From positions 62,001-126,000 of the forward strand of contig BAAIJX010000011.1 in the NCBI GenBank assembly GCA_054600435.1: a DNA stretch of 64,000 nt, written 5' to 3'. Positions 1-64,000 of this stretch are shown here, in pieces. The first letter of the stretch is position 1; every line of letters begins with the position of its first letter. The DNA is from Neophaeotheca triangularis (Eukaryota). The notes beneath the pieces were generated by a model. That model was given only the letters and a program-made list of their open reading frames with translations. It searched no databases and was not told the origin of the DNA. The translations under genes were made by a program, and so were the position numbers.

Positions 1-893
1 TCCTCAATTACGCTACCCAGTCATGGCAAACCAACTACTGCACCACCTCCATAAGCTCGGCCTCGATAGCAGAAACCTTAAGCCACAGACCCTGGTTTCT
101 GCTCGTGCACATAGACGCTCCGCTGTCAGTCCGATGGAAGAGGCACTGCCAACGCTCCAAAGACCTGGCCAAGATCAACGCCCAGTCACTCGCAAACACA
201 GACTCCTTCTCCTCGGAAGAAGTCACCTTAGAACGCTTCGTCTCAATCAACGACAGTCACCTCTACGACCCGACAGCCCAACGAGCCTCTCTAGCCTCCC
301 ACGCGCACCTCCAACTCCTCAATACCGCCCCCTCGCTCCCAACCCTGCACCAACACCTCCGCGCCCTCAACCTCCCGGACTCCGCCCGCCTCCGCCCGAC
401 CTGGGACCACTACTTCATGACCCTCGCCAGCCTGGCCAGCAAACGCAGCAACTGCATGCGGCGCCGAGTCGGCTGCGTGCTAATCCGCAACAACCGCGTC
501 ATCAGCACCGGCTACAACGGCACACCGCGGAACGTGGTAAACTGCAACTCCGGCGGGTGCCCGAGGTGCAACTCGGCGGCTTCGACAGCCGGCGGCGCCG
601 CGCTGGCTACGTGTCTCTGCTTGCACGCCGAGGAGAATGCTTTGCTGGAAGCGGGTAGGGAGAGGATTGGCAACGAGGCGGTGCTGTATTGTGATACTTG
701 TCCGTGTTTGACGTGTAGTATCAAGATTGTGCAGGTGGGGATTGGGGAGGTGGTTTTTAGCAAGGGGTATTATATGGATGAGGCAAGTGCGAGGATCTTC
801 AAGGAGGCTGGGGTTAGGTTGAGGCAGTTTAGTCCCGTTAAGGAGGGATTGGTGGTTTTGGGGGAGTTGGGGGAGGGCGTGCCGGGGGTTTGA
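1..893 (+). CDS. DCD1: dCMP deaminase (5'-partial; frame open from position 3)
   Basis: RPTWDHYFM, RSNCMRRRVG, STGYNG, CLHAEENALLEAG and PCLTC zinc-deaminase motifs; TGA ends at 893. Confidence 0.93.
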   Translation, partial: LNYATQSWQTNYCTTSISSASIAETLSHRPWFLLVHIDAPLSVRWKRHCQRSKDLAKINAQSLANTDSFSSEEVTLERFVSINDSHLYDPTAQRASLASHAHLQLLNTAPSLPTLHQHLRALNLPDSARLRPTWDHYFMTLASLASKRSNCMRRRVGCVLIRNNRVISTGYNGTPRNVVNCNSGGCPRCNSAASTAGGAALATCLCLHAEENALLEAGRERIGNEAVLYCDTCPCLTCSIKIVQVGIGEVVFSKGYYMDEASARIFKEAGVRLRQFSPVKEGLVVLGELGEGVPGV

Positions 894-1753
894 GGATAGT
901 ACTGCTTTCGATCTCTATGGTGGTTTGGGGAGCTGGGAGGAGAGGGGTTCTCGTTGGTTCGCTGTGTGCTGGCATTGCGGTAGGGCGAGCTCGTAAGGCA
1001 TGCATTGACGAGACACCAAGCGTGCTGTGAAACCACAGTGTGGCCAGCGACAGCCGCTTCCTGGTCTGGGATTTATGGACTGTCAATACTGGAACTGCCC
1101 GCTAGACCAACTTGGCTTTCCCACAGTCCGGGCCTCAAGCCGTCGAAGGCGTCGAGAACGCCCTTAAAAAACCTCCAATGTCCAACACACAAAAGATACC
1201 CGGTTCCCGGTTTGTGGATGGCATGCATATGAGACAAGGCTGGGCATTCGAGCAGAGGTGACTTGAACGGCATCGACCTGAGAGCTGCCGCTGTGGTAGA
1301 TCCGGCGCAGCGAGGGCGCTTTTGTCGCCGGCTTTCGATGTATGAATGGGGCTATGTGTGAGATAGGCTGAATGCCCTGATATTGGATGAATGAGCGCAG
1401 GCTGGGTATATAGCCTGTAGTTAGCAGTAGGATGGTCTCATGCCTCGTTAGCTTTTTCAAGGCATCAGTATTTCCATGCGTTGTGCTCAACCTCTCGCAG
1501 CGAGTACAAGATGGATTGATAAAGGAAAGTCCATCGGATAAGATCCGGACGCATATCCCGCCATGGATCGGGAGTAGGAAAGTCAAGGGCGTTGGAAAGA
1601 GGAGTCGTGTACACGCTTCAGCCGGAGCTCGCTACGTAAAACGCTACACAGCCTCGCACATGCACACCGGCAACCGCCTTCCTCCACCACCACAACCGCT
1701 GCCAAAATAGACGCCGTATGGTATTCCCCCACATCCGTTCCGCATCGATACGC

Positions 1754-2544
1754 TTAGAACACAAGGGCGGCACCCTTGGTCTTCTTGTCACCACTGTAGA
1801 GAGTGTTAGTATCCATATCTTCCGCATCTTGATGGAGATGGTCTTGTGTAGTGTGATGGCATACCCCAACTCGAAGTGCTTGCAACGCTTAAGCGCCAGC
1901 TGGGCCTTGGTCTTGCAGGCAGTGCATTCTAACCGCAGCACGACCTTCTTGGTCGTCTTGGCTTTCTTGTGGAAGACGGGCTTAGTTTGACCACCGTATC
2001 CGGACTGCTTGCGGTCGTAACGGCGCTTTCCTTGCGCGAAGAGGGAAGCCTGTGCGTGGAGAGTGTGTGAGTGCGCGGTTCCAAAGATGCCATTGAGGGA
2101 TTCAATGTGTTGGGATCGATGCGTACCTTGCCGGCCTTGTACTGGGTCACCTTGTGCTGGGTGTGCTTCTTGCAGTCCTTGCCCTTGCAGTAGGTGCGGC
2201 GGGTTTTGGGAACGTTGACCTGAAGCGGTGGTGTCAGTGGTTGCCCTTTTCGGCGTCAATTGCTGATGGCCTCGGGCCTGGCTGCTGCTGTTGTTGTGTC
2301 CAATCTGTCCATTCTTGTTTCCAAGTCGCGTTATGCCACGCGCATGTCTCGTTGAAAGTTATTTCCCAGCCCATCATGCTCTCAATATTTCTTCTGATGC
2401 GCCCGGTGCCTCTGCCATCCGTCTTTTCCCTTTCCCACAATGACAGCCATCCACAATCCTTCGCCTTCATTTGCAATCCCAACACGGCAACAACGGCGAC
2501 AGCAGCCAGGGCCCAATAACATCCAGCAAGCCGTGTCTTACCAT
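1754..2544 (-). CDS. RPL42: 60S ribosomal protein eL42 (L44/L36a), 4 exons
   Basis: Exons 2544-2542 (ATG), 2219-2127, 2049-1865, 1793-1754 with GT-AG introns give [15 protein letters not shown]...[19 protein letters not shown]...KGAALVF*. Confidence 0.97.
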
Positions 2545-2801
2545 CTTGAATGAGTTTGTCGGGGGTTGTCGTCGGGTCGGTGTGTGGCGTCGAAGAGGTG
2601 CACGATTATTCCACTGGCTCTGGCTGATGAGGTTGTTCGGCTTTGATTTTCGAGCGCCAAGACACCTCAGTCAGCTCGCACGTGCCACACGCGAAATGGC
2701 TGTGTGAGGGGAAAGCCGAAGGACTTCACTCCATCAAAGCCTGCCACGGCGATTATCGACGACAACCACCACCTCGACAAACACCGCCATCCGCAGCCAA
2801 G
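2545..2801. promoter_or_regulatory. Putative bidirectional promoter shared by RPL42 and RPL19
   Basis: Only 257 bp separate two divergent ribosomal-protein start codons; palindromic GCACGTGC (E-box) near the middle at about 2678-2685. Confidence 0.6.
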
Positions 2802-3780
2802 ATGTACGTATCGCCCATTGAAGATGATTGAGAGTGTGCTGAGGGTAGATGGGATGTGAGAATGAGGAAGAGGAGGGTGGTGATGGAAAAGCCGCGCCGA
2901 ATATCGCACACTCGCCACTGCACACGAGCAGCATGAAAGGGCACGACAATGGTCGAAAATTTCATATACTAACATCACCCTCCTTCTCACAGGGTGAACC
3001 TCCGTACCCAGAAGCGCCTGGCGGCCTCTGTCGCCGACTGCGGCAAGCGCAAGATCTGGCTGGACCCCAACGAAGTCAACGAGATCTCCAACGCCAACTC
3101 TCGCCAGACCGTCCGCAAGCTCATCAGCGACGGCCTCATCATCCGCAAGCCCGTCACCGTCCACTCCCGCTCTCGCGCCAGGGAGTTGACTGCCGCGAGG
3201 CGTGTCGGCAGGCACAGGGGTTTCGGTAAGAGGAAGGGTACGGCTGATGCCCGTATGCCAAGGTACGTTTGATCACTCGAGGAGGATAAGAGATGGGCGG
3301 TACATTGGATGAGATCTGGCTCGGAGGTTGAGCAAGGACTTGGGGAGGATATATCGGCAACGGTGTACTGACAACCCTTACAGCCAGATCATGTGGATGC
3401 GCCGTCTCCGTGTCCTCCGCCGTCTATTGGTCAAGTACCGTGCCGCCGGCAAGATCGACAAGCACCTCTACCACGAGCTCTACCACCTGAGCAAGGGTAA
3501 CACCTTCAAGCACAAGCGCGCCCTTGTCGAGCACGTAAGTTGGCAACCTTGGAACATGACATCACGACATCCCGGATGTTTTCCGAGAGAACTCCTACTA
3601 ACACACTTCCTCAAACAGATCCACAGGGCCAAGGCCGAAGCCCAGCGCGAGAAGGCCATCAAGGACGAGATGGACGCCAAGCGTGCGAAGAACCGCGCCG
3701 CCCGCGAGAGGAGGCAGGAGCGCGTGCAGGCCAAGAGGAACCAGTACACCGGCGAGGAGGAGACCACTGCTGCCCAGTAG
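2802..3780 (+). CDS. RPL19: 60S ribosomal protein eL19, 4 exons; intron 1 splits the start codon (AT^G)
   Basis: Exons 2802-2803, 2993-3262, 3384-3534, 3619-3780 give [14 protein letters not shown]...WLDPNE...[27 protein letters not shown]...[10 protein letters not shown]. Confidence 0.97.
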
Positions 3781-4412
3781 ACGCGTCTTTTCCATCGTTC
3801 GTTGGGTGTGCTTTCGTAAGGTTCGCGGTTACAATTACCAAATACATGCACGCTTCCTCATTCCTCCTTCGGCAGACGCGTGGGATGCATGGCACTGGGA
3901 GACCGGTGATCGGCGTGTAGCTACAATTTGTTGTCGTAGCACGTATTCAATGGCGTTGGCATGTGCTATGTTCTTCATGCCTGAGACAGTTGATACAATG
4001 AAGTCTTTGATCTGAAATGTAAACCGGGACTGCCGGTGCCGCGAGTCAAAAGACTCACTACTTCTCGCGAGCAGTCTTTTTCCATGAATCCAGGCATCTG
4101 TTCACCACCATTCGCGCATCTTATCACATGTGAGACATGAGGTAATCAAGGACCTTTAATGTAGTTCTGCCCACATAGGACATGTATTTCAAGCCTAGCG
4201 AGAGTTGTGCAGCGGCAGGCCAACCCCTCAAAAAGCAACTCAATTGACGGCAAAAAGACATCTGGGTATCATGTCGCGCTCCTTAGCCAACTCAGCAAAC
4301 GACATCCTCCACTGCCACATCTGCTCGTCCTCCGACACCAACAACCTCATGACCCTCACCTTGCTCGGCACAAATCCCGAAACTCCAGACTTCCCACCTC
4401 CACCTCAGCCTC

Positions 4413-6096
4413 TCATTCTTTCGTGAAATCAAACTCTTCAAAAACCCGCCCAAAGCCCTCCTTATCCCCTTCTTCCTCGCTCTTGCTCTGGGCACAATCC
4501 CTCCACTGCACCCTCCCCTCCAACCCCAGAAGTTTCGCGCAAACCCTCCGCCCAAACTGCAAATCAAACCTGCTCCCGCCTGCAATCGGCACCACTAGAG
4601 CCTTCTCGTCTCCCGTTTCAGCATCCCAGACCACAGCCTTGAAATAGTCAGAGCTGTTCTCGACGTCCGTGATCTCGGTGGGGGAAGTGATCGGCGGCGG
4701 GAGGTTCTGATTTTCGGCCTCCACTGCGAAGGCGGAGATGATGAGATTCGAGGTGATGAGGTGTTGCGGGAGCGGGAGGAATTGCAGGTGGTGGTGGACG
4801 CCGCTTTGGCGGGCGATTTGCCAGGTTACGGCGCCGAGGGTCGGTTTTTTCGTGCTGGAGTCCTGAGATTTGGCGGCGAGCATCTTGTGCAAACTTTGCC
4901 GGTAGCGCTCGGTTTCCGCTTGGGTTTTGGTACGGGAGTCGGAGTCGGGGATTGATTGGAGGGTCGGGGAATGGTGGAGGGGGATGATCAGCATGTGACC
5001 GCGGACGCCGGAGAGGGAGGGAAATGTTTGAGGGGTGGAGAGAGGCCCTTTGGCGATTGTGAGGTATGATTCGTCCGCGATGGAGCAGATCATGTGTGTC
5101 TCGCAGGCCGCATTTGAGAGGCAGAAGAAGCATTGATCCGGGCCCGGAGGTGGGCCACGGGCGCGTTTGTTCCCTTTACCACCGTGATTCCCATTGGCAA
5201 AGCGGTGGTTGGGAGGGTTCAGTTCGTCGTCAGCACTGCGCTTGTTGCGCTTCGTGAAGAAGGGGGACGCGGTGGCGTTTGGAGGAATTTGAGCTGGCGC
5301 TGGTGCAGACGGCTCGAGCTCGAATGCAAAGATCCACTTTTGTTTGGACGTATTACCGAACTCTGCCAAACTGATAAAAGAGGTAAGAGGCCTAGGTGTC
5401 GGTCCATCGTGAAAGAACGGCTCGCGAGTGAACGCGTGCTCTGAAGCTGAGAAGTGGTAGCGGGGCTTTAGAGCACCGCACAATTCCCCGAGCTTGTGAG
5501 AGCCATCTGGGGTCACACCGCCGAAGAACGCCTTCGAGCCTCTCCTGATGTGGGCGGGCCAGTCGTTGGTTACGAGGATGTCGGCGCTGTTGTAGCCCTT
5601 GGCCACGTTCGCGTCTCGGTCTTCGTATGTGGGTTGGAAATCGCTGAGAGCCTCATCAGGATCCGCAGCACGGAAGGTGCCTCCCACAGTGACGACTTTG
5701 AATCCGTCCGTGGTCTTAATGGAAGTCTTCCTTCCAAGGAAAGTGAGATTCTCGCAGACATCGCCGGCGGCGTCTTCTTTGGAAAGCTGCTGGATGATGG
5801 CGGGTGGGAGTACACGACGACCAAGAGTGAAGTACGTCTGTACCGGAACCTTGATGTCTCCATTTAGTAGCTTGGCAAGTTCGGCCTGATCCTCATCCGT
5901 GCTGGTAGACTGATCCGCGAAGAGACAGCCACAGACGAGAACGAAAGCGAAGTCGTGCTGCTTCTGAAGTCCGGTGATCTTGTCGAAGAACTTCGAGAGC
6001 TGGCCATTGATGTCGCCGACGGCCGCACTATACTAAGGTTAGCGAATGTATCTTGGAAATCCAGAAGTAGGTTCATCCGTACATCTTGCGCGACAT
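4413..6096 (-). CDS. CWF19-like/CwfJ (Drn1-type) protein: N-terminal metallophosphoesterase-like fold plus CwfJ C-terminal domains
   Basis: Exons 6096-6083 and 6027-4413; MSRKIAAVGDINGQ, DILVTNDWP, LKPRYHFS, REPF, CFFCLSN, GHMLIIPLHH, FDLQFGRRV. Confidence 0.88.
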
Positions 6097-6238
6097 GATG
6101 AACGAAAGTGAAATGTAAGGGGTGAGTAGGTCGATTGAGGTCCGCTTTGATATGGCAAAGACTCAATGTATTGTGAAAGCCCTTTGACGTTAAGACAAGG
6201 TAGAGAGGCTTGAATCAAAGACAGGTGGTAGAGTTCTA

Positions 6239-6267
6239 GTTGTTGTTGTTGTTGTTGTTGTTGTTGT
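6239..6267. repeat. (GTT)n microsatellite, about 9-10 copies
   Basis: Read directly. Confidence 0.9.
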
Positions 6268-6673
6268 AGAAGGAGTAAGGTTAGAAGCCTCGAGCAGAAG
6301 CAACAGCTTAGTTTTGTTAATCGCGGAAACACGCTAAGACAAATCTGGATAGTAGAACTTCTGTTCCCTATGCTATCGCAAGGCGCTTATCGGTGAATTA
6401 GAATAGTTCAACATTATTCACATGAAGGTTGCTTCAAACAACTATAAAGATATTTGAAGTGAAATACTTTCTAAGGTCAGAGAAAAACGGCAATCGAGTA
6501 AGTGAAGTCCGAACCCAGCAGTCTGGACAGGCCGTAGCGGCAGGGGACGGTCCGCTGGCCGCCCCCGCAAAAGCATGGGCCACCGAGTCTGTGAGCTTGA
6601 GCCTCAAGAAAAAAAAGATACGAAGACCTCGCCATCCGGTCCATTTTGCGCCTACCACAATGATACCGTAGTC

Positions 6674-9600
6674 ATGGCACCAATATCAAGACCCAGGTCT
6701 GTAAAGGCTTCCAAAGTGGTCAAACCCAAGACTAGCCGGAAAACGGGCACACCTTCTTCCCGACAACACCGCTTCCAACCCTTCTCGGAACGAATCGCAA
6801 AGTTGAAAATTGATGCTGTCAGAAGGCGAAGGGCAGATCAAGAAGAGCTATCGGAAGACTCAGCATCATACTTGGGACGCTCACTAGAAGAATGGCTGGA
6901 CCTGAATCTTTCCCGTACCTTTACGGAGTTCCAGAAGCATTTGTTGCCGCTGTGCGACAGCTTGCCAGAAGTGCTTCACAACGACGACAGAATCATGGAC
7001 TTGCTGGTGACATACATCGAAAAGGGCGATGCACTTGCTATGGAGCCGCTGCTCAGTCTGATGTCGCATTTCGCCCATGATCTGGACAGCAGGTTCGAGA
7101 AACACTTCCAGCGGGCTGTGGGCACGGTAGCTGCGGTTGCTGCGAAGCATTCGGACCCCGCTGTGATAGAATGGAGCTTTACATGTCTTGCGTTTTTGTT
7201 CAAATATCTGCAAAGACTCCTAACGCCCAACCTACGACCTTTATACGATCTGATGGCGCCGTACCTGGGGAAAGAAATACAGAAGCCGTTCATCATCCGG
7301 TTTACGGCTGAATCTCTAAGCTTTCTTGCCAGGAAGGCAGCGGTCAAGTACGAGAGAGATCCTGAGCCCTTGGACTTGATCATGAGGCATATGCTGGAGG
7401 ATGCAGCTCAACCCGGAACAAGTCACTCGGACAATCTCCACTGTCAGGGTGTCATGACCCTGCTCACCGAGGCCATCACTGGCGCGCAGCATGGATTGCA
7501 CACTGGGGGAAACGCCGTTGTCCGGAGTCTGATGAAGCACGTCATGATGTTTGGAGGAAGCGAAAAAGAGGATGCTGCGACGAACATCCTTACTGGTGTA
7601 CTAACCAGCACAATTCATCATACCACTCCCGAGACCTTCAGCCCCGTCTTAGACTCAGTAGTCTTCATTTCGAACTCGGAGAAAGGTGACGCAAGAGTTA
7701 AGATCGCAAGCCACGCTTTATTCACAATAGTATCTGTACGGAAGGCTTCTAGGGTAACAGACTGGAATTCTTTACTCGATGTGCTCACCAGTACGATCCG
7801 CTCTGGTATCGAGTCAGAGTCATGGTCTGATACTACCCGAGAAGCTGTTTTGGGTGCTTTCGCCATCTCAATGCAGTCCGCACCGGTCAATGCAATCCTT
7901 TCTCGGCAGGCTTTCTTCGGCGATTTGAGGAATGGTCAGTGGTCCTCACACTTTCTCCGCTTCTGCGACCTTTTCGCGCGTCTTGGTCGGGAACGGTTCG
8001 ACACGTTCGTCTTGCCTTGCTTCAAGAAGTTTGTTGTCGAGCAATTCTCGGGGAACGAGAAGCAGACTTGCTCTTTGCTCCCTCAATTGTTGAGTGGACG
8101 AGCATCAGCCCAGCCTCAATGCCCGGAGAAGTTGCAAAAATGGATACTGCATAGTATCAAACAAATCCATTTGAATGCTGAGCACGCCGACGCATTGTCA
8201 TCTGCAAATGAAGCGCTCAGTGCCAGCTCTTACTTGAAAATTAGCGACGAAACAACCGCTGAACTCCGAACTAGCCTTCTCGACATTCTCCGCAGGGCTC
8301 TTAATTCAGCTGATGATATCCCTACATCTCTATTGGGCTTCGCGACAGGGCCTGTGCTAGCCCGCTTGCTCGAGCTATCCGAAGACGATGCCCAATTATC
8401 GGCATCTCTCCCTAGTTTGTTCGCCGCGAGCCACCGTTGCATGGCCATGCCGTCTTTTTGGAGCAACCTCTTCCACTTGATCAAGCGATCTCCGGCTGTG
8501 AAAACCAACACTCCCGACATGGAAACGCTCAGGGAAGCATTGATAGACTCCCTCGCACTGCCCTCCCACAGCATACGTGAGATAGTCTTGGACATCTTGC
8601 AACTACTCTACCAACAAGAAGGCGCAAAAGAATCAGAAGCCTTGGCGTCGGCGATCAGAGTCGAATCTATGCCCGTCAGTCTGGACACCAGTCGCGAGAT
8701 TAACATGAACATTCGCAGGCTCGCAAGCGCCTATTCGGAAGTGGCCGAGAATGACTTGCTGTGCAGGGCGATCCCAATGTACTGCTTTGGATTGCTTCAT
8801 CTAAAGCTCTCTCAGGCCTGGGACGAAGCTATTAACACGATGGCAGAGATTTGCAAGCACTCAAAGGGCGAAGAGATAGTCATTGGGTTGACTCAAAAGT
8901 GGCTTGAAGGCGGCAGCGACTTCGATGTCGAGACAGTCGAGACAAATGCCATCGTCGATGTCAATACGGACGGGTTCAAAGTGTTCTCTGACTTTGCGTG
9001 CCCAAATAAGGCCAAAATCACTGCAATCGTTGAGCAAGTCTTCCAGCAAGAGAACAGCGGCTACCCTTCGCCAAAGCAACAACTCAAAGCCGCCTCGCAA
9101 CAAGTCTCTCTCATCTCTCCGAGAGCCAGAGAGCAAGCTCTACGCATCCTGACCAAGCTGCCCCAGTTGGCAGAAAAGCGATCCCGCCTCCTCGTGCCTG
9201 TCTTGCTTAGATGGGCAGGTAGTATCGATTCCTACGACGACGACGAAGCCGGCGCCCAACATCATCAACGCTGGTCTCGCAAAGACCAGAAGTCAATGCT
9301 CAATGTCTTTGCGCAATTTGTCAATCCCAGAGTGCTTTACAAGTCCGAAGAAGTGTATGCTGCTCTGCTCGGTCTTTGTGCAAACGGTGACGCTGAAATC
9401 CAACGTTCGGCGCTCAAGGCGCTTATGGCGTGGAAGATTCCTGCAGTCAATCGTTACGAAGAGCATCTCAACAACCTGTTGGACGATGCTCGGTTCCGAG
9501 AAGAAGTATCAGTCTTCTTGCAAGGCGAAAGCGGAGATGCAGCAATACGGGCTGAAGATCATGGTGAGCTCATGCCTGTGCTGCTCCGTCTACTGTACGG

Positions 9601-12600
9601 ACGAGCCGTGGCTGGGGGCAAGCATGGACAAAATACCCGACGCAAAGCAATCTTTGTTGCATTGGCACAATACGACCCAGCTGTCTTGAAAATGTTTGTC
9701 GATATCGCCCTTTCGTCCGCTAGCAAGAGCGACGTTCTGAGTGAATCTGGCGCGGTCTCTGACGCTGCTCTGCAAGAGCTCAACATGCCTTTGCGACAAC
9801 AATTGGGCATGCTGAACATGGTGTACGATATGCTGGATACTCTAGGGTCGGAACTCGAGCCTTCGGCCCGGCAGATATTCGATGCGGTGTTGCTTTGCTC
9901 TACGAAAGCTTCGCGCGCGCTCAATGTCACCGAGGATACCCAGGAGCTCAAGGATCAGTCTCTTCTCCGGTCCATCAGGCAACTCGGCTTGCAATGTCAG
10001 GTCCGGCTTTTTACCAAATTTGCAGGATCGATCCAGAATGTGCAAGCCAAGGCAGCAGTAGTTGAGCTGGTCACGCCGCGTTTGCCGAATTTCGCCTCCG
10101 AGAACGCGCAATCCGTCTCTGGGATGTTGCGACTCTTCGCAGCGTGGAGTTCCTCCACCGAGACTGTTTCGTACCTCGTCGATTTTGACGAGGGCGTTAT
10201 TGAGCAAATTGCGCGGCTTCTGCGAGAACCCAGCGCAAAAGACGAGGTCAGGCTCTTTGTGCTTCAGGAGATTATCAACAATCTACTGGCGGAGAGCATC
10301 GACCAAGCTGTCTTGGAGCGCTACATCCCAACCATTGTGCAGAGTCTTCGCGAGGTTCTACGTCAACAGCCTGCGAAAGACATCCTCGACGCAGGTGTCA
10401 CCACCACCGCTGAAATTGCTGCACGTATCACTGATCCCAAGGAAGCTGCTGCGGTGGTCGATGTGTGCAGCATGCTGCTTGCGAAGCCTAGCAAAGCAGT
10501 GTCTGCGAGAACCAAAGCCGGGTTGTTACGTACACTGCTTCCCCTTATCGACAGGACTGACATCGATGCTGAGTCCAGCCTCTACGACACGATTTCTGGC
10601 CTCTTTTCGCGCTTATTCGACCAAGACGCTCGCACCGCGCTTTCCGAGGTACTTGTTAAGCTTTGCCGTAACAACGCGGACTTGCTGGTCAGCGCTGATA
10701 TTTGCACTGGAATGAATGCTAGGGACAGCACACGCCTCGACGAGCCCGATCATCAGAAACGCGAGGCAGTCTTTAATGCCATTGCTACGGGTTGCGACGG
10801 CTTCACTCTGAAGCAGTGGAAGCCAATAGTACATAACTGCTTGTTCTATATCCGAGACTCTGAGGACCTTGTGAACCGCACGAGCGCTTCTTCCACGTTG
10901 GAACGCTTCATCGATAAGGCTGTTGTCTCCCCCCAGGTCGACGAATACCGCAGCTTCATGCAAGCCTCCTTGATGCCGAGCATTGAGCGTGGCATGTCAG
11001 AGTCCAGCGAGCTTGTACGGGCAGAGTACCTTCGCATCCTTGGTTGCGTCGTCGTCAAATTCCCCACCTGGTCGGCGGTCGAAGGTCTTGAACCCCTTAC
11101 TGCGAATAACGACGAGGAGGCTTCGTTCTTCCTCAATGCTCTGCACATCCAACACCACCGTCGTCTGCGTGCTGTGAGGCGCTTAGGCGAAGCTCGACTC
11201 AGCTCATACCATGTCACGAAATTATTCCTGCCATTCCTTGAACAGTTCATCTTCGACCGGGCGGAGGGAGATTCCGGTCTGACACTCGCCGACCTCAGCA
11301 TCCAAGCCATCGCATCTCTGGCCGGCTACATGTCTTGGTCGAGCTGGCGAGCAACCTTCAAGCGGTATGCCGGGTATCTTACGACCAAACTTGAGGTGCA
11401 AAAAGCTGTGCTCAGGCTGCTTGGTGCTCTGATTGATGCACTCCATCGTGCCGTCAAAGAGACTGATGAAGATACAGCTATGAATGAGGCTGGCAAGCCT
11501 GCGCTTGCGACCAGCTTACCCCAATCTGACATTCGCTGCGAAAAGACCACCGACGAATTGCTTCCACCACTCACCGACTTCCTGCACCTCAAGGACGAGT
11601 CCACCGTCGATCGTCGTGTACCTGTCGCTCTGACCGTGGTAAAGCTGCTTGATACCCTGCCCGTTTCCGAGTTTGCGCAAAGACTGCCCGGCGTGCTCAT
11701 GAATCTAAGTCAAGTACTGCGAAGCAAGAGCCAAGAAGCGCGCGACCAGACTCGCAAGACTATGTTTGCCATCTCCGCGGTCATCGGGCCTAGGTACTTT
11801 GGTTTCATGGTCAAAGAACTCCGCAGCGCGCTTCGTTTCGGGTATCAGCTGCATGTCATGTCTTTCACGGTGCATTCGCTGCTCGTTTCCGCCGGCGAGC
11901 GTCTCCAGCCGGGCGATCTCGATGAGTTCATCCCTGAGCTGACTTCAGTGATCATGGACGATATCTTCGGTGTCACGGGCCAAGAAAAGGAGGCCGAGGA
12001 GTACAAGAGTGGCATGAAGGAGGTCAAGAGCAGCAAGAGTTTTGACACAATGGAGATTCTGGCGCGGCTTACTAGTGTCCCGCACCTTGGGCAGTTAATT
12101 AAGCCTGTCCGGGCACTGCTGTCCGAGAAGCTCGATTCCAACAGTGTTAAGAAGATTGATGAGCTGCTGATAAGAGTTCGAAAGGGTGTGGATCAGAATC
12201 CTGCTGCCAACTCAAGGGAGATCTTAACCTTTTGCTACGAGATTGTGCGGTTGGTCGAGACCGAGCAAGCTGCCAAAATTGAGAACGATTCTGGTCGCAT
12301 CGGGGAATCAGGCCGTAAGGAGCGCCCAAGAGACGACTACAAAGTCAAGAAATATTTGATCCAAATGAAGTCGAACAAGAAGCTTGGCCTGACTTCTTCG
12401 ACCTCGCACCAATACAAGCTAGTCTCCTTCGGCCTCAGCCTAGTCCGTCGAGTTGTGAGGCGTCACGAAGATCTCGCCAGTCCCGCCAACATGGCCGGCT
12501 TCCTGCCCATAGCAGGTGACGCCCTAATCCAAGGCCACGAGGAAGTCCGCGACGCAGCAGTCAAGCTCCTCTCCACGATCATCAGAGTCCCCTTAGCAAC

Positions 12601-14362
12601 CCTTAACGACAACGCCCCCGTCTACCTCCGCGAAGCCGTCGCCATCATCAAAGACGCACCTACCGTTAACGACTCCGCTAAAGCAGCCCTCGACCTGGTC
12701 ACCGCCATTCTTCGCGAAAAGCGCGCAGTCAAAATCAAGGAAACTGATATTGCCGTTTTGCTCAAAACTCTCAAGCCCGACCTCGACGAGCCGGACCGCC
12801 AGGGTATCATCTACAAATTCCTGCGCGCCGTGCTCGGTCGCAAGATTGTCATCACGGAAGTCTACGAGATCATGGACGACGTGGCCAAGATGATGGTCAT
12901 GAACCCCGACAATGCTATCCGCGAGAGCGCTCGCAGTGCTTACGTGCAGTTCGTGCTCGAGTACCCACAGGGCAAGGATAGGTGGGCAAAGCAGACGGCG
13001 TTCTATGTCAAGAACTTGGACTATGCGCACAAGTCTGGGCGGCAGAGTGTTATGGAGTTGCTGCATCAGTTGCTGAATAAGTTGCCAGAGGAGGCGGTCC
13101 AACAGCTAGCGCCTACACTATTTGCCGCGCTGGTCTTGCGTTTGGCAAATGATCCCGAAGTCGCTTGTAAGGAGATGGCGGGGATACTGGTGGCGAAGCT
13201 TTTTGAGAGGGCTGATGAGGAGAGGTTGACATTCTTCGTGGATCGGATGCATAGTTGGCTGGGAAGCGAGGGGAATGTATTGCTTGTGCAGGCCGCGCTG
13301 CGGACTTGGACGATTGCGTTCCGCAGCGAGAGGGTCGGCAAGAAGGATGCTGTTGCTGTGCGTGCTAAGCTTACGGCGGTTGCTGAGGGTGCGGTCGAGA
13401 GCTGGAGCGCTGACGAGGGTGAGATGCTGAATCTGGCACTGCTCACCGTCTCAGCGATGCTGGAGACTACGCCCCAACTCGCGCTCGCAAAAGAAAGTGC
13501 AGACCTATGGTTCGCTGTGCAGCGCTGTCTGGCCTTTCCTCACGACAACGTCAAGCTCAACGCAGCCACCCTGCTGGGCCAGTACTTCCAAGGCATCGCC
13601 AGCACAAGCTCAAAGACCGAACAAGGTTTGGCGGGCCTACCGCTCCGCGGCTCCGGCGGCTTGCAGCTAACCGCAGACGACATGCGCCGACTATGCGGCG
13701 CCTCCCTACGCGTGCTCCGCTCAGGCGGGAGCGCAGAGGCCGCTACAATCCGCAACATTGCCTTCCTGGGTCGCTGCTTCGCGGCTAACAACATCGAATG
13801 GCCGCGCAAGTCCTCCGACGAGGAAGAACCCGAAGCCGAGGAAGACATGGCAGCCTCAGCCGAGACCGAAGCCACCAAAACCACACCTCTTACGGCTCTA
13901 GAAGTGCTCCTAACCCGCCTCTCGGCCACCATCCGCCGCGAAGCTCTCCCCCCTTCAGCACGCCTAGCCGCTCTAAACAGCCAAGCAGCCCTCCTCGCTC
14001 TCATTCCCTCCGTCGACTCCCTCGCCTCGGTCCTCCAACCGCTCCTTCGACCTCTGTACATCCTAACCGACGCCTCCATTCCACAACAACCTGGTGAAGG
14101 CTACCGCGACCTCAGCGACCGCGCCCGCGAACTCTTAGACGTCTTGCAAAAGAAGCTAGGATCCGAGGAGTATGTGAGGCAAATGGGGTTGGTGAGGAGG
14201 GGTGTCAAGGCTACGAGGGAGGAGCGCAGGGTTAAGAGGCGTGTGGAGGCTGTTGCTGAGCCGGAGAAATGGGCTGCGGAGAAGAGGAGAAAGCTGGGGG
14301 CGAAGAAGGCGAGGGATAAGGTGCACGGGCAGGAGATGAGGGGAAGGAGGAGGGGTTGGTGA
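6674..14362 (+). CDS. UTP20: U3 snoRNA-associated HEAT-repeat protein Utp20 (single exon, about 2560 aa)
   Basis: HRFQPFSERI N-terminus, LALPSHSIR, RFGYQLHVMSFTVH, DIFG...MKEVKSSKSFDT, YAHKSGRQSVMEL; probable start MAPISRP at 6674 (ORF opens at 6575). Confidence 0.93.
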   Translation: MAPISRPRSVKASKVVKPKTSRKTGTPSSRQHRFQPFSERIAKLKIDAVRRRRADQEELSEDSASYLGRSLEEWLDLNLSRTFTEFQKHLLPLCDSLPEVLHNDDRIMDLLVTYIEKGDALAMEPLLSLMSHFAHDLDSRFEKHFQRAVGTVAAVAAKHSDPAVIEWSFTCLAFLFKYLQRLLTPNLRPLYDLMAPYLGKEIQKPFIIRFTAESLSFLARKAAVKYERDPEPLDLIMRHMLEDAAQPGTSHSDNLHCQGVMTLLTEAITGAQHGLHTGGNAVVRSLMKHVMMFGGSEKEDAATNILTGVLTSTIHHTTPETFSPVLDSVVFISNSEKGDARVKIASHALFTIVSVRKASRVTDWNSLLDVLTSTIRSGIESESWSDTTREAVLGAFAISMQSAPVNAILSRQAFFGDLRNGQWSSHFLRFCDLFARLGRERFDTFVLPCFKKFVVEQFSGNEKQTCSLLPQLLSGRASAQPQCPEKLQKWILHSIKQIHLNAEHADALSSANEALSASSYLKISDETTAELRTSLLDILRRALNSADDIPTSLLGFATGPVLARLLELSEDDAQLSASLPSLFAASHRCMAMPSFWSNLFHLIKRSPAVKTNTPDMETLREALIDSLALPSHSIREIVLDILQLLYQQEGAKESEALASAIRVESMPVSLDTSREINMNIRRLASAYSEVAENDLLCRAIPMYCFGLLHLKLSQAWDEAINTMAEICKHSKGEEIVIGLTQKWLEGGSDFDVETVETNAIVDVNTDGFKVFSDFACPNKAKITAIVEQVFQQENSGYPSPKQQLKAASQQVSLISPRAREQALRILTKLPQLAEKRSRLLVPVLLRWAGSIDSYDDDEAGAQHHQRWSRKDQKSMLNVFAQFVNPRVLYKSEEVYAALLGLCANGDAEIQRSALKALMAWKIPAVNRYEEHLNNLLDDARFREEVSVFLQGESGDAAIRAEDHGELMPVLLRLLYGRAVAGGKHGQNTRRKAIFVALAQYDPAVLKMFVDIALSSASKSDVLSESGAVSDAALQELNMPLRQQLGMLNMVYDMLDTLGSELEPSARQIFDAVLLCSTKASRALNVTEDTQELKDQSLLRSIRQLGLQCQVRLFTKFAGSIQNVQAKAAVVELVTPRLPNFASENAQSVSGMLRLFAAWSSSTETVSYLVDFDEGVIEQIARLLREPSAKDEVRLFVLQEIINNLLAESIDQAVLERYIPTIVQSLREVLRQQPAKDILDAGVTTTAEIAARITDPKEAAAVVDVCSMLLAKPSKAVSARTKAGLLRTLLPLIDRTDIDAESSLYDTISGLFSRLFDQDARTALSEVLVKLCRNNADLLVSADICTGMNARDSTRLDEPDHQKREAVFNAIATGCDGFTLKQWKPIVHNCLFYIRDSEDLVNRTSASSTLERFIDKAVVSPQVDEYRSFMQASLMPSIERGMSESSELVRAEYLRILGCVVVKFPTWSAVEGLEPLTANNDEEASFFLNALHIQHHRRLRAVRRLGEARLSSYHVTKLFLPFLEQFIFDRAEGDSGLTLADLSIQAIASLAGYMSWSSWRATFKRYAGYLTTKLEVQKAVLRLLGALIDALHRAVKETDEDTAMNEAGKPALATSLPQSDIRCEKTTDELLPPLTDFLHLKDESTVDRRVPVALTVVKLLDTLPVSEFAQRLPGVLMNLSQVLRSKSQEARDQTRKTMFAISAVIGPRYFGFMVKELRSALRFGYQLHVMSFTVHSLLVSAGERLQPGDLDEFIPELTSVIMDDIFGVTGQEKEAEEYKSGMKEVKSSKSFDTMEILARLTSVPHLGQLIKPVRALLSEKLDSNSVKKIDELLIRVRKGVDQNPAANSREILTFCYEIVRLVETEQAAKIENDSGRIGESGRKERPRDDYKVKKYLIQMKSNKKLGLTSSTSHQYKLVSFGLSLVRRVVRRHEDLASPANMAGFLPIAGDALIQGHEEVRDAAVKLLSTIIRVPLATLNDNAPVYLREAVAIIKDAPTVNDSAKAALDLVTAILREKRAVKIKETDIAVLLKTLKPDLDEPDRQGIIYKFLRAVLGRKIVITEVYEIMDDVAKMMVMNPDNAIRESARSAYVQFVLEYPQGKDRWAKQTAFYVKNLDYAHKSGRQSVMELLHQLLNKLPEEAVQQLAPTLFAALVLRLANDPEVACKEMAGILVAKLFERADEERLTFFVDRMHSWLGSEGNVLLVQAALRTWTIAFRSERVGKKDAVAVRAKLTAVAEGAVESWSADEGEMLNLALLTVSAMLETTPQLALAKESADLWFAVQRCLAFPHDNVKLNAATLLGQYFQGIASTSSKTEQGLAGLPLRGSGGLQLTADDMRRLCGASLRVLRSGGSAEAATIRNIAFLGRCFAANNIEWPRKSSDEEEPEAEEDMAASAETEATKTTPLTALEVLLTRLSATIRREALPPSARLAALNSQAALLALIPSVDSLASVLQPLLRPLYILTDASIPQQPGEGYRDLSDRARELLDVLQKKLGSEEYVRQMGLVRRGVKATREERRVKRRVEAVAEPEKWAAEKRRKLGAKKARDKVHGQEMRGRRRGW

Positions 14363-15298
14363 TGTGCTTGTTATTGTTGATTGATGTGGAGTTGAAGGGT
14401 GTGATATGGGGGCGTTGGGTTGGAGAGGTGGATGTAGCGATACCCTGTTCTATTGCATTCTAAATTGAACTTGAAGATTTTGAGAAGAGACTCCTTTCCA
14501 ATGCCGCACGGAGAGGATGGGTGACCGTTGTGGTATTATTACGAGCCCCTGAAAGAGCAATGCCACAGGCGGATCGGATTTTCAACACCACTAGGGTGAA
14601 AAGAGCTTCGGGTGAGGGTTTGGGTTGGAACTATTCGGTTAGGGAGCAATCATGGAAGGTAATTCATCATCATGTAAGTCTTGGTGCCTTCCTGAGACCC
14701 ATTGCCATCTGTCACAGACAAAGCAGGGCCAATATAACGGTGGCTGTGGCTTTTCCGCGGAAGATAAATTGTCGCTGGCAGGCAGCTCAGACTGCGTGAG
14801 TACACCAAAAGGTTTTACGAGGATTAAATGTGTTGTGGATTGTCGCGACAAGTCTGAATTATTTCGGAGCAGCGTTGACACATGAATACCTGCGTACATC
14901 ACTTATTGCACGCCGGAGTGCTCCAAGAATGAATGTCTACAGAACGGCAAGGTTCATCCTCTACACGTGCTTCTCCCGGCGGAAGGAGGTGAGGTTGAGG
15001 TAGACATCCGGTCCGGGTACCGGCGTTGTGCAACGTGAAGCCGACGCCGAATATGATTCGCCAGATTACCTTGCCGAAGTGCATCCGCCGGGTAACTTTT
15101 TCCCCAAGCCGAGGGCGACATGCTCCACCACCTTCTCTAGTGAGCCCAGACACAGACGGTGCTTGCTTTTGCCCAACACCTCTCACTATTTCCTGTACTC
15201 TTCTCGCTCAGTTGTGCAGGCTTGATTCCTCTGTCTCTGAACTCTTGCCAAGTTATATTAATTACCACTCCCGCAGCCATTGGGTCGCTAGCTACACC

Positions 15299-17908
15299 AT
15301 GAAGTCGGTGCAATCCCAGTGGCCCACCAGCTAATTCCAGCAGCTCAAGCTAATGTTGTAACAGGTTCGGCCAGCAACTCCGCAGCTCGCTGATCAAAGA
15401 CTGGTACTACTACTACATCTCGTACGACGATCTGAAGAAGTCGCTCGAGACGCCCTACGACCACGCCAACACCCCTCGAGGCGGTAATCCCCAGCGAAAA
15501 GCATGGACTGAAGAGGACGAGCAACGCTTCGTGGATGAGCTGGAGCAGGAATTGGACAAGGTGTATACTTTTCAAAAGGTCAAATCACAGGAGATAATAC
15601 GGCGGATCAAGACGTCGGAGAAGGAAGTCAACGATGCCATCTCCAGGACAGAGGCGGCCACCAGTCAGGATGCCAATGCGAGTGTAGAGGATGCGCCCAC
15701 AGAGGAGGACTTTTCATTACTGGAGGAAGATCTGAGCGACATCATTGCGGATGTGCACGATCTCGCCAAGTTCACTCAATTGAACTACACGGGCTTCCAG
15801 AAGATCATCAAGAAGCACGACAAGCAGACCAATTGGCACCTGAAGCCAGTCTTTGCTGCGCGGTTACGAGCGAGACCTTTCTTCAAGGATGATTACGATA
15901 GCACTGTCATCAACTTGTCGAAGCTTTACGATCAGGTGCGGACACGCGGAACTCCTGCCACGGGCGACGCGAGCGCGGGCGGCAAGCAGCAGAATTTCGT
16001 CCGTCAGACGACCAAATACTGGGTGCATCCGGACAACATCACGGAGTTGAAGCTCATCATCTTGAAGCATTTGCCCGTGCTGGTGTTCAACCCAAGCAAA
16101 GAGTTTGAGAAGAAAGATTCTGCCATTTCGTCGATTTACTACGATAACGCGGACACGTGGGAGTTGTATCAGGGTCGCTTGAAGAAGACTGAAGGTGCGG
16201 AGGCTATTCGTCTGAGGTGGTATGGTGGTATGGATACGGATACTATTTTTGTGGAGCGCAAGACGCATCGGGAGGACTGGACTGGAGAGAAGAGTGTCAA
16301 GGCTCGGTTCTCGCTCAAGGAGAAGAATGTCAATGCTTTCTTGCGAGGTGACATGACTACCGAGCAGGTGTTTGAAAAGGCGAGGAGGGATGGCAAGAAG
16401 AGTAAGAAGGAGATTGACGATCTTGAGGCCCTGGCAAAGGAGATACAATTTCGGGTGATTGACCGCAAGCTTGAGCCTGTTACGCGGAGCTTCTACAACC
16501 GCACAGCTTTCCAGCTACCAGGTGATGCGCGGGTGAGAATCAGTTTGGACACCGAGCTGGCTATGACGAGGGAGGACAATCTCGATGGCAAAAAGAGGTC
16601 TGGCGACAACTGGCGCAGAACGGACATTGGCATCGACTGGCCCTTTTCGCAACTGCCTCCGTCAGACCTCGAGAAGTTCCCTTACGGCGTGCTCGAGGTG
16701 AAGCTACAAACCGCAGCTGGCCAGGAGCCCCCAGAGTGGATTCGCGAACTAACAGCCAGCCATCTCGTCGAGGCTGTGCCCAAGTTCTCAAAATTCATTC
16801 ACGGCTCTGCAACCCTCTTCCCTGACCGCATCAAGCTTCTACCGTTTTGGATGCCTCAAATGGATGTCGACATCCGCAAGCCCGTTTCCCACCACTTCGG
16901 CATTCAACGACCAGGGCACTCGACTGACGCCTCCACCTCCGCTGGTCTCGACCCTGATAGCGACGATGATGACGAAGACTACGAAGACGAGAACCAAGGC
17001 CCCGTTGCGCATCGCAACCAAGCCCATCGCGAACACCAATCCGACGACGAGAACGTCCGCCGTTTACGTGCCGCCCGCGACGCCCTGGAACAACACGAAG
17101 AGGAGCAACGCCTCGACTACGCCAATGGCACACGCCTCGACGGCGCAACTGCCAACGGCAACATCATGGACGAAGAAGAGCGCCTCAACAACGCCCCTCT
17201 CGCCTCCACCACCTACGACACCGACTATCCCATCTACGAATCCGACGATGAGGGTGACGAGGACGCCGACAGTCTGGCGGAAGCCAAGCGCATCGGCGGC
17301 TCAACCTACTACGCCAAATTGGCCAAATATCACACCCTAAACGCCGGCGACAAAATCTTGACCTTCCTCAAAGCCGCCACACCCGGTCCCAAAGCCACAT
17401 CCATACCCGCTCGCGAAGGTCGTATGGGAATCCCAGGCGGTGTAGCAGTCAGCGAGAAGCGTTTCCGGGCGCCGCCGGGCAAGAAAATCCACGTTCCCGT
17501 CCGTGTGGAGCCCAAGGTCTCCTTCGCCGCTGAGCGCACTTTTCTAAGCTGGGTAAGCCACCAGCCTCCCCCATTCCTCCCTCCCTTACAAACCAATCCA
17601 GCCCACTAACGAACTTTCAGCTCGAATTCTCAATCATCCTCGGCTCCATTGCCGCCACTCTGCTAAATTTCGGCGACTCCCTATCTCTCGCCTCGGCCTG
17701 GTGTTTCACACTCGTCGCTCTGGCCGCACTGTTCTACTCCCTGGCCCTCTATCTGTGGCGCGTGGATAAGATTAAAAACCGCCGGGCCGTTAGCTTTCAC
17801 GATCGTTTTGGCCCGACGGTGTTGTGTTTTATGCTATTTGGTGCCTGTGCTGTTAGTTTCGGCTATCGGTTTGCTGGGCATGGGGAGAGTGGGGGATTGA
17901 AGGGGTGA
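15299..17908 (+). CDS. VTC4: Vacuolar transporter chaperone 4 (polyphosphate polymerase; SPX-VTC-DUF202), 3 exons
   Basis: Exons 15299-15303, 15365-17552, 17621-17908; MKFGQQL...[12 protein letters not shown] start, [46 protein letters not shown], three C-terminal TM helices; intron 1 donor is GTCGGT. Confidence 0.95.
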
Positions 17909-18283
17909 GTAGGAAACATGGAACGGAGAAGGAGGTATAGATGGAGGCTTGGTTTGCGCGTTCTAGCGTTTCGGTGGCAGGGGTTTTTGTAGATGCTAGG
18001 TTGGGTTTGTATTGTATTTTGCTGACAATGTCTTGTCTGAGCCGGGTGCGGTGCTTCCTGTCTTGAAGTATCGTCGTGCCGCCCAGGTCATTCTTTCGTA
18101 CTGCACAGCTAGATTGCCTACTAGAGGCTTTGATTTAAGGCTTTTGAGTTCTCTTCATGCTGCCGGTGACACACAACTCCACTAGCTCATGACCCAACTC
18201 CATCATGTTCGCAAGTGAAGGTCTCCATGCTTCTAGCAAAGTATTGCAAAACGGCAGCCGAACAAGACTAGCCACGAAGAATG

Positions 18284-18294
18284 GAAGAAAGAAA

Positions 18295-18331
<37 letters not shown>
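18284..18331. repeat. (GAAA)n microsatellite
   Basis: Read directly, between the convergent VTC4 and INP1 3' ends. Confidence 0.9.
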
Positions 18332-18435
18332 CCAAATAGACGTCTTCTTTCCGAGTATCCCAAAAAAACTTCATTACGCAAGGGTATCATTAAGCACAAC
18401 CTATCGTTCATCCGATCAATCAATCAATCAATCAA

Positions 18436-20526
18436 TCAATCACTGTCCACCTCCCTCTCCCATCCCCTCCTCCTCCCATCATCCCAATTCCTCTCAAAAC
18501 CCCCAACCCCCGCAGCAGCCTTCGCCCTCCGAACCGGACTCCTCAACGGCACCCCAAAATCATCTTCCTCCTCCTCCTCATCCACCACCTCCTCCCCACC
18601 CCCATCCCCCAAGCTCAGTTCATCTCCCAGATCAAAACTCCCCGGCACATGCACCTTCCCACCACCACCAGTCGACCAGACACCCCCCGCGACGTCCCCG
18701 ACTCCATTCCCGAACCGCCCGACTCTAGCGGCGATCCGTAGCATCAGTGCCACCAGTCCTGCCGGTGGTCCGAGGAAGACGGCGCAAGCTTTGCGCACGA
18801 GGATGGAGGGGGAGGGGAAGAGGGGGGGTTTCGGTGGGAGGGCTCTTGGGCGCGTGGTGGTTGTGGAGTTGGAGGAGGAGGAGGAGGAAGAGGAGGAGTA
18901 GCGCCGGGTTTGCGGTGCGCAGAGGGTGGTTGGGGAGCCGATGGATTGGCGGGCGCGGATGTGGGCGTGTATGCGGGCGTAGGGGTCGTCTGGGGCGGAG
19001 GTGATGGTGGCGGAGGGGGTTGGGCGGGGTGGAGTGCTGGGCGCGCGGTCGGAGGTGTCGGGGAGGTTTCGTGGTTGGCTTTGTGTGGAAGGTGCGCTGT
19101 CGGATTGTTGCGCTTCTTGCGGGTCAGCCACATGAGCAGCTGCTTCCAGAGTTGTGCTGGAGTTTTGGTTGGAGGTGTAGGCTAGTTCGTTAGCATGGTT
19201 CGCAGCCTGGGTGTCGTTTGTTGCGTCTACTCTGTTCTCTCCAATTCCTTCTTCAAATGCTTCCATCTCGTTGTTCGTCTGCTCGCTAAGCGTTGATTCC
19301 ACGCTATCGGCAGCTTTCCTTGGAGCGTCGGTTTCGTCTTCATTGCCGGTCCACTCTCGCTCATCTTCCTTGGCGAAATTCGCTTCCTCACGTCGTTGGC
19401 TGATATCCTGTCGTGCTCGATCGTCGGTTCTGGTCGGTGTGCGGGGATCGACATATTCTTGGCCTGCACTAGAGTCTGGAGGGGAAGGTGGCATATCTGT
19501 TGGTATGGATTCGAAACGCACCGAGTGGCGTTGTTGGGCGCCGGCTTCGACGTGTTCTTCGGCGGTTTCATCAACTTCGGCAGGTGGCTGTAGAGACGTT
19601 TTTGATCGCGATTTTGAAGGTGGCGTGGAGCTCATAGTAAGCTGGGGCGGAGCAGTGACTGAGCGTAGGTTGCTAAGTCGTGTAGGCTTGTGAGGAGTAG
19701 CAACGTCAAGCCCCTTGACTTGGTCAACCAGCTCGTCGCTTTCACCCTCCTGCTGATCTTCCGAAGACGACTCCTCTGCCCCTTCTTCATCCCTGACATG
19801 CGCACTTCCCGAGATGGAAGAATCCGTGCTCCCTCTCCTTTCAGGCTCGGATCCATCCTCAGGCTTCCAACTATACGCTCTCTGCAATCTCCACTTCTTC
19901 GCCGGCCCTGAACTCCGCCGCCTACTCTTCTTGATCTTCGCCCCTTCCTCCGGTAACTCCACTGTGAACGTCCTTGCAAAAGGACAAGGCGTGCGCTCGT
20001 AGAAAAGCACTTTCTTAAGCGTCAATTTCAATCCCTCCACCAGTTCGAGTTCTTCAGCCGTCTTTCCCGGTAATTCGATGCGATAGTACGTGTCTTGTAG
20101 CACGCGAAAAGCGAACTTGCTAACCCCGTCGACACACCAACACTGACTGCGCGGCATTATCGCATGCAGCAGTGCGCCGGAGTGCAGGAATGATACAGAG
20201 CCTGGGACACGATAGATTTCCAAGGGTCCAGCAGCCATAGTCCGTTCGGTCGGAGAAGCCCATGGTAACGTTCCCGTTGACTGATGGTTGGGAGTGTTTC
20301 GTGGAGATGCTGAGCCAGCGCTGCTGTTTGCTCGTGACGGGGAAGATGTGCTGAATTTGACGACGTTTGCATTTGGATGGACGTAGAGCGTTTCGACGTC
20401 TTTTGTCGAGCCGAGCTCTGCCGAAGATTGCTTATGCGATATACCTGCGAGTTTCGGAGGGAGGGTGAAGGAGCGCTGAGCGACGGCGCGTCGAGGCGTT
20501 TCTGGAGGGTTTGGTGCGGTTGCCAT
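18436..20526 (-). CDS. INP1: Inheritance-of-peroxisomes protein 1 (Inp1 domain) with low-complexity C-terminus
   Basis: ETLYVHPNANVVKF...GTLPWASPTERTMAAGPLEIYRVPGSVSFLHSGALLHAIMPRSQCWCVDG...FYERTPCPF; start MATAP at 20526. Confidence 0.75.
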   Translation of the reverse strand: MATAPNPPETPRRAVAQRSFTLPPKLAGISHKQSSAELGSTKDVETLYVHPNANVVKFSTSSPSRANSSAGSASPRNTPNHQSTGTLPWASPTERTMAAGPLEIYRVPGSVSFLHSGALLHAIMPRSQCWCVDGVSKFAFRVLQDTYYRIELPGKTAEELELVEGLKLTLKKVLFYERTPCPFARTFTVELPEEGAKIKKSRRRSSGPAKKWRLQRAYSWKPEDGSEPERRGSTDSSISGSAHVRDEEGAEESSSEDQQEGESDELVDQVKGLDVATPHKPTRLSNLRSVTAPPQLTMSSTPPSKSRSKTSLQPPAEVDETAEEHVEAGAQQRHSVRFESIPTDMPPSPPDSSAGQEYVDPRTPTRTDDRARQDISQRREEANFAKEDEREWTGNEDETDAPRKAADSVESTLSEQTNNEMEAFEEGIGENRVDATNDTQAANHANELAYTSNQNSSTTLEAAAHVADPQEAQQSDSAPSTQSQPRNLPDTSDRAPSTPPRPTPSATITSAPDDPYARIHAHIRARQSIGSPTTLCAPQTRRYSSSSSSSSSNSTTTTRPRALPPKPPLFPSPSILVRKACAVFLGPPAGLVALMLRIAARVGRFGNGVGDVAGGVWSTGGGGKVHVPGSFDLGDELSLGDGGGEEVVDEEEEEDDFGVPLRSPVRRAKAAAGVGGFERNWDDGRRRGWEREVDSD

Positions 20527-20991
20527 GGTCTTGTTTGTCTGGTAGAGGTCGCTATTGTTGCCGATCGGCAGTGGTTCGAACCATAGAGCCGAGTAGTGGC
20601 TCGGTCGATGAGAGGTGGGATGTCGAGGATGCTCCAAAGAAGAAGGGGAACATTTGCGACAAGTGGGCTCAAGTGGGCTCAAGTGAAGATGCCGTGGCTG
20701 CAGATGCTCGACAGGGGTTCAAACGTCAACGGCCCGCCCGGGCTTTGCCGCCGGCATGATCCCTGCCATACCATCACTCCCCGCTAAAGCACCCCGCCAT
20801 TACTTGCGTTTGTTCGCGTGCTGTGGCTGAGGTGCTGTGCGGGCTGTTTCCACCGCTGCGTTATCGGCAAAAGGCCTGATTTCCTTCCTTTCCACCATCT
20901 CGTCCTATTTAACTACTACTACCACCTACACACCACCTCCCTCTCCCTCCCACCTCCTACCCCCTACCACCTTAGGGTGTCCACCGCCGAG

Positions 20992-22236
20992 ATGAGCCTG
21001 CTCGAATCGAGCTCCTTCGAGCCCAATGCCATCCTCCGCGGTGCGCAGCTCACCATTGTCGGCGCCAATCGAGCTCTCCGAAACCCGAAACTCTTCACCA
21101 GCGAGCATTACCGCCAGGCCGCCATGGCAGTGGCCGCAGGTGTAGCAATCCGTCTCATCGTCGCCATACCTGTACGATTCTCTCTCGCCCTGCAAATCCT
21201 CTCCCTCCACTAAGAATCCCTACCCCCAACAGAGCGTAGGCATCCGCCTCTTCATCCGCTTCCTCGCCCTCTTCACCGACCTCACCGACTCAACCTGGGA
21301 TCAAGACCTCATCAACGGCCTAGAATTCATCGAACACTCAGTCCTCCAAGTCCCCTTCTTCCTCATGACCTTTATGCGATACCTCTCCCCGACCCTGGAC
21401 AACATGTTCATGGACTCGCTGGCGTGGGTCGACAAGACATATATGCAGAAACACCAGTCCGAGAACCCGGAACAGCTGCGCGCAATGTACTATCCCAACC
21501 TTAAACTCTACGACTCGCATGGTTCGCAGCAGGAGAGAGATCCGTGGGATGCGGCGATGAAGTTTTTGAAGCGGTTTGGGAAGAAAGCTGCGTTGAGTTT
21601 GGGCATTTACATGCTGAGTTTTTTGCCTTATGTTGGCCGCTTTGTACTGCCGGCGGCGAGTTTCTACACTTTCAACAAAGAGGCTGGGTTGCAGCCGGCT
21701 GTGTTGATATTTGGAAGCGCGCTGTTCTTGCCGAAGAAGTACCTGGTCATGTTTCTGCAGAGCTTCTTCAGCTCGAGGAGTTTGATGCGTGAGCTGGTGA
21801 GGCTTTCACCTATCTGCAACTCTAACGCGAAGTCGCTGCTAACAGGACCTCACAGCTCGAACCCTACTTCGCCCGCGTACAATACTCGCCTGCCCAGCGC
21901 CGCCTCTGGTTCCACGATCGTACGGGAGTTCTCTACGGTTTCGCAGTCGCCTTCTTCGTCTTCCTCAAGATTCCGCTCCTGGGCGTCCTCATCTACGGGG
22001 TCGCGGAAGCCTCAACAGCGTACCTCATCACGAAAATCACTGACCCGCCTCCCCCACCCGCCGAAGCCGAGGAGTTCAAGAAGAAGGACGTCAGATGGGA
22101 GAACAAGCACGAGTTCCTGAACTTGCCGGTGGGAGCGCTTGACGCTATTAATGTTAAAGGGAGCGGCAAAATGGGGGATATGACGAATCACCCCATAAAG
22201 CAAGGGTCTAAGATTGAAGGGAGGAAGTTCACGTAA
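20992..22236 (+). CDS. Transmembrane protein, UsgS/EI24-like, 3 exons
   Basis: Exons 20992-21171, 21233-21796, 21856-22236; FEPNAILRGAQLTIVGA...LDNMFMDSLAWVD...SRSLMRELLEPYF...AEASTAYLITKITDPPP. Confidence 0.8.
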
Positions 22237-22311
22237 CAGCTACCTCCCAGGCAGGTGTCTCATGACACTATACCCGCCTAAAAAAAGCAAGTTCAGCTCC
22301 CCGCGAGCCTC

Positions 22312-22824
22312 TCACACTATCGTTCTCATAGAAGCATTCTGCCCACTCGGCACCTCAAAAGGCCCATATCCCGGCCGCGGGAAGCTCGGACTACCATCCG
22401 CATTCCACCCAAACTTCTGCACGTACATGCGGTGGTGCAGGGCCGGGCAGGCGTAGTCGCAGTACATGTCCGCGGCTGGTGGGGCTTGGTCATCGTTGGA
22501 GTCGGCCGTGAAGAGGACGTACCAGCGGTCGTGCAGGTTGTGTAGTTCAGGCGTCCAGAGGTTGGTGCTGTAGCTTGTGTTTAGCGGTGGGATGAAGAGG
22601 GTGCGGGACTCGGGGGTGTTCCAGTCGGTCAGGATAGGGTAGAGGTTGAGGGAGATGTCCGTGGCGTTGGTGTAGAGCTGATACTAGAAGCGGTTGTGGC
22701 GGGTTACCCTTGGGTCGGCTGTTTCGGTCTTGAGGATGGGGTTGGTGGAGGTGTTATTTGGCTGGGCGAGGGAGAGGTCTAGCATGGTGGACATGGTGGT
22801 GGTGGTGATTGGTGGGAACTTCAT
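22312..22824 (-). pseudogene. Glycoside hydrolase family 43 (arabinofuranosidase-like) pseudogene
   Basis: One frame from ATG 22824 to TGA 22312 reads TNPIL...ADPRVTRHNRF*YQLYT...NLWTPELH...RWYVLFTAD...HHRMYVQKFGWNADGSPSFPRPGYGPFEVPSGQ; in-frame TAG at 22686-22684; central blades absent. Confidence 0.82.
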
Positions 22825-23217
22825 CTTGTCTGGTTTTCAGAAAAAGGGAGAGAGCATGAAGTGGTGGGAGGCACGATCATTTATGTTATCCTACTATTAC
22901 TGCCTACCTTGCCTTTATATTGCGTCCATCAACGTCAGCTGTGGCAGTGAGCTCCTCTGTGTTGTAGCTTCTGGGTTGAACTGACCGTTCTGTCTTTTAA
23001 TGCGGGGAGATCTCTGGGGAATGGAAGGGTTAGGTTGATATTGACTTCGTCACTGTGCAGATCGAACCCCATGAACTTCCAAGGTTGAGTTGCGAAGCTT
23101 GGCAGGAACACCTCCCGAGGTGGAGAAACCACTCAAGCCTTCGAGACAAGACATATTAAGCAGCAGTCATTAGAATACAGGTCCATACCTACCTATACAA
23201 TCATCTCATCAGAAACA

Positions 23218-24078
23218 ATGGCCCACGCAGAATCTTCCGGCCAAGGCTTCTCGAAGGTCGAAACCAAACTCGACCACGACCCCAAACCAATCGAAACCGC
23301 CCGCTTCACAACCCAAGCACAGAACCCCCTAAATGGTCTCCTGATCTTCTCCCACGGCGCCGGCGGCGACATGACCTCGCCAGCCGTAACCAACTTCGCC
23401 GCGGGCTTCGCCCCGCACCTGGACCTCATCACCTTCAACAGCCCCACCAGCCTACCAGCCCGGACAAAGCAATTCGCCACCCTACTAACCACAGAGTCCG
23501 CCAGCAACCGCGAAATCGTCCTCGGCGGCCGCAGCATGGGCGCCCGCGCCGCCGTCATGGCAGCCACCGAGCACGTCGGCACTTGCAGCAAGCGCCTGGT
23601 CCTCGTCTCGTACCCGCTGCACACGGAGAAGCACGGGACGTTCGAGATGCGGGACGGGATCTTGCTCGATTTGCCGGCAGAGTGCGAGGTCTTGTTTTTG
23701 AGTGGCGAGCGTGATAGTATGTGCGAGCAGTCGCGGTTGGCGGATGTGAGGGGGAGGATGCGGGCGAGGAGTTGGGTCGTGGTTGTTAGGGGGGCGAATC
23801 ATACTATGGAGATGAAGCCTGGGTCGGCGACGGGGGCGGTGGGGGCTTTTACGGGGGAGGTGGCTGCGAGGTGGTTGGCGGGAGAGGGGAGGGGGGCGAG
23901 GGAGAGTGAAATTGAGTGGCATTCTGCGCATGGTGAGGCGAGGTGGAGTGCTGCTGAGAAGGGGGAGGGGCATCATGGTTTTGGTGCTGCGCTTAAGGGG
24001 TTTAAAGAGCGGTTTTCGAAGCATGAGGGGAAGGGGGAGGATGTTTCCAGTAGAACGCGGAGCCAGACTGATAAGTGA
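23218..24078 (+). CDS. Alpha/beta hydrolase, TEX30/KANSL3-like
   Basis: HGAGG oxyanion motif, GGRSMGAR nucleophile, VSYPLH, SGERD, ANH. Confidence 0.85.
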   Translation: MAHAESSGQGFSKVETKLDHDPKPIETARFTTQAQNPLNGLLIFSHGAGGDMTSPAVTNFAAGFAPHLDLITFNSPTSLPARTKQFATLLTTESASNREIVLGGRSMGARAAVMAATEHVGTCSKRLVLVSYPLHTEKHGTFEMRDGILLDLPAECEVLFLSGERDSMCEQSRLADVRGRMRARSWVVVVRGANHTMEMKPGSATGAVGAFTGEVAARWLAGEGRGARESEIEWHSAHGEARWSAAEKGEGHHGFGAALKGFKERFSKHEGKGEDVSSRTRSQTDK

Positions 24079-24212
24079 AAGTCAAGGTATTTATCATCGA
24101 CGAGAGACCTGGCACGTTACCATACATTTTGGATCGAATCATTCGAGCCGCGCCTCGATTTCTGCTCGGACTATCCGCTTGCTCGTTTTGAGATGAATTG
24201 CTAGCCAATCTT

Positions 24213-25544
24213 TCATGCCCTCACGGTCGTAGTCACCCCCGCCTCCGTCACCGTCGTTGTCTTCCACATAGTAATCGCATCCGGATTGATCGGCTCAATC
24301 GTAATCCCCGGAATACTGGCCGAAGTGCTCGCTGAAACCTCAAAACTCTCCAGACTACTTGAAAGTGTAGCTGGAGGCTCTAACTCCAAAGCAGGGAGGT
24401 CTGTCTTGGCGTTGTGGGTTGTCGATGGGGTTTGAGTGCTTTCCGAGACCCAGGGATAGGCTGGTGGCGATGCGTCCTCTGTTGGCCATGCAGGGCTTGA
24501 AGCGACTCCTGTTGTACTCGTCGGTGACTCTGCTGGATAAGATTGCTCCGGGTATGAAGGAGGTGGAGGTTGCACGGTAGTGTTCTCGCCCTCTCCCAAA
24601 ACGGTGCTGCTGTCGCTTTCCTCAGCATACTCGGGCTCATGCGTTGTCGTAGACAGTAGCTGCGGCTCAGTGATGGGAGTCGTGCCGTACATAGAGACGG
24701 TCAGGACGCCGCCTGTCTCCCCGCCGTAACCGATCGCAGTAGGTGTGGACGATGTCGTCTCCGCCGATTCGATCGAACTGTAAGGCGAAAACGTGAACAA
24801 TCCGCCGGTTGAAGTGGCCTCACTAGTAGTGGATGCAGTGTGGCTAGAGATCTTTGCCTCCGTACTTTGCCACAGCTTCGTGTAGGAAGTGGCCCCATCT
24901 GACGCATCATGGTACCAAACATAAGGCGGCAGCGATGTCTCTTGACCATCAACCTCTTGAGTGGGATTCCATGTCCCGCTGACGAACGTCGTGGCGCGGG
25001 TGGATGGTATCGTGGTGTAGTTCGTCGCCGCAATACTACTACTCTGCAGACTGCTCCCTTCTGATGCATAAGGCCCTACGGTAGTGTACCGAGTCAAGGT
25101 CGATGTGGAATCTGGGTGCGTGGTGGAGCTGAGCTGCTGGCTGGCGTTGTCGCTTTCTGTGGCGGTCGGATACGCTGGAACTTGAAACTGCGATATCGAC
25201 GGACTCGGCGATGTCTCACTGCTGGGTGGAAGCGGATCGTAGCTCAGCTTGTAAGACATTGTGGATGATGTGTGGTAGGTAGTGTTTGCGGTTTGACTTG
25301 AAAATTGGCTCATGCTCAGAAGAGAGTTCTCGATCGCAGCCAATGACTCCTGGCCATAGCTTGCTGTCGTTTCTGCCCTGCTCACTGAATCCACGATCGC
25401 CGCAGAGGCTGTAGCTAAAGATATGCTGCTAATACCTGCTGCTGTAGGCGTTGTTGTGGTGGTATTGACGTATCGTGGAAGGGGACCTGCGATAACTCCC
25501 TGAGCTAAGGCGATGAAAGCTGTGAGGGCTGTGAATGTAGACAT
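24213..25544 (-). CDS. Secreted Ser/Thr-rich protein of unknown function
   Basis: Signal-like MSTFTALTAFIALAQGVIAGP at 25544; long stop-free S/T/P/E-rich frame. Confidence 0.7.
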   Translation of the reverse strand: MSTFTALTAFIALAQGVIAGPLPRYVNTTTTTPTAAGISSISLATASAAIVDSVSRAETTASYGQESLAAIENSLLSMSQFSSQTANTTYHTSSTMSYKLSYDPLPPSSETSPSPSISQFQVPAYPTATESDNASQQLSSTTHPDSTSTLTRYTTVGPYASEGSSLQSSSIAATNYTTIPSTRATTFVSGTWNPTQEVDGQETSLPPYVWYHDASDGATSYTKLWQSTEAKISSHTASTTSEATSTGGLFTFSPYSSIESAETTSSTPTAIGYGGETGGVLTVSMYGTTPITEPQLLSTTTHEPEYAEESDSSTVLGEGENTTVQPPPPSYPEQSYPAESPTSTTGVASSPAWPTEDASPPAYPWVSESTQTPSTTHNAKTDLPALELEPPATLSSSLESFEVSASTSASIPGITIEPINPDAITMWKTTTVTEAGVTTTVRA

Positions 25545-26640
25545 GTTTTGTTGCTGCCTTGACAACATGAAAGAATGAGCTGTGATTATTAGAACTAACG
25601 CAAAGGCCCAGCCTAAATGCAAGAAAGCAGTACAAAACAAAAGAGATAGGAAATGCTACCGGTAGCGAGTGATTTAGGAGAGGGTGAACGGAGAAGTTGA
25701 TGGAAGGTAAAGACAACCTAAGAGATGGTCTGCCCTTGTCTTTCCAGAGACATCTCGCACTGCCCCCAAGCTCAGGCATCCTTACCATGCATGTTTCGAG
25801 CGTCGTAGTCCTTTTGTCGAATGGCTTGAACACCACGTCTCTCTTCGCGAGCTGTGCAAGGTCTATTATGTTTGCAGAGCGCGTCGAGAGGTGCTCGAGA
25901 CAAGGTCGCTGGCGGTTCTGCTTCAGACGTTCGTGCCAAGGTCAAACAGCCGACGTTGATTGGCTGGATGTTTTTGGGAAGACATCAAACGTCGCTTTGC
26001 TGCCGTGTTTAGTCTCGATGCTACCTCCTATGCTGAGCCAGACATTGCAATACTGGCCGTGTAGCGTGCGCTTGGTAAAAGAGAGCACGATCAATGGATG
26101 AAGTAAGATGAGGTTTAAGGCGCATCTCGCGTTCGGCATAGTCGGAAAGAGTTCGCCCGACCTTCAAGACGGCGCATCATCCACCGAGCTAGGTACCTAG
26201 GTAGGTATCCCTCTGCCATACTAGTTACTGACCCCCTCCTACAACCCCAAACTCTGAATAGCGTAAGGTTAGGTAGGATGTTAACGGAAAAATCCCACAG
26301 TATTCCCCGCACGTTTGCAATCCCCTTGTAGATCTTACCCAGAAACGGTAATGTAGGAGACACGAGAGCGTCCGAGAACCAGCTGGAGGTCATCCGCGTG
26401 CCATGGCGGGTATCTGGATGCATACGCCATACTAGCTTCATACGGCAACGGGACCATTGTCTGCGATACCTGGAGTGCCAATGCGTAGATCTCCGCAGCA
26501 AGCGTCCCAAAATACGTGGGTTTCTGCGTCCAGATAAAAGCCATCAGTTCCCGACGACTTAGCTTGCCGGGTTGGCATTGCTTCGCTCTTGCAAGCTTCT
26601 CTTCCCCAAGCCTACCTCGCCTTCCCAACTTTTCGTCAAC

Positions 26641-28326
26641 ATGGGGCAGTACTATACCTTGGGGATTGCTCTCTTCGCTGCCATCGGAACCTTTCTGTTT
26701 GGCTTCGATACTGGCATCGCCACTACCACTATCGCACACGAGTCATGGATCGAGTACATGAACAACCCGTCCAAAGGTCTGACTGGCTCAGTGGTCGCAA
26801 TTTATATTGCTGGAGAAGCATTGGGAGCCTTATGCCAGACCTTCCTAGGTGATAGGCTTGGTCGTATTCGCTTTATGCAAATGATGTGTATCATCGTTAC
26901 AGTAGGCACTGTGATTCAGACGGCTTCTGTCAACATTGGTAAGTACCACTCGGTGTGAATGCAAGATCCCAGAGCTGAAAAGGAAGAAAGGCATGTTCCT
27001 GGCCGGTCGCGGACTTGCTGGCTTTGCTGTCGGTGGCATGGTTGCTACTGTACCCATCTATCTCAGCGAGATTGCAGCACCAAAAGACAGGGGCCTGATC
27101 GGCGGTATCTCTGGTTGCGGCATATCCTTTGGCACTATGATGTCGAACTGGGTCGGTTTCGCTTGCTCGTACGCGCCGTACGGACCAACCCAGTGGCGTT
27201 TGCCTCTCGGTATCCAGATCCCTTGGGGAATCATCATGTTTGTCGGCCTGGCCACCTTCATGCCACACTCTCCTCGACAATTGATCCGGTCTGGAAAAGT
27301 TGAGCAGGCACGCATTGCCTTCATCCACGCTCGGCGTGATCTGCAGTCGCACGAGGCGCATGAAGAATTCTCTCTCATGAGGTCTCAAATCCAGTTCGAA
27401 ATGGAGCGCGAAGTCACTTCGATCAAGGAGATGTTCAAGTTGTTCAGGCATAGAGCACTCGTTAGCATTGCGGTCCAAACAATGACGTCTCTTACAGGTA
27501 AGGCGCTAGACATCCATCGCTATTGGTGTAATGCTTACTTTCGATTAGGCGTCAACGTGATCCAGTACTATCAAACGATTTTGTATGAATCGCTCGGAAT
27601 GGGCCCAAAGACAATCTTGGCACTTGCCAGTGTCTACGGCACCCTCGCTTTTGCCTCCAACGCCATCACAACGAAACTTCTGACCGATAGATGGGGCCGT
27701 CGTCCCATGATCCTCACCGGTCTGGCAGGCATTGTCCTAATCGAGATATATGCCGCGGTGATGCAGCGTGAATTCCAAGATACAGACAATCAAATTGGCA
27801 AGGGCTTTGCAGTCCTCGGGATCTATCTCTTCGTCGTGACCTACTGTGAGTTGCACGGTCCAGAGTTTCGGAGAAAGCTGCAACTAACCATCATTAGACG
27901 GTCTGTTAAACTCTACTACCTGGTTGTACGGATCCGAGGTCCTGCCGATCTCTCTTCGTAGCAAAGTAATGGGACTGGCGGCAGCGTCCCATTTCATTGT
28001 CAACGTTGGTATAACAGAAGCCGGGCCTTCGGCATTCGCGAACATCGAAGAGAATTACTACTACGTCTTCGTGGCGTGTTCACTGTTCTTCTTAATCATC
28101 GCGTACTTTTATTTCCCGTAGGTCATCCCAGGGCATCCACATCGAGACTCCAGGCTGCATAGAGAGATGCTAACGCTCGCGAAGTGAGACCAAGAACAAG
28201 TCCCTGGAGGAAATTGCCGCCGCATTTGGGGACAAGGTTGTGGAACTGACGGATACCGAGGTTGCTGCAGAACAGCAGGTGATGGAAGAGAAGGCTGCAA
28301 TTGATCACCTCGAGAAGCGAGGGTAG
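26641..28326 (+). CDS. MFS sugar porter family transporter, 5 exons
   Basis: Exons 26641-26938, 26991-27497, 27549-27845, 27898-28117, 28185-28326; LFGFDTG, DRLGR, PIYLSEIA, QTMTSLTGVNVIQYY, DRWGRR, PETKNKSLEEI. Confidence 0.92.
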
Positions 28327-28822
28327 CAGCCCGCAGCAAGAGATGGAGCAGAAGGCCGAAGACAGATGATCACTCGGAGGAGTAAAGCTATTCGTCTTGC
28401 GGCGCCGTGAGTCCGGGAATTCTGCCATTGGCAACCCATTGAGAGCCATAGGATATCGTAGCAGACAGTATCCGGACGTTGTCGTTCCGCTGCCTTGCTC
28501 TACCAAGTCTTGCTAGAGACGTCTTGCACGTCCCACTGAACAGGTCCACCCAGTCGCAGATTTAGCCGCCTCCCCGAGCCGCGTCGGTCATGTATTGAGT
28601 ATCATCGAATAGTAATAATATCGGCGAGGAATTGTTGTTTAATACCTTACTGTACCTTGCGACTTTGATACCCGCCTCCACAGGAAACAACTTTGAGTGG
28701 AGAGAAGCACTGACCACCGTAATCAAGCGGACCAATTACAGCCGACCTATAATCCAACTTCGTAACTTCGTAACATCGTTGATGCGACTGCGCAAACGCA
28801 TCACATCCCACACTACACCACA

Positions 28823-29833
28823 ATGGCATCCAAGATAGCACCATGGGCGCTTCGCACCAGCGTAAGAGCTGCCAGAAATGCGCCAAAGATTCAGCGCCGC
28901 TCCTTCCAAGTCACGGCAGCCCCCAGGAGCGAGACCCTCAATGTGGTCAGTCGTCGCCTCCTCCATACCGCACGCCTCCTAGAAGCATACTAACGGACGT
29001 CCAGCACCGCGACACCCCCGATAACAACCCTTCGATCCCTTTCAAATTCAACGCCATCAATGAGAAGCTCATACAAGAGGTGCTGAGCCGGTATCCGAGC
29101 CAGTACAAGAAGGCGGCGGTAATGCCATTGCTCGACTTGGGGCAGAGGCAGCATGGATTCACAAGCATCAGCGTCATGAACGAGGTGGCTAGGATTCTGG
29201 AGATGCCGCCCATGAGAGTTTACGAGGTGGCCACTTTCTACACAATGTACAACCGCAACCCCGTGGGAAGGTTCCACGTGCAGTGCTGCACGACGGTGAG
29301 TGACGGACACTTGAGTGTGGAGTGCGCGGATGGTTGGGCTGACAGAATCAAAGACCCCGTGCCAGCTGAAGGGTAGCGACGGTATCATGAAAGCCATTGA
29401 GGACAAGCTTGGCATTCACCACGGCGAGACTACCGAGGACGGCATGTTTACGTTTACGGAGGTGGAATGTCTGGGCGCCTGCGCAAACGCCCCCATGGTG
29501 CAGATCAACGACGACTACTTCGAGGACTTGACCCCTGAGACCACTCAGTCCCTGCTTGGTGCTCTCAAGGAAGCTGCGGAAAAGACCGGTGCTGGTGGCC
29601 TCGCACCTGGTCTGCCAGGAGACGCCGGTCAGGAGCAAGTCTCTGGTGAGGGTGCAGGCAGCGGAACTTCTATTCCGGCACAGGGCAGGGCGTATGCCGC
29701 CCAGGGTGTAAAGATGCCTACTCCTGGGCCCCTCAGTGGACGTAAAACCTGTGAGCCCAAGCAGGGCCTGACATCGCTCACTGATGTGCAGCCGTGGAGC
29801 GAGGACAAGATGAGGAAGGATGGCGAACTATAG
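28823..29833 (+). CDS. NADH:ubiquinone oxidoreductase 24 kDa subunit (NDUFV2/NuoE type), 3 exons
   Basis: Exons 28823-28945, 29005-29295, 29354-29833; Arg-rich presequence, [37 protein letters not shown] 2Fe-2S motifs. Confidence 0.95.
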
Positions 29834-30748
29834 ATTGTACAGCTGTAAAATACCATGAGGGAATTGCTAGTGGCTCCCATCAAGCTCGTCGGTAAGGAAG
29901 GTCTTGCAGTAAGTTATGTGGGTGATTTCGCAGCGTTGGCTTCTCTTTCCTGAGAAGGGGTGCTTTGTTTTTCATGATTGCTCTTCATATCTATCTGCGC
30001 TTGGGAAATGTCGGTATGCTACCAATGGCAGTGTCGCGAAGAAGGCTTTGGAGCTGGTAGCCAGTGAAAAGAGCTGCCTTTCTTGCAGCAACCCTGCCCC
30101 TGCTGCCTTTCGAGCGAGCGTGAAGAGCTGCTGTAGAAATGGTATTCCTTGGTATGTGTATCGTTCCTTGGTATGTACTCTTGCCTCGCACATCTGTTGC
30201 TACGGCTCTTTCCACCCGGACCCCTTCAGCCCCTTCCCACCAGGCTGTCGTCTGCCCATCCACCGCTGCCTTGCCTTCACGAACTCCCCTCTGGTCCATC
30301 AAGGTGACACTGCCCATCCACGCTCCTTCCTCACTGAAGCGCTTGGCGACGCGCTGCGGCGTTTGCCGAAGGAGTCATGGCAATTCGTTGAGGGCGTGAT
30401 TACCGCATTGGGCCTCCCTGCCTTCTCTAACCGGTCGCTGTACACGAATCTGCCCACGAATTCACAAAAACAACCCGCTAACGCCTTGCCGAGCCGAAAA
30501 CAGCGTCACATTCACGGTCCATTGCGCATGTTGCGTTTGTCACCGTTCTTGGCAGTGCATGTCTTAGTGGCCCCTGCTCAGCGAGAACAAAACCAGGCTC
30601 CCTCTCCTGCAATTCCTTCGACCTCTTCTCCTCCTACAACAACAACCACCACTCTCACCTACCATCTCCACCTTCTACCATACCATCCACCACACTCACC
30701 CACCCACACACATACCAACAACAAACGTTTCTCTCTCTCATCCTCAAC

Positions 30749-31487
30749 TTGAAGTTCTCTTCCGTCATCCTCGCCACCATGGCCGGCCTCACCTCCGTTA
30801 TGGCTGCTCCCACCTTCGTCAACGCCGACGCCATCAGCCATGGTATGGCCTTCACCTTCACTCAACTCACAACCAACAGCAAATCATACTAACCCACCCT
30901 CCAGAGCTGGTCGCTCGTCGTTGTGGCCCCAACTTCCGCTGGTGCAAGAAGGAGGAGGACTCCGCCATCACCGACGGTAAGCTTCCACTTCTTCAACATT
31001 ACCGACTTTTCACTTGCTAACTACTAACTTCTCAGACCTCGTCAAGCGCCGCTGCGGCCCAAACTTCCGCTGGTGCAAGAAGGACGCCGAGGCTGAGGCC
31101 GACATCGTCAAGGGTTAGGCGTCACTGCTTTCACTTTTCCAGGCCATCAGCATTGCTAACTTCTCTCAAAGACCTCGCCACTCGCGCCATCGACGAGGGT
31201 GATCTTGACGAGGAGGCTCACGTCATCGACCACGAGATCTTCGCTCGCCGTTGTGGCCCCAACTTCCGCTGGTGCAAGAAGGACACCGAGGATGAGGCCG
31301 ACTACGGTATGCAACTCAACATTACTTGACTCATTCTCACTCCAACTCTATACTCACACACTTTACAGAGCTCACCAAGCGTCGTTGCGGTCCCAACTTC
31401 CGCTGGTGCAAGAAGGACGCTGACGACGTCGAGGCTGAGGCCGACCTCACCAAGCGCCGCTGCGGCCCCAACTTCCGTTGGTGCTAG
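30749..31487 (+). CDS. Secreted Kex2-processed repeat precursor (KEP) with five CGPNFRWC cores, 5 exons, 165 aa
   Basis: Exons 30749-30842, 30905-30976, 31036-31113, 31172-31306, 31369-31487 (GT-AG introns of about 60 nt with CTAAC/CTCAC branch sites) give (L/M)KFSSVILATMAGLTSVMAAPTFVNADAISHELVARR-CGPNFRWC-KKEEDSAITDDLVKRR-CGPNFRWC-KKDAEAEADIVKDLATRAIDEGDLDEEAHVIDHEIFARR-CGPNFRWC-KKDTEDEADYELTKRR-CGPNFRWC-KKDADDVEAEADLTKRR-CGPNFRWC*. Confidence 0.92.
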
Positions 31488-32351
31488 GTTTTTACCTACA
31501 CAACCCAACACACCTTCGGCTCAGACACCCAACTTCTCCTTCGCCAAGCAATGACCGCCGCTACTTTTTAGGTCATTGCCAACTTTCTTCACGATGGATT
31601 GAGGATGGGATGCAAGGGCACAACACTTCGATGAGCTACGAGCTCACACCACTGGCGTTACTGTTTCAGATGATGGCTTGGGACAGCGCCTCAGATTGTG
31701 CATAGCTTTGTACATAGCGCAACCCTTTCTCATCATCAAATTACTTCTTCTCATTGTGTGCTTTGTCTACTGCCGTTGTTTGATATTGACCTGCCGTCCC
31801 CCTCCTACGTAAAGCCATCTTGTATTATTTGCCATCCTCAGGCTACCTTTCATTTGAGCTATGGCCCTGAAGAATTACTTTGTCTCCCCACCGCCGTTCT
31901 CCAACGCCGTTCTCCAAGACACCTGTACTGACCTGGTCTGCTTCGTGCAAGGCGCTGAGATACACGTGACCCGGCTAGTTACATCCCCTTTCTTACTTTC
32001 TTCTTTCAACTTCTCCCGACCTCTGCTCGTCGACACTCAAGAACCCTGAAAACGCTCTGCCGCTTCGAAGCAAGACTGTGTCACGTATGCAACCCCTATG
32101 ACCTACGGTCTCAACAACCGACCCCAACAATCGAAGTTCACTTGCATGCATAGTCTTACCGGTGAAGTGATCATTGCGTTCCCGGCGCCCGGGGTTTCAG
32201 AACGAAGGATTAATCTAATGATTCTTCCGCTTCACTCACCTCAATCTCAGTCGTCGAACCGCCGTCCCCGATTTGACAGTCTCGGTTAGCGTCTTTCGCA
32301 GCCCTACACAAACCTGATCGGTACCATGACCGCCACCGACATCGATTCGCC

Positions 32352-33266
32352 ATGGCGAACCAAAGACCCGAGTTCAAACCCGACCCAGCAGACGAAGAGA
32401 AGACCTCGGAACAGGAGAATACGCCGGTATCCCTAGAATTCGAGGTCAATCGAGAGCTGATAGATAGCAGGGCCAAGGTTCCTACTTCTTCCGCGCCTCG
32501 TTATATCGTGTCGAGGGGCTCCGCTGACTTGAATCAGGACCGACGTATACTCGAACTGGAGCGGGAATTGGAAAAAAAGGTGATTGATTACGATTACAGG
32601 TTATAGGTAGGTTACTGACGTTGCAACAAACTCTAGGACACGGAACTTTCGAACCTGCGAACGTCGCAAGCACGCCAAGAGGTCGACAAATTGACGCAGC
32701 AAGTCAACGATCTCAAGCAATCCGAGCGTGAACTCAAGGCCGGCAAAGTGACTCTGCTAGAAAGTCTGGACGGCCTTGCGGCAGGAAACTGCTCGAGGCG
32801 CGACGAGACCCTCATCAATTTGACTTCTAGTTCGACGAGAGCCGAAGAGAAGCTGAGCAAAGTGACGACTGATGAAGTTCCAAGACTGAAGGGAGATATT
32901 GAGCGGTTGTCGAATGTAGAGGAGGAGATGAACAATGAGAGAAGGAGAGCAACCAGTCTCCAGTCCTCTGTTGAACGGTTACAAAGGTCAGTCGATGCCA
33001 TTGGTGACGGAGTGGAGGCAATGAACACAAGCATGGTCCACGTGTTCAAGTCGAAGAAGACGGCTGGGATGGAGACGATCAACAAGATGACCATGCCAGG
33101 CTTGAGTGAGGTTTTAGGGCAAGAATGGGCGTCGCAGAAGCTTTCACGTTGCTTGGACGCTAGGGTCGGTCTACTCACGATCAATTGGCAACACAGATCA
33201 AGAATTGCTAGAACCACGACGTGTCGAAGGCATAGTCTCTTCGATCGACCTTCTAAACCACGTTAA
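32352..33266 (+). CDS. Hypothetical coiled-coil protein, 2 exons (3' end uncertain)
   Basis: Intron 32580-32636 (GTGATT...CTGAC...TAG) joins ORF 32352 in frame to ORF 32691; E/K/L heptad-like composition. Confidence 0.5.
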
Positions 33267-33821
33267 AGGTTAGGTGCATGCTCCCAAATCCCAGCAAGAG
33301 GGTGTCAATTATTTCTCTCCTTGTAACGCTCCTTGGAAGCCTCGAACGAGTTGACGTTGAAGTTTGAATTCCTCTGGCTCCACTTTGGATGCCCAGTTCG
33401 TCAACATATGAATCAGCACATTCGACCCCAGACGCACAGATTGGAGATCTGTAACGTACCTTTCCTTCAATGCGTCGCTGCTCAAGTAAGTGGTGGAGAC
33501 TGTTGGTCGCACTGCTGCACACAATCGGTACCTATCAAATCTTCATCCATGATGCTAAAGTGAAAGGGCGACGAGCAAGTAATTGCATTCGACAGTCCCG
33601 AGGGTGCCAAGTACATAAATGAGCTACATCTCTCGGTTTACCGTTCTCATCGTCGTCTTCGTCGCCCTCATCCCGTCATTGGAGGTTCGCAAGCTTGGAT
33701 GTAGATCGTGTTCGCTTTTCGCAGTAGAGATGAGCTGGATGGTCGTCGTATAACCTTTTATCAGTCAATCGACGAGTATCGCAAGTGATTACTCTGGGGC
33801 TCTTAAACTGCAGACCACGAC

Positions 33822-34526
33822 CTATTTTCCTTTCAGGGTAAAGAGATCAGCTTTTATGTCCTCCGCCGTCTCGGCGGCGCACTCCTCGTCTGCCCTGGCC
33901 TTCGCATCGATGCGCTCTTCGTAGGCCTCGTTCATGGCATCGATACGCTCCCGGTAAGACTTGGCTGCAACCTCGTCGTAGTCCTCGCAGATTTGCTGGC
34001 TTCTGTTAGATGTCGTTCGGAACGGACCTGAGTGATGTCTCCAAAGACTTTTCGTCTTACGGTGTAACTTGTCGATGGCTCCCTTGGCCTCCTCCTGGCC
34101 TCGATCAATTTCTCGTGGCAAGGGCAAGTCTGCGACGCTATATAGCTTTTCGTATTCTGTTTCCACGCGGTTGATCATGCGATCCATCTGTTCGTGTCCC
34201 GCTTTGACCGTGATCACGGCATCCTTGTACCCCTTGACGAGCTCAAGATACTTGGGCGGCTCAGTGTCGACACGGCGGCTAAGAAAGTTGCGGCAGTCAG
34301 TGAGAAACCGATCAGCATCGAATCTATCGACAATTACCAACCGCTTGGCAGGCTTGGAGCTCGAAATTGTTTCACTTTGCTCTCGATCTCCCTCGATCGT
34401 TTGGAAATCTGGATTCCGGGGCCGGGGGCGCCGCGGAGGTCCGGAGGAGGATCTGGGGGGAGGATTCCTGGCCCCAGGAGAGCCTGTCGTGGTGGCATAG
34501 TTGCATGGCGTCTTTGCTACGTTGAA
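33822..34526 (-). CDS. Hypothetical helical protein or gene remnant (no upstream ATG found)
   Basis: Frame open from 34526 to TAG 33822; charged helical composition with an internal repeat (YRERIDAMNE/YEERIDAKAR). Confidence 0.35.
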   Translation of the reverse strand, partial: FNVAKTPCNYATTTGSPGARNPPPRSSSGPPRRPRPRNPDFQTIEGDREQSETISSSKPAKRLVIVDRFDADRFLTDCRNFLSRRVDTEPPKYLELVKGYKDAVITVKAGHEQMDRMINRVETEYEKLYSVADLPLPREIDRGQEEAKGAIDKLHRKTKSLWRHHSGPFRTTSNRSQQICEDYDEVAAKSYRERIDAMNEAYEERIDAKARADEECAAETAEDIKADLFTLKGK

Positions 34527-35708
34527 TTATATCTTAAAGGCGGGCCAAACGCACGTGACGGGATCTAAGCTCCGGCCTGTCCCAGGCAAGGCCGTTGTGG
34601 TGTGGCAGTTGGGAGTGTCTGGAGGGTGGGGGCAGGGGCGGGGATTGGGGTTGTGAGAGGGGGAAGAACAGTGATCCCGAAGTCAGTAGAAAAATGTCCA
34701 GAGGCATGCCAACGGTACAGACGAGCATACGTAAGCACCAGTAGTGCCAAGACATACCACGTGAGTTGCCGTGACAAGTGAAGTCAGCAAGGAAAGGCGA
34801 TAGAAAAGAACGACAAGAAGGTAACCACGCCCTAAATTGTAGCATTCCACCCGCTCTCCAGGCTCGTTCAGGCAATGGTGCATTCCGTGAGCAGCATACC
34901 GGCGTTCCCATGACATGACCCATCACCGATGGAAAGTCGCCGCTTTGAGTTCGTGGTGGAGAGATACGGTGGGTGGAATTATGTACATTGAATGCTGCAA
35001 ACAGAGCCAGTCGTGGCCCATCCGTTGTAGATGTCGTCTCGAAATCAAGCCCCAAACGCACTCTTCAAGAAGCTTCGGCCTCCTCGCAGGGCTTGCCGAT
35101 AGTCGAAAAGCGGTCAGCGAACGTTCAACCCCCCTCGTTGCTTTCAATGGCTTACATGTACAGTTGGGTGTTCCCGTCGGCCGAGATCTGGTCGCGGCTT
35201 TTGGGGTTTGTCGCTTTAGTGGGGTTTTAGCTGTAATCGCTGGTGGCGGGGCCAAAGGAGAGGAAGACAGGGATTGAAGGCTCCAGGAGGAGGTTGTGGT
35301 GGTGGGTCGTTCAGAGGCCATGTTGGGGCCAAGAAAGGGACTTTTTGTCTTAGCTGGCGGCCACGCAACTCGAGATTGCAAGGGTCTCTGCAGCAGTGTC
35401 AAGAAGCGGTGCGGCGGCATGCCTGACGCACGAGGTGCGTGAATAAGACTCAGAGCCGGAAAGTATTTGATTTGATGCCAGTAAGCGCCTCCGACGTATA
35501 CGTGTCGACAATGACTAGAATCATAGCTAGCGAAAATAAAGAAATTCACCTTTCTGTAAGACCTACCAATTGGTTGGTTGCAAGCTTTCAGATCCCAAAG
35601 ATACGAGGTCATTTATTTCCTTACTCGTTAATTCATCACTACCCCTGCACCTGCACCAGCACCAGTTCCAACAGTAACGCCAGTTACTCACATCTCAAAA
35701 CGTACCCC

Positions 35709-38028
35709 TCAAAGCTTACTCCCAACCTCACAACAAGCACCACTAGCATCGACCCTCCCCTCGACACTCCCCTGATGATGCGCCTCACTAACCAAAGTGC
35801 TCTTGTTAAACTCCTGCGTGCTAGGCGGCACATCAATGGCCGGATTACGGTCGAAGAAGTTGACAGGCTTGAGAGCAACCTTGAGAATCTCGCAAGGCAT
35901 GACTGGGAAATCTTCGATACGGGGGACCTGAGCGCGGACATGTTAGTGGAAAGAGTGGGGAAATGGCGCGGGCTTCTGGCGGGCTTACGTGGTTGATACC
36001 GAATTGGACGAAAACGACTAGGTCGTCGTCGACGATGTTGTCTTTGCGGTTGGCCCAGCTGCGGACACCGGTGCCACCGCGGGATTGATTGGTGTATTTG
36101 CCTCCGGCGAAGAGTTCGTTGTCGCGGTACTTGACGGCGTAGATGTTGTGGTCGGAGAACTCGGCGCGCTTGTGGTTGAAGCTCTCGGTGTCGGAGAGGA
36201 TCTTCTGGAACGGAGGTGCCATGATCTTGTAAGCTACGGGCTTGCCGTTGACGGGGTTGCGGAGCGCGGCGTTCTGGATCTTAAAAGTGCGGTTTGCGTC
36301 GAAGTTGAGGTCGTAGCCGCCGGACTTGTCGACGACAGTTTCGGAGACTGTGTACCCGGTGCCGTGGGGATTGAAGTCGCTGCGAGGCATGGCATGGGCT
36401 TCGTCGTAGACTAAGCGGTTCTGGTGACCTTCGATCATTGGGTCTACTCGGAGGGAGAAGATGTGTTGGTGGTGCGTCGCCAGGACTCCTGGATGGACGA
36501 CTGTACCCCATGGTACATCGAGACCCTCGTCGATGGGCTGAGTGGAGAGGATACCAGTTGCTCGGACCTCGTACATCACCTCACCGGCTTGGTTGAATTG
36601 GAAGGCCAGGATGTACTCGTAGTTTGCAACGGCTAGTACAAAGTCAGCAAAGCAAGTCTCAACACGTGTGAATGTGAAGATGCTACTCACTAATGATGCT
36701 CTGGAGCACCAACTCCCTTGACCGGACAACGGCGGCCCGCCCAGTACGGAAGTTGGTGTGCTTCCAGCCAATGCCTGCGTCCTGCTCGTGAATGCAAACA
36801 ACGTTGGGCATCTCCATCGGCTCACCGCGAGGGTCGGAGAGAACGGAAGAGAGGTAGTGAATCGAGCCCAAGCAGTCACAGCCCAACTTAAGGTCGTTGG
36901 CCATACCACCAGCTCCAGCATCACCAAGATCGAAAGCGGACTTCTTGTGAAAGGGGTGACGAGGATCAGCGTAGGGGATGTTCTGTATCAAAGTCAGCCA
37001 TGTCGTCGCCACGCCCGGCTCATGTCTCTCACCATGTCAGAAAGCGAAAGTCTGTAAAAGAGGCTCCTGCCTTCGTAGCGAACATCGTACAAGACCATAC
37101 CCTCCCTCTGGTTGAAGCCAACTCTGAATGACCACTTCTGCCATTCTACGACACGCGACTCTCCTTCTTGAGCGACCGAGAAGCTAGTGCCCTCCGGTTG
37201 AACCACATTCAGGGGCTTCAAGTCTGTCCTCAAATTCTGCGCTTCGGGAATGTACTCATTTGCAGGCTTTGGTGCCCAAGGTTGCGGTTCTTTGACAGTG
37301 TTGTCTTTACCAGTCGGCAGGTAATCGATTCGAATAATCTGCATGGTCTCGGTGTCCATGACTGGGGAGATTGTAAGGGGCATGGCGTAGTGGTTTGCGT
37401 CGGGCTCGTCGGGCTTCTGAGGGTCCGTGGCGTACATGAAGCCTTGCAACAACCGCTTGTCGTCGTCAACGCCGTCGCTGCCCCAAATCCACGCATCGAC
37501 AACTACCCGCGTGCCTTCAGGGAGTTGTAGCTTGGCGATATTTGCCTGCACTTCTTCGTCCTCCAACATCAACCGCTCAGCAGCCACAATCTCTTCTCCA
37601 TCCAGAGGGGCATGATCGTTAGGTCCTAGGCGGAAGTTCGACTCGACAGACTGCGTGCTGAGATTGACAATGGCTTCGTGGAATTTGTCCTAAGTAAAGG
37701 TCAGAACTCGTCAAGCCTCGATTCGTACCCAATTGAGCGACCGTCAACTCACAGTGTTCTTCAAATAGTACGTGACCATTGCCCTCCGGTCAATCTTCGG
37801 GAACTGGCCGCCATTGTGTTCCGCCTCAAGAAACCGGACAGCTTCTGCCTTTGCGGGCTCTTCCAGAGTGACAGCCTTGAACAAAAACTCGGTCTTCTCC
37901 GGCCATTGCGTCTTGACGAGCGAGGAAGCTTGCTTGATCTCTTCGGAAGTCAAGGGGGCGAGGGGGTGGGAAGTGGCTTGCTTGGTCTTGCGCATAGGCA
38001 AGGATGTGGAGACGTTTTGAGTGGCCAT
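35709..38028 (-). CDS. Peroxisomal copper amine oxidase, 5 exons
   Basis: Exons 38028-37753, 37689-37033, 36982-36691, 36632-35989, 35927-35709; HPLAPLT, LGCDCLG, TVANYEY (TPQ site), HQH copper ligands, HVPRIEDFPVMP, C-terminal SKL (PTS1). Confidence 0.94.
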
Positions 38029-38866
38029 GATTGCTTGGGAGGAATGCGATGCTTGGTCAGTCGGAGGTAGAGAGAGCTCGATTGGTTAGATCAGGGGGAC
38101 GGGGTTTTAAATATGTGTTCGAGGAGCGAAGAGAGGGAGAGGGCATTTGAATGGGTAGCGAGAGGAGTAGATATAGGTAGATGTACTTATCAAGTGATAA
38201 GCAGAGTGGAGCACGAGGGGAAAGGGAAAGGGTCTGTCTGGATGGAATAGATTCCGCGCAGGTATTCTTTCCCCACGGGCCAGGGCACGGTAGTTGGTCT
38301 TTGCCGGATTGCTGTAGTTTTGTGCTTTATCAGTTGCCCAATCAGGCAAGTCCAACCGTCGAGCTGGGGGGGGGGGCGGACACACGTGGGGACAGAAAGA
38401 TAAGCCACCTCAGGCAACCAGGCCAGGCTAGAGGCAGCATATTGAGCGTGCAAGGAACCTCAAGCGCCAAAAGGTAATATTCGTACAAGTACACATCTCA
38501 AACATACACACTCCACTACCACCTGCCTGCCTGCCTACCATGTCCCTCCCCAAAACCACAGAATCCCCATAAAGGCCCCATTAGCGCAGCAAACAATCCC
38601 AACGCGCCGTTTCCCCCGGGTATCACAAAAGTCCAAACCCCCCCTTCTCCCTACTATTGGAAGGGAATCAAAGAGAGAAAGCGAAAAAGCAAAACAAGCG
38701 AGCAAGCCAAACCCCCCGTCACGACAACCGCCCCCCCTTCCCCCCCACTTCTACGCCGCACATACGCCCTTTCTCGTCGCAAAAAGCCGGCGCAAAAGTC
38801 TCCAGTCCAGGTTCCACTGGAGCCAGACCAAGACACGGGACCTCCTCTCCTCTCCTCTCCTCTCCA

Positions 38867-41617
38867 CTACCAGCCCCGCTTTCGCGCAAACCGCTTATTG
38901 AGCAAGACCAACACCTTACTGACGTTGAATTGCACGTACTCGAGATCCAAATCTTCCTGCCCTTCCTTTTGCATCTCCAGCAAGTCGTCGAGTTTGAGGT
39001 CGAGTTCGAGGAGTCCGCGGTTGCGACCTGTGGAGAAGGGTATTGTTAGTTTAAAGTGTTTTTGGGTAGTGGTGATACTTGTCCTCCAAATGATCAAAGT
39101 TACTCTTGCCAGTATGGGAAATTCCCATTTCGCCGAGACCGCCGAGGAGGAGGGCGTCGGTGTTGTGAAGAGTTGGGGGAGTCTCCGTGACGGAGATGAT
39201 GCTGCGTTGGTGGGGGGTGTCGGTGCGGAGGGTGAATTGCGCGCGCCGGCGGGAGGCTTTGAATTCGGTCTCAATGGTGAAGTCGTCTGGGTAGCCTCCG
39301 TCGCCTTCCAGATAGGTATCACTAGAGAAAGATGTCCGGGTCACGGTGAAGGGGTTGGGAAGGAAATCGCTATACACACCTTTGTAATGCAGACTGATGA
39401 CGAAAGTGCCCGGGCTGGGGCTGGTGATGTTGAAGTAAATATTTGCCCGCCTGTTTTCCGGTACGTTGCTCTTTTGGATGACACCTTGGCGTTCCAAATC
39501 TTGGTGAGTGAATTTAAAAGGGCCCAGCGCTTTTTGCTTCTCTCCTCGCTTCGAGGTACCTTCGGATTGACCGCGAACGTTGTGGAGGTAGGATTTGTAC
39601 GTCTCCAGCTGGCCGACGAGGTAGGAATTGTGGTCGCGAATGGTCCGGAAGACGTCTTCAAGTTTGCCGTTCTCCGCTAGGACCTTCTCCTTGAGCGAGC
39701 CCAGATGGACGAGTTCTTGTTCGATTTCGTCACGGAGAAGGGCAAAATCGTCGCCCTTGTCGATGATTCCGAGCTCTTGCAATTGGTTGAGCAGCTCCAT
39801 ACTGCGGATACCCTTTCTGACCATTACAGAATCGTTTTTCGTAGTCGCGGCAGCTTCGGCGATCTTATCCAGTCGAAGTGGGCGTCTGGTCACGGTCGCA
39901 TTACCGGGGAGTGATCGCATTATTGTCACAAAGGTTGCCTTGGCTTCCATGAAGAAGACTTCTTCTTGTGTGATATCCAGCGCGGAAGTCAGGTCATCCA
40001 GCGGTGTCTCCCATTTGCTGTACAGTGGTAGATTGATGACTCTGTTTTCTTTCCGTGGCAGCTGCGCAGGCGCCGGACCCAGCTCGCCCAGCAGCTGTGA
40101 CAAATGCGAAGAATCATCTTTGGCGAGTTCAGCCGCGTGCTTGTCCAGCAATGCATGCGTGGCGTAGACTTCGTTCAAAGTGATGGAGAGCTCGAGATCG
40201 CGTTTGGAAAGGGCAACGTAGTTGTCCATTTCGAGAGTCTCGTAAAAGTCCTGAACCTCACAAAGGTCGAGCAGGAATCGATTGATGCGCTCCTTGTTCT
40301 GGTGGATAAATGGCTGGAGCTTCTGCATGTACGGCTCCTTTGCGTAACTGGGCTTGTTGGCGAGGTTTTGCAGCATCTTCGCCACGTAGGTCAGGGTTCG
40401 CTTTGGGTTCTCGGCCGGTACTTGTTCAATGAGCATGTATGATCTCGGCGTCACAATTGCAGGGTTGATGAAGCGCAAAAAGAAGAAGCCTCCAATGAGC
40501 GTGCAGATCGTCTGGTCCTGTGCATCCGGGTATTTTCTCCTCGACAAGCTTCTGATTTGTTTGCAGATCCACCGAATACCATATGGCGTCTCCTCCAATC
40601 CATCGATGATGGTATCCAAAAAGGAGTTTGCAATTTCAATAAGCATGTCCAGTCTGGGAGCAATGATGCGCTGCACATTTTCATTTGCAGCTGCTTGTTC
40701 TGCAGTCACACCATTTGTCAGCCCTGCAGGCAGCTCCTCGCCGCTTGCCTCAATCTTCGCAACCATGGTCTCGTAGACCTTGAGGGGGTTGATTTCGAGA
40801 TCAAGATCCTTAATCTCGATCAAGGAGTTTATTCGATTGGCCAAAACTCCTTTGAGGTAGCTTTGTCCAGGTCCTCGTCGCGTGTATGTCGTCATCATTC
40901 TGGACACGGGGGTGTTTGCTCGCAGGAGGGATGAGTAATCGGGGGTGTTGTCGAATTGATAAGTCAGTACGGACTGGAACATGGTAAGTAGGAGATGCTC
41001 CTCTCGGCTCTCGTATTGGTTGCCGTAAAGTGTGAACATGACAGTCTGCAGCAATTGATCAATCTCGGCCATGGTCACCAGCCGACATAGGTGCGCAATG
41101 TGTCGCGGTTCGCTCTGCAGTAAGAATAGCAAGTTGCCGTATTTTTGCGTCTTGACGTCGTCCGGGAACGATCCCTCTGCCATGTCCACGTCATCAAGAT
41201 GGCTTGCAACTTCATTTTGCTGTCGCAATTGTCAGTTCACGTGTACTTGCTCAGTCAGTTCCATGTTCCACTCACCTCTTCCAAAGCCATTCGATTTTGC
41301 ACGAGCAACGCAATCCTCGAGTCCAGATACCTGACATCCTTTTCCAGAACAAAGTTCTTCTTGCTCTGACTCGAGATCTTTGCTTTCAACTCCCTCAACG
41401 CCTTTTGCGCTCTTGCCAGGTCATCTTCAATTTCCAGATCCCGCTGGTTGGCGTTCATGGACAGATATAGCGCCGTCACCGAGTATCGCTTTGAAGCGCG
41501 CACAGAGCGCGAACCATCGTGAGAGCTCATGGTATTTTGGCGTGTGACGGATTGAAAGGCGGAAGAGGCCGAGGAGGAAGAAGCGCGGGAGGGATTGTGC
41601 AGCATTGAGACTGCCAT
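38867..41617 (-). CDS. Ras GTPase-activating protein (GapA/Gap1-Sar1 type; RasGAP plus RasGAP_C), 3 exons
   Basis: Exons 41617-41276, 41219-39380, 39027-38867; [57 protein letters not shown]. Confidence 0.92.
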
Positions 41618-42410
41618 GATGGATTGGCGTGATCTTAGGCGAGTCTCTTACGCCGGAGACGTATGTATATGCGGCAGTAGGAAGGGTATGGAAGCTTGCT
41701 GCCGCTGCTGCTACCGTGGACTTGAGGTATGGCAGTGGCTTGGCGGGACAGACGGGTGTTCCTGCGTCAGTGCAATCTCCCGTCGGGCGCGGGTTGAGGT
41801 CGCACAAAGGCGTAGTGGAGGGTCGACGGGCGTGGACGAGTCCTTTGTTGTCCCGTTGATCTTTCTAGTCTTGTCTCGTATTGCTGACCCAACAGCGCGG
41901 ACGAGCTTTATACAAGGCGCGTGCGATGTTGACCAGTGATTAGGAGTGACTGTGCGTGCGGGTGGTCGTAGTGGTTGTGGTTGTGGTTAGGGTGGTTGTG
42001 GTGGTAATGGTGGTGGTGATGGTGGTAGTAGTAGTGGTACAGGTGGTAATGTTTCTCTTTCTCTGCTCTTATTCCCCTGCTCCAGTTGCACTGTTTCCAA
42101 TCGGGTTTCAGGCTTGCGCAGGATGGGGGGGTTCAAGCTTCGGCGACGATGTTGGTAGTGGAGTTGGCGGAGGAGATTGACAGTAGACCTCAAAGCATTC
42201 CAGAGGGTGCGTCAGTGTGAAACGCAGCGTGTTCTTCTTGATTCTCACTCGCTCGCTCGCTCTCTCTTCCTTTCTCTTCGCGTCTTCCTCTCCAGCTTGT
42301 TGTAGAGAATGAACGAAGCGAATGATGAAAGTGTGAGGGAAGTTGCCATGCCATGCCATGCCATCCCGCATCTCTCAAACTACTAGTAGCTAAGGTTCAC
42401 ACCTACCTCC

Positions 42411-42443
42411 TACTAGTACTAGTACTAGTACTAGTACTAGTAC
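42411..42443. repeat. (TACTAG)n tandem repeat, about 5.5 copies; (CTGT)n nearby at about 42552-42578
   Basis: Read directly. Confidence 0.85.
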
Positions 42444-43194
42444 CTACTGCTAACCAAACCATGGGTACTAGCACTTGGGTACCTGCACAGACCCACCCCT
42501 CCCTCCTCTAAGCGTCTGGTCTTACTCTTACCCCTGAGTCTGACCCTAGCCCTGTCTGTCTGTCTGTCTGTCTGTCTGCCTGCACCTGCCGCGTCTACCT
42601 TATCCTACCGAACTTCTTCACTACCTAGTCCTAGGTACCCGACACTACTACTACCTATACCTACCGAACCTCACACTAATATTATTTCCCACTAGCGACC
42701 GTTGCGCGCTGCTTTGGGCGCTTGCAGAACAAACGTCATTCGTATACTAGTCGTAATTATTTATTCTTATCCACACATCCATGTGTGAACAGTGTGATGC
42801 TTCCTATCTCCGAGCAACAATAATCTCTTCAAGAGGTATCTCCGAATGTCTCGCTGTCCTTGCCTGCGCGACGATCAAGCAGTACCCTATCCGACGCTCG
42901 AGTACTATAGCTAGCTAGTATCTCGAAAACTTCCACACCGAACCCCCCCATCTCCGCACTTAGGAAACCACCTTCCAATCCATCCCGCGGTACTAACGAC
43001 AGCCCATGGGCATTATTACCATACAAGGGGGGGGAAAGAGTAAGCAAAGCGGGGTGGTTCATTTAAAACTCTAGGTAGAAAGATTTATTTAGGGCGCTTG
43101 CGGCAATGCAAAATGCAAGCAAGCGAGACTTAAGTTGGCACCGTAGCAATAGATAACAACGCTGATGATACCAGACAATCTCGCCTTTGCAATG

Positions 43195-43371
<177 letters not shown>

Positions 43372-44150
43372 CGCCGCACGCCCCTCTCCAAAGCAATGAA
43401 AGGCAGCTCGACATACAAAACGTCACTGGAAGCCAAATCCCTCTCCATCACGGTCGATAGTTAGGTAGGTAGTTGGCAACGGTGATGATATGCAAACCGC
43501 CAACTGATAATCTAAACTTATTCGCCAACCGCGCGCAAAAAATGTCGGCAACGGCGTGCCGAGTCAACTCCATACCTCGGAATCTCTTTCTCTCTCTCTC
43601 TCTCTCTCTGCAGACGTACCTAGTACCTACCTCCCACACTGTACACATATGCCTGATGCCTCGCCAGGGAGAAAAGAGGGGAGAAAAAAACCGCCACTGC
43701 AGATCCGAGCCTTCCCCCTGATGTAGAAAAAAGGTATTCCCCAAAAAGCAAGATTGCAAGTCCCATTCAACCCAAGCACCACGCCTCTCCTAAGTCTATA
43801 GGACTGCGTGGCTGTTTGTTTCGGGCCGGATCCTTGGGGTAGGGTGTTCAAGGGAGAAAGGCCCATCGGGAAAGGGGATCAGTGCGGTTGAGGGCTGGTG
43901 ATGATTGAGCCGTTAGCTAGGGAGTAAGGTAGATGGCTGGTGGGCTTCGTCCATAGCGGTTTTCTATCCAAAGTGAAATCGTACAAGCAGAAAGAAACCC
44001 CCCGTAAGCCGGCCGGAAGCGATGTCGTAAGTATAGGTACAGATGAGTTATGAACAACGCCGCCACATCGGGCCATAAGATGCTTCGCTCGCTCGCTTGT
44101 TCGCTAAGTATGGATATCGACCAAACCGACCATTCTTACCAATCAATCAA

Positions 44151-46193
44151 TCAATCGACTTTCAAGGATCCGTAGATTTTCCACGTAAACAACCAGCAAG
44201 CCAGAAAGCCGATGGTACCTGTAGCAACGAAACCTAATTAGCAGTCATCCCGCGATACACCAAAAGTGTGGAAATTGTACTCACCGCTCAAAACAAACCA
44301 CAGAACCGCCGCCAAAGCCGAGTAACCCAAATACAGCAGACCGCCAGTCCATGAGCTGAAACTCAGCATTCGCGCCCAATACAGCAAGCTGTAAGCGAAA
44401 ACGTAGCCGGCGCTCGCGCCGCTGCAGATGAAAGCCCGCCATTGCCAGTGGTAGTTTTCCTGGCAGAGGAACATGTAGACGGCGATGACGGTGACGGCGG
44501 CCGTGGTGACGATCATTAGTCCGTAGCATAGGAAGAGGAAGCCGAACATGTAGTAGATTCGGCTGCTCCAGAGGCTGCGCATGATGAAGAAGAGTTGTAG
44601 AAAGATTGCCGCGAAGGGCAAGAGGCCGACGGCCGCGGCGGTAGGGAGGGTGCGTTGGTGGGCTGGCGTTGGTGGGATTTGGCGGGGGATTTGGTTGGTG
44701 CGGACCGGAGGGTCTGGGAATGTTTGGCGGAAGCCGAGCCAGCTGCCTGCCAAGCTTAGTGGGACGCTGATGAGGAACCAGATGGCTATGAGGGCTAGCA
44801 TTGTTGTGAAGGGGACTGCGCCGGAGCTGCCGCGGACCCAGACGAAGAGGTTCAGGAGGAAGAAGACGGAGAAGACGAAGGCAGGTAGTGCAGAGGGTGT
44901 CAGAATGAAGAGGAGTTTCCAGGAGGCGGCGGTGGTCGAAGAGGAAGGGGACCCTGCGAGGAAGGATTTGTAGACTCGGCTACTGGTGTATCCGCTGATG
45001 CTGCCGAATATCGTGTAGAGGAGGATCATGACTGTAGCGAGCGAGCCGCGGTTCGATGGGGAAAGGAAGCCGATGGAGGCGAAGAGAATCGTGAAGCCAA
45101 CCATTGCGAAAAGCTGCGCGCCATTGCCAACCAACACTGCCAGGAGAAGAGAGTTGCGCGGAGGACGGAACACGTCACCATGAACCAGCTTCCACCCGCT
45201 GTCTTCTTGAACGCCATCTTCAATGGAGCCATTACCCTGGCCGAGATCATCCAAATCGTACTCATCCAAGCGGTTGTAGCGTTGAATATCCTTCTTCAGC
45301 GTCCGGACCATAATCGTCGATACCATCCCTATCAGCATCGTCACCATAGCAGCGGACCCAATCAACCAAAACCAATGAATCTCCGGGTTGTAGACATGCA
45401 GGTATTTGTCCCACCTCGTAGCAAAACTTGTCCTGCTCGGCCTCCAGCCTACGGAGTAGGTGTAGGTGACTTTTGTATTCTCCTGTTCGCTCAGCACAAC
45501 GGGGCTACTGTCCACACTTCCACACTCGGCGCTCATATCATCGCCCTTGCCCTTCTTCTTAGCATCTTGACGACTCTGCGGAGTCACGGTAATCCCGACG
45601 ACTCTGTACTGATTCCGGGCGGCCCGATGATAATCAATCATGATGTTAAAATGGTTATGAAGCTGCGGCAAATCACCCTTTATACTCCCAAGCGCGAAAC
45701 CAGGCTGGTAGAGATCTTCTCCAGTCACGGAATCAATCCAGTGTTCGCCCGCAGGAAGGCCATCGACGATCCAGTTTATATTGTAGCCCTGCTGTATGCG
45801 TCTGTTGACGAATTTGGCGTCACGGGGCTCGAAGACGACTTCCTCGCAGGCGGCACGACATGTTTCGTTCTTGTTCATGTGTAGTTCGAAAGGAGAGGTT
45901 TGGATCCGGTCGCCGAAGAGGATGCTTCCCAAGGATTCCGAGAGGTACTGGGATCCTCCTTTAGGCGGACAGTGGTGGAAGGCATTGTGGTAATAGTCGA
46001 AGCTAAAGGCGGAGCGGATTTGGTTGTCGCGTTGGTTGGGAGAGGGGGTTAGGTGGTTGACGTTGAGGGATACTGCATCGCCCTCTTTGTAATTTGTGGG
46101 CGTGATACCTGGGAGGTAGAAGCTCTGGGCTGCTGGGAAGCTTGCCAGGAGAAGCGAGGCTAGACTCACTGGCGAGTGATGGAGGTGATGCAT
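44151..46193 (-). CDS. EMP70: Transmembrane 9 superfamily protein (endomembrane protein 70), 2 exons
   Basis: Signal then FYLPG, SLGSILFGDRI, EDSGWKLVHGDVFR, PVRTNQIPRQIP, ENYHWQWRAF; intron 44284-44219; ends IYGSLKVD*. Confidence 0.92.
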
Positions 46194-46644
46194 TTTGAAT
46201 CGTCGGACGGATATCAAGGCTCGTTAGTCATTGCATTCGAAATTATCCAACAAATTTCCAAGGTCGCGTGTGCGTGTGATGTCGATGGTCAAAGGAGAAG
46301 GTTGAGTAGGTAGATGAAGCTGGAAGCCTGCCCAGCATCTTCAGCTTTCGCCAGCCAGGCATCACGGGAGCTGCCAGCTTCGCACTCGGTTAACTCTGAC
46401 GTCCCGTTAGGCAAGCGTCGATCACAAAGCTTGGCCAAATGCGGGTGCAGTGAGGTGGCTTCCCTTTGTTCCTGACCGCTATCAAGACAATTGCAGCTAC
46501 ACCAAGAAAAAAAAAAGCAGTATGACAGAGGGAATAGTGTTACACCGTCTATCAAATCGCTTAGACACATACCCCAAAAAACGCCACGCATCCACCACAC
46601 TCCTACCTAGCTAGTTCGAATAAATCACTCCCTCCCATCACCAC

Positions 46645-48474
46645 CTAATCAAAAGTAATTTTGGTCGCCTTCTTGCTGGTATCCACATCCTTGTAGAAAG
46701 CGCCATAAGCATCATGCCCCTTCTTCTTGACAGTAGTGCCAAACTTCATCAAATCTTCGGGAACAGGCTGACCAGCTCCCTTCAAAACGTTGATCAAGGC
46801 CCCAGCAAGTCCTTTTTCATTGTCTGTGAACATGGTAATAGCCAAACCGTCCTGCCCGGCTCGACCAGTGCGGCCGATACGATGGACGTAATCCTCCACG
46901 GTGAGCGGGAAAGTGACGTTGATGACAACCTTCACAGCCGGGATGTCGAGACCTCTGGCAGCCACATCAGTGGCCACGAGACAGGGCACTTGGCCCTTCT
47001 TGAAAGCATCCAAACTCTCAGTACGTTTCTGCTGGCTGAGGTCACCGTGGATGCCGCCCACGTTGAAACCACGACGACGAATAAATTCCTCGATGCGTGT
47101 GGCTTCCTTCTTGTAGAGGCAGAAGACGAGGATGCGGTCCGACTTGTTCTTGCCGGATTGGTATTGCCTGAGCAGGTCAATTAGGCGATTCTGTTTGGCT
47201 TGCGGGTCGATGACTTCGACTTCTTGCTTGATACGGGCGTTGGCGCGCAACTCTCCCGTGGGATTATCGCCAATGGTCACCTTGACAGGCTTGTTCATAA
47301 AAGTGCTTGCAAGCTCGCGGACTGATGGTGGCCAAGTGGCTGTGAACATGAGGGTTTGACGGCCAGTGCTGGGAGTGCCGGAGATGATCTTCCGGATTTC
47401 TTCCTCGAAACCCTTGTCAAGCATACGGTCTGCTTCGTCAAGCACAAGGTATTGTACTTTGGAAAGATCGATGGAGCCCTCTTGGATGAAGTCGTTGAGA
47501 CGACCTGGAGTTGCAACGACGATGTGCGTACCCTTTAGTGTCTCGCGCTGGGCATCCTTGTTTACTCCGCCATAGACGACGGTAACCTTCAAACCAGCCG
47601 GCTTCGTGAGCTTTTCAAGCTCTGCATGGATCTGACACGCCAGTTCTCGCGTTGGGCTGACTATGCAAGCTTTGATTCCCTTTGCGTCTTTCTTGTCGAG
47701 GGAGCTGATCTGCCTCACGCAAGGCAGGCCAAAGGCCAGCGTTTTTCCGGATCCCGTCTCTGCAACGCCAATAACATCCTGACCAGCAAAGAGGTATGGC
47801 CAAGCAGCAGCCTGGATGGGAGTCGGGGTCGTGAACGCCTTGAAAGGCTCGCGTAAGCTCTCGTCAATGGCTGGGAGGTGTTTGAAGGCGGTGATGGGTC
47901 GGAAAGTGTTGGCAGTAGGGTTCTCGACGGTGATGAATTTCTCGGCGATAAAGGCGTCGACTTCGGATTGCGGCAGAGCAGAGAGGGTGGGGTTTTCAGC
48001 GTAGCCAGACACCGCGACTGCTGCGGTGGTGCCGCTGCTGACCCCGTGACCGTTGGTCTTTGCCGCCTCTTCGACGACAGCTTCTCCAGACTTCTTTTCT
48101 GCTTTGGCCGCTTTGCGAGCAGCCTTGTCGGCAAGCTTCAAAGCCTTCTTCTCAGCTTCGTCCGCAGCAGCATCATTACCCGTTCCGTCTGCGACATTCT
48201 CTGCAGCCTCTTGAGCAGCCTCTGCCTTGACCTTTTCCTTTTTGGCGCGCTTTGCGGCTCTTCGCTCTTCTTTGCTCAGGCCTCCAAGCTCAGGGTCGTC
48301 CTCCTTTTGCTTCTGCTTCAAAGTCTTGCTCTTCGGCTCGCCATTCGAGACCGCTTCAGCCGAGTCGGTCTGCGCAGCTAGACGCTTCTTTTCCTTCTTC
48401 GCCTTCTTTGCGGCGCGCTCAGCGTCACGCGACTCGACGTCAGCAACGACTTCTTCGCGCTCCCTCTTGGCCAT
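46645..48474 (-). CDS. DBP3: DEAD-box rRNA-processing helicase Dbp3
   Basis: Lys-rich N-terminus, [56 protein letters not shown]...KITFD. Confidence 0.93.
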
Positions 48475-49419
48475 GTTGTACTCAAGTAGCGACAATGGAC
48501 TGGTGTGTCTGACAATGACGAAACCTCGACTCTTTTTTTTTTTCCAGCTCGAATCCTCTGAAATTATTTCAGCCCGCCGTCTCGTCCCAAAGCGGCTTAG
48601 TCTGAAAACCCCAGCCGTAACTCCACAGAGCTACTAGTAGGTTGGAGAGGGACGATTCGACCACCCGGGCGACTTCACCAGATGTTCGGCTTGGTATACT
48701 GTGAGACTGTACCTTACCTCCTATACATACTTTACCTCCTGTACATACATCGGCTGCTTGTACATGTCAAGGCTGTGCAAAAGGATACCTACCTTACACT
48801 ACTAGAGTATCAAGGCCAGCCAACAAGTCAACGCCAACATTATCATCATCATCCTCATCATCATCCTTTCCGCTTGCACCCTCTCAAATTGCCCCAACAG
48901 CCGCCGCTTGGAGCTTCGCTTGAACGCCCCAGGCTCGCTTATGCCCGAGACTGTGTGAACTGTCCAGCTTTGCCAAACCACCTGCACCTGGGCAGCCCAC
49001 CCCTTCCCTTCTACTCGTCGGCGGTCAGCAGTCAGCAGTCAGCAGTCAGCGCTCGCTCCTTGTGCTGTGAACGTTCAATTGCTGCAGCTTTTCCCTTCGA
49101 TGCCCAGCACTCTCACCCACCAACGCTACCATCTGCCCTTTACCTGCATTTCCTATTGCGTAAAGTACCTTGTACTTCCTTATTAAGCCCAGCCACTATG
49201 CTTTGCTGCTATGCGGACCGATGTTCCATCTCGACTACCTCCCAATACCTGCCCAAGTCGTATTGACTACATCTCGCCAACGTCAAACCGGAGTGGTGTC
49301 CCCCCTTCCTGTTACGGCCTCGACACTTCCAGGAGAATTCTGTTCAATCCCAATCACAACCCACACCACACAACTCGAACCGATCGCAGGAGACCTGAGG
49401 GCCATTCGTCTATAAGACC

Positions 49420-51637
49420 ATGGCGTCAGCGCCCGACCATGCTGCTGCGCTCAATGGCCCGTACTCAATGCAGCAACACCAGGACGAAAGCCAGGATCAG
49501 GCCCAAGTCGACAATGACCAAGCTCCTTTAGAGCGTCCTGGACTCAAAAGACAACGAACCTCCAAAGGCTCAATGGAGAAGCGTTCCGAGAGCATGGATG
49601 ACCCCCTTATCGTGCCTGGCGAATCCGCCGAGGCAACACTCAAACGCTTCGCGCAGGAACCACTTGATTATCCCAGACGACGGGCGACTATTGCATGTGA
49701 GATATGTCGGAGTCGCAAGTCACGATGCGACGGGGCCAGACCAAAATGTCGCTTGTGTACTGAGCTGAACGCCGAGTGCAATTACCGAGAGCCAGGAATC
49801 AAGCTGGACGCGGGCGACAAACTCATCTTGGAACAACTGGCGCGGATTGAGAACATGCTGCACAGTGGTATCAGCAGCAATGCGACTTCTGCGAGCCTTT
49901 CCGGTGCTTCTGCCGGTCCAATCAGTCCAGCGACCAGCAATACTACGTCTGACGACGTGGGCACGAAACGCTTAAGCAATGCCGGACCCACCCAAGCGAC
50001 GCCTTTGCCTCTCAACGGGTTGGGGACTTGGAACGCCAACATCAGTACTATGCCCAAGACTCATACAACGCCTGCATTGCATCTACTGCAGTGGCCTGTG
50101 ATTAGAGATTTGGTGAGCAGGCAGTGCGATCCACAAGTGCTACTCCAGCTGGAAATGTCGAGGGAACCGCTTGATCTGTCCATCAGGTATGCAGTCATTA
50201 CCAAACGGACTGGGAATCGCACGTGCTGACGATGGCAGATACTCGCTAGATCCCAATAATGTAGACACATATGCTCGCACCTACTTTTCACGGGTAAACG
50301 TCTGGTACGCCTGCGTCAATCCTTACAATTGGGCGGCGACCTACCACACGGCAGTCAGCAATGCTTTCCGCAGTGGACCAGAATCCTGTATGGTTTTGCT
50401 AGTTCTCGCTTTGGGTGAGGCGGCCCATTCAGGGCAAAGCATCTCTCATCTACCTCGAGGACAGCCGCCACCTGGCTTAGGCTACTTTGCAGCAGCCTGG
50501 TCTCTCCTCCCGACTCTAATGACTCGCAACGATGTCCCCTCAGCGCAGTGCCACATCCTAGCCGCAGCCTACCTTTTATACCTCGTCCGGCCACTCGAAG
50601 CCTGGAACCTCCTCTACAACACCTCGATGAAACTCCAACTCCTCCTCTCCTCCCCAAGCCGCATCCCCTCCAGTCTGAAAGAGCTCTCCGAGCGCGTCTA
50701 CTGGAACACATTAATGATCGAATCGGACTTGCTAGCGGAGATCGACCTCCCGCACTCCGGCATTGTGCAATTCGAAGAGAACATGCGACTACCGAGATCC
50801 TTCCCAGTCCCCTACGACCAGCCCCCGCAAGTCCGCCCAGGCAACACCTCGATGCACTCCAGCTCGCCCGGAAGCACGCACAGTCTATACACCGTCTCCC
50901 CCTCGGCGGCAGCAGTACCAGCAAGCTACGAAGAAACCCCCAACCAACCCCCCGGCAACGACGACCTCTGGTACTTCCTAGCCGAAATCGCCCTCCGCCG
51001 CCTCCTCAACCGCGTCTCCCACCTCATGTACACGCACAAAACGACACAGCCCCGCACCCAAAACCCCTCCAACCCCCACCACCAAAGCCTCTCCTCCCTC
51101 GACCCCGTAGCAGCCGAACTCGACTTCCAGCTAACCCAATGGTACGAAAACCTGCCCACGCCGGTCAAATTCCCGCGCGAAAGACTACCGGCCGGCGACC
51201 AAGTGCAAACAGTCCTCCGCCTGCGCTACTTCGCCTGCCGCACGATAATCTTCCGGCCCTACATCCTCGCGGTGCTGGGCGACGAAACGGGCGCCGTGGC
51301 GCGCGAGCCCGGCGTGCAGGACGCTTGCCGCAAATGCCTGGAAGCGTGCATCCGGCAGCTGGAAGACTTGGACGCGCATCATCAGGGCCACCTGCCGTAT
51401 CTGCTGCAAGGGGCGCTGAGTCTGGTTTCGCAAGCGCTGTTGCTCATGGGGGCGAGTTTGAACGCGAGTTTGAGCGCGCTCTTGCCGCCGGCTGGCCAGA
51501 TGGATGTGCTTTTTGCTGAAGTCGTTATGGAGGTTGAGAGGTTGGGGGTGTTGGCGCCGAGTATTCGGTTGTGTGCTGAGATCGTTAGAGAGGCGGAGGA
51601 GAGGCGACAGGTTTTGAGGGCGAGGGGGAGGGGTTGA
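49420..51637 (+). CDS. Zn(II)2Cys6 transcription factor, 2 exons
   Basis: [29 protein letters not shown]; intron 50187-50238; ERVYW and [16 protein letters not shown] in the middle region; possibly VAD-5/McrA-like (recollection, unverified). Confidence 0.9.
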
Positions 51638-52273
51638 AGAGGGGAATGGGAGCGAGGTGGTTGTTGGAGGGTGGGCTGTGCTGCTGCTGCTGCTGCTGGT
51701 TGTGGCAAGTCTTGATACAGGAAAGTCACGTGCGTCTAATAGATATCGAAGCTGTAGTCATGGATGAGTCGACGATCTCGGAGCCACAAGCAGGCACCAG
51801 GAGAAGGAAGGCTGAGCAACCCGTGTGCTACAAGGGTGTCTATTCTATACTGAGACGAGGCGCCTCTTTACTAGTGTCTGCGCTCTGCAAGGACCGCGAC
51901 CACCGAAAGCGAGCGGGAGACAGCGATGAGAGATGTACACGACCCGGGAAGCGACATCTCAAAGAGGAAGAGAGAAAAAAGATCCTGGTAGACGAGTGCA
52001 GAAAGGCCAATGTCCGAGAACTCATCACTATGCACAATCTCACCCGGTCATCTGGCAGCGAAAGCACCGTCATACCAGCTCATCAAACACTCCACAACCG
52101 CCCAAACGCCATGCAAGACTCGTACGATAGCAACATTAGCGCCTGCCCTGAACGCCTCCGCATCAGCCTGGCATAGCTCTCTTCCTATGATCTTCAGCAG
52201 CAGCTTCTCGACAGCGCTGCATAGACAGCCAAAGCCGCTTCGATTTTTTACACGAACAGTCCACCTCTCCACC

Positions 52274-54216
52274 TCAATTGACAAACAAGCTGTCGTTGTT
52301 GCCGTCATTGATGCTGTACTGCTTGATGACATCGGCCAGCTTTTTCGCCTCGACGGAGTAGTTGATGGGGTTGGCGTATTGAACTTGGTAGCGGACCCTA
52401 GAGAGCGACAGGAGTTAGCAAAACCCCAAGAAGATACCGAACAAGGTTACACAACACACCTCTGCTGATCCTGGAACGTGTCCATCCTGGCCTTACACCT
52501 AAAGACAAAAGTCTGGCAGTTTGCGTTTGCAAAAGCCTCAGTGACCTTCCTCTCCTCGCCCTCTTCCTTCCACTGCATGAGCTCGTTCGCCTTGACGCCC
52601 ATGATCAACTCGCCGGCCTCGTTGAAACAGCTCAGCCAGATCTGACCAGTGTGGTCCGATACGTTGACAGACATGATGTACCGGTAGTCGGGATGGTCGA
52701 AAGTGGCGTTACATTTCTCGCACCTCCATTCTCCTGGGTTAGTCTCAATGACTTTCTTGTTGCAGCCGTCAGACAGACACGCCGGGTAGGCGACGTTCTC
52801 CTGCTTGACGTAGATGATGGTGGCTTTGGTGGAGAACCATTCCGTCTCGTCACCCATTCCAATGTTCTCGTCCCGAACCTGAGCAATAGTCTTGGTTGCG
52901 TTTTTGCCTCCGGAAGCCGCTCCAGCCGCTGACATGGTGTTGGCGTGGGACTGGAACTGCTCAGTACGGCCGGCGCCATCGTACCAGCCTTTGAGCTTGT
53001 AGGCCTCGTCGATGTCTGGGTCAACGGACATGGAGCCTGACGATAGGAGAGAGAGGGAGCGTCCGCCAAAGTCGCTAACCTTGACGCCTTTGAAAGCACA
53101 GACAGATTCGGGGGTCGAGGAGAAGTTCTGCGCAGTACTGCCCCAGATGGTCAGGCGAACGTTGAAGCCGGTGTTGTCGACGAGAGTGAGCTCGCGCTTC
53201 GAGTATGGTTTCGACGTAGTCTTGGACACTATCTCGCTGACCTCACCGACATCTTGGAGAACGCCGATAATGTCGATGGTGGTGTCTTTCTCGACACTTT
53301 GGAGGTCGGAGATTGTAGTGAAGTTGTATTGAACCTTGGGTACGCCTTCGTTGTCTTCGGCCTTCTCGATCATCGTGTCTTTCTCAAATGTGAGCTCGTA
53401 ATCGTTGTTGACATTGCTGAACTGCTTCTTGGCGAGACCGACACGGCAGGTAGAGACGTAGTAGACATCGCCTTCCTGTAGCATCTCATACCACTGGTCC
53501 ACAGCATCGTTGAAGCCCGTAGCGCGGATCTCGCCAGACTCATCGAGGAAATTGCAGCTGAAGAGCTTGCCTTCTCCGTTCTTGTTGTGCCAGTGCTTGA
53601 TCTCGCCCTTGTGCGAACAGCGTGCTTTGATGGTCCATTTGTGCGCATAGGGAGAGACGGCTTCGATGGGCGTGATGTTTCCAGAAGTGTGGGTACCATT
53701 TGTGCGAGAGGGAAGAGAGCGTTGCGGCGCCTGTTGAGGCTGCTGGGGTTGCTGAGGCTGTTGCTGCTGTCTGTTGCCGTAGAAATTCGAGCCTGCGATG
53801 CCTCCCGCCTGACCTTGCACCTGTGGCTTGACGTCCTCTTGCTGCTCATCCGCCTTGATGGTCTCCAACGCCTTGGGCTGGCCAAGCTTTTCCAGCTCGC
53901 CATACTGCGACAGCACCTCCATGTCCAACACCACCAAGATGGGCTTATCTTTGACCGTGTTCGACTGGAAGTTCTTGAGGTGCACCAGGTTGCCCCTCTT
54001 CAGCGTGCCGTCGGTGACCAAATGGTTGAGCTGCTGCCCGACCATGGCTTGGATGAAGTTGACGGTGTCGTTGAACACCACCCTATACCTCTCCACTCCG
54101 CTCTGGCCGGTCATGGGCTTGATCTGGACGCACTGCACGACGGCATCGGTGATTTCCTCGCCACCGAAAACGCGGCGGAGGGCGCCATGGCTGATGGCGG
54201 ACATGGGGTCATCCAT
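52274..54216 (-). CDS. RFA1: Replication protein A large subunit, 2 exons
   Basis: PIEAVSPYAHKWTIKAR, DESGEIRATGFN, KVSDFGGRSLS, YPAC...CNKK...CEKC zinc ribbon; intron 52459-52398. Confidence 0.95.
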
Positions 54217-54374
54217 GCTGGAGGCTGGTGTGAGGATACAGTTGTCGGAGGAGGAGGAAAATAAAGTCGATGCGGTAGTGGCGAGGCTGTTGCAATGCGT
54301 GGGTAGGCAGTGAGTCGTTGGTTGTGTTTGTGAGCTGCCTTGTGCTTGTTGCGTCAAAGTGTTTCTGCAGGTAG

Positions 54375-54431
54375 ACGCGTGGGACGTCGCGTCGGAGATA
54401 GAGTGCGTGGGGTATTGGTCCGTGCTCGCGT
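54375..54431. promoter_or_regulatory. MCB (MluI cell-cycle box) cluster upstream of RFA1
   Basis: ACGCGT at 54375-54380, TCGCGT at 54387-54392 and 54426-54431, 160-215 bp upstream of the ATG; RFA1 is an established MBF target in yeasts. Confidence 0.6.
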
Positions 54432-54796
54432 TTGCCGTTTGGCTGTTCCTTGTCGCCACCATTGTTGTTGTGGCTGTTGCTGCTACCTAGGTACCTTACT
54501 GCTGAGGAGAACCTGGGGTTGTGTGGAAAAGGCGTCGAGATGATGATGATGATGGGAGAGGAAGAAGAATGGCATGTACTTTATGGTATTTGGTATGTAT
54601 TCAGCAGAGGACGAGCATCAGACCCCGAAGGCACCAGGACCATTCCAACCCAATCAACCTCCTCCGCTGCCTACAGAACGGACACACCTGCAGACGTGCC
54701 TCAGTGGACTCAAAAGATACAAGGCACGATCCATACAGAAGACACCGACACCTACATAGCATTAAACCCCAAAGCAATCCCAACACCAACACCACC

Positions 54797-57499
54797 TTAC
54801 GAATTGTTCTTGCCCTTGACCACCTGAACCTCAACTTCACCCTTTTCGCTGTGAACCCGTAGCCCAAGGCAAAGCATAGCGTTCCACTCATCGTCACCAA
54901 ACATCTCCAGTCTCTCTTCCTCATCATCAGAGTCCTCAGCCATGAACGGCGGCGCGTCGAGATCGGAATCCCAGTCAAAGTCGTGCTGATCTAGCATTTC
55001 CACATCGTCGGGGTAGTCGAGGTCTGATTCTTGTTCGTGGAGTATGGCTTCTGATGCTTCCCTCGGCTTTCGTTGCGCTTGGTGGTCGCCGGTGGCACTT
55101 GTGTCGTTGGTGCGAATGGGGCGAGTGGGGTTGATGCTGAGGTGCGACAAGCCTTCGATTACTCTGTCGGCGTCTACGCTGCCAGCCGTCTTGTCGACAA
55201 GCCCAGACTTGCTTTCTGGTTGTGAAGACGGTGTCGTTCTCAGGGCATTCGAGTCAGCTGCACCATTAGACAAGGCCTGAGGGTCTGAATAGGGCTTTTG
55301 TTGATCTCCATGCTCGTGCTCGGTCTTGCTGTCCGTCTCATCTGTGTCGGTCTCGGTGTTGGTAGCCGTCACCCTTCGATCACATTCCAGGATGCCTTTT
55401 GCTTCTCCGCGTCGAACAGGGGCATCTGAACGGCTTCGGCTGGGAGGAAATTGTGAACGACCCGAAAGCCCCGCAACCGTCCGCTCCCTAGCCAGTCGAG
55501 CTTCCCACCGAGCCGTTTTCTTTGCACGGTAGACCATGTCACGTCTGTCATGGTCCCTCCTGTCCTTTTTCATCGCATTGTAGGTCCTCTTCCAGCTGCC
55601 CCTCTGCTTCTTCTTTTCGGCCTTGATGAACTTTCTGTATTTCTTCATCAAGGCCTTGTTCTTATTCCAACTTTTCCATTCCCTGTTCCATTTCCTGTTC
55701 TTCCTATTCGTCACCTCCAGCCCCTCTAAGTTTCCCATGAACTGCGCTTGTTCAAATCGCCTGCCCACACTGTTCAGCTTCCCCTTATGGGTAATCGCGT
55801 AGCGCTCGATGGCCTCCTCGGCTGTTGGCATCTCGGAGTCCCTCGTGGCAGTGACTTTGAGTTCTACGACGTACTTACCGCACTCCAGATCGTCAATTTC
55901 GGCGCTGACGCTACGCGTGCTTTGCGTGTGTTTGCCGCTGTTGTGCATGCTGCGGACTAGATATCCTGCCTCTCCCTCCTTCTTCACCTCAAAATGCAGA
56001 GAAAAGGAGTAGCGGCCCTGAAGACCATTAAAGTATCGACGATCCGGTTGGAAGAGTACGATTACCAGCGGCGTTCTCTCGTGCACGGTCAACTCGAATT
56101 TGGTATTGAGAAACTCGGCGTTATGCGGTATGTTTACGGAGGTCCAGGCTTGGGTGAGCTGCCATTCAGGCGGGAAGATTCGGACGCGGTCAATGCCGTG
56201 GGAGTGTTTGAGGAAGTCTTCAAACCTCATCCAGAAGACGCCGTCATTGCCGAAGGTACTGTGTAGAAAATTGTCAGCCTTGAACAATATGCCAGAGCCT
56301 CGTTTCTGGGAAAAGACTTACTGCTTGAGCTCCTCCATCATCTCTGGTGTCCAAAACTCACTACCGTCGCTCCAATCCCCTTCCCACTCCGATTTGCCCA
56401 TGGGGTTGCGTAACCGGAGCAATCTGAGATCCTTGGCCGGGTCTTGATTGGACGGTCCTTCCCAGGCTTGAAGCACGGCGTACGCATGACTGTCCAAAAG
56501 GCCCTTTTTTGCGGGGGTCTTGAAAGCTGCGCCGAACAAATATGTCTTGTTGACCTGCATCATTTGATTTCGCCAGAACAAATCTTTGTCGGAAATGTCT
56601 TGTGGATCGAGCGATGTTGCCACCCCACCAGTCAAATCTTCAATCCCCTCACTGGAGAAACCGCCTTCGATGGCAAAGTAGTCACCATGAGCTTTAGCAA
56701 AAGCCTTTTCCAAAAGTGGTAACCAAGTCTGGGTGCTGTTGCAGTGGGAGCCGTAGAGCGCCAAAGCACCCTTCTGCAGCCTTTCCTTCAACTGATCGAC
56801 ATCTTCGTCGTCCAACGAAGGGTGGTTCAGCATTCTCCCACTACCCGAATCATTGACAATCAGTAACCGGTCGCCATCTCCAATCTTCAGGAAAAGTTGA
56901 TCGTCGACAACCTCATGTATCCAACGTCCATCTCTGCAGAATACGAACCCATAAACCCCAACCTTTTCATTCCTCGCGACGCAGATTCCCTCCAGCAGCC
57001 CCTCTTTAGCTGTAATCGCCATTACTGCAGCCAAGAACCAGCAATCACCCAATCTCCCCTGATGCACATCCTTGGCCTTCGCGACGTCGGTAAAAAACTG
57101 GGGCTTGTCAAGAATCTCGTCCACGCGCCTGGCTGAAGGTAAATCCGCAGTCGCATGCTCCATGGGCCATTGATTGTCAAGCGAGATCAGGGTGTCAAAG
57201 CCATCGTTACGCCCAAGATCGAAGTCGGAGTCACGGTACTTTTGATTCAGTCGGTTGCATTCCGTGACGATTCCGTCGACGCGGGCTTTGCATGCAGCTT
57301 CTGCCACTTCCCTGGTGGTTGCTGTGGGTGAGGCGATGGATTTCAGACCTTGGGTGAAACGGCGCCAGGCTGGGAAGAAGTCATCATTGTGCACGACTGG
57401 CTCGAGCGGTGGGAGTGCGACGTTGTTTTCCGGTTGGATTTGCCTCTGCGGTGGAGGCTCAGGTTGAGGTTGCTGTGGGTGGTGGTCAGGATCCGCCAT
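54797..57499 (-). CDS. Calpain-like cysteine protease (peptidase C2), 2 exons
   Basis: QGRLGDCWFLAA, WLPLLEKAFAKAHG, EDLTGG, HAYAV, RNPMG; intron 56321-56259 then HTFGNDGVFWM. Confidence 0.88.
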
Positions 57500-58797
57500 G
57501 TATAAATGCAAAGATAGTGGTTTCGAGAGTCTTGTTTTCTTTCGAGGATTCTTCCGGGTTCTGTAGACGATGGACAAGGGTAATGGGTAGGAAACGGTAT
57601 GAAGTGATAGGAAGAGGGAAAAGGAAACCAGCCAACTTAAGCTCTCCAGCTGGCGAGCAATCGCTCTGCTCTAGAGCAATCCATCAACCTTACAAACATC
57701 GATGTGGTCGCAAATCACATCGCTCCGAACCCTGCCCTCCCATGTTAGGCAAACCTGCTTCCGAATCTACGATGGTAGGGCTGGGGTCTCCCTGAATTCT
57801 GATGGTAAGCGACTGGGCAGTCAGGTATTGTTAGTGAAAGGTTTAACGCTCCTGCGGTCATCCCGGTTATAGCAAGCCGTAAAGGGGGAGTTGAAGACCA
57901 GTGAGCTGCGAAACCCGGATGCAACTTGAAGCTTCGAAATATCAGTTGCGCGATTGCTTTCTACCTCCATCTTGTAGAGGCAAATATCGAACGAGTACTG
58001 GGAGTGTCACATCCACGAGTTTGCTGGAGGATGCGGTATGGGAAATGTTTGTGCAGGACATCTGACGGGGCCATGAAGTGAAGGAGCTGACAAAGAAAAG
58101 CGGGGCCTAATTTGGTTACTCTTGGGTCAGGGTTTGGGATATGCGAACACTCATCGTCTTCAAAGCCATGGATCAAGAAGCAAGAGGGGTTCAGCGTCTT
58201 GAAATGCATGCAAAGAATTCCAAGTTGTTTCTAGGAGTTGTGTCAACCAATTTTCTCATTGTTAGCCTGAGATTCAAAGGTCATGGCTTGGCCACTATCC
58301 GAAGCGAACCTGGCTCCAGCCTGTATGTCTGCATTGCCTGCGAGTCTTTTTGACCCCTTCCGTCACAACAAGCACGCAAGGCAAAAGACCTAGGGAGTGG
58401 CCTCGATTCCCAGCCGTTACACCAGTCACATAGTCTAGGAGCAAGGCTTGCAACCTGGCGGAAAAGAAGCCCTTGAAACCAGACAGCAACCAGAAAACAA
58501 ACCAGCGCGGCCACCCGGTTTTGTTTTCAAACGTAAACCCCTCTTTTTCGATTACAAACCGCCATCTACGCATAAGGGCCAACCACAATAGATTTCCCCA
58601 TCTACAACAAACGGGGAGCGCACACGTATGTGACGTCCAAAGCAAGCAAGAAAAACTGTACATCCAACACAGTCCCCCACAACTCCAAAGGCCATGCGTG
58701 CAACCAAGAAGCAAATAAAGGAGTCCAAGTAAAAAGAAAAGTGAGAAAAATCGCTCATATCGCTTCGCTCGAGTTCTAAATAACGCGGGAAAAAAAA

Positions 58798-61082
58798 TTA
58801 ATAAGCACGCCCGTACCCAACGTCCGGCAGCGTGGGTCGCCGGTCAGGCGGACTGGTTGACACGCTCCTGTCTCTACGGCCCATGCTCGCGGCACTGGAG
58901 ACGAGACGATCGCCATCGTCGTCGCCGCGGTAGCGTGAAGGCCTGTCGTCGGTGTAAGTGCTATAGCCCGCCGGGCTCTCTGCGCGGGGCGGGACGGGGT
59001 CGTAGCGGCCTTTTGCGTCGTTGAAGGGTGCCGAGGAGACGAGTGGGGCTTTGTAGACGGAGCTGTCGGCGCCGCCTTTGTATTGCGTGTTCTCGCCCAT
59101 GGGCTCCATCAGGAGGGAGTTGCGGGCATCGAGGGGCGTGAGGTTGTCGAGGTCGCGGTTGAGCTTCTCGGCTTCCTTGCGCTTCTTACGGTGAGGGTTT
59201 TCTTTGATACAGGCGATGAGCGCGTTGGCTGCGATGAGGATCGCTAGGACTGCTGTGAGCACTCCTTGGACGGCGATGAGGACAATGCCGGTGACTGTTT
59301 GGGTTGTTTGGTTGAAGCCTAACTCTTCCACAAACACCAAGATGCAAATGACGGAGAGCACGCGGGCTACGTGGATGACGATGTTGATCCAGTTGCCGCT
59401 CTTGCGGGTGTAGGGTCTATACCAAACGAGGAGGGCAAGCATGATGGCCTCGATGATGAGTTGTCCGGATGTCTGCGTGAGACCGTGACCGTTGGCGCCG
59501 GCGATGACACAGCCCTTGGCGAACATGTACACGATGACCGGTACAAAGATCCACCAGTACGATTTCTTGTAGCTGTCGTAGAACAAGCTGTACCGCACCC
59601 AGGTCTCCTTGTCGTCGAAGAGCTTGCCAGCGTCGCCTTCCATCTTCTTTGACTCTTGCGCCTTTTGCCAGATCTTGAATGTGAACCACATCAGGAGGCC
59701 GGTGAAGAGTGCGAGAGTGACGGCTGCGAGGGTGATGGCGCCCCAGGAATCACCACTAGTGAATTGATAGACGCACCACAGCACCCAGACACCGTAAAGG
59801 ATGAGAATCAGGTTTGTGATCGTTTTGGCCAATCTCCACCAGTATCGCTTCCGGAAGGACACAAGAGACTTGGGTAGGTTTCCAAATAGCGCCCAGATTT
59901 CGAGGATGACTTTGAAAAGCAGGATGCCGACGATAATTGCAGCAACCACGATTGCAAACACCAGCAGAATTGTCATGAAAGTGTTCGCTTGCGGAATTTG
60001 CAGCTGTTCCACATAACCCTGAATACCTTCGACGTAATGCATCTCCTTGGAGTCTTCGTCCTGGTTTTGCTTGGTTGATTCGCCGTCACCCCCGACCGTT
60101 GTAGTTTCGCCATCGACGGTAACCTCAGTCCCATCTCTTATGAATAACAGCGCGCTTTTCACGGCACGCCTGGTAAGGTTCGCACCGCTGTTGTCGTTCT
60201 TCTCATAGACGAGCGTAGCATTTTTGAGGTATTGGTGGTTGTTGTGAGTTAGGTTCCCACCCGTTTTGGATCTGAAGTCGTCGATGCTATCCTGCATGTT
60301 GCCCCATGGTACCAATCCAACACTGAAGCCAAAGTTGCTCCCAAAAGATTGGTATACGCTCGGATAATTCACGCTAAGCATGCCGTTCATCGCCATGCTC
60401 TGAAACCAGCCCATGACCTCTCCAAAAGTCGGCGAAGCTGCAGCGGCGCCTGGTTGCCCGCCTGCAGCAAGTGCCGAAATCGCTGAAAGACCGAGAGCTG
60501 CGGCAGCAATACCAGCAGCCGCGTATGAGACACCGTCCACTTTGGCAGTTTTGCCGTTTTTGACAGTCGATCGAATGCATGCGAGATCGTCGTCATCATC
60601 GTTCTTCAGTTCGAGCTTTGCGTTGCTGTCCAGGTTCGGTACAGCGAAGGCGATGTCTGGGATTTTGCTGGCATACTCCTCGGGAATAGTCTGGACACCC
60701 TTTGAAGCGAAACTGCTCGCCGGTACTATGGTTTCGTCAGCATTTGATCCATGCCTCGCCCGCTTCTGTCATCCTTACCAGGGCACAGCTCTTTCATCCC
60801 ATACTCGCACGGGCTGAATGTGTTTTTGTAAATCTCTTGACCGTAGGCGGTGACTACCAAGCTGGCGGTCACGTTCTGCACCGTTTCACTGCTCCCTGCC
60901 ACGTCGAAAGTAATCTTCCTTGTACTCTTGTCATACTTGAGATCGAGCGCCTGAACCTTGATGTCCGGGTTTTCTATACAAGTGGTGAAGCCTTCGGTCG
61001 ACAAGACGTCGCCTGCTAGCACTCTGACCGGCAGGGTGCTGAGCAAGACGATGGGAAGTAGTTCGCGAATGCCTAGGAACAT
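58798..61082 (-). CDS. FLC/TRP-like membrane protein (ML-like N-terminal domain), 2 exons
   Basis: Signal peptide, LSTEGFTTC, FDVAGSS, IPDIAFAVPNLD, WFQSMAMNGMLSVNYP, IPQANTFMT, multiple TM helices; intron 60778-60726. Confidence 0.9.
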
Positions 61083-62675
61083 GGTTGCGAGGCTCGAAGC
61101 CCAGGGCTTCGGTGTTGGTCTGGAGCTGCTATGCGGTGCGGTGTCGATGTGGAGCTGTGGTGTGCCGTGCCAAGTGAGTGGTAGTTTGACAGATGGTCCA
61201 AAGAGAGAAGAAAGGCGATGATCGTTGAGAGGAGGTTCGTGTCAAGTTGGCGCGAGGAGAAAGATGTTTCAGGTTTGTTTCGAGGCGAGGAAGCCCTGTT
61301 CAAGCGTGTTTGTAGCTAGGGAGTATAACGAATGTGAGGGAAGAAGAGAGGGAGACAGCGGTGAGAGATAAACAGTGAAGAAGAGCAGCCAAGGAATAAT
61401 GAGCTAGATATGCAGACGATGGTCTTTCAACAACACAACAGACGACGGCCTCGCGCCGTGAAGATGGGATGGGAGGTGGACGAGCACAAGAGAAGAACTG
61501 AGGTGCCCTAAGGTACTACTGTACCGTACCTTCCAGTACCTACGAAGGGGCCCGGGGGTGTTACGCGGACGCAGCCGACACATGCCAGTCCAAGCTGTCG
61601 GCCAGGGAGGGACAGTACTACTAGTACTAATAAAAAGCAGTAGTAAGTAGTACCTTAGTGCTAGTCACAGGGCAGGGGGACAGGAAGGACAGACAGGGAT
61701 AGTTGGTCGACACTGATTGGCCCCGTCGCATTCTCAGCTGCATTAGGCCTGTCTGCTATTTTTGACGACAATACCTACTAGAATACCTACTAGTAGGTAC
61801 TGCTTGGTACTGTAGTTGTTCGAGAGTCGAGACCGATCAGATAAGACGGACGATAAGAGTCAAAGAGGACGCCCTCCACTACACTGTACACCACTGTACA
61901 CTGTACCTACACACACTACTGTACACTGTACCGTGGCCATACATGTATAGTAAGGTAGTTAAGCCAGTACGCGCGGCGTCGAATCGCCATCGCACAGCCT
62001 CCACAGGAACGTATACTAAGGTACCTGTACTGTTGAATGTACAGTCTGCACCGTATCTGACTACTACCTAGGTATCTGCAGAGCTGTAAGCTAAGCTAAG
62101 GTACATACTTAGCTCATACTACTAGTCCCTACCATACCCATACCTTACCTTAGGTTGCCTACTGAAATCTTGACGGATGACGATTTCTTGCCAAATTTCT
62201 GTACAGCGACACCTCCACTCCAGAGTCCACCTTGGCCGGTAGGTAGCTAGGTAAACGTCCGTTTCACTACCTGAACCTTGACCTCCAGAAACGCGCTGAT
62301 GGTGGCGCACCTCGCGCACCTAGCAGCCACGCGTTTATCCCTTTTTTTTTTTTTTTTGGACATAATCATCAACATCGTCATCATCCTTGCTACCTAGATA
62401 TTCCCTTGAAATTCCAATGTGTTTTTATTCGGTTTGATCGCGGCGAATGGAAGAGGTAAGCTACCGACCGTCTCTAGACTTTTTCATTGCACTCATTTTC
62501 TGGGATACTTTTCCGCAGACCCAATGCCATTACGGGCCCCTCTAACGAAGCATCATGACAGCAGTAGCATCGGAACCATCATCTAGACCATCCCGAACCT
62601 AAAGACCTCAGCCGAGTGACAGCAGCCAACTACTCGGCCCTCTAAACTACTTACTACCTCCATCAAAATAGCAAG

Positions 62676-63646
62676 ATGAAGCTCTACGCGATCGCAGACA
62701 TTCACCTCTCCTTCAAAAGCAATCGAGAAGAGTTTGCGGATTTGACCCCCAGGCCCGATGACGGATTGATCCTAGCCGGTGACAGTACGAAACCTAATCA
62801 CCGTAAAGCGATGAAACCGACGCCTCACTAATTATCGAGTCAGTTGGCGAATCAATAGAAGTTCTCAACGAGGCCTTTGAGACAGCGACGACACGGTTCA
62901 AACAAGTCTTTTGGGTCCCCGGCAACCATGAGCTTTACTCGTCGCAGTCCTCCAAGGAAGAGACAATGCACCTCAAGGGCGAAGCCAAATACATGGCCTG
63001 CGTTCGCGCTGCAAAGGCCCATGGTGTAATCACGCCCGAAGACGATTTCGTTCCTTGGACATACACCGCCAACGATGGGTCTCGCGAGCGTGCCCTGATC
63101 TGTCCCATCTTTACGCTTTATGATTACAGTTTCCGCCCGGATCATGTGACTAGAGAGAAAGCGTTGGAGTGGGCAATGGAGGAAGGCATTAGAGCCACGG
63201 ACGAAAATTTGTTACATCCCGACCCTTACGCCTCGCGGGACGAGTGGTGTCACAGGCTCGTCCAGCAAAGCGAGGTCAAGCTCGAAAAGGCTAAGGCAAC
63301 TGGCTTGCCGCTTGTCATTATTAACCACTGGCCGCTACGCGAGGACACGGTATACATCCCAAGGGTGCCTCGTTTTTCTATTTGGTGTGGCACCAAGAAG
63401 ACCGAGGATTGGCATACGAGGTTTGGGGCCAAGGTGGTTGTTACGGGGCATTTGCACGTCCGTAGGACGGATTACATTGACGGCGTGAGGTTTGAGGAAG
63501 TCAGTCTGGGCTATCCTAAGCAGTGGCAGGCAGCAAAGGACGCCGGCAACGACGTCAACAGCATGCTACGAGAGATCTTACCTGGACCTGCGGATCCGAC
63601 ACCTGGTCGGGAACCACCTACTACCTGGCGACAGCATGGTCCATGA
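62676..63646 (+). CDS. Calcineurin-like metallophosphoesterase, PptH (Rv2795c)-like, 2 exons
   Basis: Exons 62676-62784 and 62844-63646; DIH, AGDIGE, WVPGNHELY, LYDYSF, NHWP, FSIWCGT...DWH, GHLHVRRT...GVRFEEVSLGYP. Confidence 0.88.
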
Positions 63647-64000
63647 GTTGTGTTTTGGAGATTCTGCGAAAACCGCGTAGCTTCGCGCCAAATTCGCATG
63701 GACAACCCTCGAAGTAGGACATTCTGCTCGGTACCAGTTTCCGAGATTGGTGGGTTCGACGAAAGCATCAGCCATTGGAGCTGCTGCAATGGGGGAACTC
63801 GACGAGCCAGCATCTGCTTGTTTACAAGACCCTCTCGTCTTCCAACCGCCGGGCGTTGGCAACATGTGTCGGCCCTGAGTCAACGCTAGACTACCGGCGC
63901 ATTGACAGCCCTCAGCAGTCGACGCCGAGCTAAAAGATACAGAGACTGGAATCCACAACAAAGCACTTGATTGCGGGCTACTGGAGTGCCCAGCACAATT

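Follow-up and report, generated by a model that had tools for sequence, protein, structure and literature searches.

A probable unannotated, intron-split fungal gene for a Kex2-processed repeat protein carrying five copies of a cysteine-bracketed octapeptide

Between positions 30749 and 31487 of the window (the whole 64-kb stretch of DNA analysed here), the octapeptide CGPNFRWC is encoded five times without alteration on the plus strand (frames 0, 2, 0, 2, and 2), which raises the question of whether these copies belong to a single gene and, if so, what kind of product that gene would release. The reading that we favour, with a probability of roughly 60%, is that the locus is an intron-split, unannotated filamentous-ascomycete gene whose product, 155 residues long (165 if translation were to begin at an upstream TTG), is a Kex2-processed repeat protein (KEP). 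The five copies, referred to here as cores, are placed as follows.

30922-30945, plus strand: core 1, in exon 2
31053-31076, plus strand: core 2, in exon 3
31252-31275, plus strand: core 3, in exon 4
31386-31409, plus strand: core 4, in exon 5
31461-31484, plus strand: core 5, in exon 5, with the TAG stop codon (31485-31487) directly after it

A scan of the 64-kb window with a degenerate DNA pattern for the octapeptide returned these five sites and none besides, and the same pattern found no match in any of 100 shuffled sequences. The initial annotation had described five identical cores at these positions, each preceded by RR and followed by KK and an acidic spacer except for the last, which ends at the stop codon, and had stated that the copies differ solely at third codon positions; all of these claims held when exact coordinates and codons were compared. 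RR precedes every core (as ARR twice and KRR three times), KK and an acidic spacer follow cores 1-4, and core 5 lacks KK and abuts the TAG. The KK pair is itself codon-invariant (AAG AAG in 4 of 4 copies). Within the 30-base block made up of RR and the core, six sites vary among the copies, all six of them at third positions and all six synonymous, although just 19 of the 90 single-base substitutions that the block allows would leave the peptide unchanged. Introns 1, 2, and 4 share a mutual identity of only 38-56% (22/58, 34/61, and 26/58), and Tandem Repeats Finder reported no DNA repeat at the locus. Given the synonymous-only variation of the cores, the divergence of the introns, and the lack of a reported DNA repeat, the duplications appear to be old, and it is the peptide rather than the DNA that has been kept constant.

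Enumeration of donor and acceptor sites left one sensible intron per gap and yielded four GT..AG introns, all in phase 1, that bring the cores into one reading frame. The resulting gene model is as follows.

30779..30842, plus strand: exon 1, which begins at the first ATG and encodes 16 N-terminal residues of marginal signal-like character before the pro-region sets in
30843..30904, plus strand: intron 1, 62 nt, phase 1, donor GTATGG, branch point CTAAC, acceptor CAG
30905..30976, plus strand: exon 2, with ELVARR, core 1, KK, and an acidic spacer
30977..31035, plus strand: intron 2, 59 nt, phase 1, donor GTAAGC, branch point CTAAC (two copies), acceptor CAG
31036..31113, plus strand: exon 3, with DLVKRR, core 2, KK, and DAEAEADIVK
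31114..31171, plus strand: intron 3, 58 nt, phase 1, donor GTTAGG, branch point CTAAC, acceptor AAG
31172..31306, plus strand: exon 4, with a long acidic spacer ending in IFARR, core 3, KK, and DTEDEADY
31307..31368, plus strand: intron 4, 62 nt, phase 1, donor GTATGC, branch point CTCAC, acceptor CAG
31369..31487, plus strand: exon 5, with ELTKRR, core 4, KK, an acidic spacer, LTKRR, core 5, and TAG

In all four introns the branch point lies 10-20 bases ahead of the acceptor, and none of the intron lengths is a multiple of 3, so that retention of any intron would break the frame. When spliced from 30779, the coding sequence has 468 bases and encodes 155 residues with 10 cysteines (165 residues if the TTG is used), and the exon translations matched no Pfam family. 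Shuffling was also applied to the three gaps between cores in which an intron is required, with success defined as a stop-free, frame-restoring intron that has a donor, a branch point, and an acceptor; such introns arose in 34 of 3000 shuffles of the intron 2 gap, 67 of 3000 of the intron 3 gap, and 38 of 3000 of the intron 4 gap, and the probability that all three coincide by chance is roughly 1 in 100,000 at most. The GC content at codon positions 1, 2, and 3 is 0.62, 0.46, and 0.84, respectively (0.73, 0.33, and 0.85 when leader and spacer codons are taken alone), while that of the introns is 0.43 and the GC3 values of two neighbouring genes are 0.62 and 0.58. We predict that the gene is probably well expressed. 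A (D/E)-(L/I)-x-x-R-R run leads into the core that follows each intron, and the intron interrupts the Asp or Glu codon that opens this run, directly so in introns 1, 2, and 4. Since the introns are all in phase 1 and occupy the same place in this lead-in run, we propose that the gene grew by tandem duplication of an intron-plus-exon module, with introns and spacers drifting afterwards; the last duplication, from core 4 to core 5, is without an intron.

Records of RNA and protein bear on both the splicing and the annotation status of this gene. One RNA-seq run shared 0.07 of sampled words with the locus and yielded one contig of 151 bases that matches 31310-31460 exactly and comprises nearly all of intron 4 in unspliced form, contiguous with exon 5. 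Pre-mRNA, carried-over genomic DNA, and retention of intron 4 would each explain this contig equally well, and it shows that the library contains nucleic acid from the source organism or a near-identical one. The proposal that four short introns split the gene is upheld as far as canonical signals and the restored frame are concerned, but the only RNA contig recovered runs unspliced through intron 4. On the protein side, no protein of 22-2000 residues in a 5.8-billion-cluster collection scored against the last exon (40 residues), where two candidates shared words with it and neither scored, and a further search for near matches yielded no candidate. Two other proteins of the same contig, a DEAD-box helicase and Inp1, do have an NCBI record (2 of 5 window translations that were looked up exactly), and given that these contig neighbours are recorded and none matches the last exon, the gene is unannotated there, as had been claimed at the outset. 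The cluster of the helicase at 90% identity has no other members, which indicates that close relatives are absent from the protein collection. Taxa listed by the Atlas for the EMP70 neighbour place the source organism among the ascomycetes.

It might be argued that there is no gene at all and that the cores are a chance or structural repeat in non-coding DNA, and the lack of annotation, of a homologue in close relatives, and of spliced RNA would all agree with this. Such an explanation has a very low probability in our estimate, as it would have to account for synonymous-only variation, the periodicity of GC across codon positions, four canonical introns that restore the frame, and a stop codon right after core 5. 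Together these features provide strong in-silico evidence for a real coding gene.

The start of the gene was the part of the model that required correction. The initial annotation had it begin at 30749, where the codon is TTG rather than ATG, and the first usable ATG is at 30779, in the strong context GCCACCATGG. No in-frame ATG lies upstream of 30749, although the frame is open back to 30482; the ATGs found upstream, at 30528 and 30559, are both out of frame, and the next one is that at 30779. An upstream exon that would supply an ATG was considered and rejected, as inspection by eye revealed no acceptable donor and acceptor pair joining 30528 or 30559 to the frame. Two features precede the ATG.

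30600..30748, plus strand: pyrimidine-rich (CT/CA) tract with no ATG, likely a promoter-proximal region or 5'UTR
30749..30778, plus strand: upstream in-frame extension of 10 codons that begins with TTG and encodes a hydrophobic stretch, which would form a classical signal peptide if translated; it represents 5'UTR or else what is left of a signal peptide that was once longer

Fungal start sites are often preceded by CT-rich tracts. From the ATG at 30779, the N-terminus consists of 15 uncharged residues, with V-N-A (small residues at -3 and -1) before D17. Its best 8-residue hydropathy is 1.80, compared to 2.11 with the TTG extension, and there is no positive charge ahead of the hydrophobic stretch, where the extension would add a Lys. 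A signal peptide that starts at 30779 would thus be short and weakly hydrophobic, and we regard it as marginal. The signal peptide that had been claimed for this precursor is accordingly retained in the form of a signal-like N-terminus from 30779, but its classical form needs the TTG at 30749; the start codon had been misread, since the signal peptide as first read would require a non-AUG start or an ancestral ATG. Either translation begins at 30779, with the coding appearance of the sequence before it due to CT-rich composition alone, or an ancestral ATG became TTG, and we keep both readings.

The second of these readings leads to the possibility that the gene is decaying or silenced, such that the ATG at 30749 was lost to TTG, the signal peptide was truncated, and the protein is no longer made or secreted in this strain. 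The ten codons from 30749 read as an ideal fungal signal-peptide start except for the first base, G or C ends 8 of the 9 codons after the TTG, the sole contig from the RNA library is unspliced, and, in the available text of PMC8661429, start-codon loss is a route by which pheromone genes decay. We nevertheless consider decay improbable, given that everything downstream is intact (five perfect cores, four sets of splice sites, no frameshift, and no premature stop), that an in-frame ATG in strong context lies 30 bases on and still provides an uncharged, signal-like N-terminus, and that a CT-rich upstream tract would encode hydrophobic or Ser-rich residues by composition alone.

Returning to an intact KEP gene, the layout of the precursor suggests how its product might be made. 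Once the four phase-1 introns had been removed, as splicing signals, frame logic, and composition suggest, the N-terminus would take the protein into the ER, subject to the marginal nature of the signal peptide, and the two cysteines of each core would pair there. A Golgi kexin would then cut after RR, and either a further cut after KK would free the core from its spacer or a Kex1-type carboxypeptidase would trim KK away, as suggested by the arrangement of the sites and by core 5 ending directly at the stop codon. Kex2 sites are KR, RR, and less often KK, of which KK is poorer than KR or RR, as far as the available text of PMC6339444 describes them, and Kex1 removes basic residues that remain at the C-terminus (available text of PMC6339444 and PMC9769878). 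Given that KK is invariant in 4 of 4 copies and absent after core 5, where the stop codon follows, Cys is favoured as the mature C-terminus. Five copies of an 8-residue peptide would be secreted, or of a 9-residue form that keeps one Arg, should K-R-R be cut behind its K-R. The peptide is likely to be closed by a disulfide into a ring in which the cysteines enclose six residues, and the acidic spacers would be discarded. The calculated oxidised [M+H]+ values are 980.3866 for the octapeptide, 1136.4877 for the Arg-extended form, and 1236.5765 for a form that retains KK. The DAEAEA runs of the precursor had been interpreted as Ste13-type sites, and this is borne out to the extent that DAEAEA occurs once, at the head of spacer 2 directly after KK, with a VEAEA variant in spacer 4 that also follows KK, but these runs are not placed to trim the core. 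Neither of them abuts any core, so Ste13-type trimming would act on discarded spacer and not on the peptide. The product probably acts extracellularly, either in signalling or towards other organisms; the disulfide closure and the role as signal, toxin, or effector that the initial annotation had suggested are both putative. In the available parts of PMC9769878 and PMC10589705, deleting single KEP genes produced neither an axenic nor a sexual phenotype, and the authors of PMC9769878 propose, in the portion available, that KEPs have roles in interactions with other organisms.

The proposal that the locus encodes a Kex2/Kex1-type repeat precursor is well supported in silico by identical cores bracketed by dibasic sites, acidic spacers, the lack of any other domain, a strong codon-position bias, and synonymous-only drift. 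Several identical short peptides lie between KR, RR, or KK sites, which is the arrangement that defines KEPs, and the small size of the precursor, its dibasic sites, its acidic spacers, and a predicted, if marginal, N-terminal signal recall the KEPs described by Le Marquer et al. 2019 (PMC6339444) and in PMC7329392. According to the available text of the latter survey (Umemura 2020), 7878 KEPs occur in 1345 of 1461 strains, with 2560 of them stand-alone and about 5 per ascomycete. Precursors of this build are common in fungi, and the present gene is very probably a fresh example of an established class. Four features are peculiar to it compared to other KEPs: its flanks are asymmetric, with RR before and KK after the core; every repeat module except the last has its own phase-1 intron; the core is bracketed by cysteines; and the gene is absent from annotation, hence invisible to protein-based KEP surveys.

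To place this gene in its genomic context, we scanned 256 ORFs of the window against Pfam, comprising 18 long ORFs, the complete set of 146 ORFs (55 aa or longer) overlapping 24.0-38.5 kb, and, from the rest of the window, 92 of the 242 ORFs of 80 aa or more, chosen mainly for length. The neighbours include a deaminase, the ribosomal proteins L44 and L19e, CwfJ, UTP20, a VTC/SPX protein, Inp1, a hydrolase, an MFS sugar transporter, the 24-kDa subunit of complex I, a coiled-coil ORF, a copper amine oxidase, an IQGAP-type RasGAP, EMP70, a DEAD-box helicase, a Zn2Cys6 factor, RPA1, a calpain, a TRP channel, and a phosphoesterase. The surroundings are therefore predicted to be housekeeping genes. 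One neighbour deserves separate mention.

35712-38085, minus strand: copper amine oxidase gene, assigned by Pfam, 4-6 kb downstream of the precursor gene

An enzyme of the copper amine oxidase family has a part in victorin maturation. The presence of this gene downstream would be consistent with the precursor belonging instead to a heavily modified RiPP of the dikaritin, victorin, or epichloecyclin kind, in which tailoring enzymes act on the core. Dikaritin precursors have a KEP layout, as given in the available text of PMC7329392 and PMC9769878, and those of ustiloxin (UstA) and its relatives resemble the present one in having repeated cores separated by Kex2 sites behind a signal peptide, which is marginal here. 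We consider this explanation very unlikely, however, as the DUF3328/UstYa partner that defines dikaritin-type precursors, along with tyrosinase and methyltransferase genes, was not found among the 256 ORFs scanned in the window, and the remaining neighbours are housekeeping genes. Given that no DUF3328/UstYa or other tailoring gene occurs in the scanned ORFs, the locus would represent a stand-alone KEP and not a RiPP cluster, and its product is probably unmodified or minimally modified. The lack of a DUF3328 neighbour is shared with most KEPs: in the available text of PMC7329392, such a neighbour accompanies 22% of KEPs, leaving 78% without, and DUF3328 genes, where present, are on average 3 genes away.

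The main rival to a KEP of this general kind is a special case of the class, namely that the gene is the alpha-type mating pheromone precursor of the source fungus and that its octapeptide is recognised by the Ste2-type receptor on cells of the opposite mating type. Alpha-type precursors consist of a signal peptide and repeats between KEX and STE13 sites, and in the available text of PMC13037118 the class is defined by mature peptides of 9-15 residues, KEX and/or STE13 flanks, and a central glycine or beta-turn. In the present gene, Gly-Pro-Asn lies near the start of the core, KEX-type sites are present, and the cysteine spacing is matched. Alpha-type pheromones of Pezizomycotina share its precursor logic, its identical repeats, a core with tryptophan, glycine, and proline, and the C-x6-C spacing; many of their mature peptides have two conserved cysteines (PMC6339444, in its available text), and both of the examples printed there, RFCHLPGQGCSK and QSWGGCGGRGTPCW, enclose six residues between their cysteines, the number also seen in the present core. 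Mature alpha peptides also differ widely from genus to genus, and a single family has 38 distinct ones (available text of PMC13037118), start-codon loss is documented for Colletotrichum alpha-pheromone genes in the accessible part of PMC8661429, in parallel to the TTG seen here, and pheromone KEPs are without DUF3328 neighbours in what is available of PMC7329392.

Several observations nonetheless make a pheromone unlikely, if still a serious contender. The core, at 8-9 residues, is shorter than the 9-12 or 11 residues reported, it lacks both the G-Q turn and the PCW end of the printed examples, and no Ste13 dipeptides adjoin it. Motifs of the G-Q and P-C-W type, together with two cysteines, are attributed to Sordariomycetes, Leotiomycetes, and some Dothideomycetes in the available text of PMC6339444. 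In Colletotrichum and Verticillium, a DUF1640 gene lies downstream of the alpha-pheromone locus (PMC8661429, as far as available), and this neighbour is absent from the ORFs scanned here, a synteny that is known for one order only; the downstream coiled-coil ORF likewise showed no DUF1640 among the best 25 of its 38 Pfam matches. Lastly, with an average of about 5 KEPs per ascomycete in the accessible survey text, the prior probability that any one of them is the pheromone is about 1 in 5.

With a KEP of unspecified role as the preferred reading, we asked what resembles its core. No protein with the exact CGPNFRWC core was found in the collections searched, and a search of the ESM Atlas with the last exon gave no usable match. 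A HMMER search with the last exon against 1.84 billion representatives returned two matches (P0001 and P0002), the second of which is a hormone-receptor-domain (HRM) repeat protein that we rejected as unrelated. The first, TDL15092.1, comes from the basidiomycete Rickenella mellea, where it is recorded as a hypothetical protein of partial length; its E-values are 8.1e-08 in phmmer and 5e-09 in BLASTP, and its score rests on one 8-residue motif counted three times, such that homology and convergence are inseparable. As in the present precursor, a signal-like N-terminus is followed by repeats between basic residues, in that case three copies of CGPGGRWC, which shares 6 of 8 residues with CGPNFRWC and has the same ring size. 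The two proteins differ in that the spacers of TDL15092.1 are rich in X-Pro and X-Ala dipeptides and unrelated to the present ones, its cores are flanked by G...TR rather than by RR...KK, and it is of basidiomycete origin. It is an uncharacterised KEP-like protein with no Pfam family, it matched only itself among 896 candidates, and no intermediates between it and the present gene were found in the protein collections searched. Its accession does not appear in Table S2 of Umemura (PMC7329392).

A scan of metagenome DNA with the degenerate core pattern gave eight loci with one match each, which we read as chance occurrences, as they have no RR/KK flanks and no second copy, and 6 of the 8 have stops within the 30 codons shown on either side. 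Neither CGPNFRWC nor the Rickenella core CGPGGRWC was found in the literature searched, and literature matches to 5- or 6-letter substrings of the core were irrelevant by title and the start of the abstract. The suggestion that the core matches no described fungal peptide therefore needs to be qualified: no characterised match was found, but a look-alike exists in TDL15092.1. It is conceivable, though quite unlikely, that C-G-P-x-x-R-W-C is a recurring fungal ligand scaffold of both ascomycetes and basidiomycetes, perhaps an unrecognised branch of the pheromone-like peptides that have two cysteines and a six-residue ring, with a conserved receptor or target, and represented here, possibly, by a highly diverged mating pheromone. 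As a lead only, the Phe-Arg-Trp triplet that stands beside the closing cysteine of the present core also occurs in cyclic vertebrate melanocortin agonists.

The probable KEP gene described here has implications for how such peptides are sought. Short, intron-rich genes for peptide precursors escape standard fungal annotation, and surveys that start from predicted proteomes, such as the KEP catalogues, may under-count them. Thousands of KEPs are known, many of which are orphans, and the points of note in this one are the intron in each repeat, its escape from annotation, the core closed by cysteines, and a possible link to two-cysteine pheromones. The layout of one intron per repeat records the growth of a precursor by module duplication, and the basidiomycete look-alike raises the possibility of a shared target. 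The candidate peptide is concrete and cheap to synthesise, its exact masses are predicted, and it may represent a ligand for an orphan fungal receptor or a factor in interactions with other organisms.

The features flanking the predicted intron-split precursor gene, which encodes five CGPNFRWC cores on the forward strand, are as follows.

6506-14359, forward strand: UTP20 (small-subunit processome component), one continuous ORF
30528-30752, forward strand: upstream ORF of 74 codons, from an ATG at 30528 to a TGA at 30750-30752
32637-33263, forward strand: coiled-coil ORF of 209 aa, a short way downstream of the precursor gene
33825-35612, reverse strand: three successive ORFs of 234, 176, and 229 aa, with the coiled-coil ORF on one side and the amine oxidase on the other
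35712-38085, reverse strand: multi-exon copper amine oxidase gene
46648-48474, reverse strand: DEAD-box helicase

The DEAD-box helicase is the sole member of its own 90%-identity cluster, which indicates that the protein collection searched contains no close relative of this organism, and every comparative test is therefore limited. The record for the look-alike of the precursor's core, the Rickenella mellea hypothetical protein TDL15092.1 with CGPGGRWC repeats, is flagged as partial. Its first ~33 residues resemble translated 5'UTR and precede a Met that opens a clear signal peptide, and repeat 4 is degenerate; the source gene model is probably wrong at both ends.

The upstream ORF lies in a different frame from that of the precursor gene, and its TGA overlaps the TTG at 30749 that the initial annotation gave as the precursor's start. 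Its own start resembles a signal peptide and its tail is rich in Ser/Thr/Pro. It could be a uORF, a small gene of its own, or a chance product of CT-rich DNA.

At 2618 codons without an intron, the UTP20 ORF is unusually long. Pfam matches to the coiled-coil ORF were weak and of a generic coiled-coil kind, with none at the curated cut-off, and the Pfam scan assigned no family to the three successive ORFs, which may be pieces of a single intron-split gene. The N2, N3, and catalytic domains of the copper amine oxidase are spread over at least five ORF pieces; this gene, which sits downstream of the precursor gene at a distance of 4-6 kb, probably has a housekeeping or catabolic role unrelated to it.
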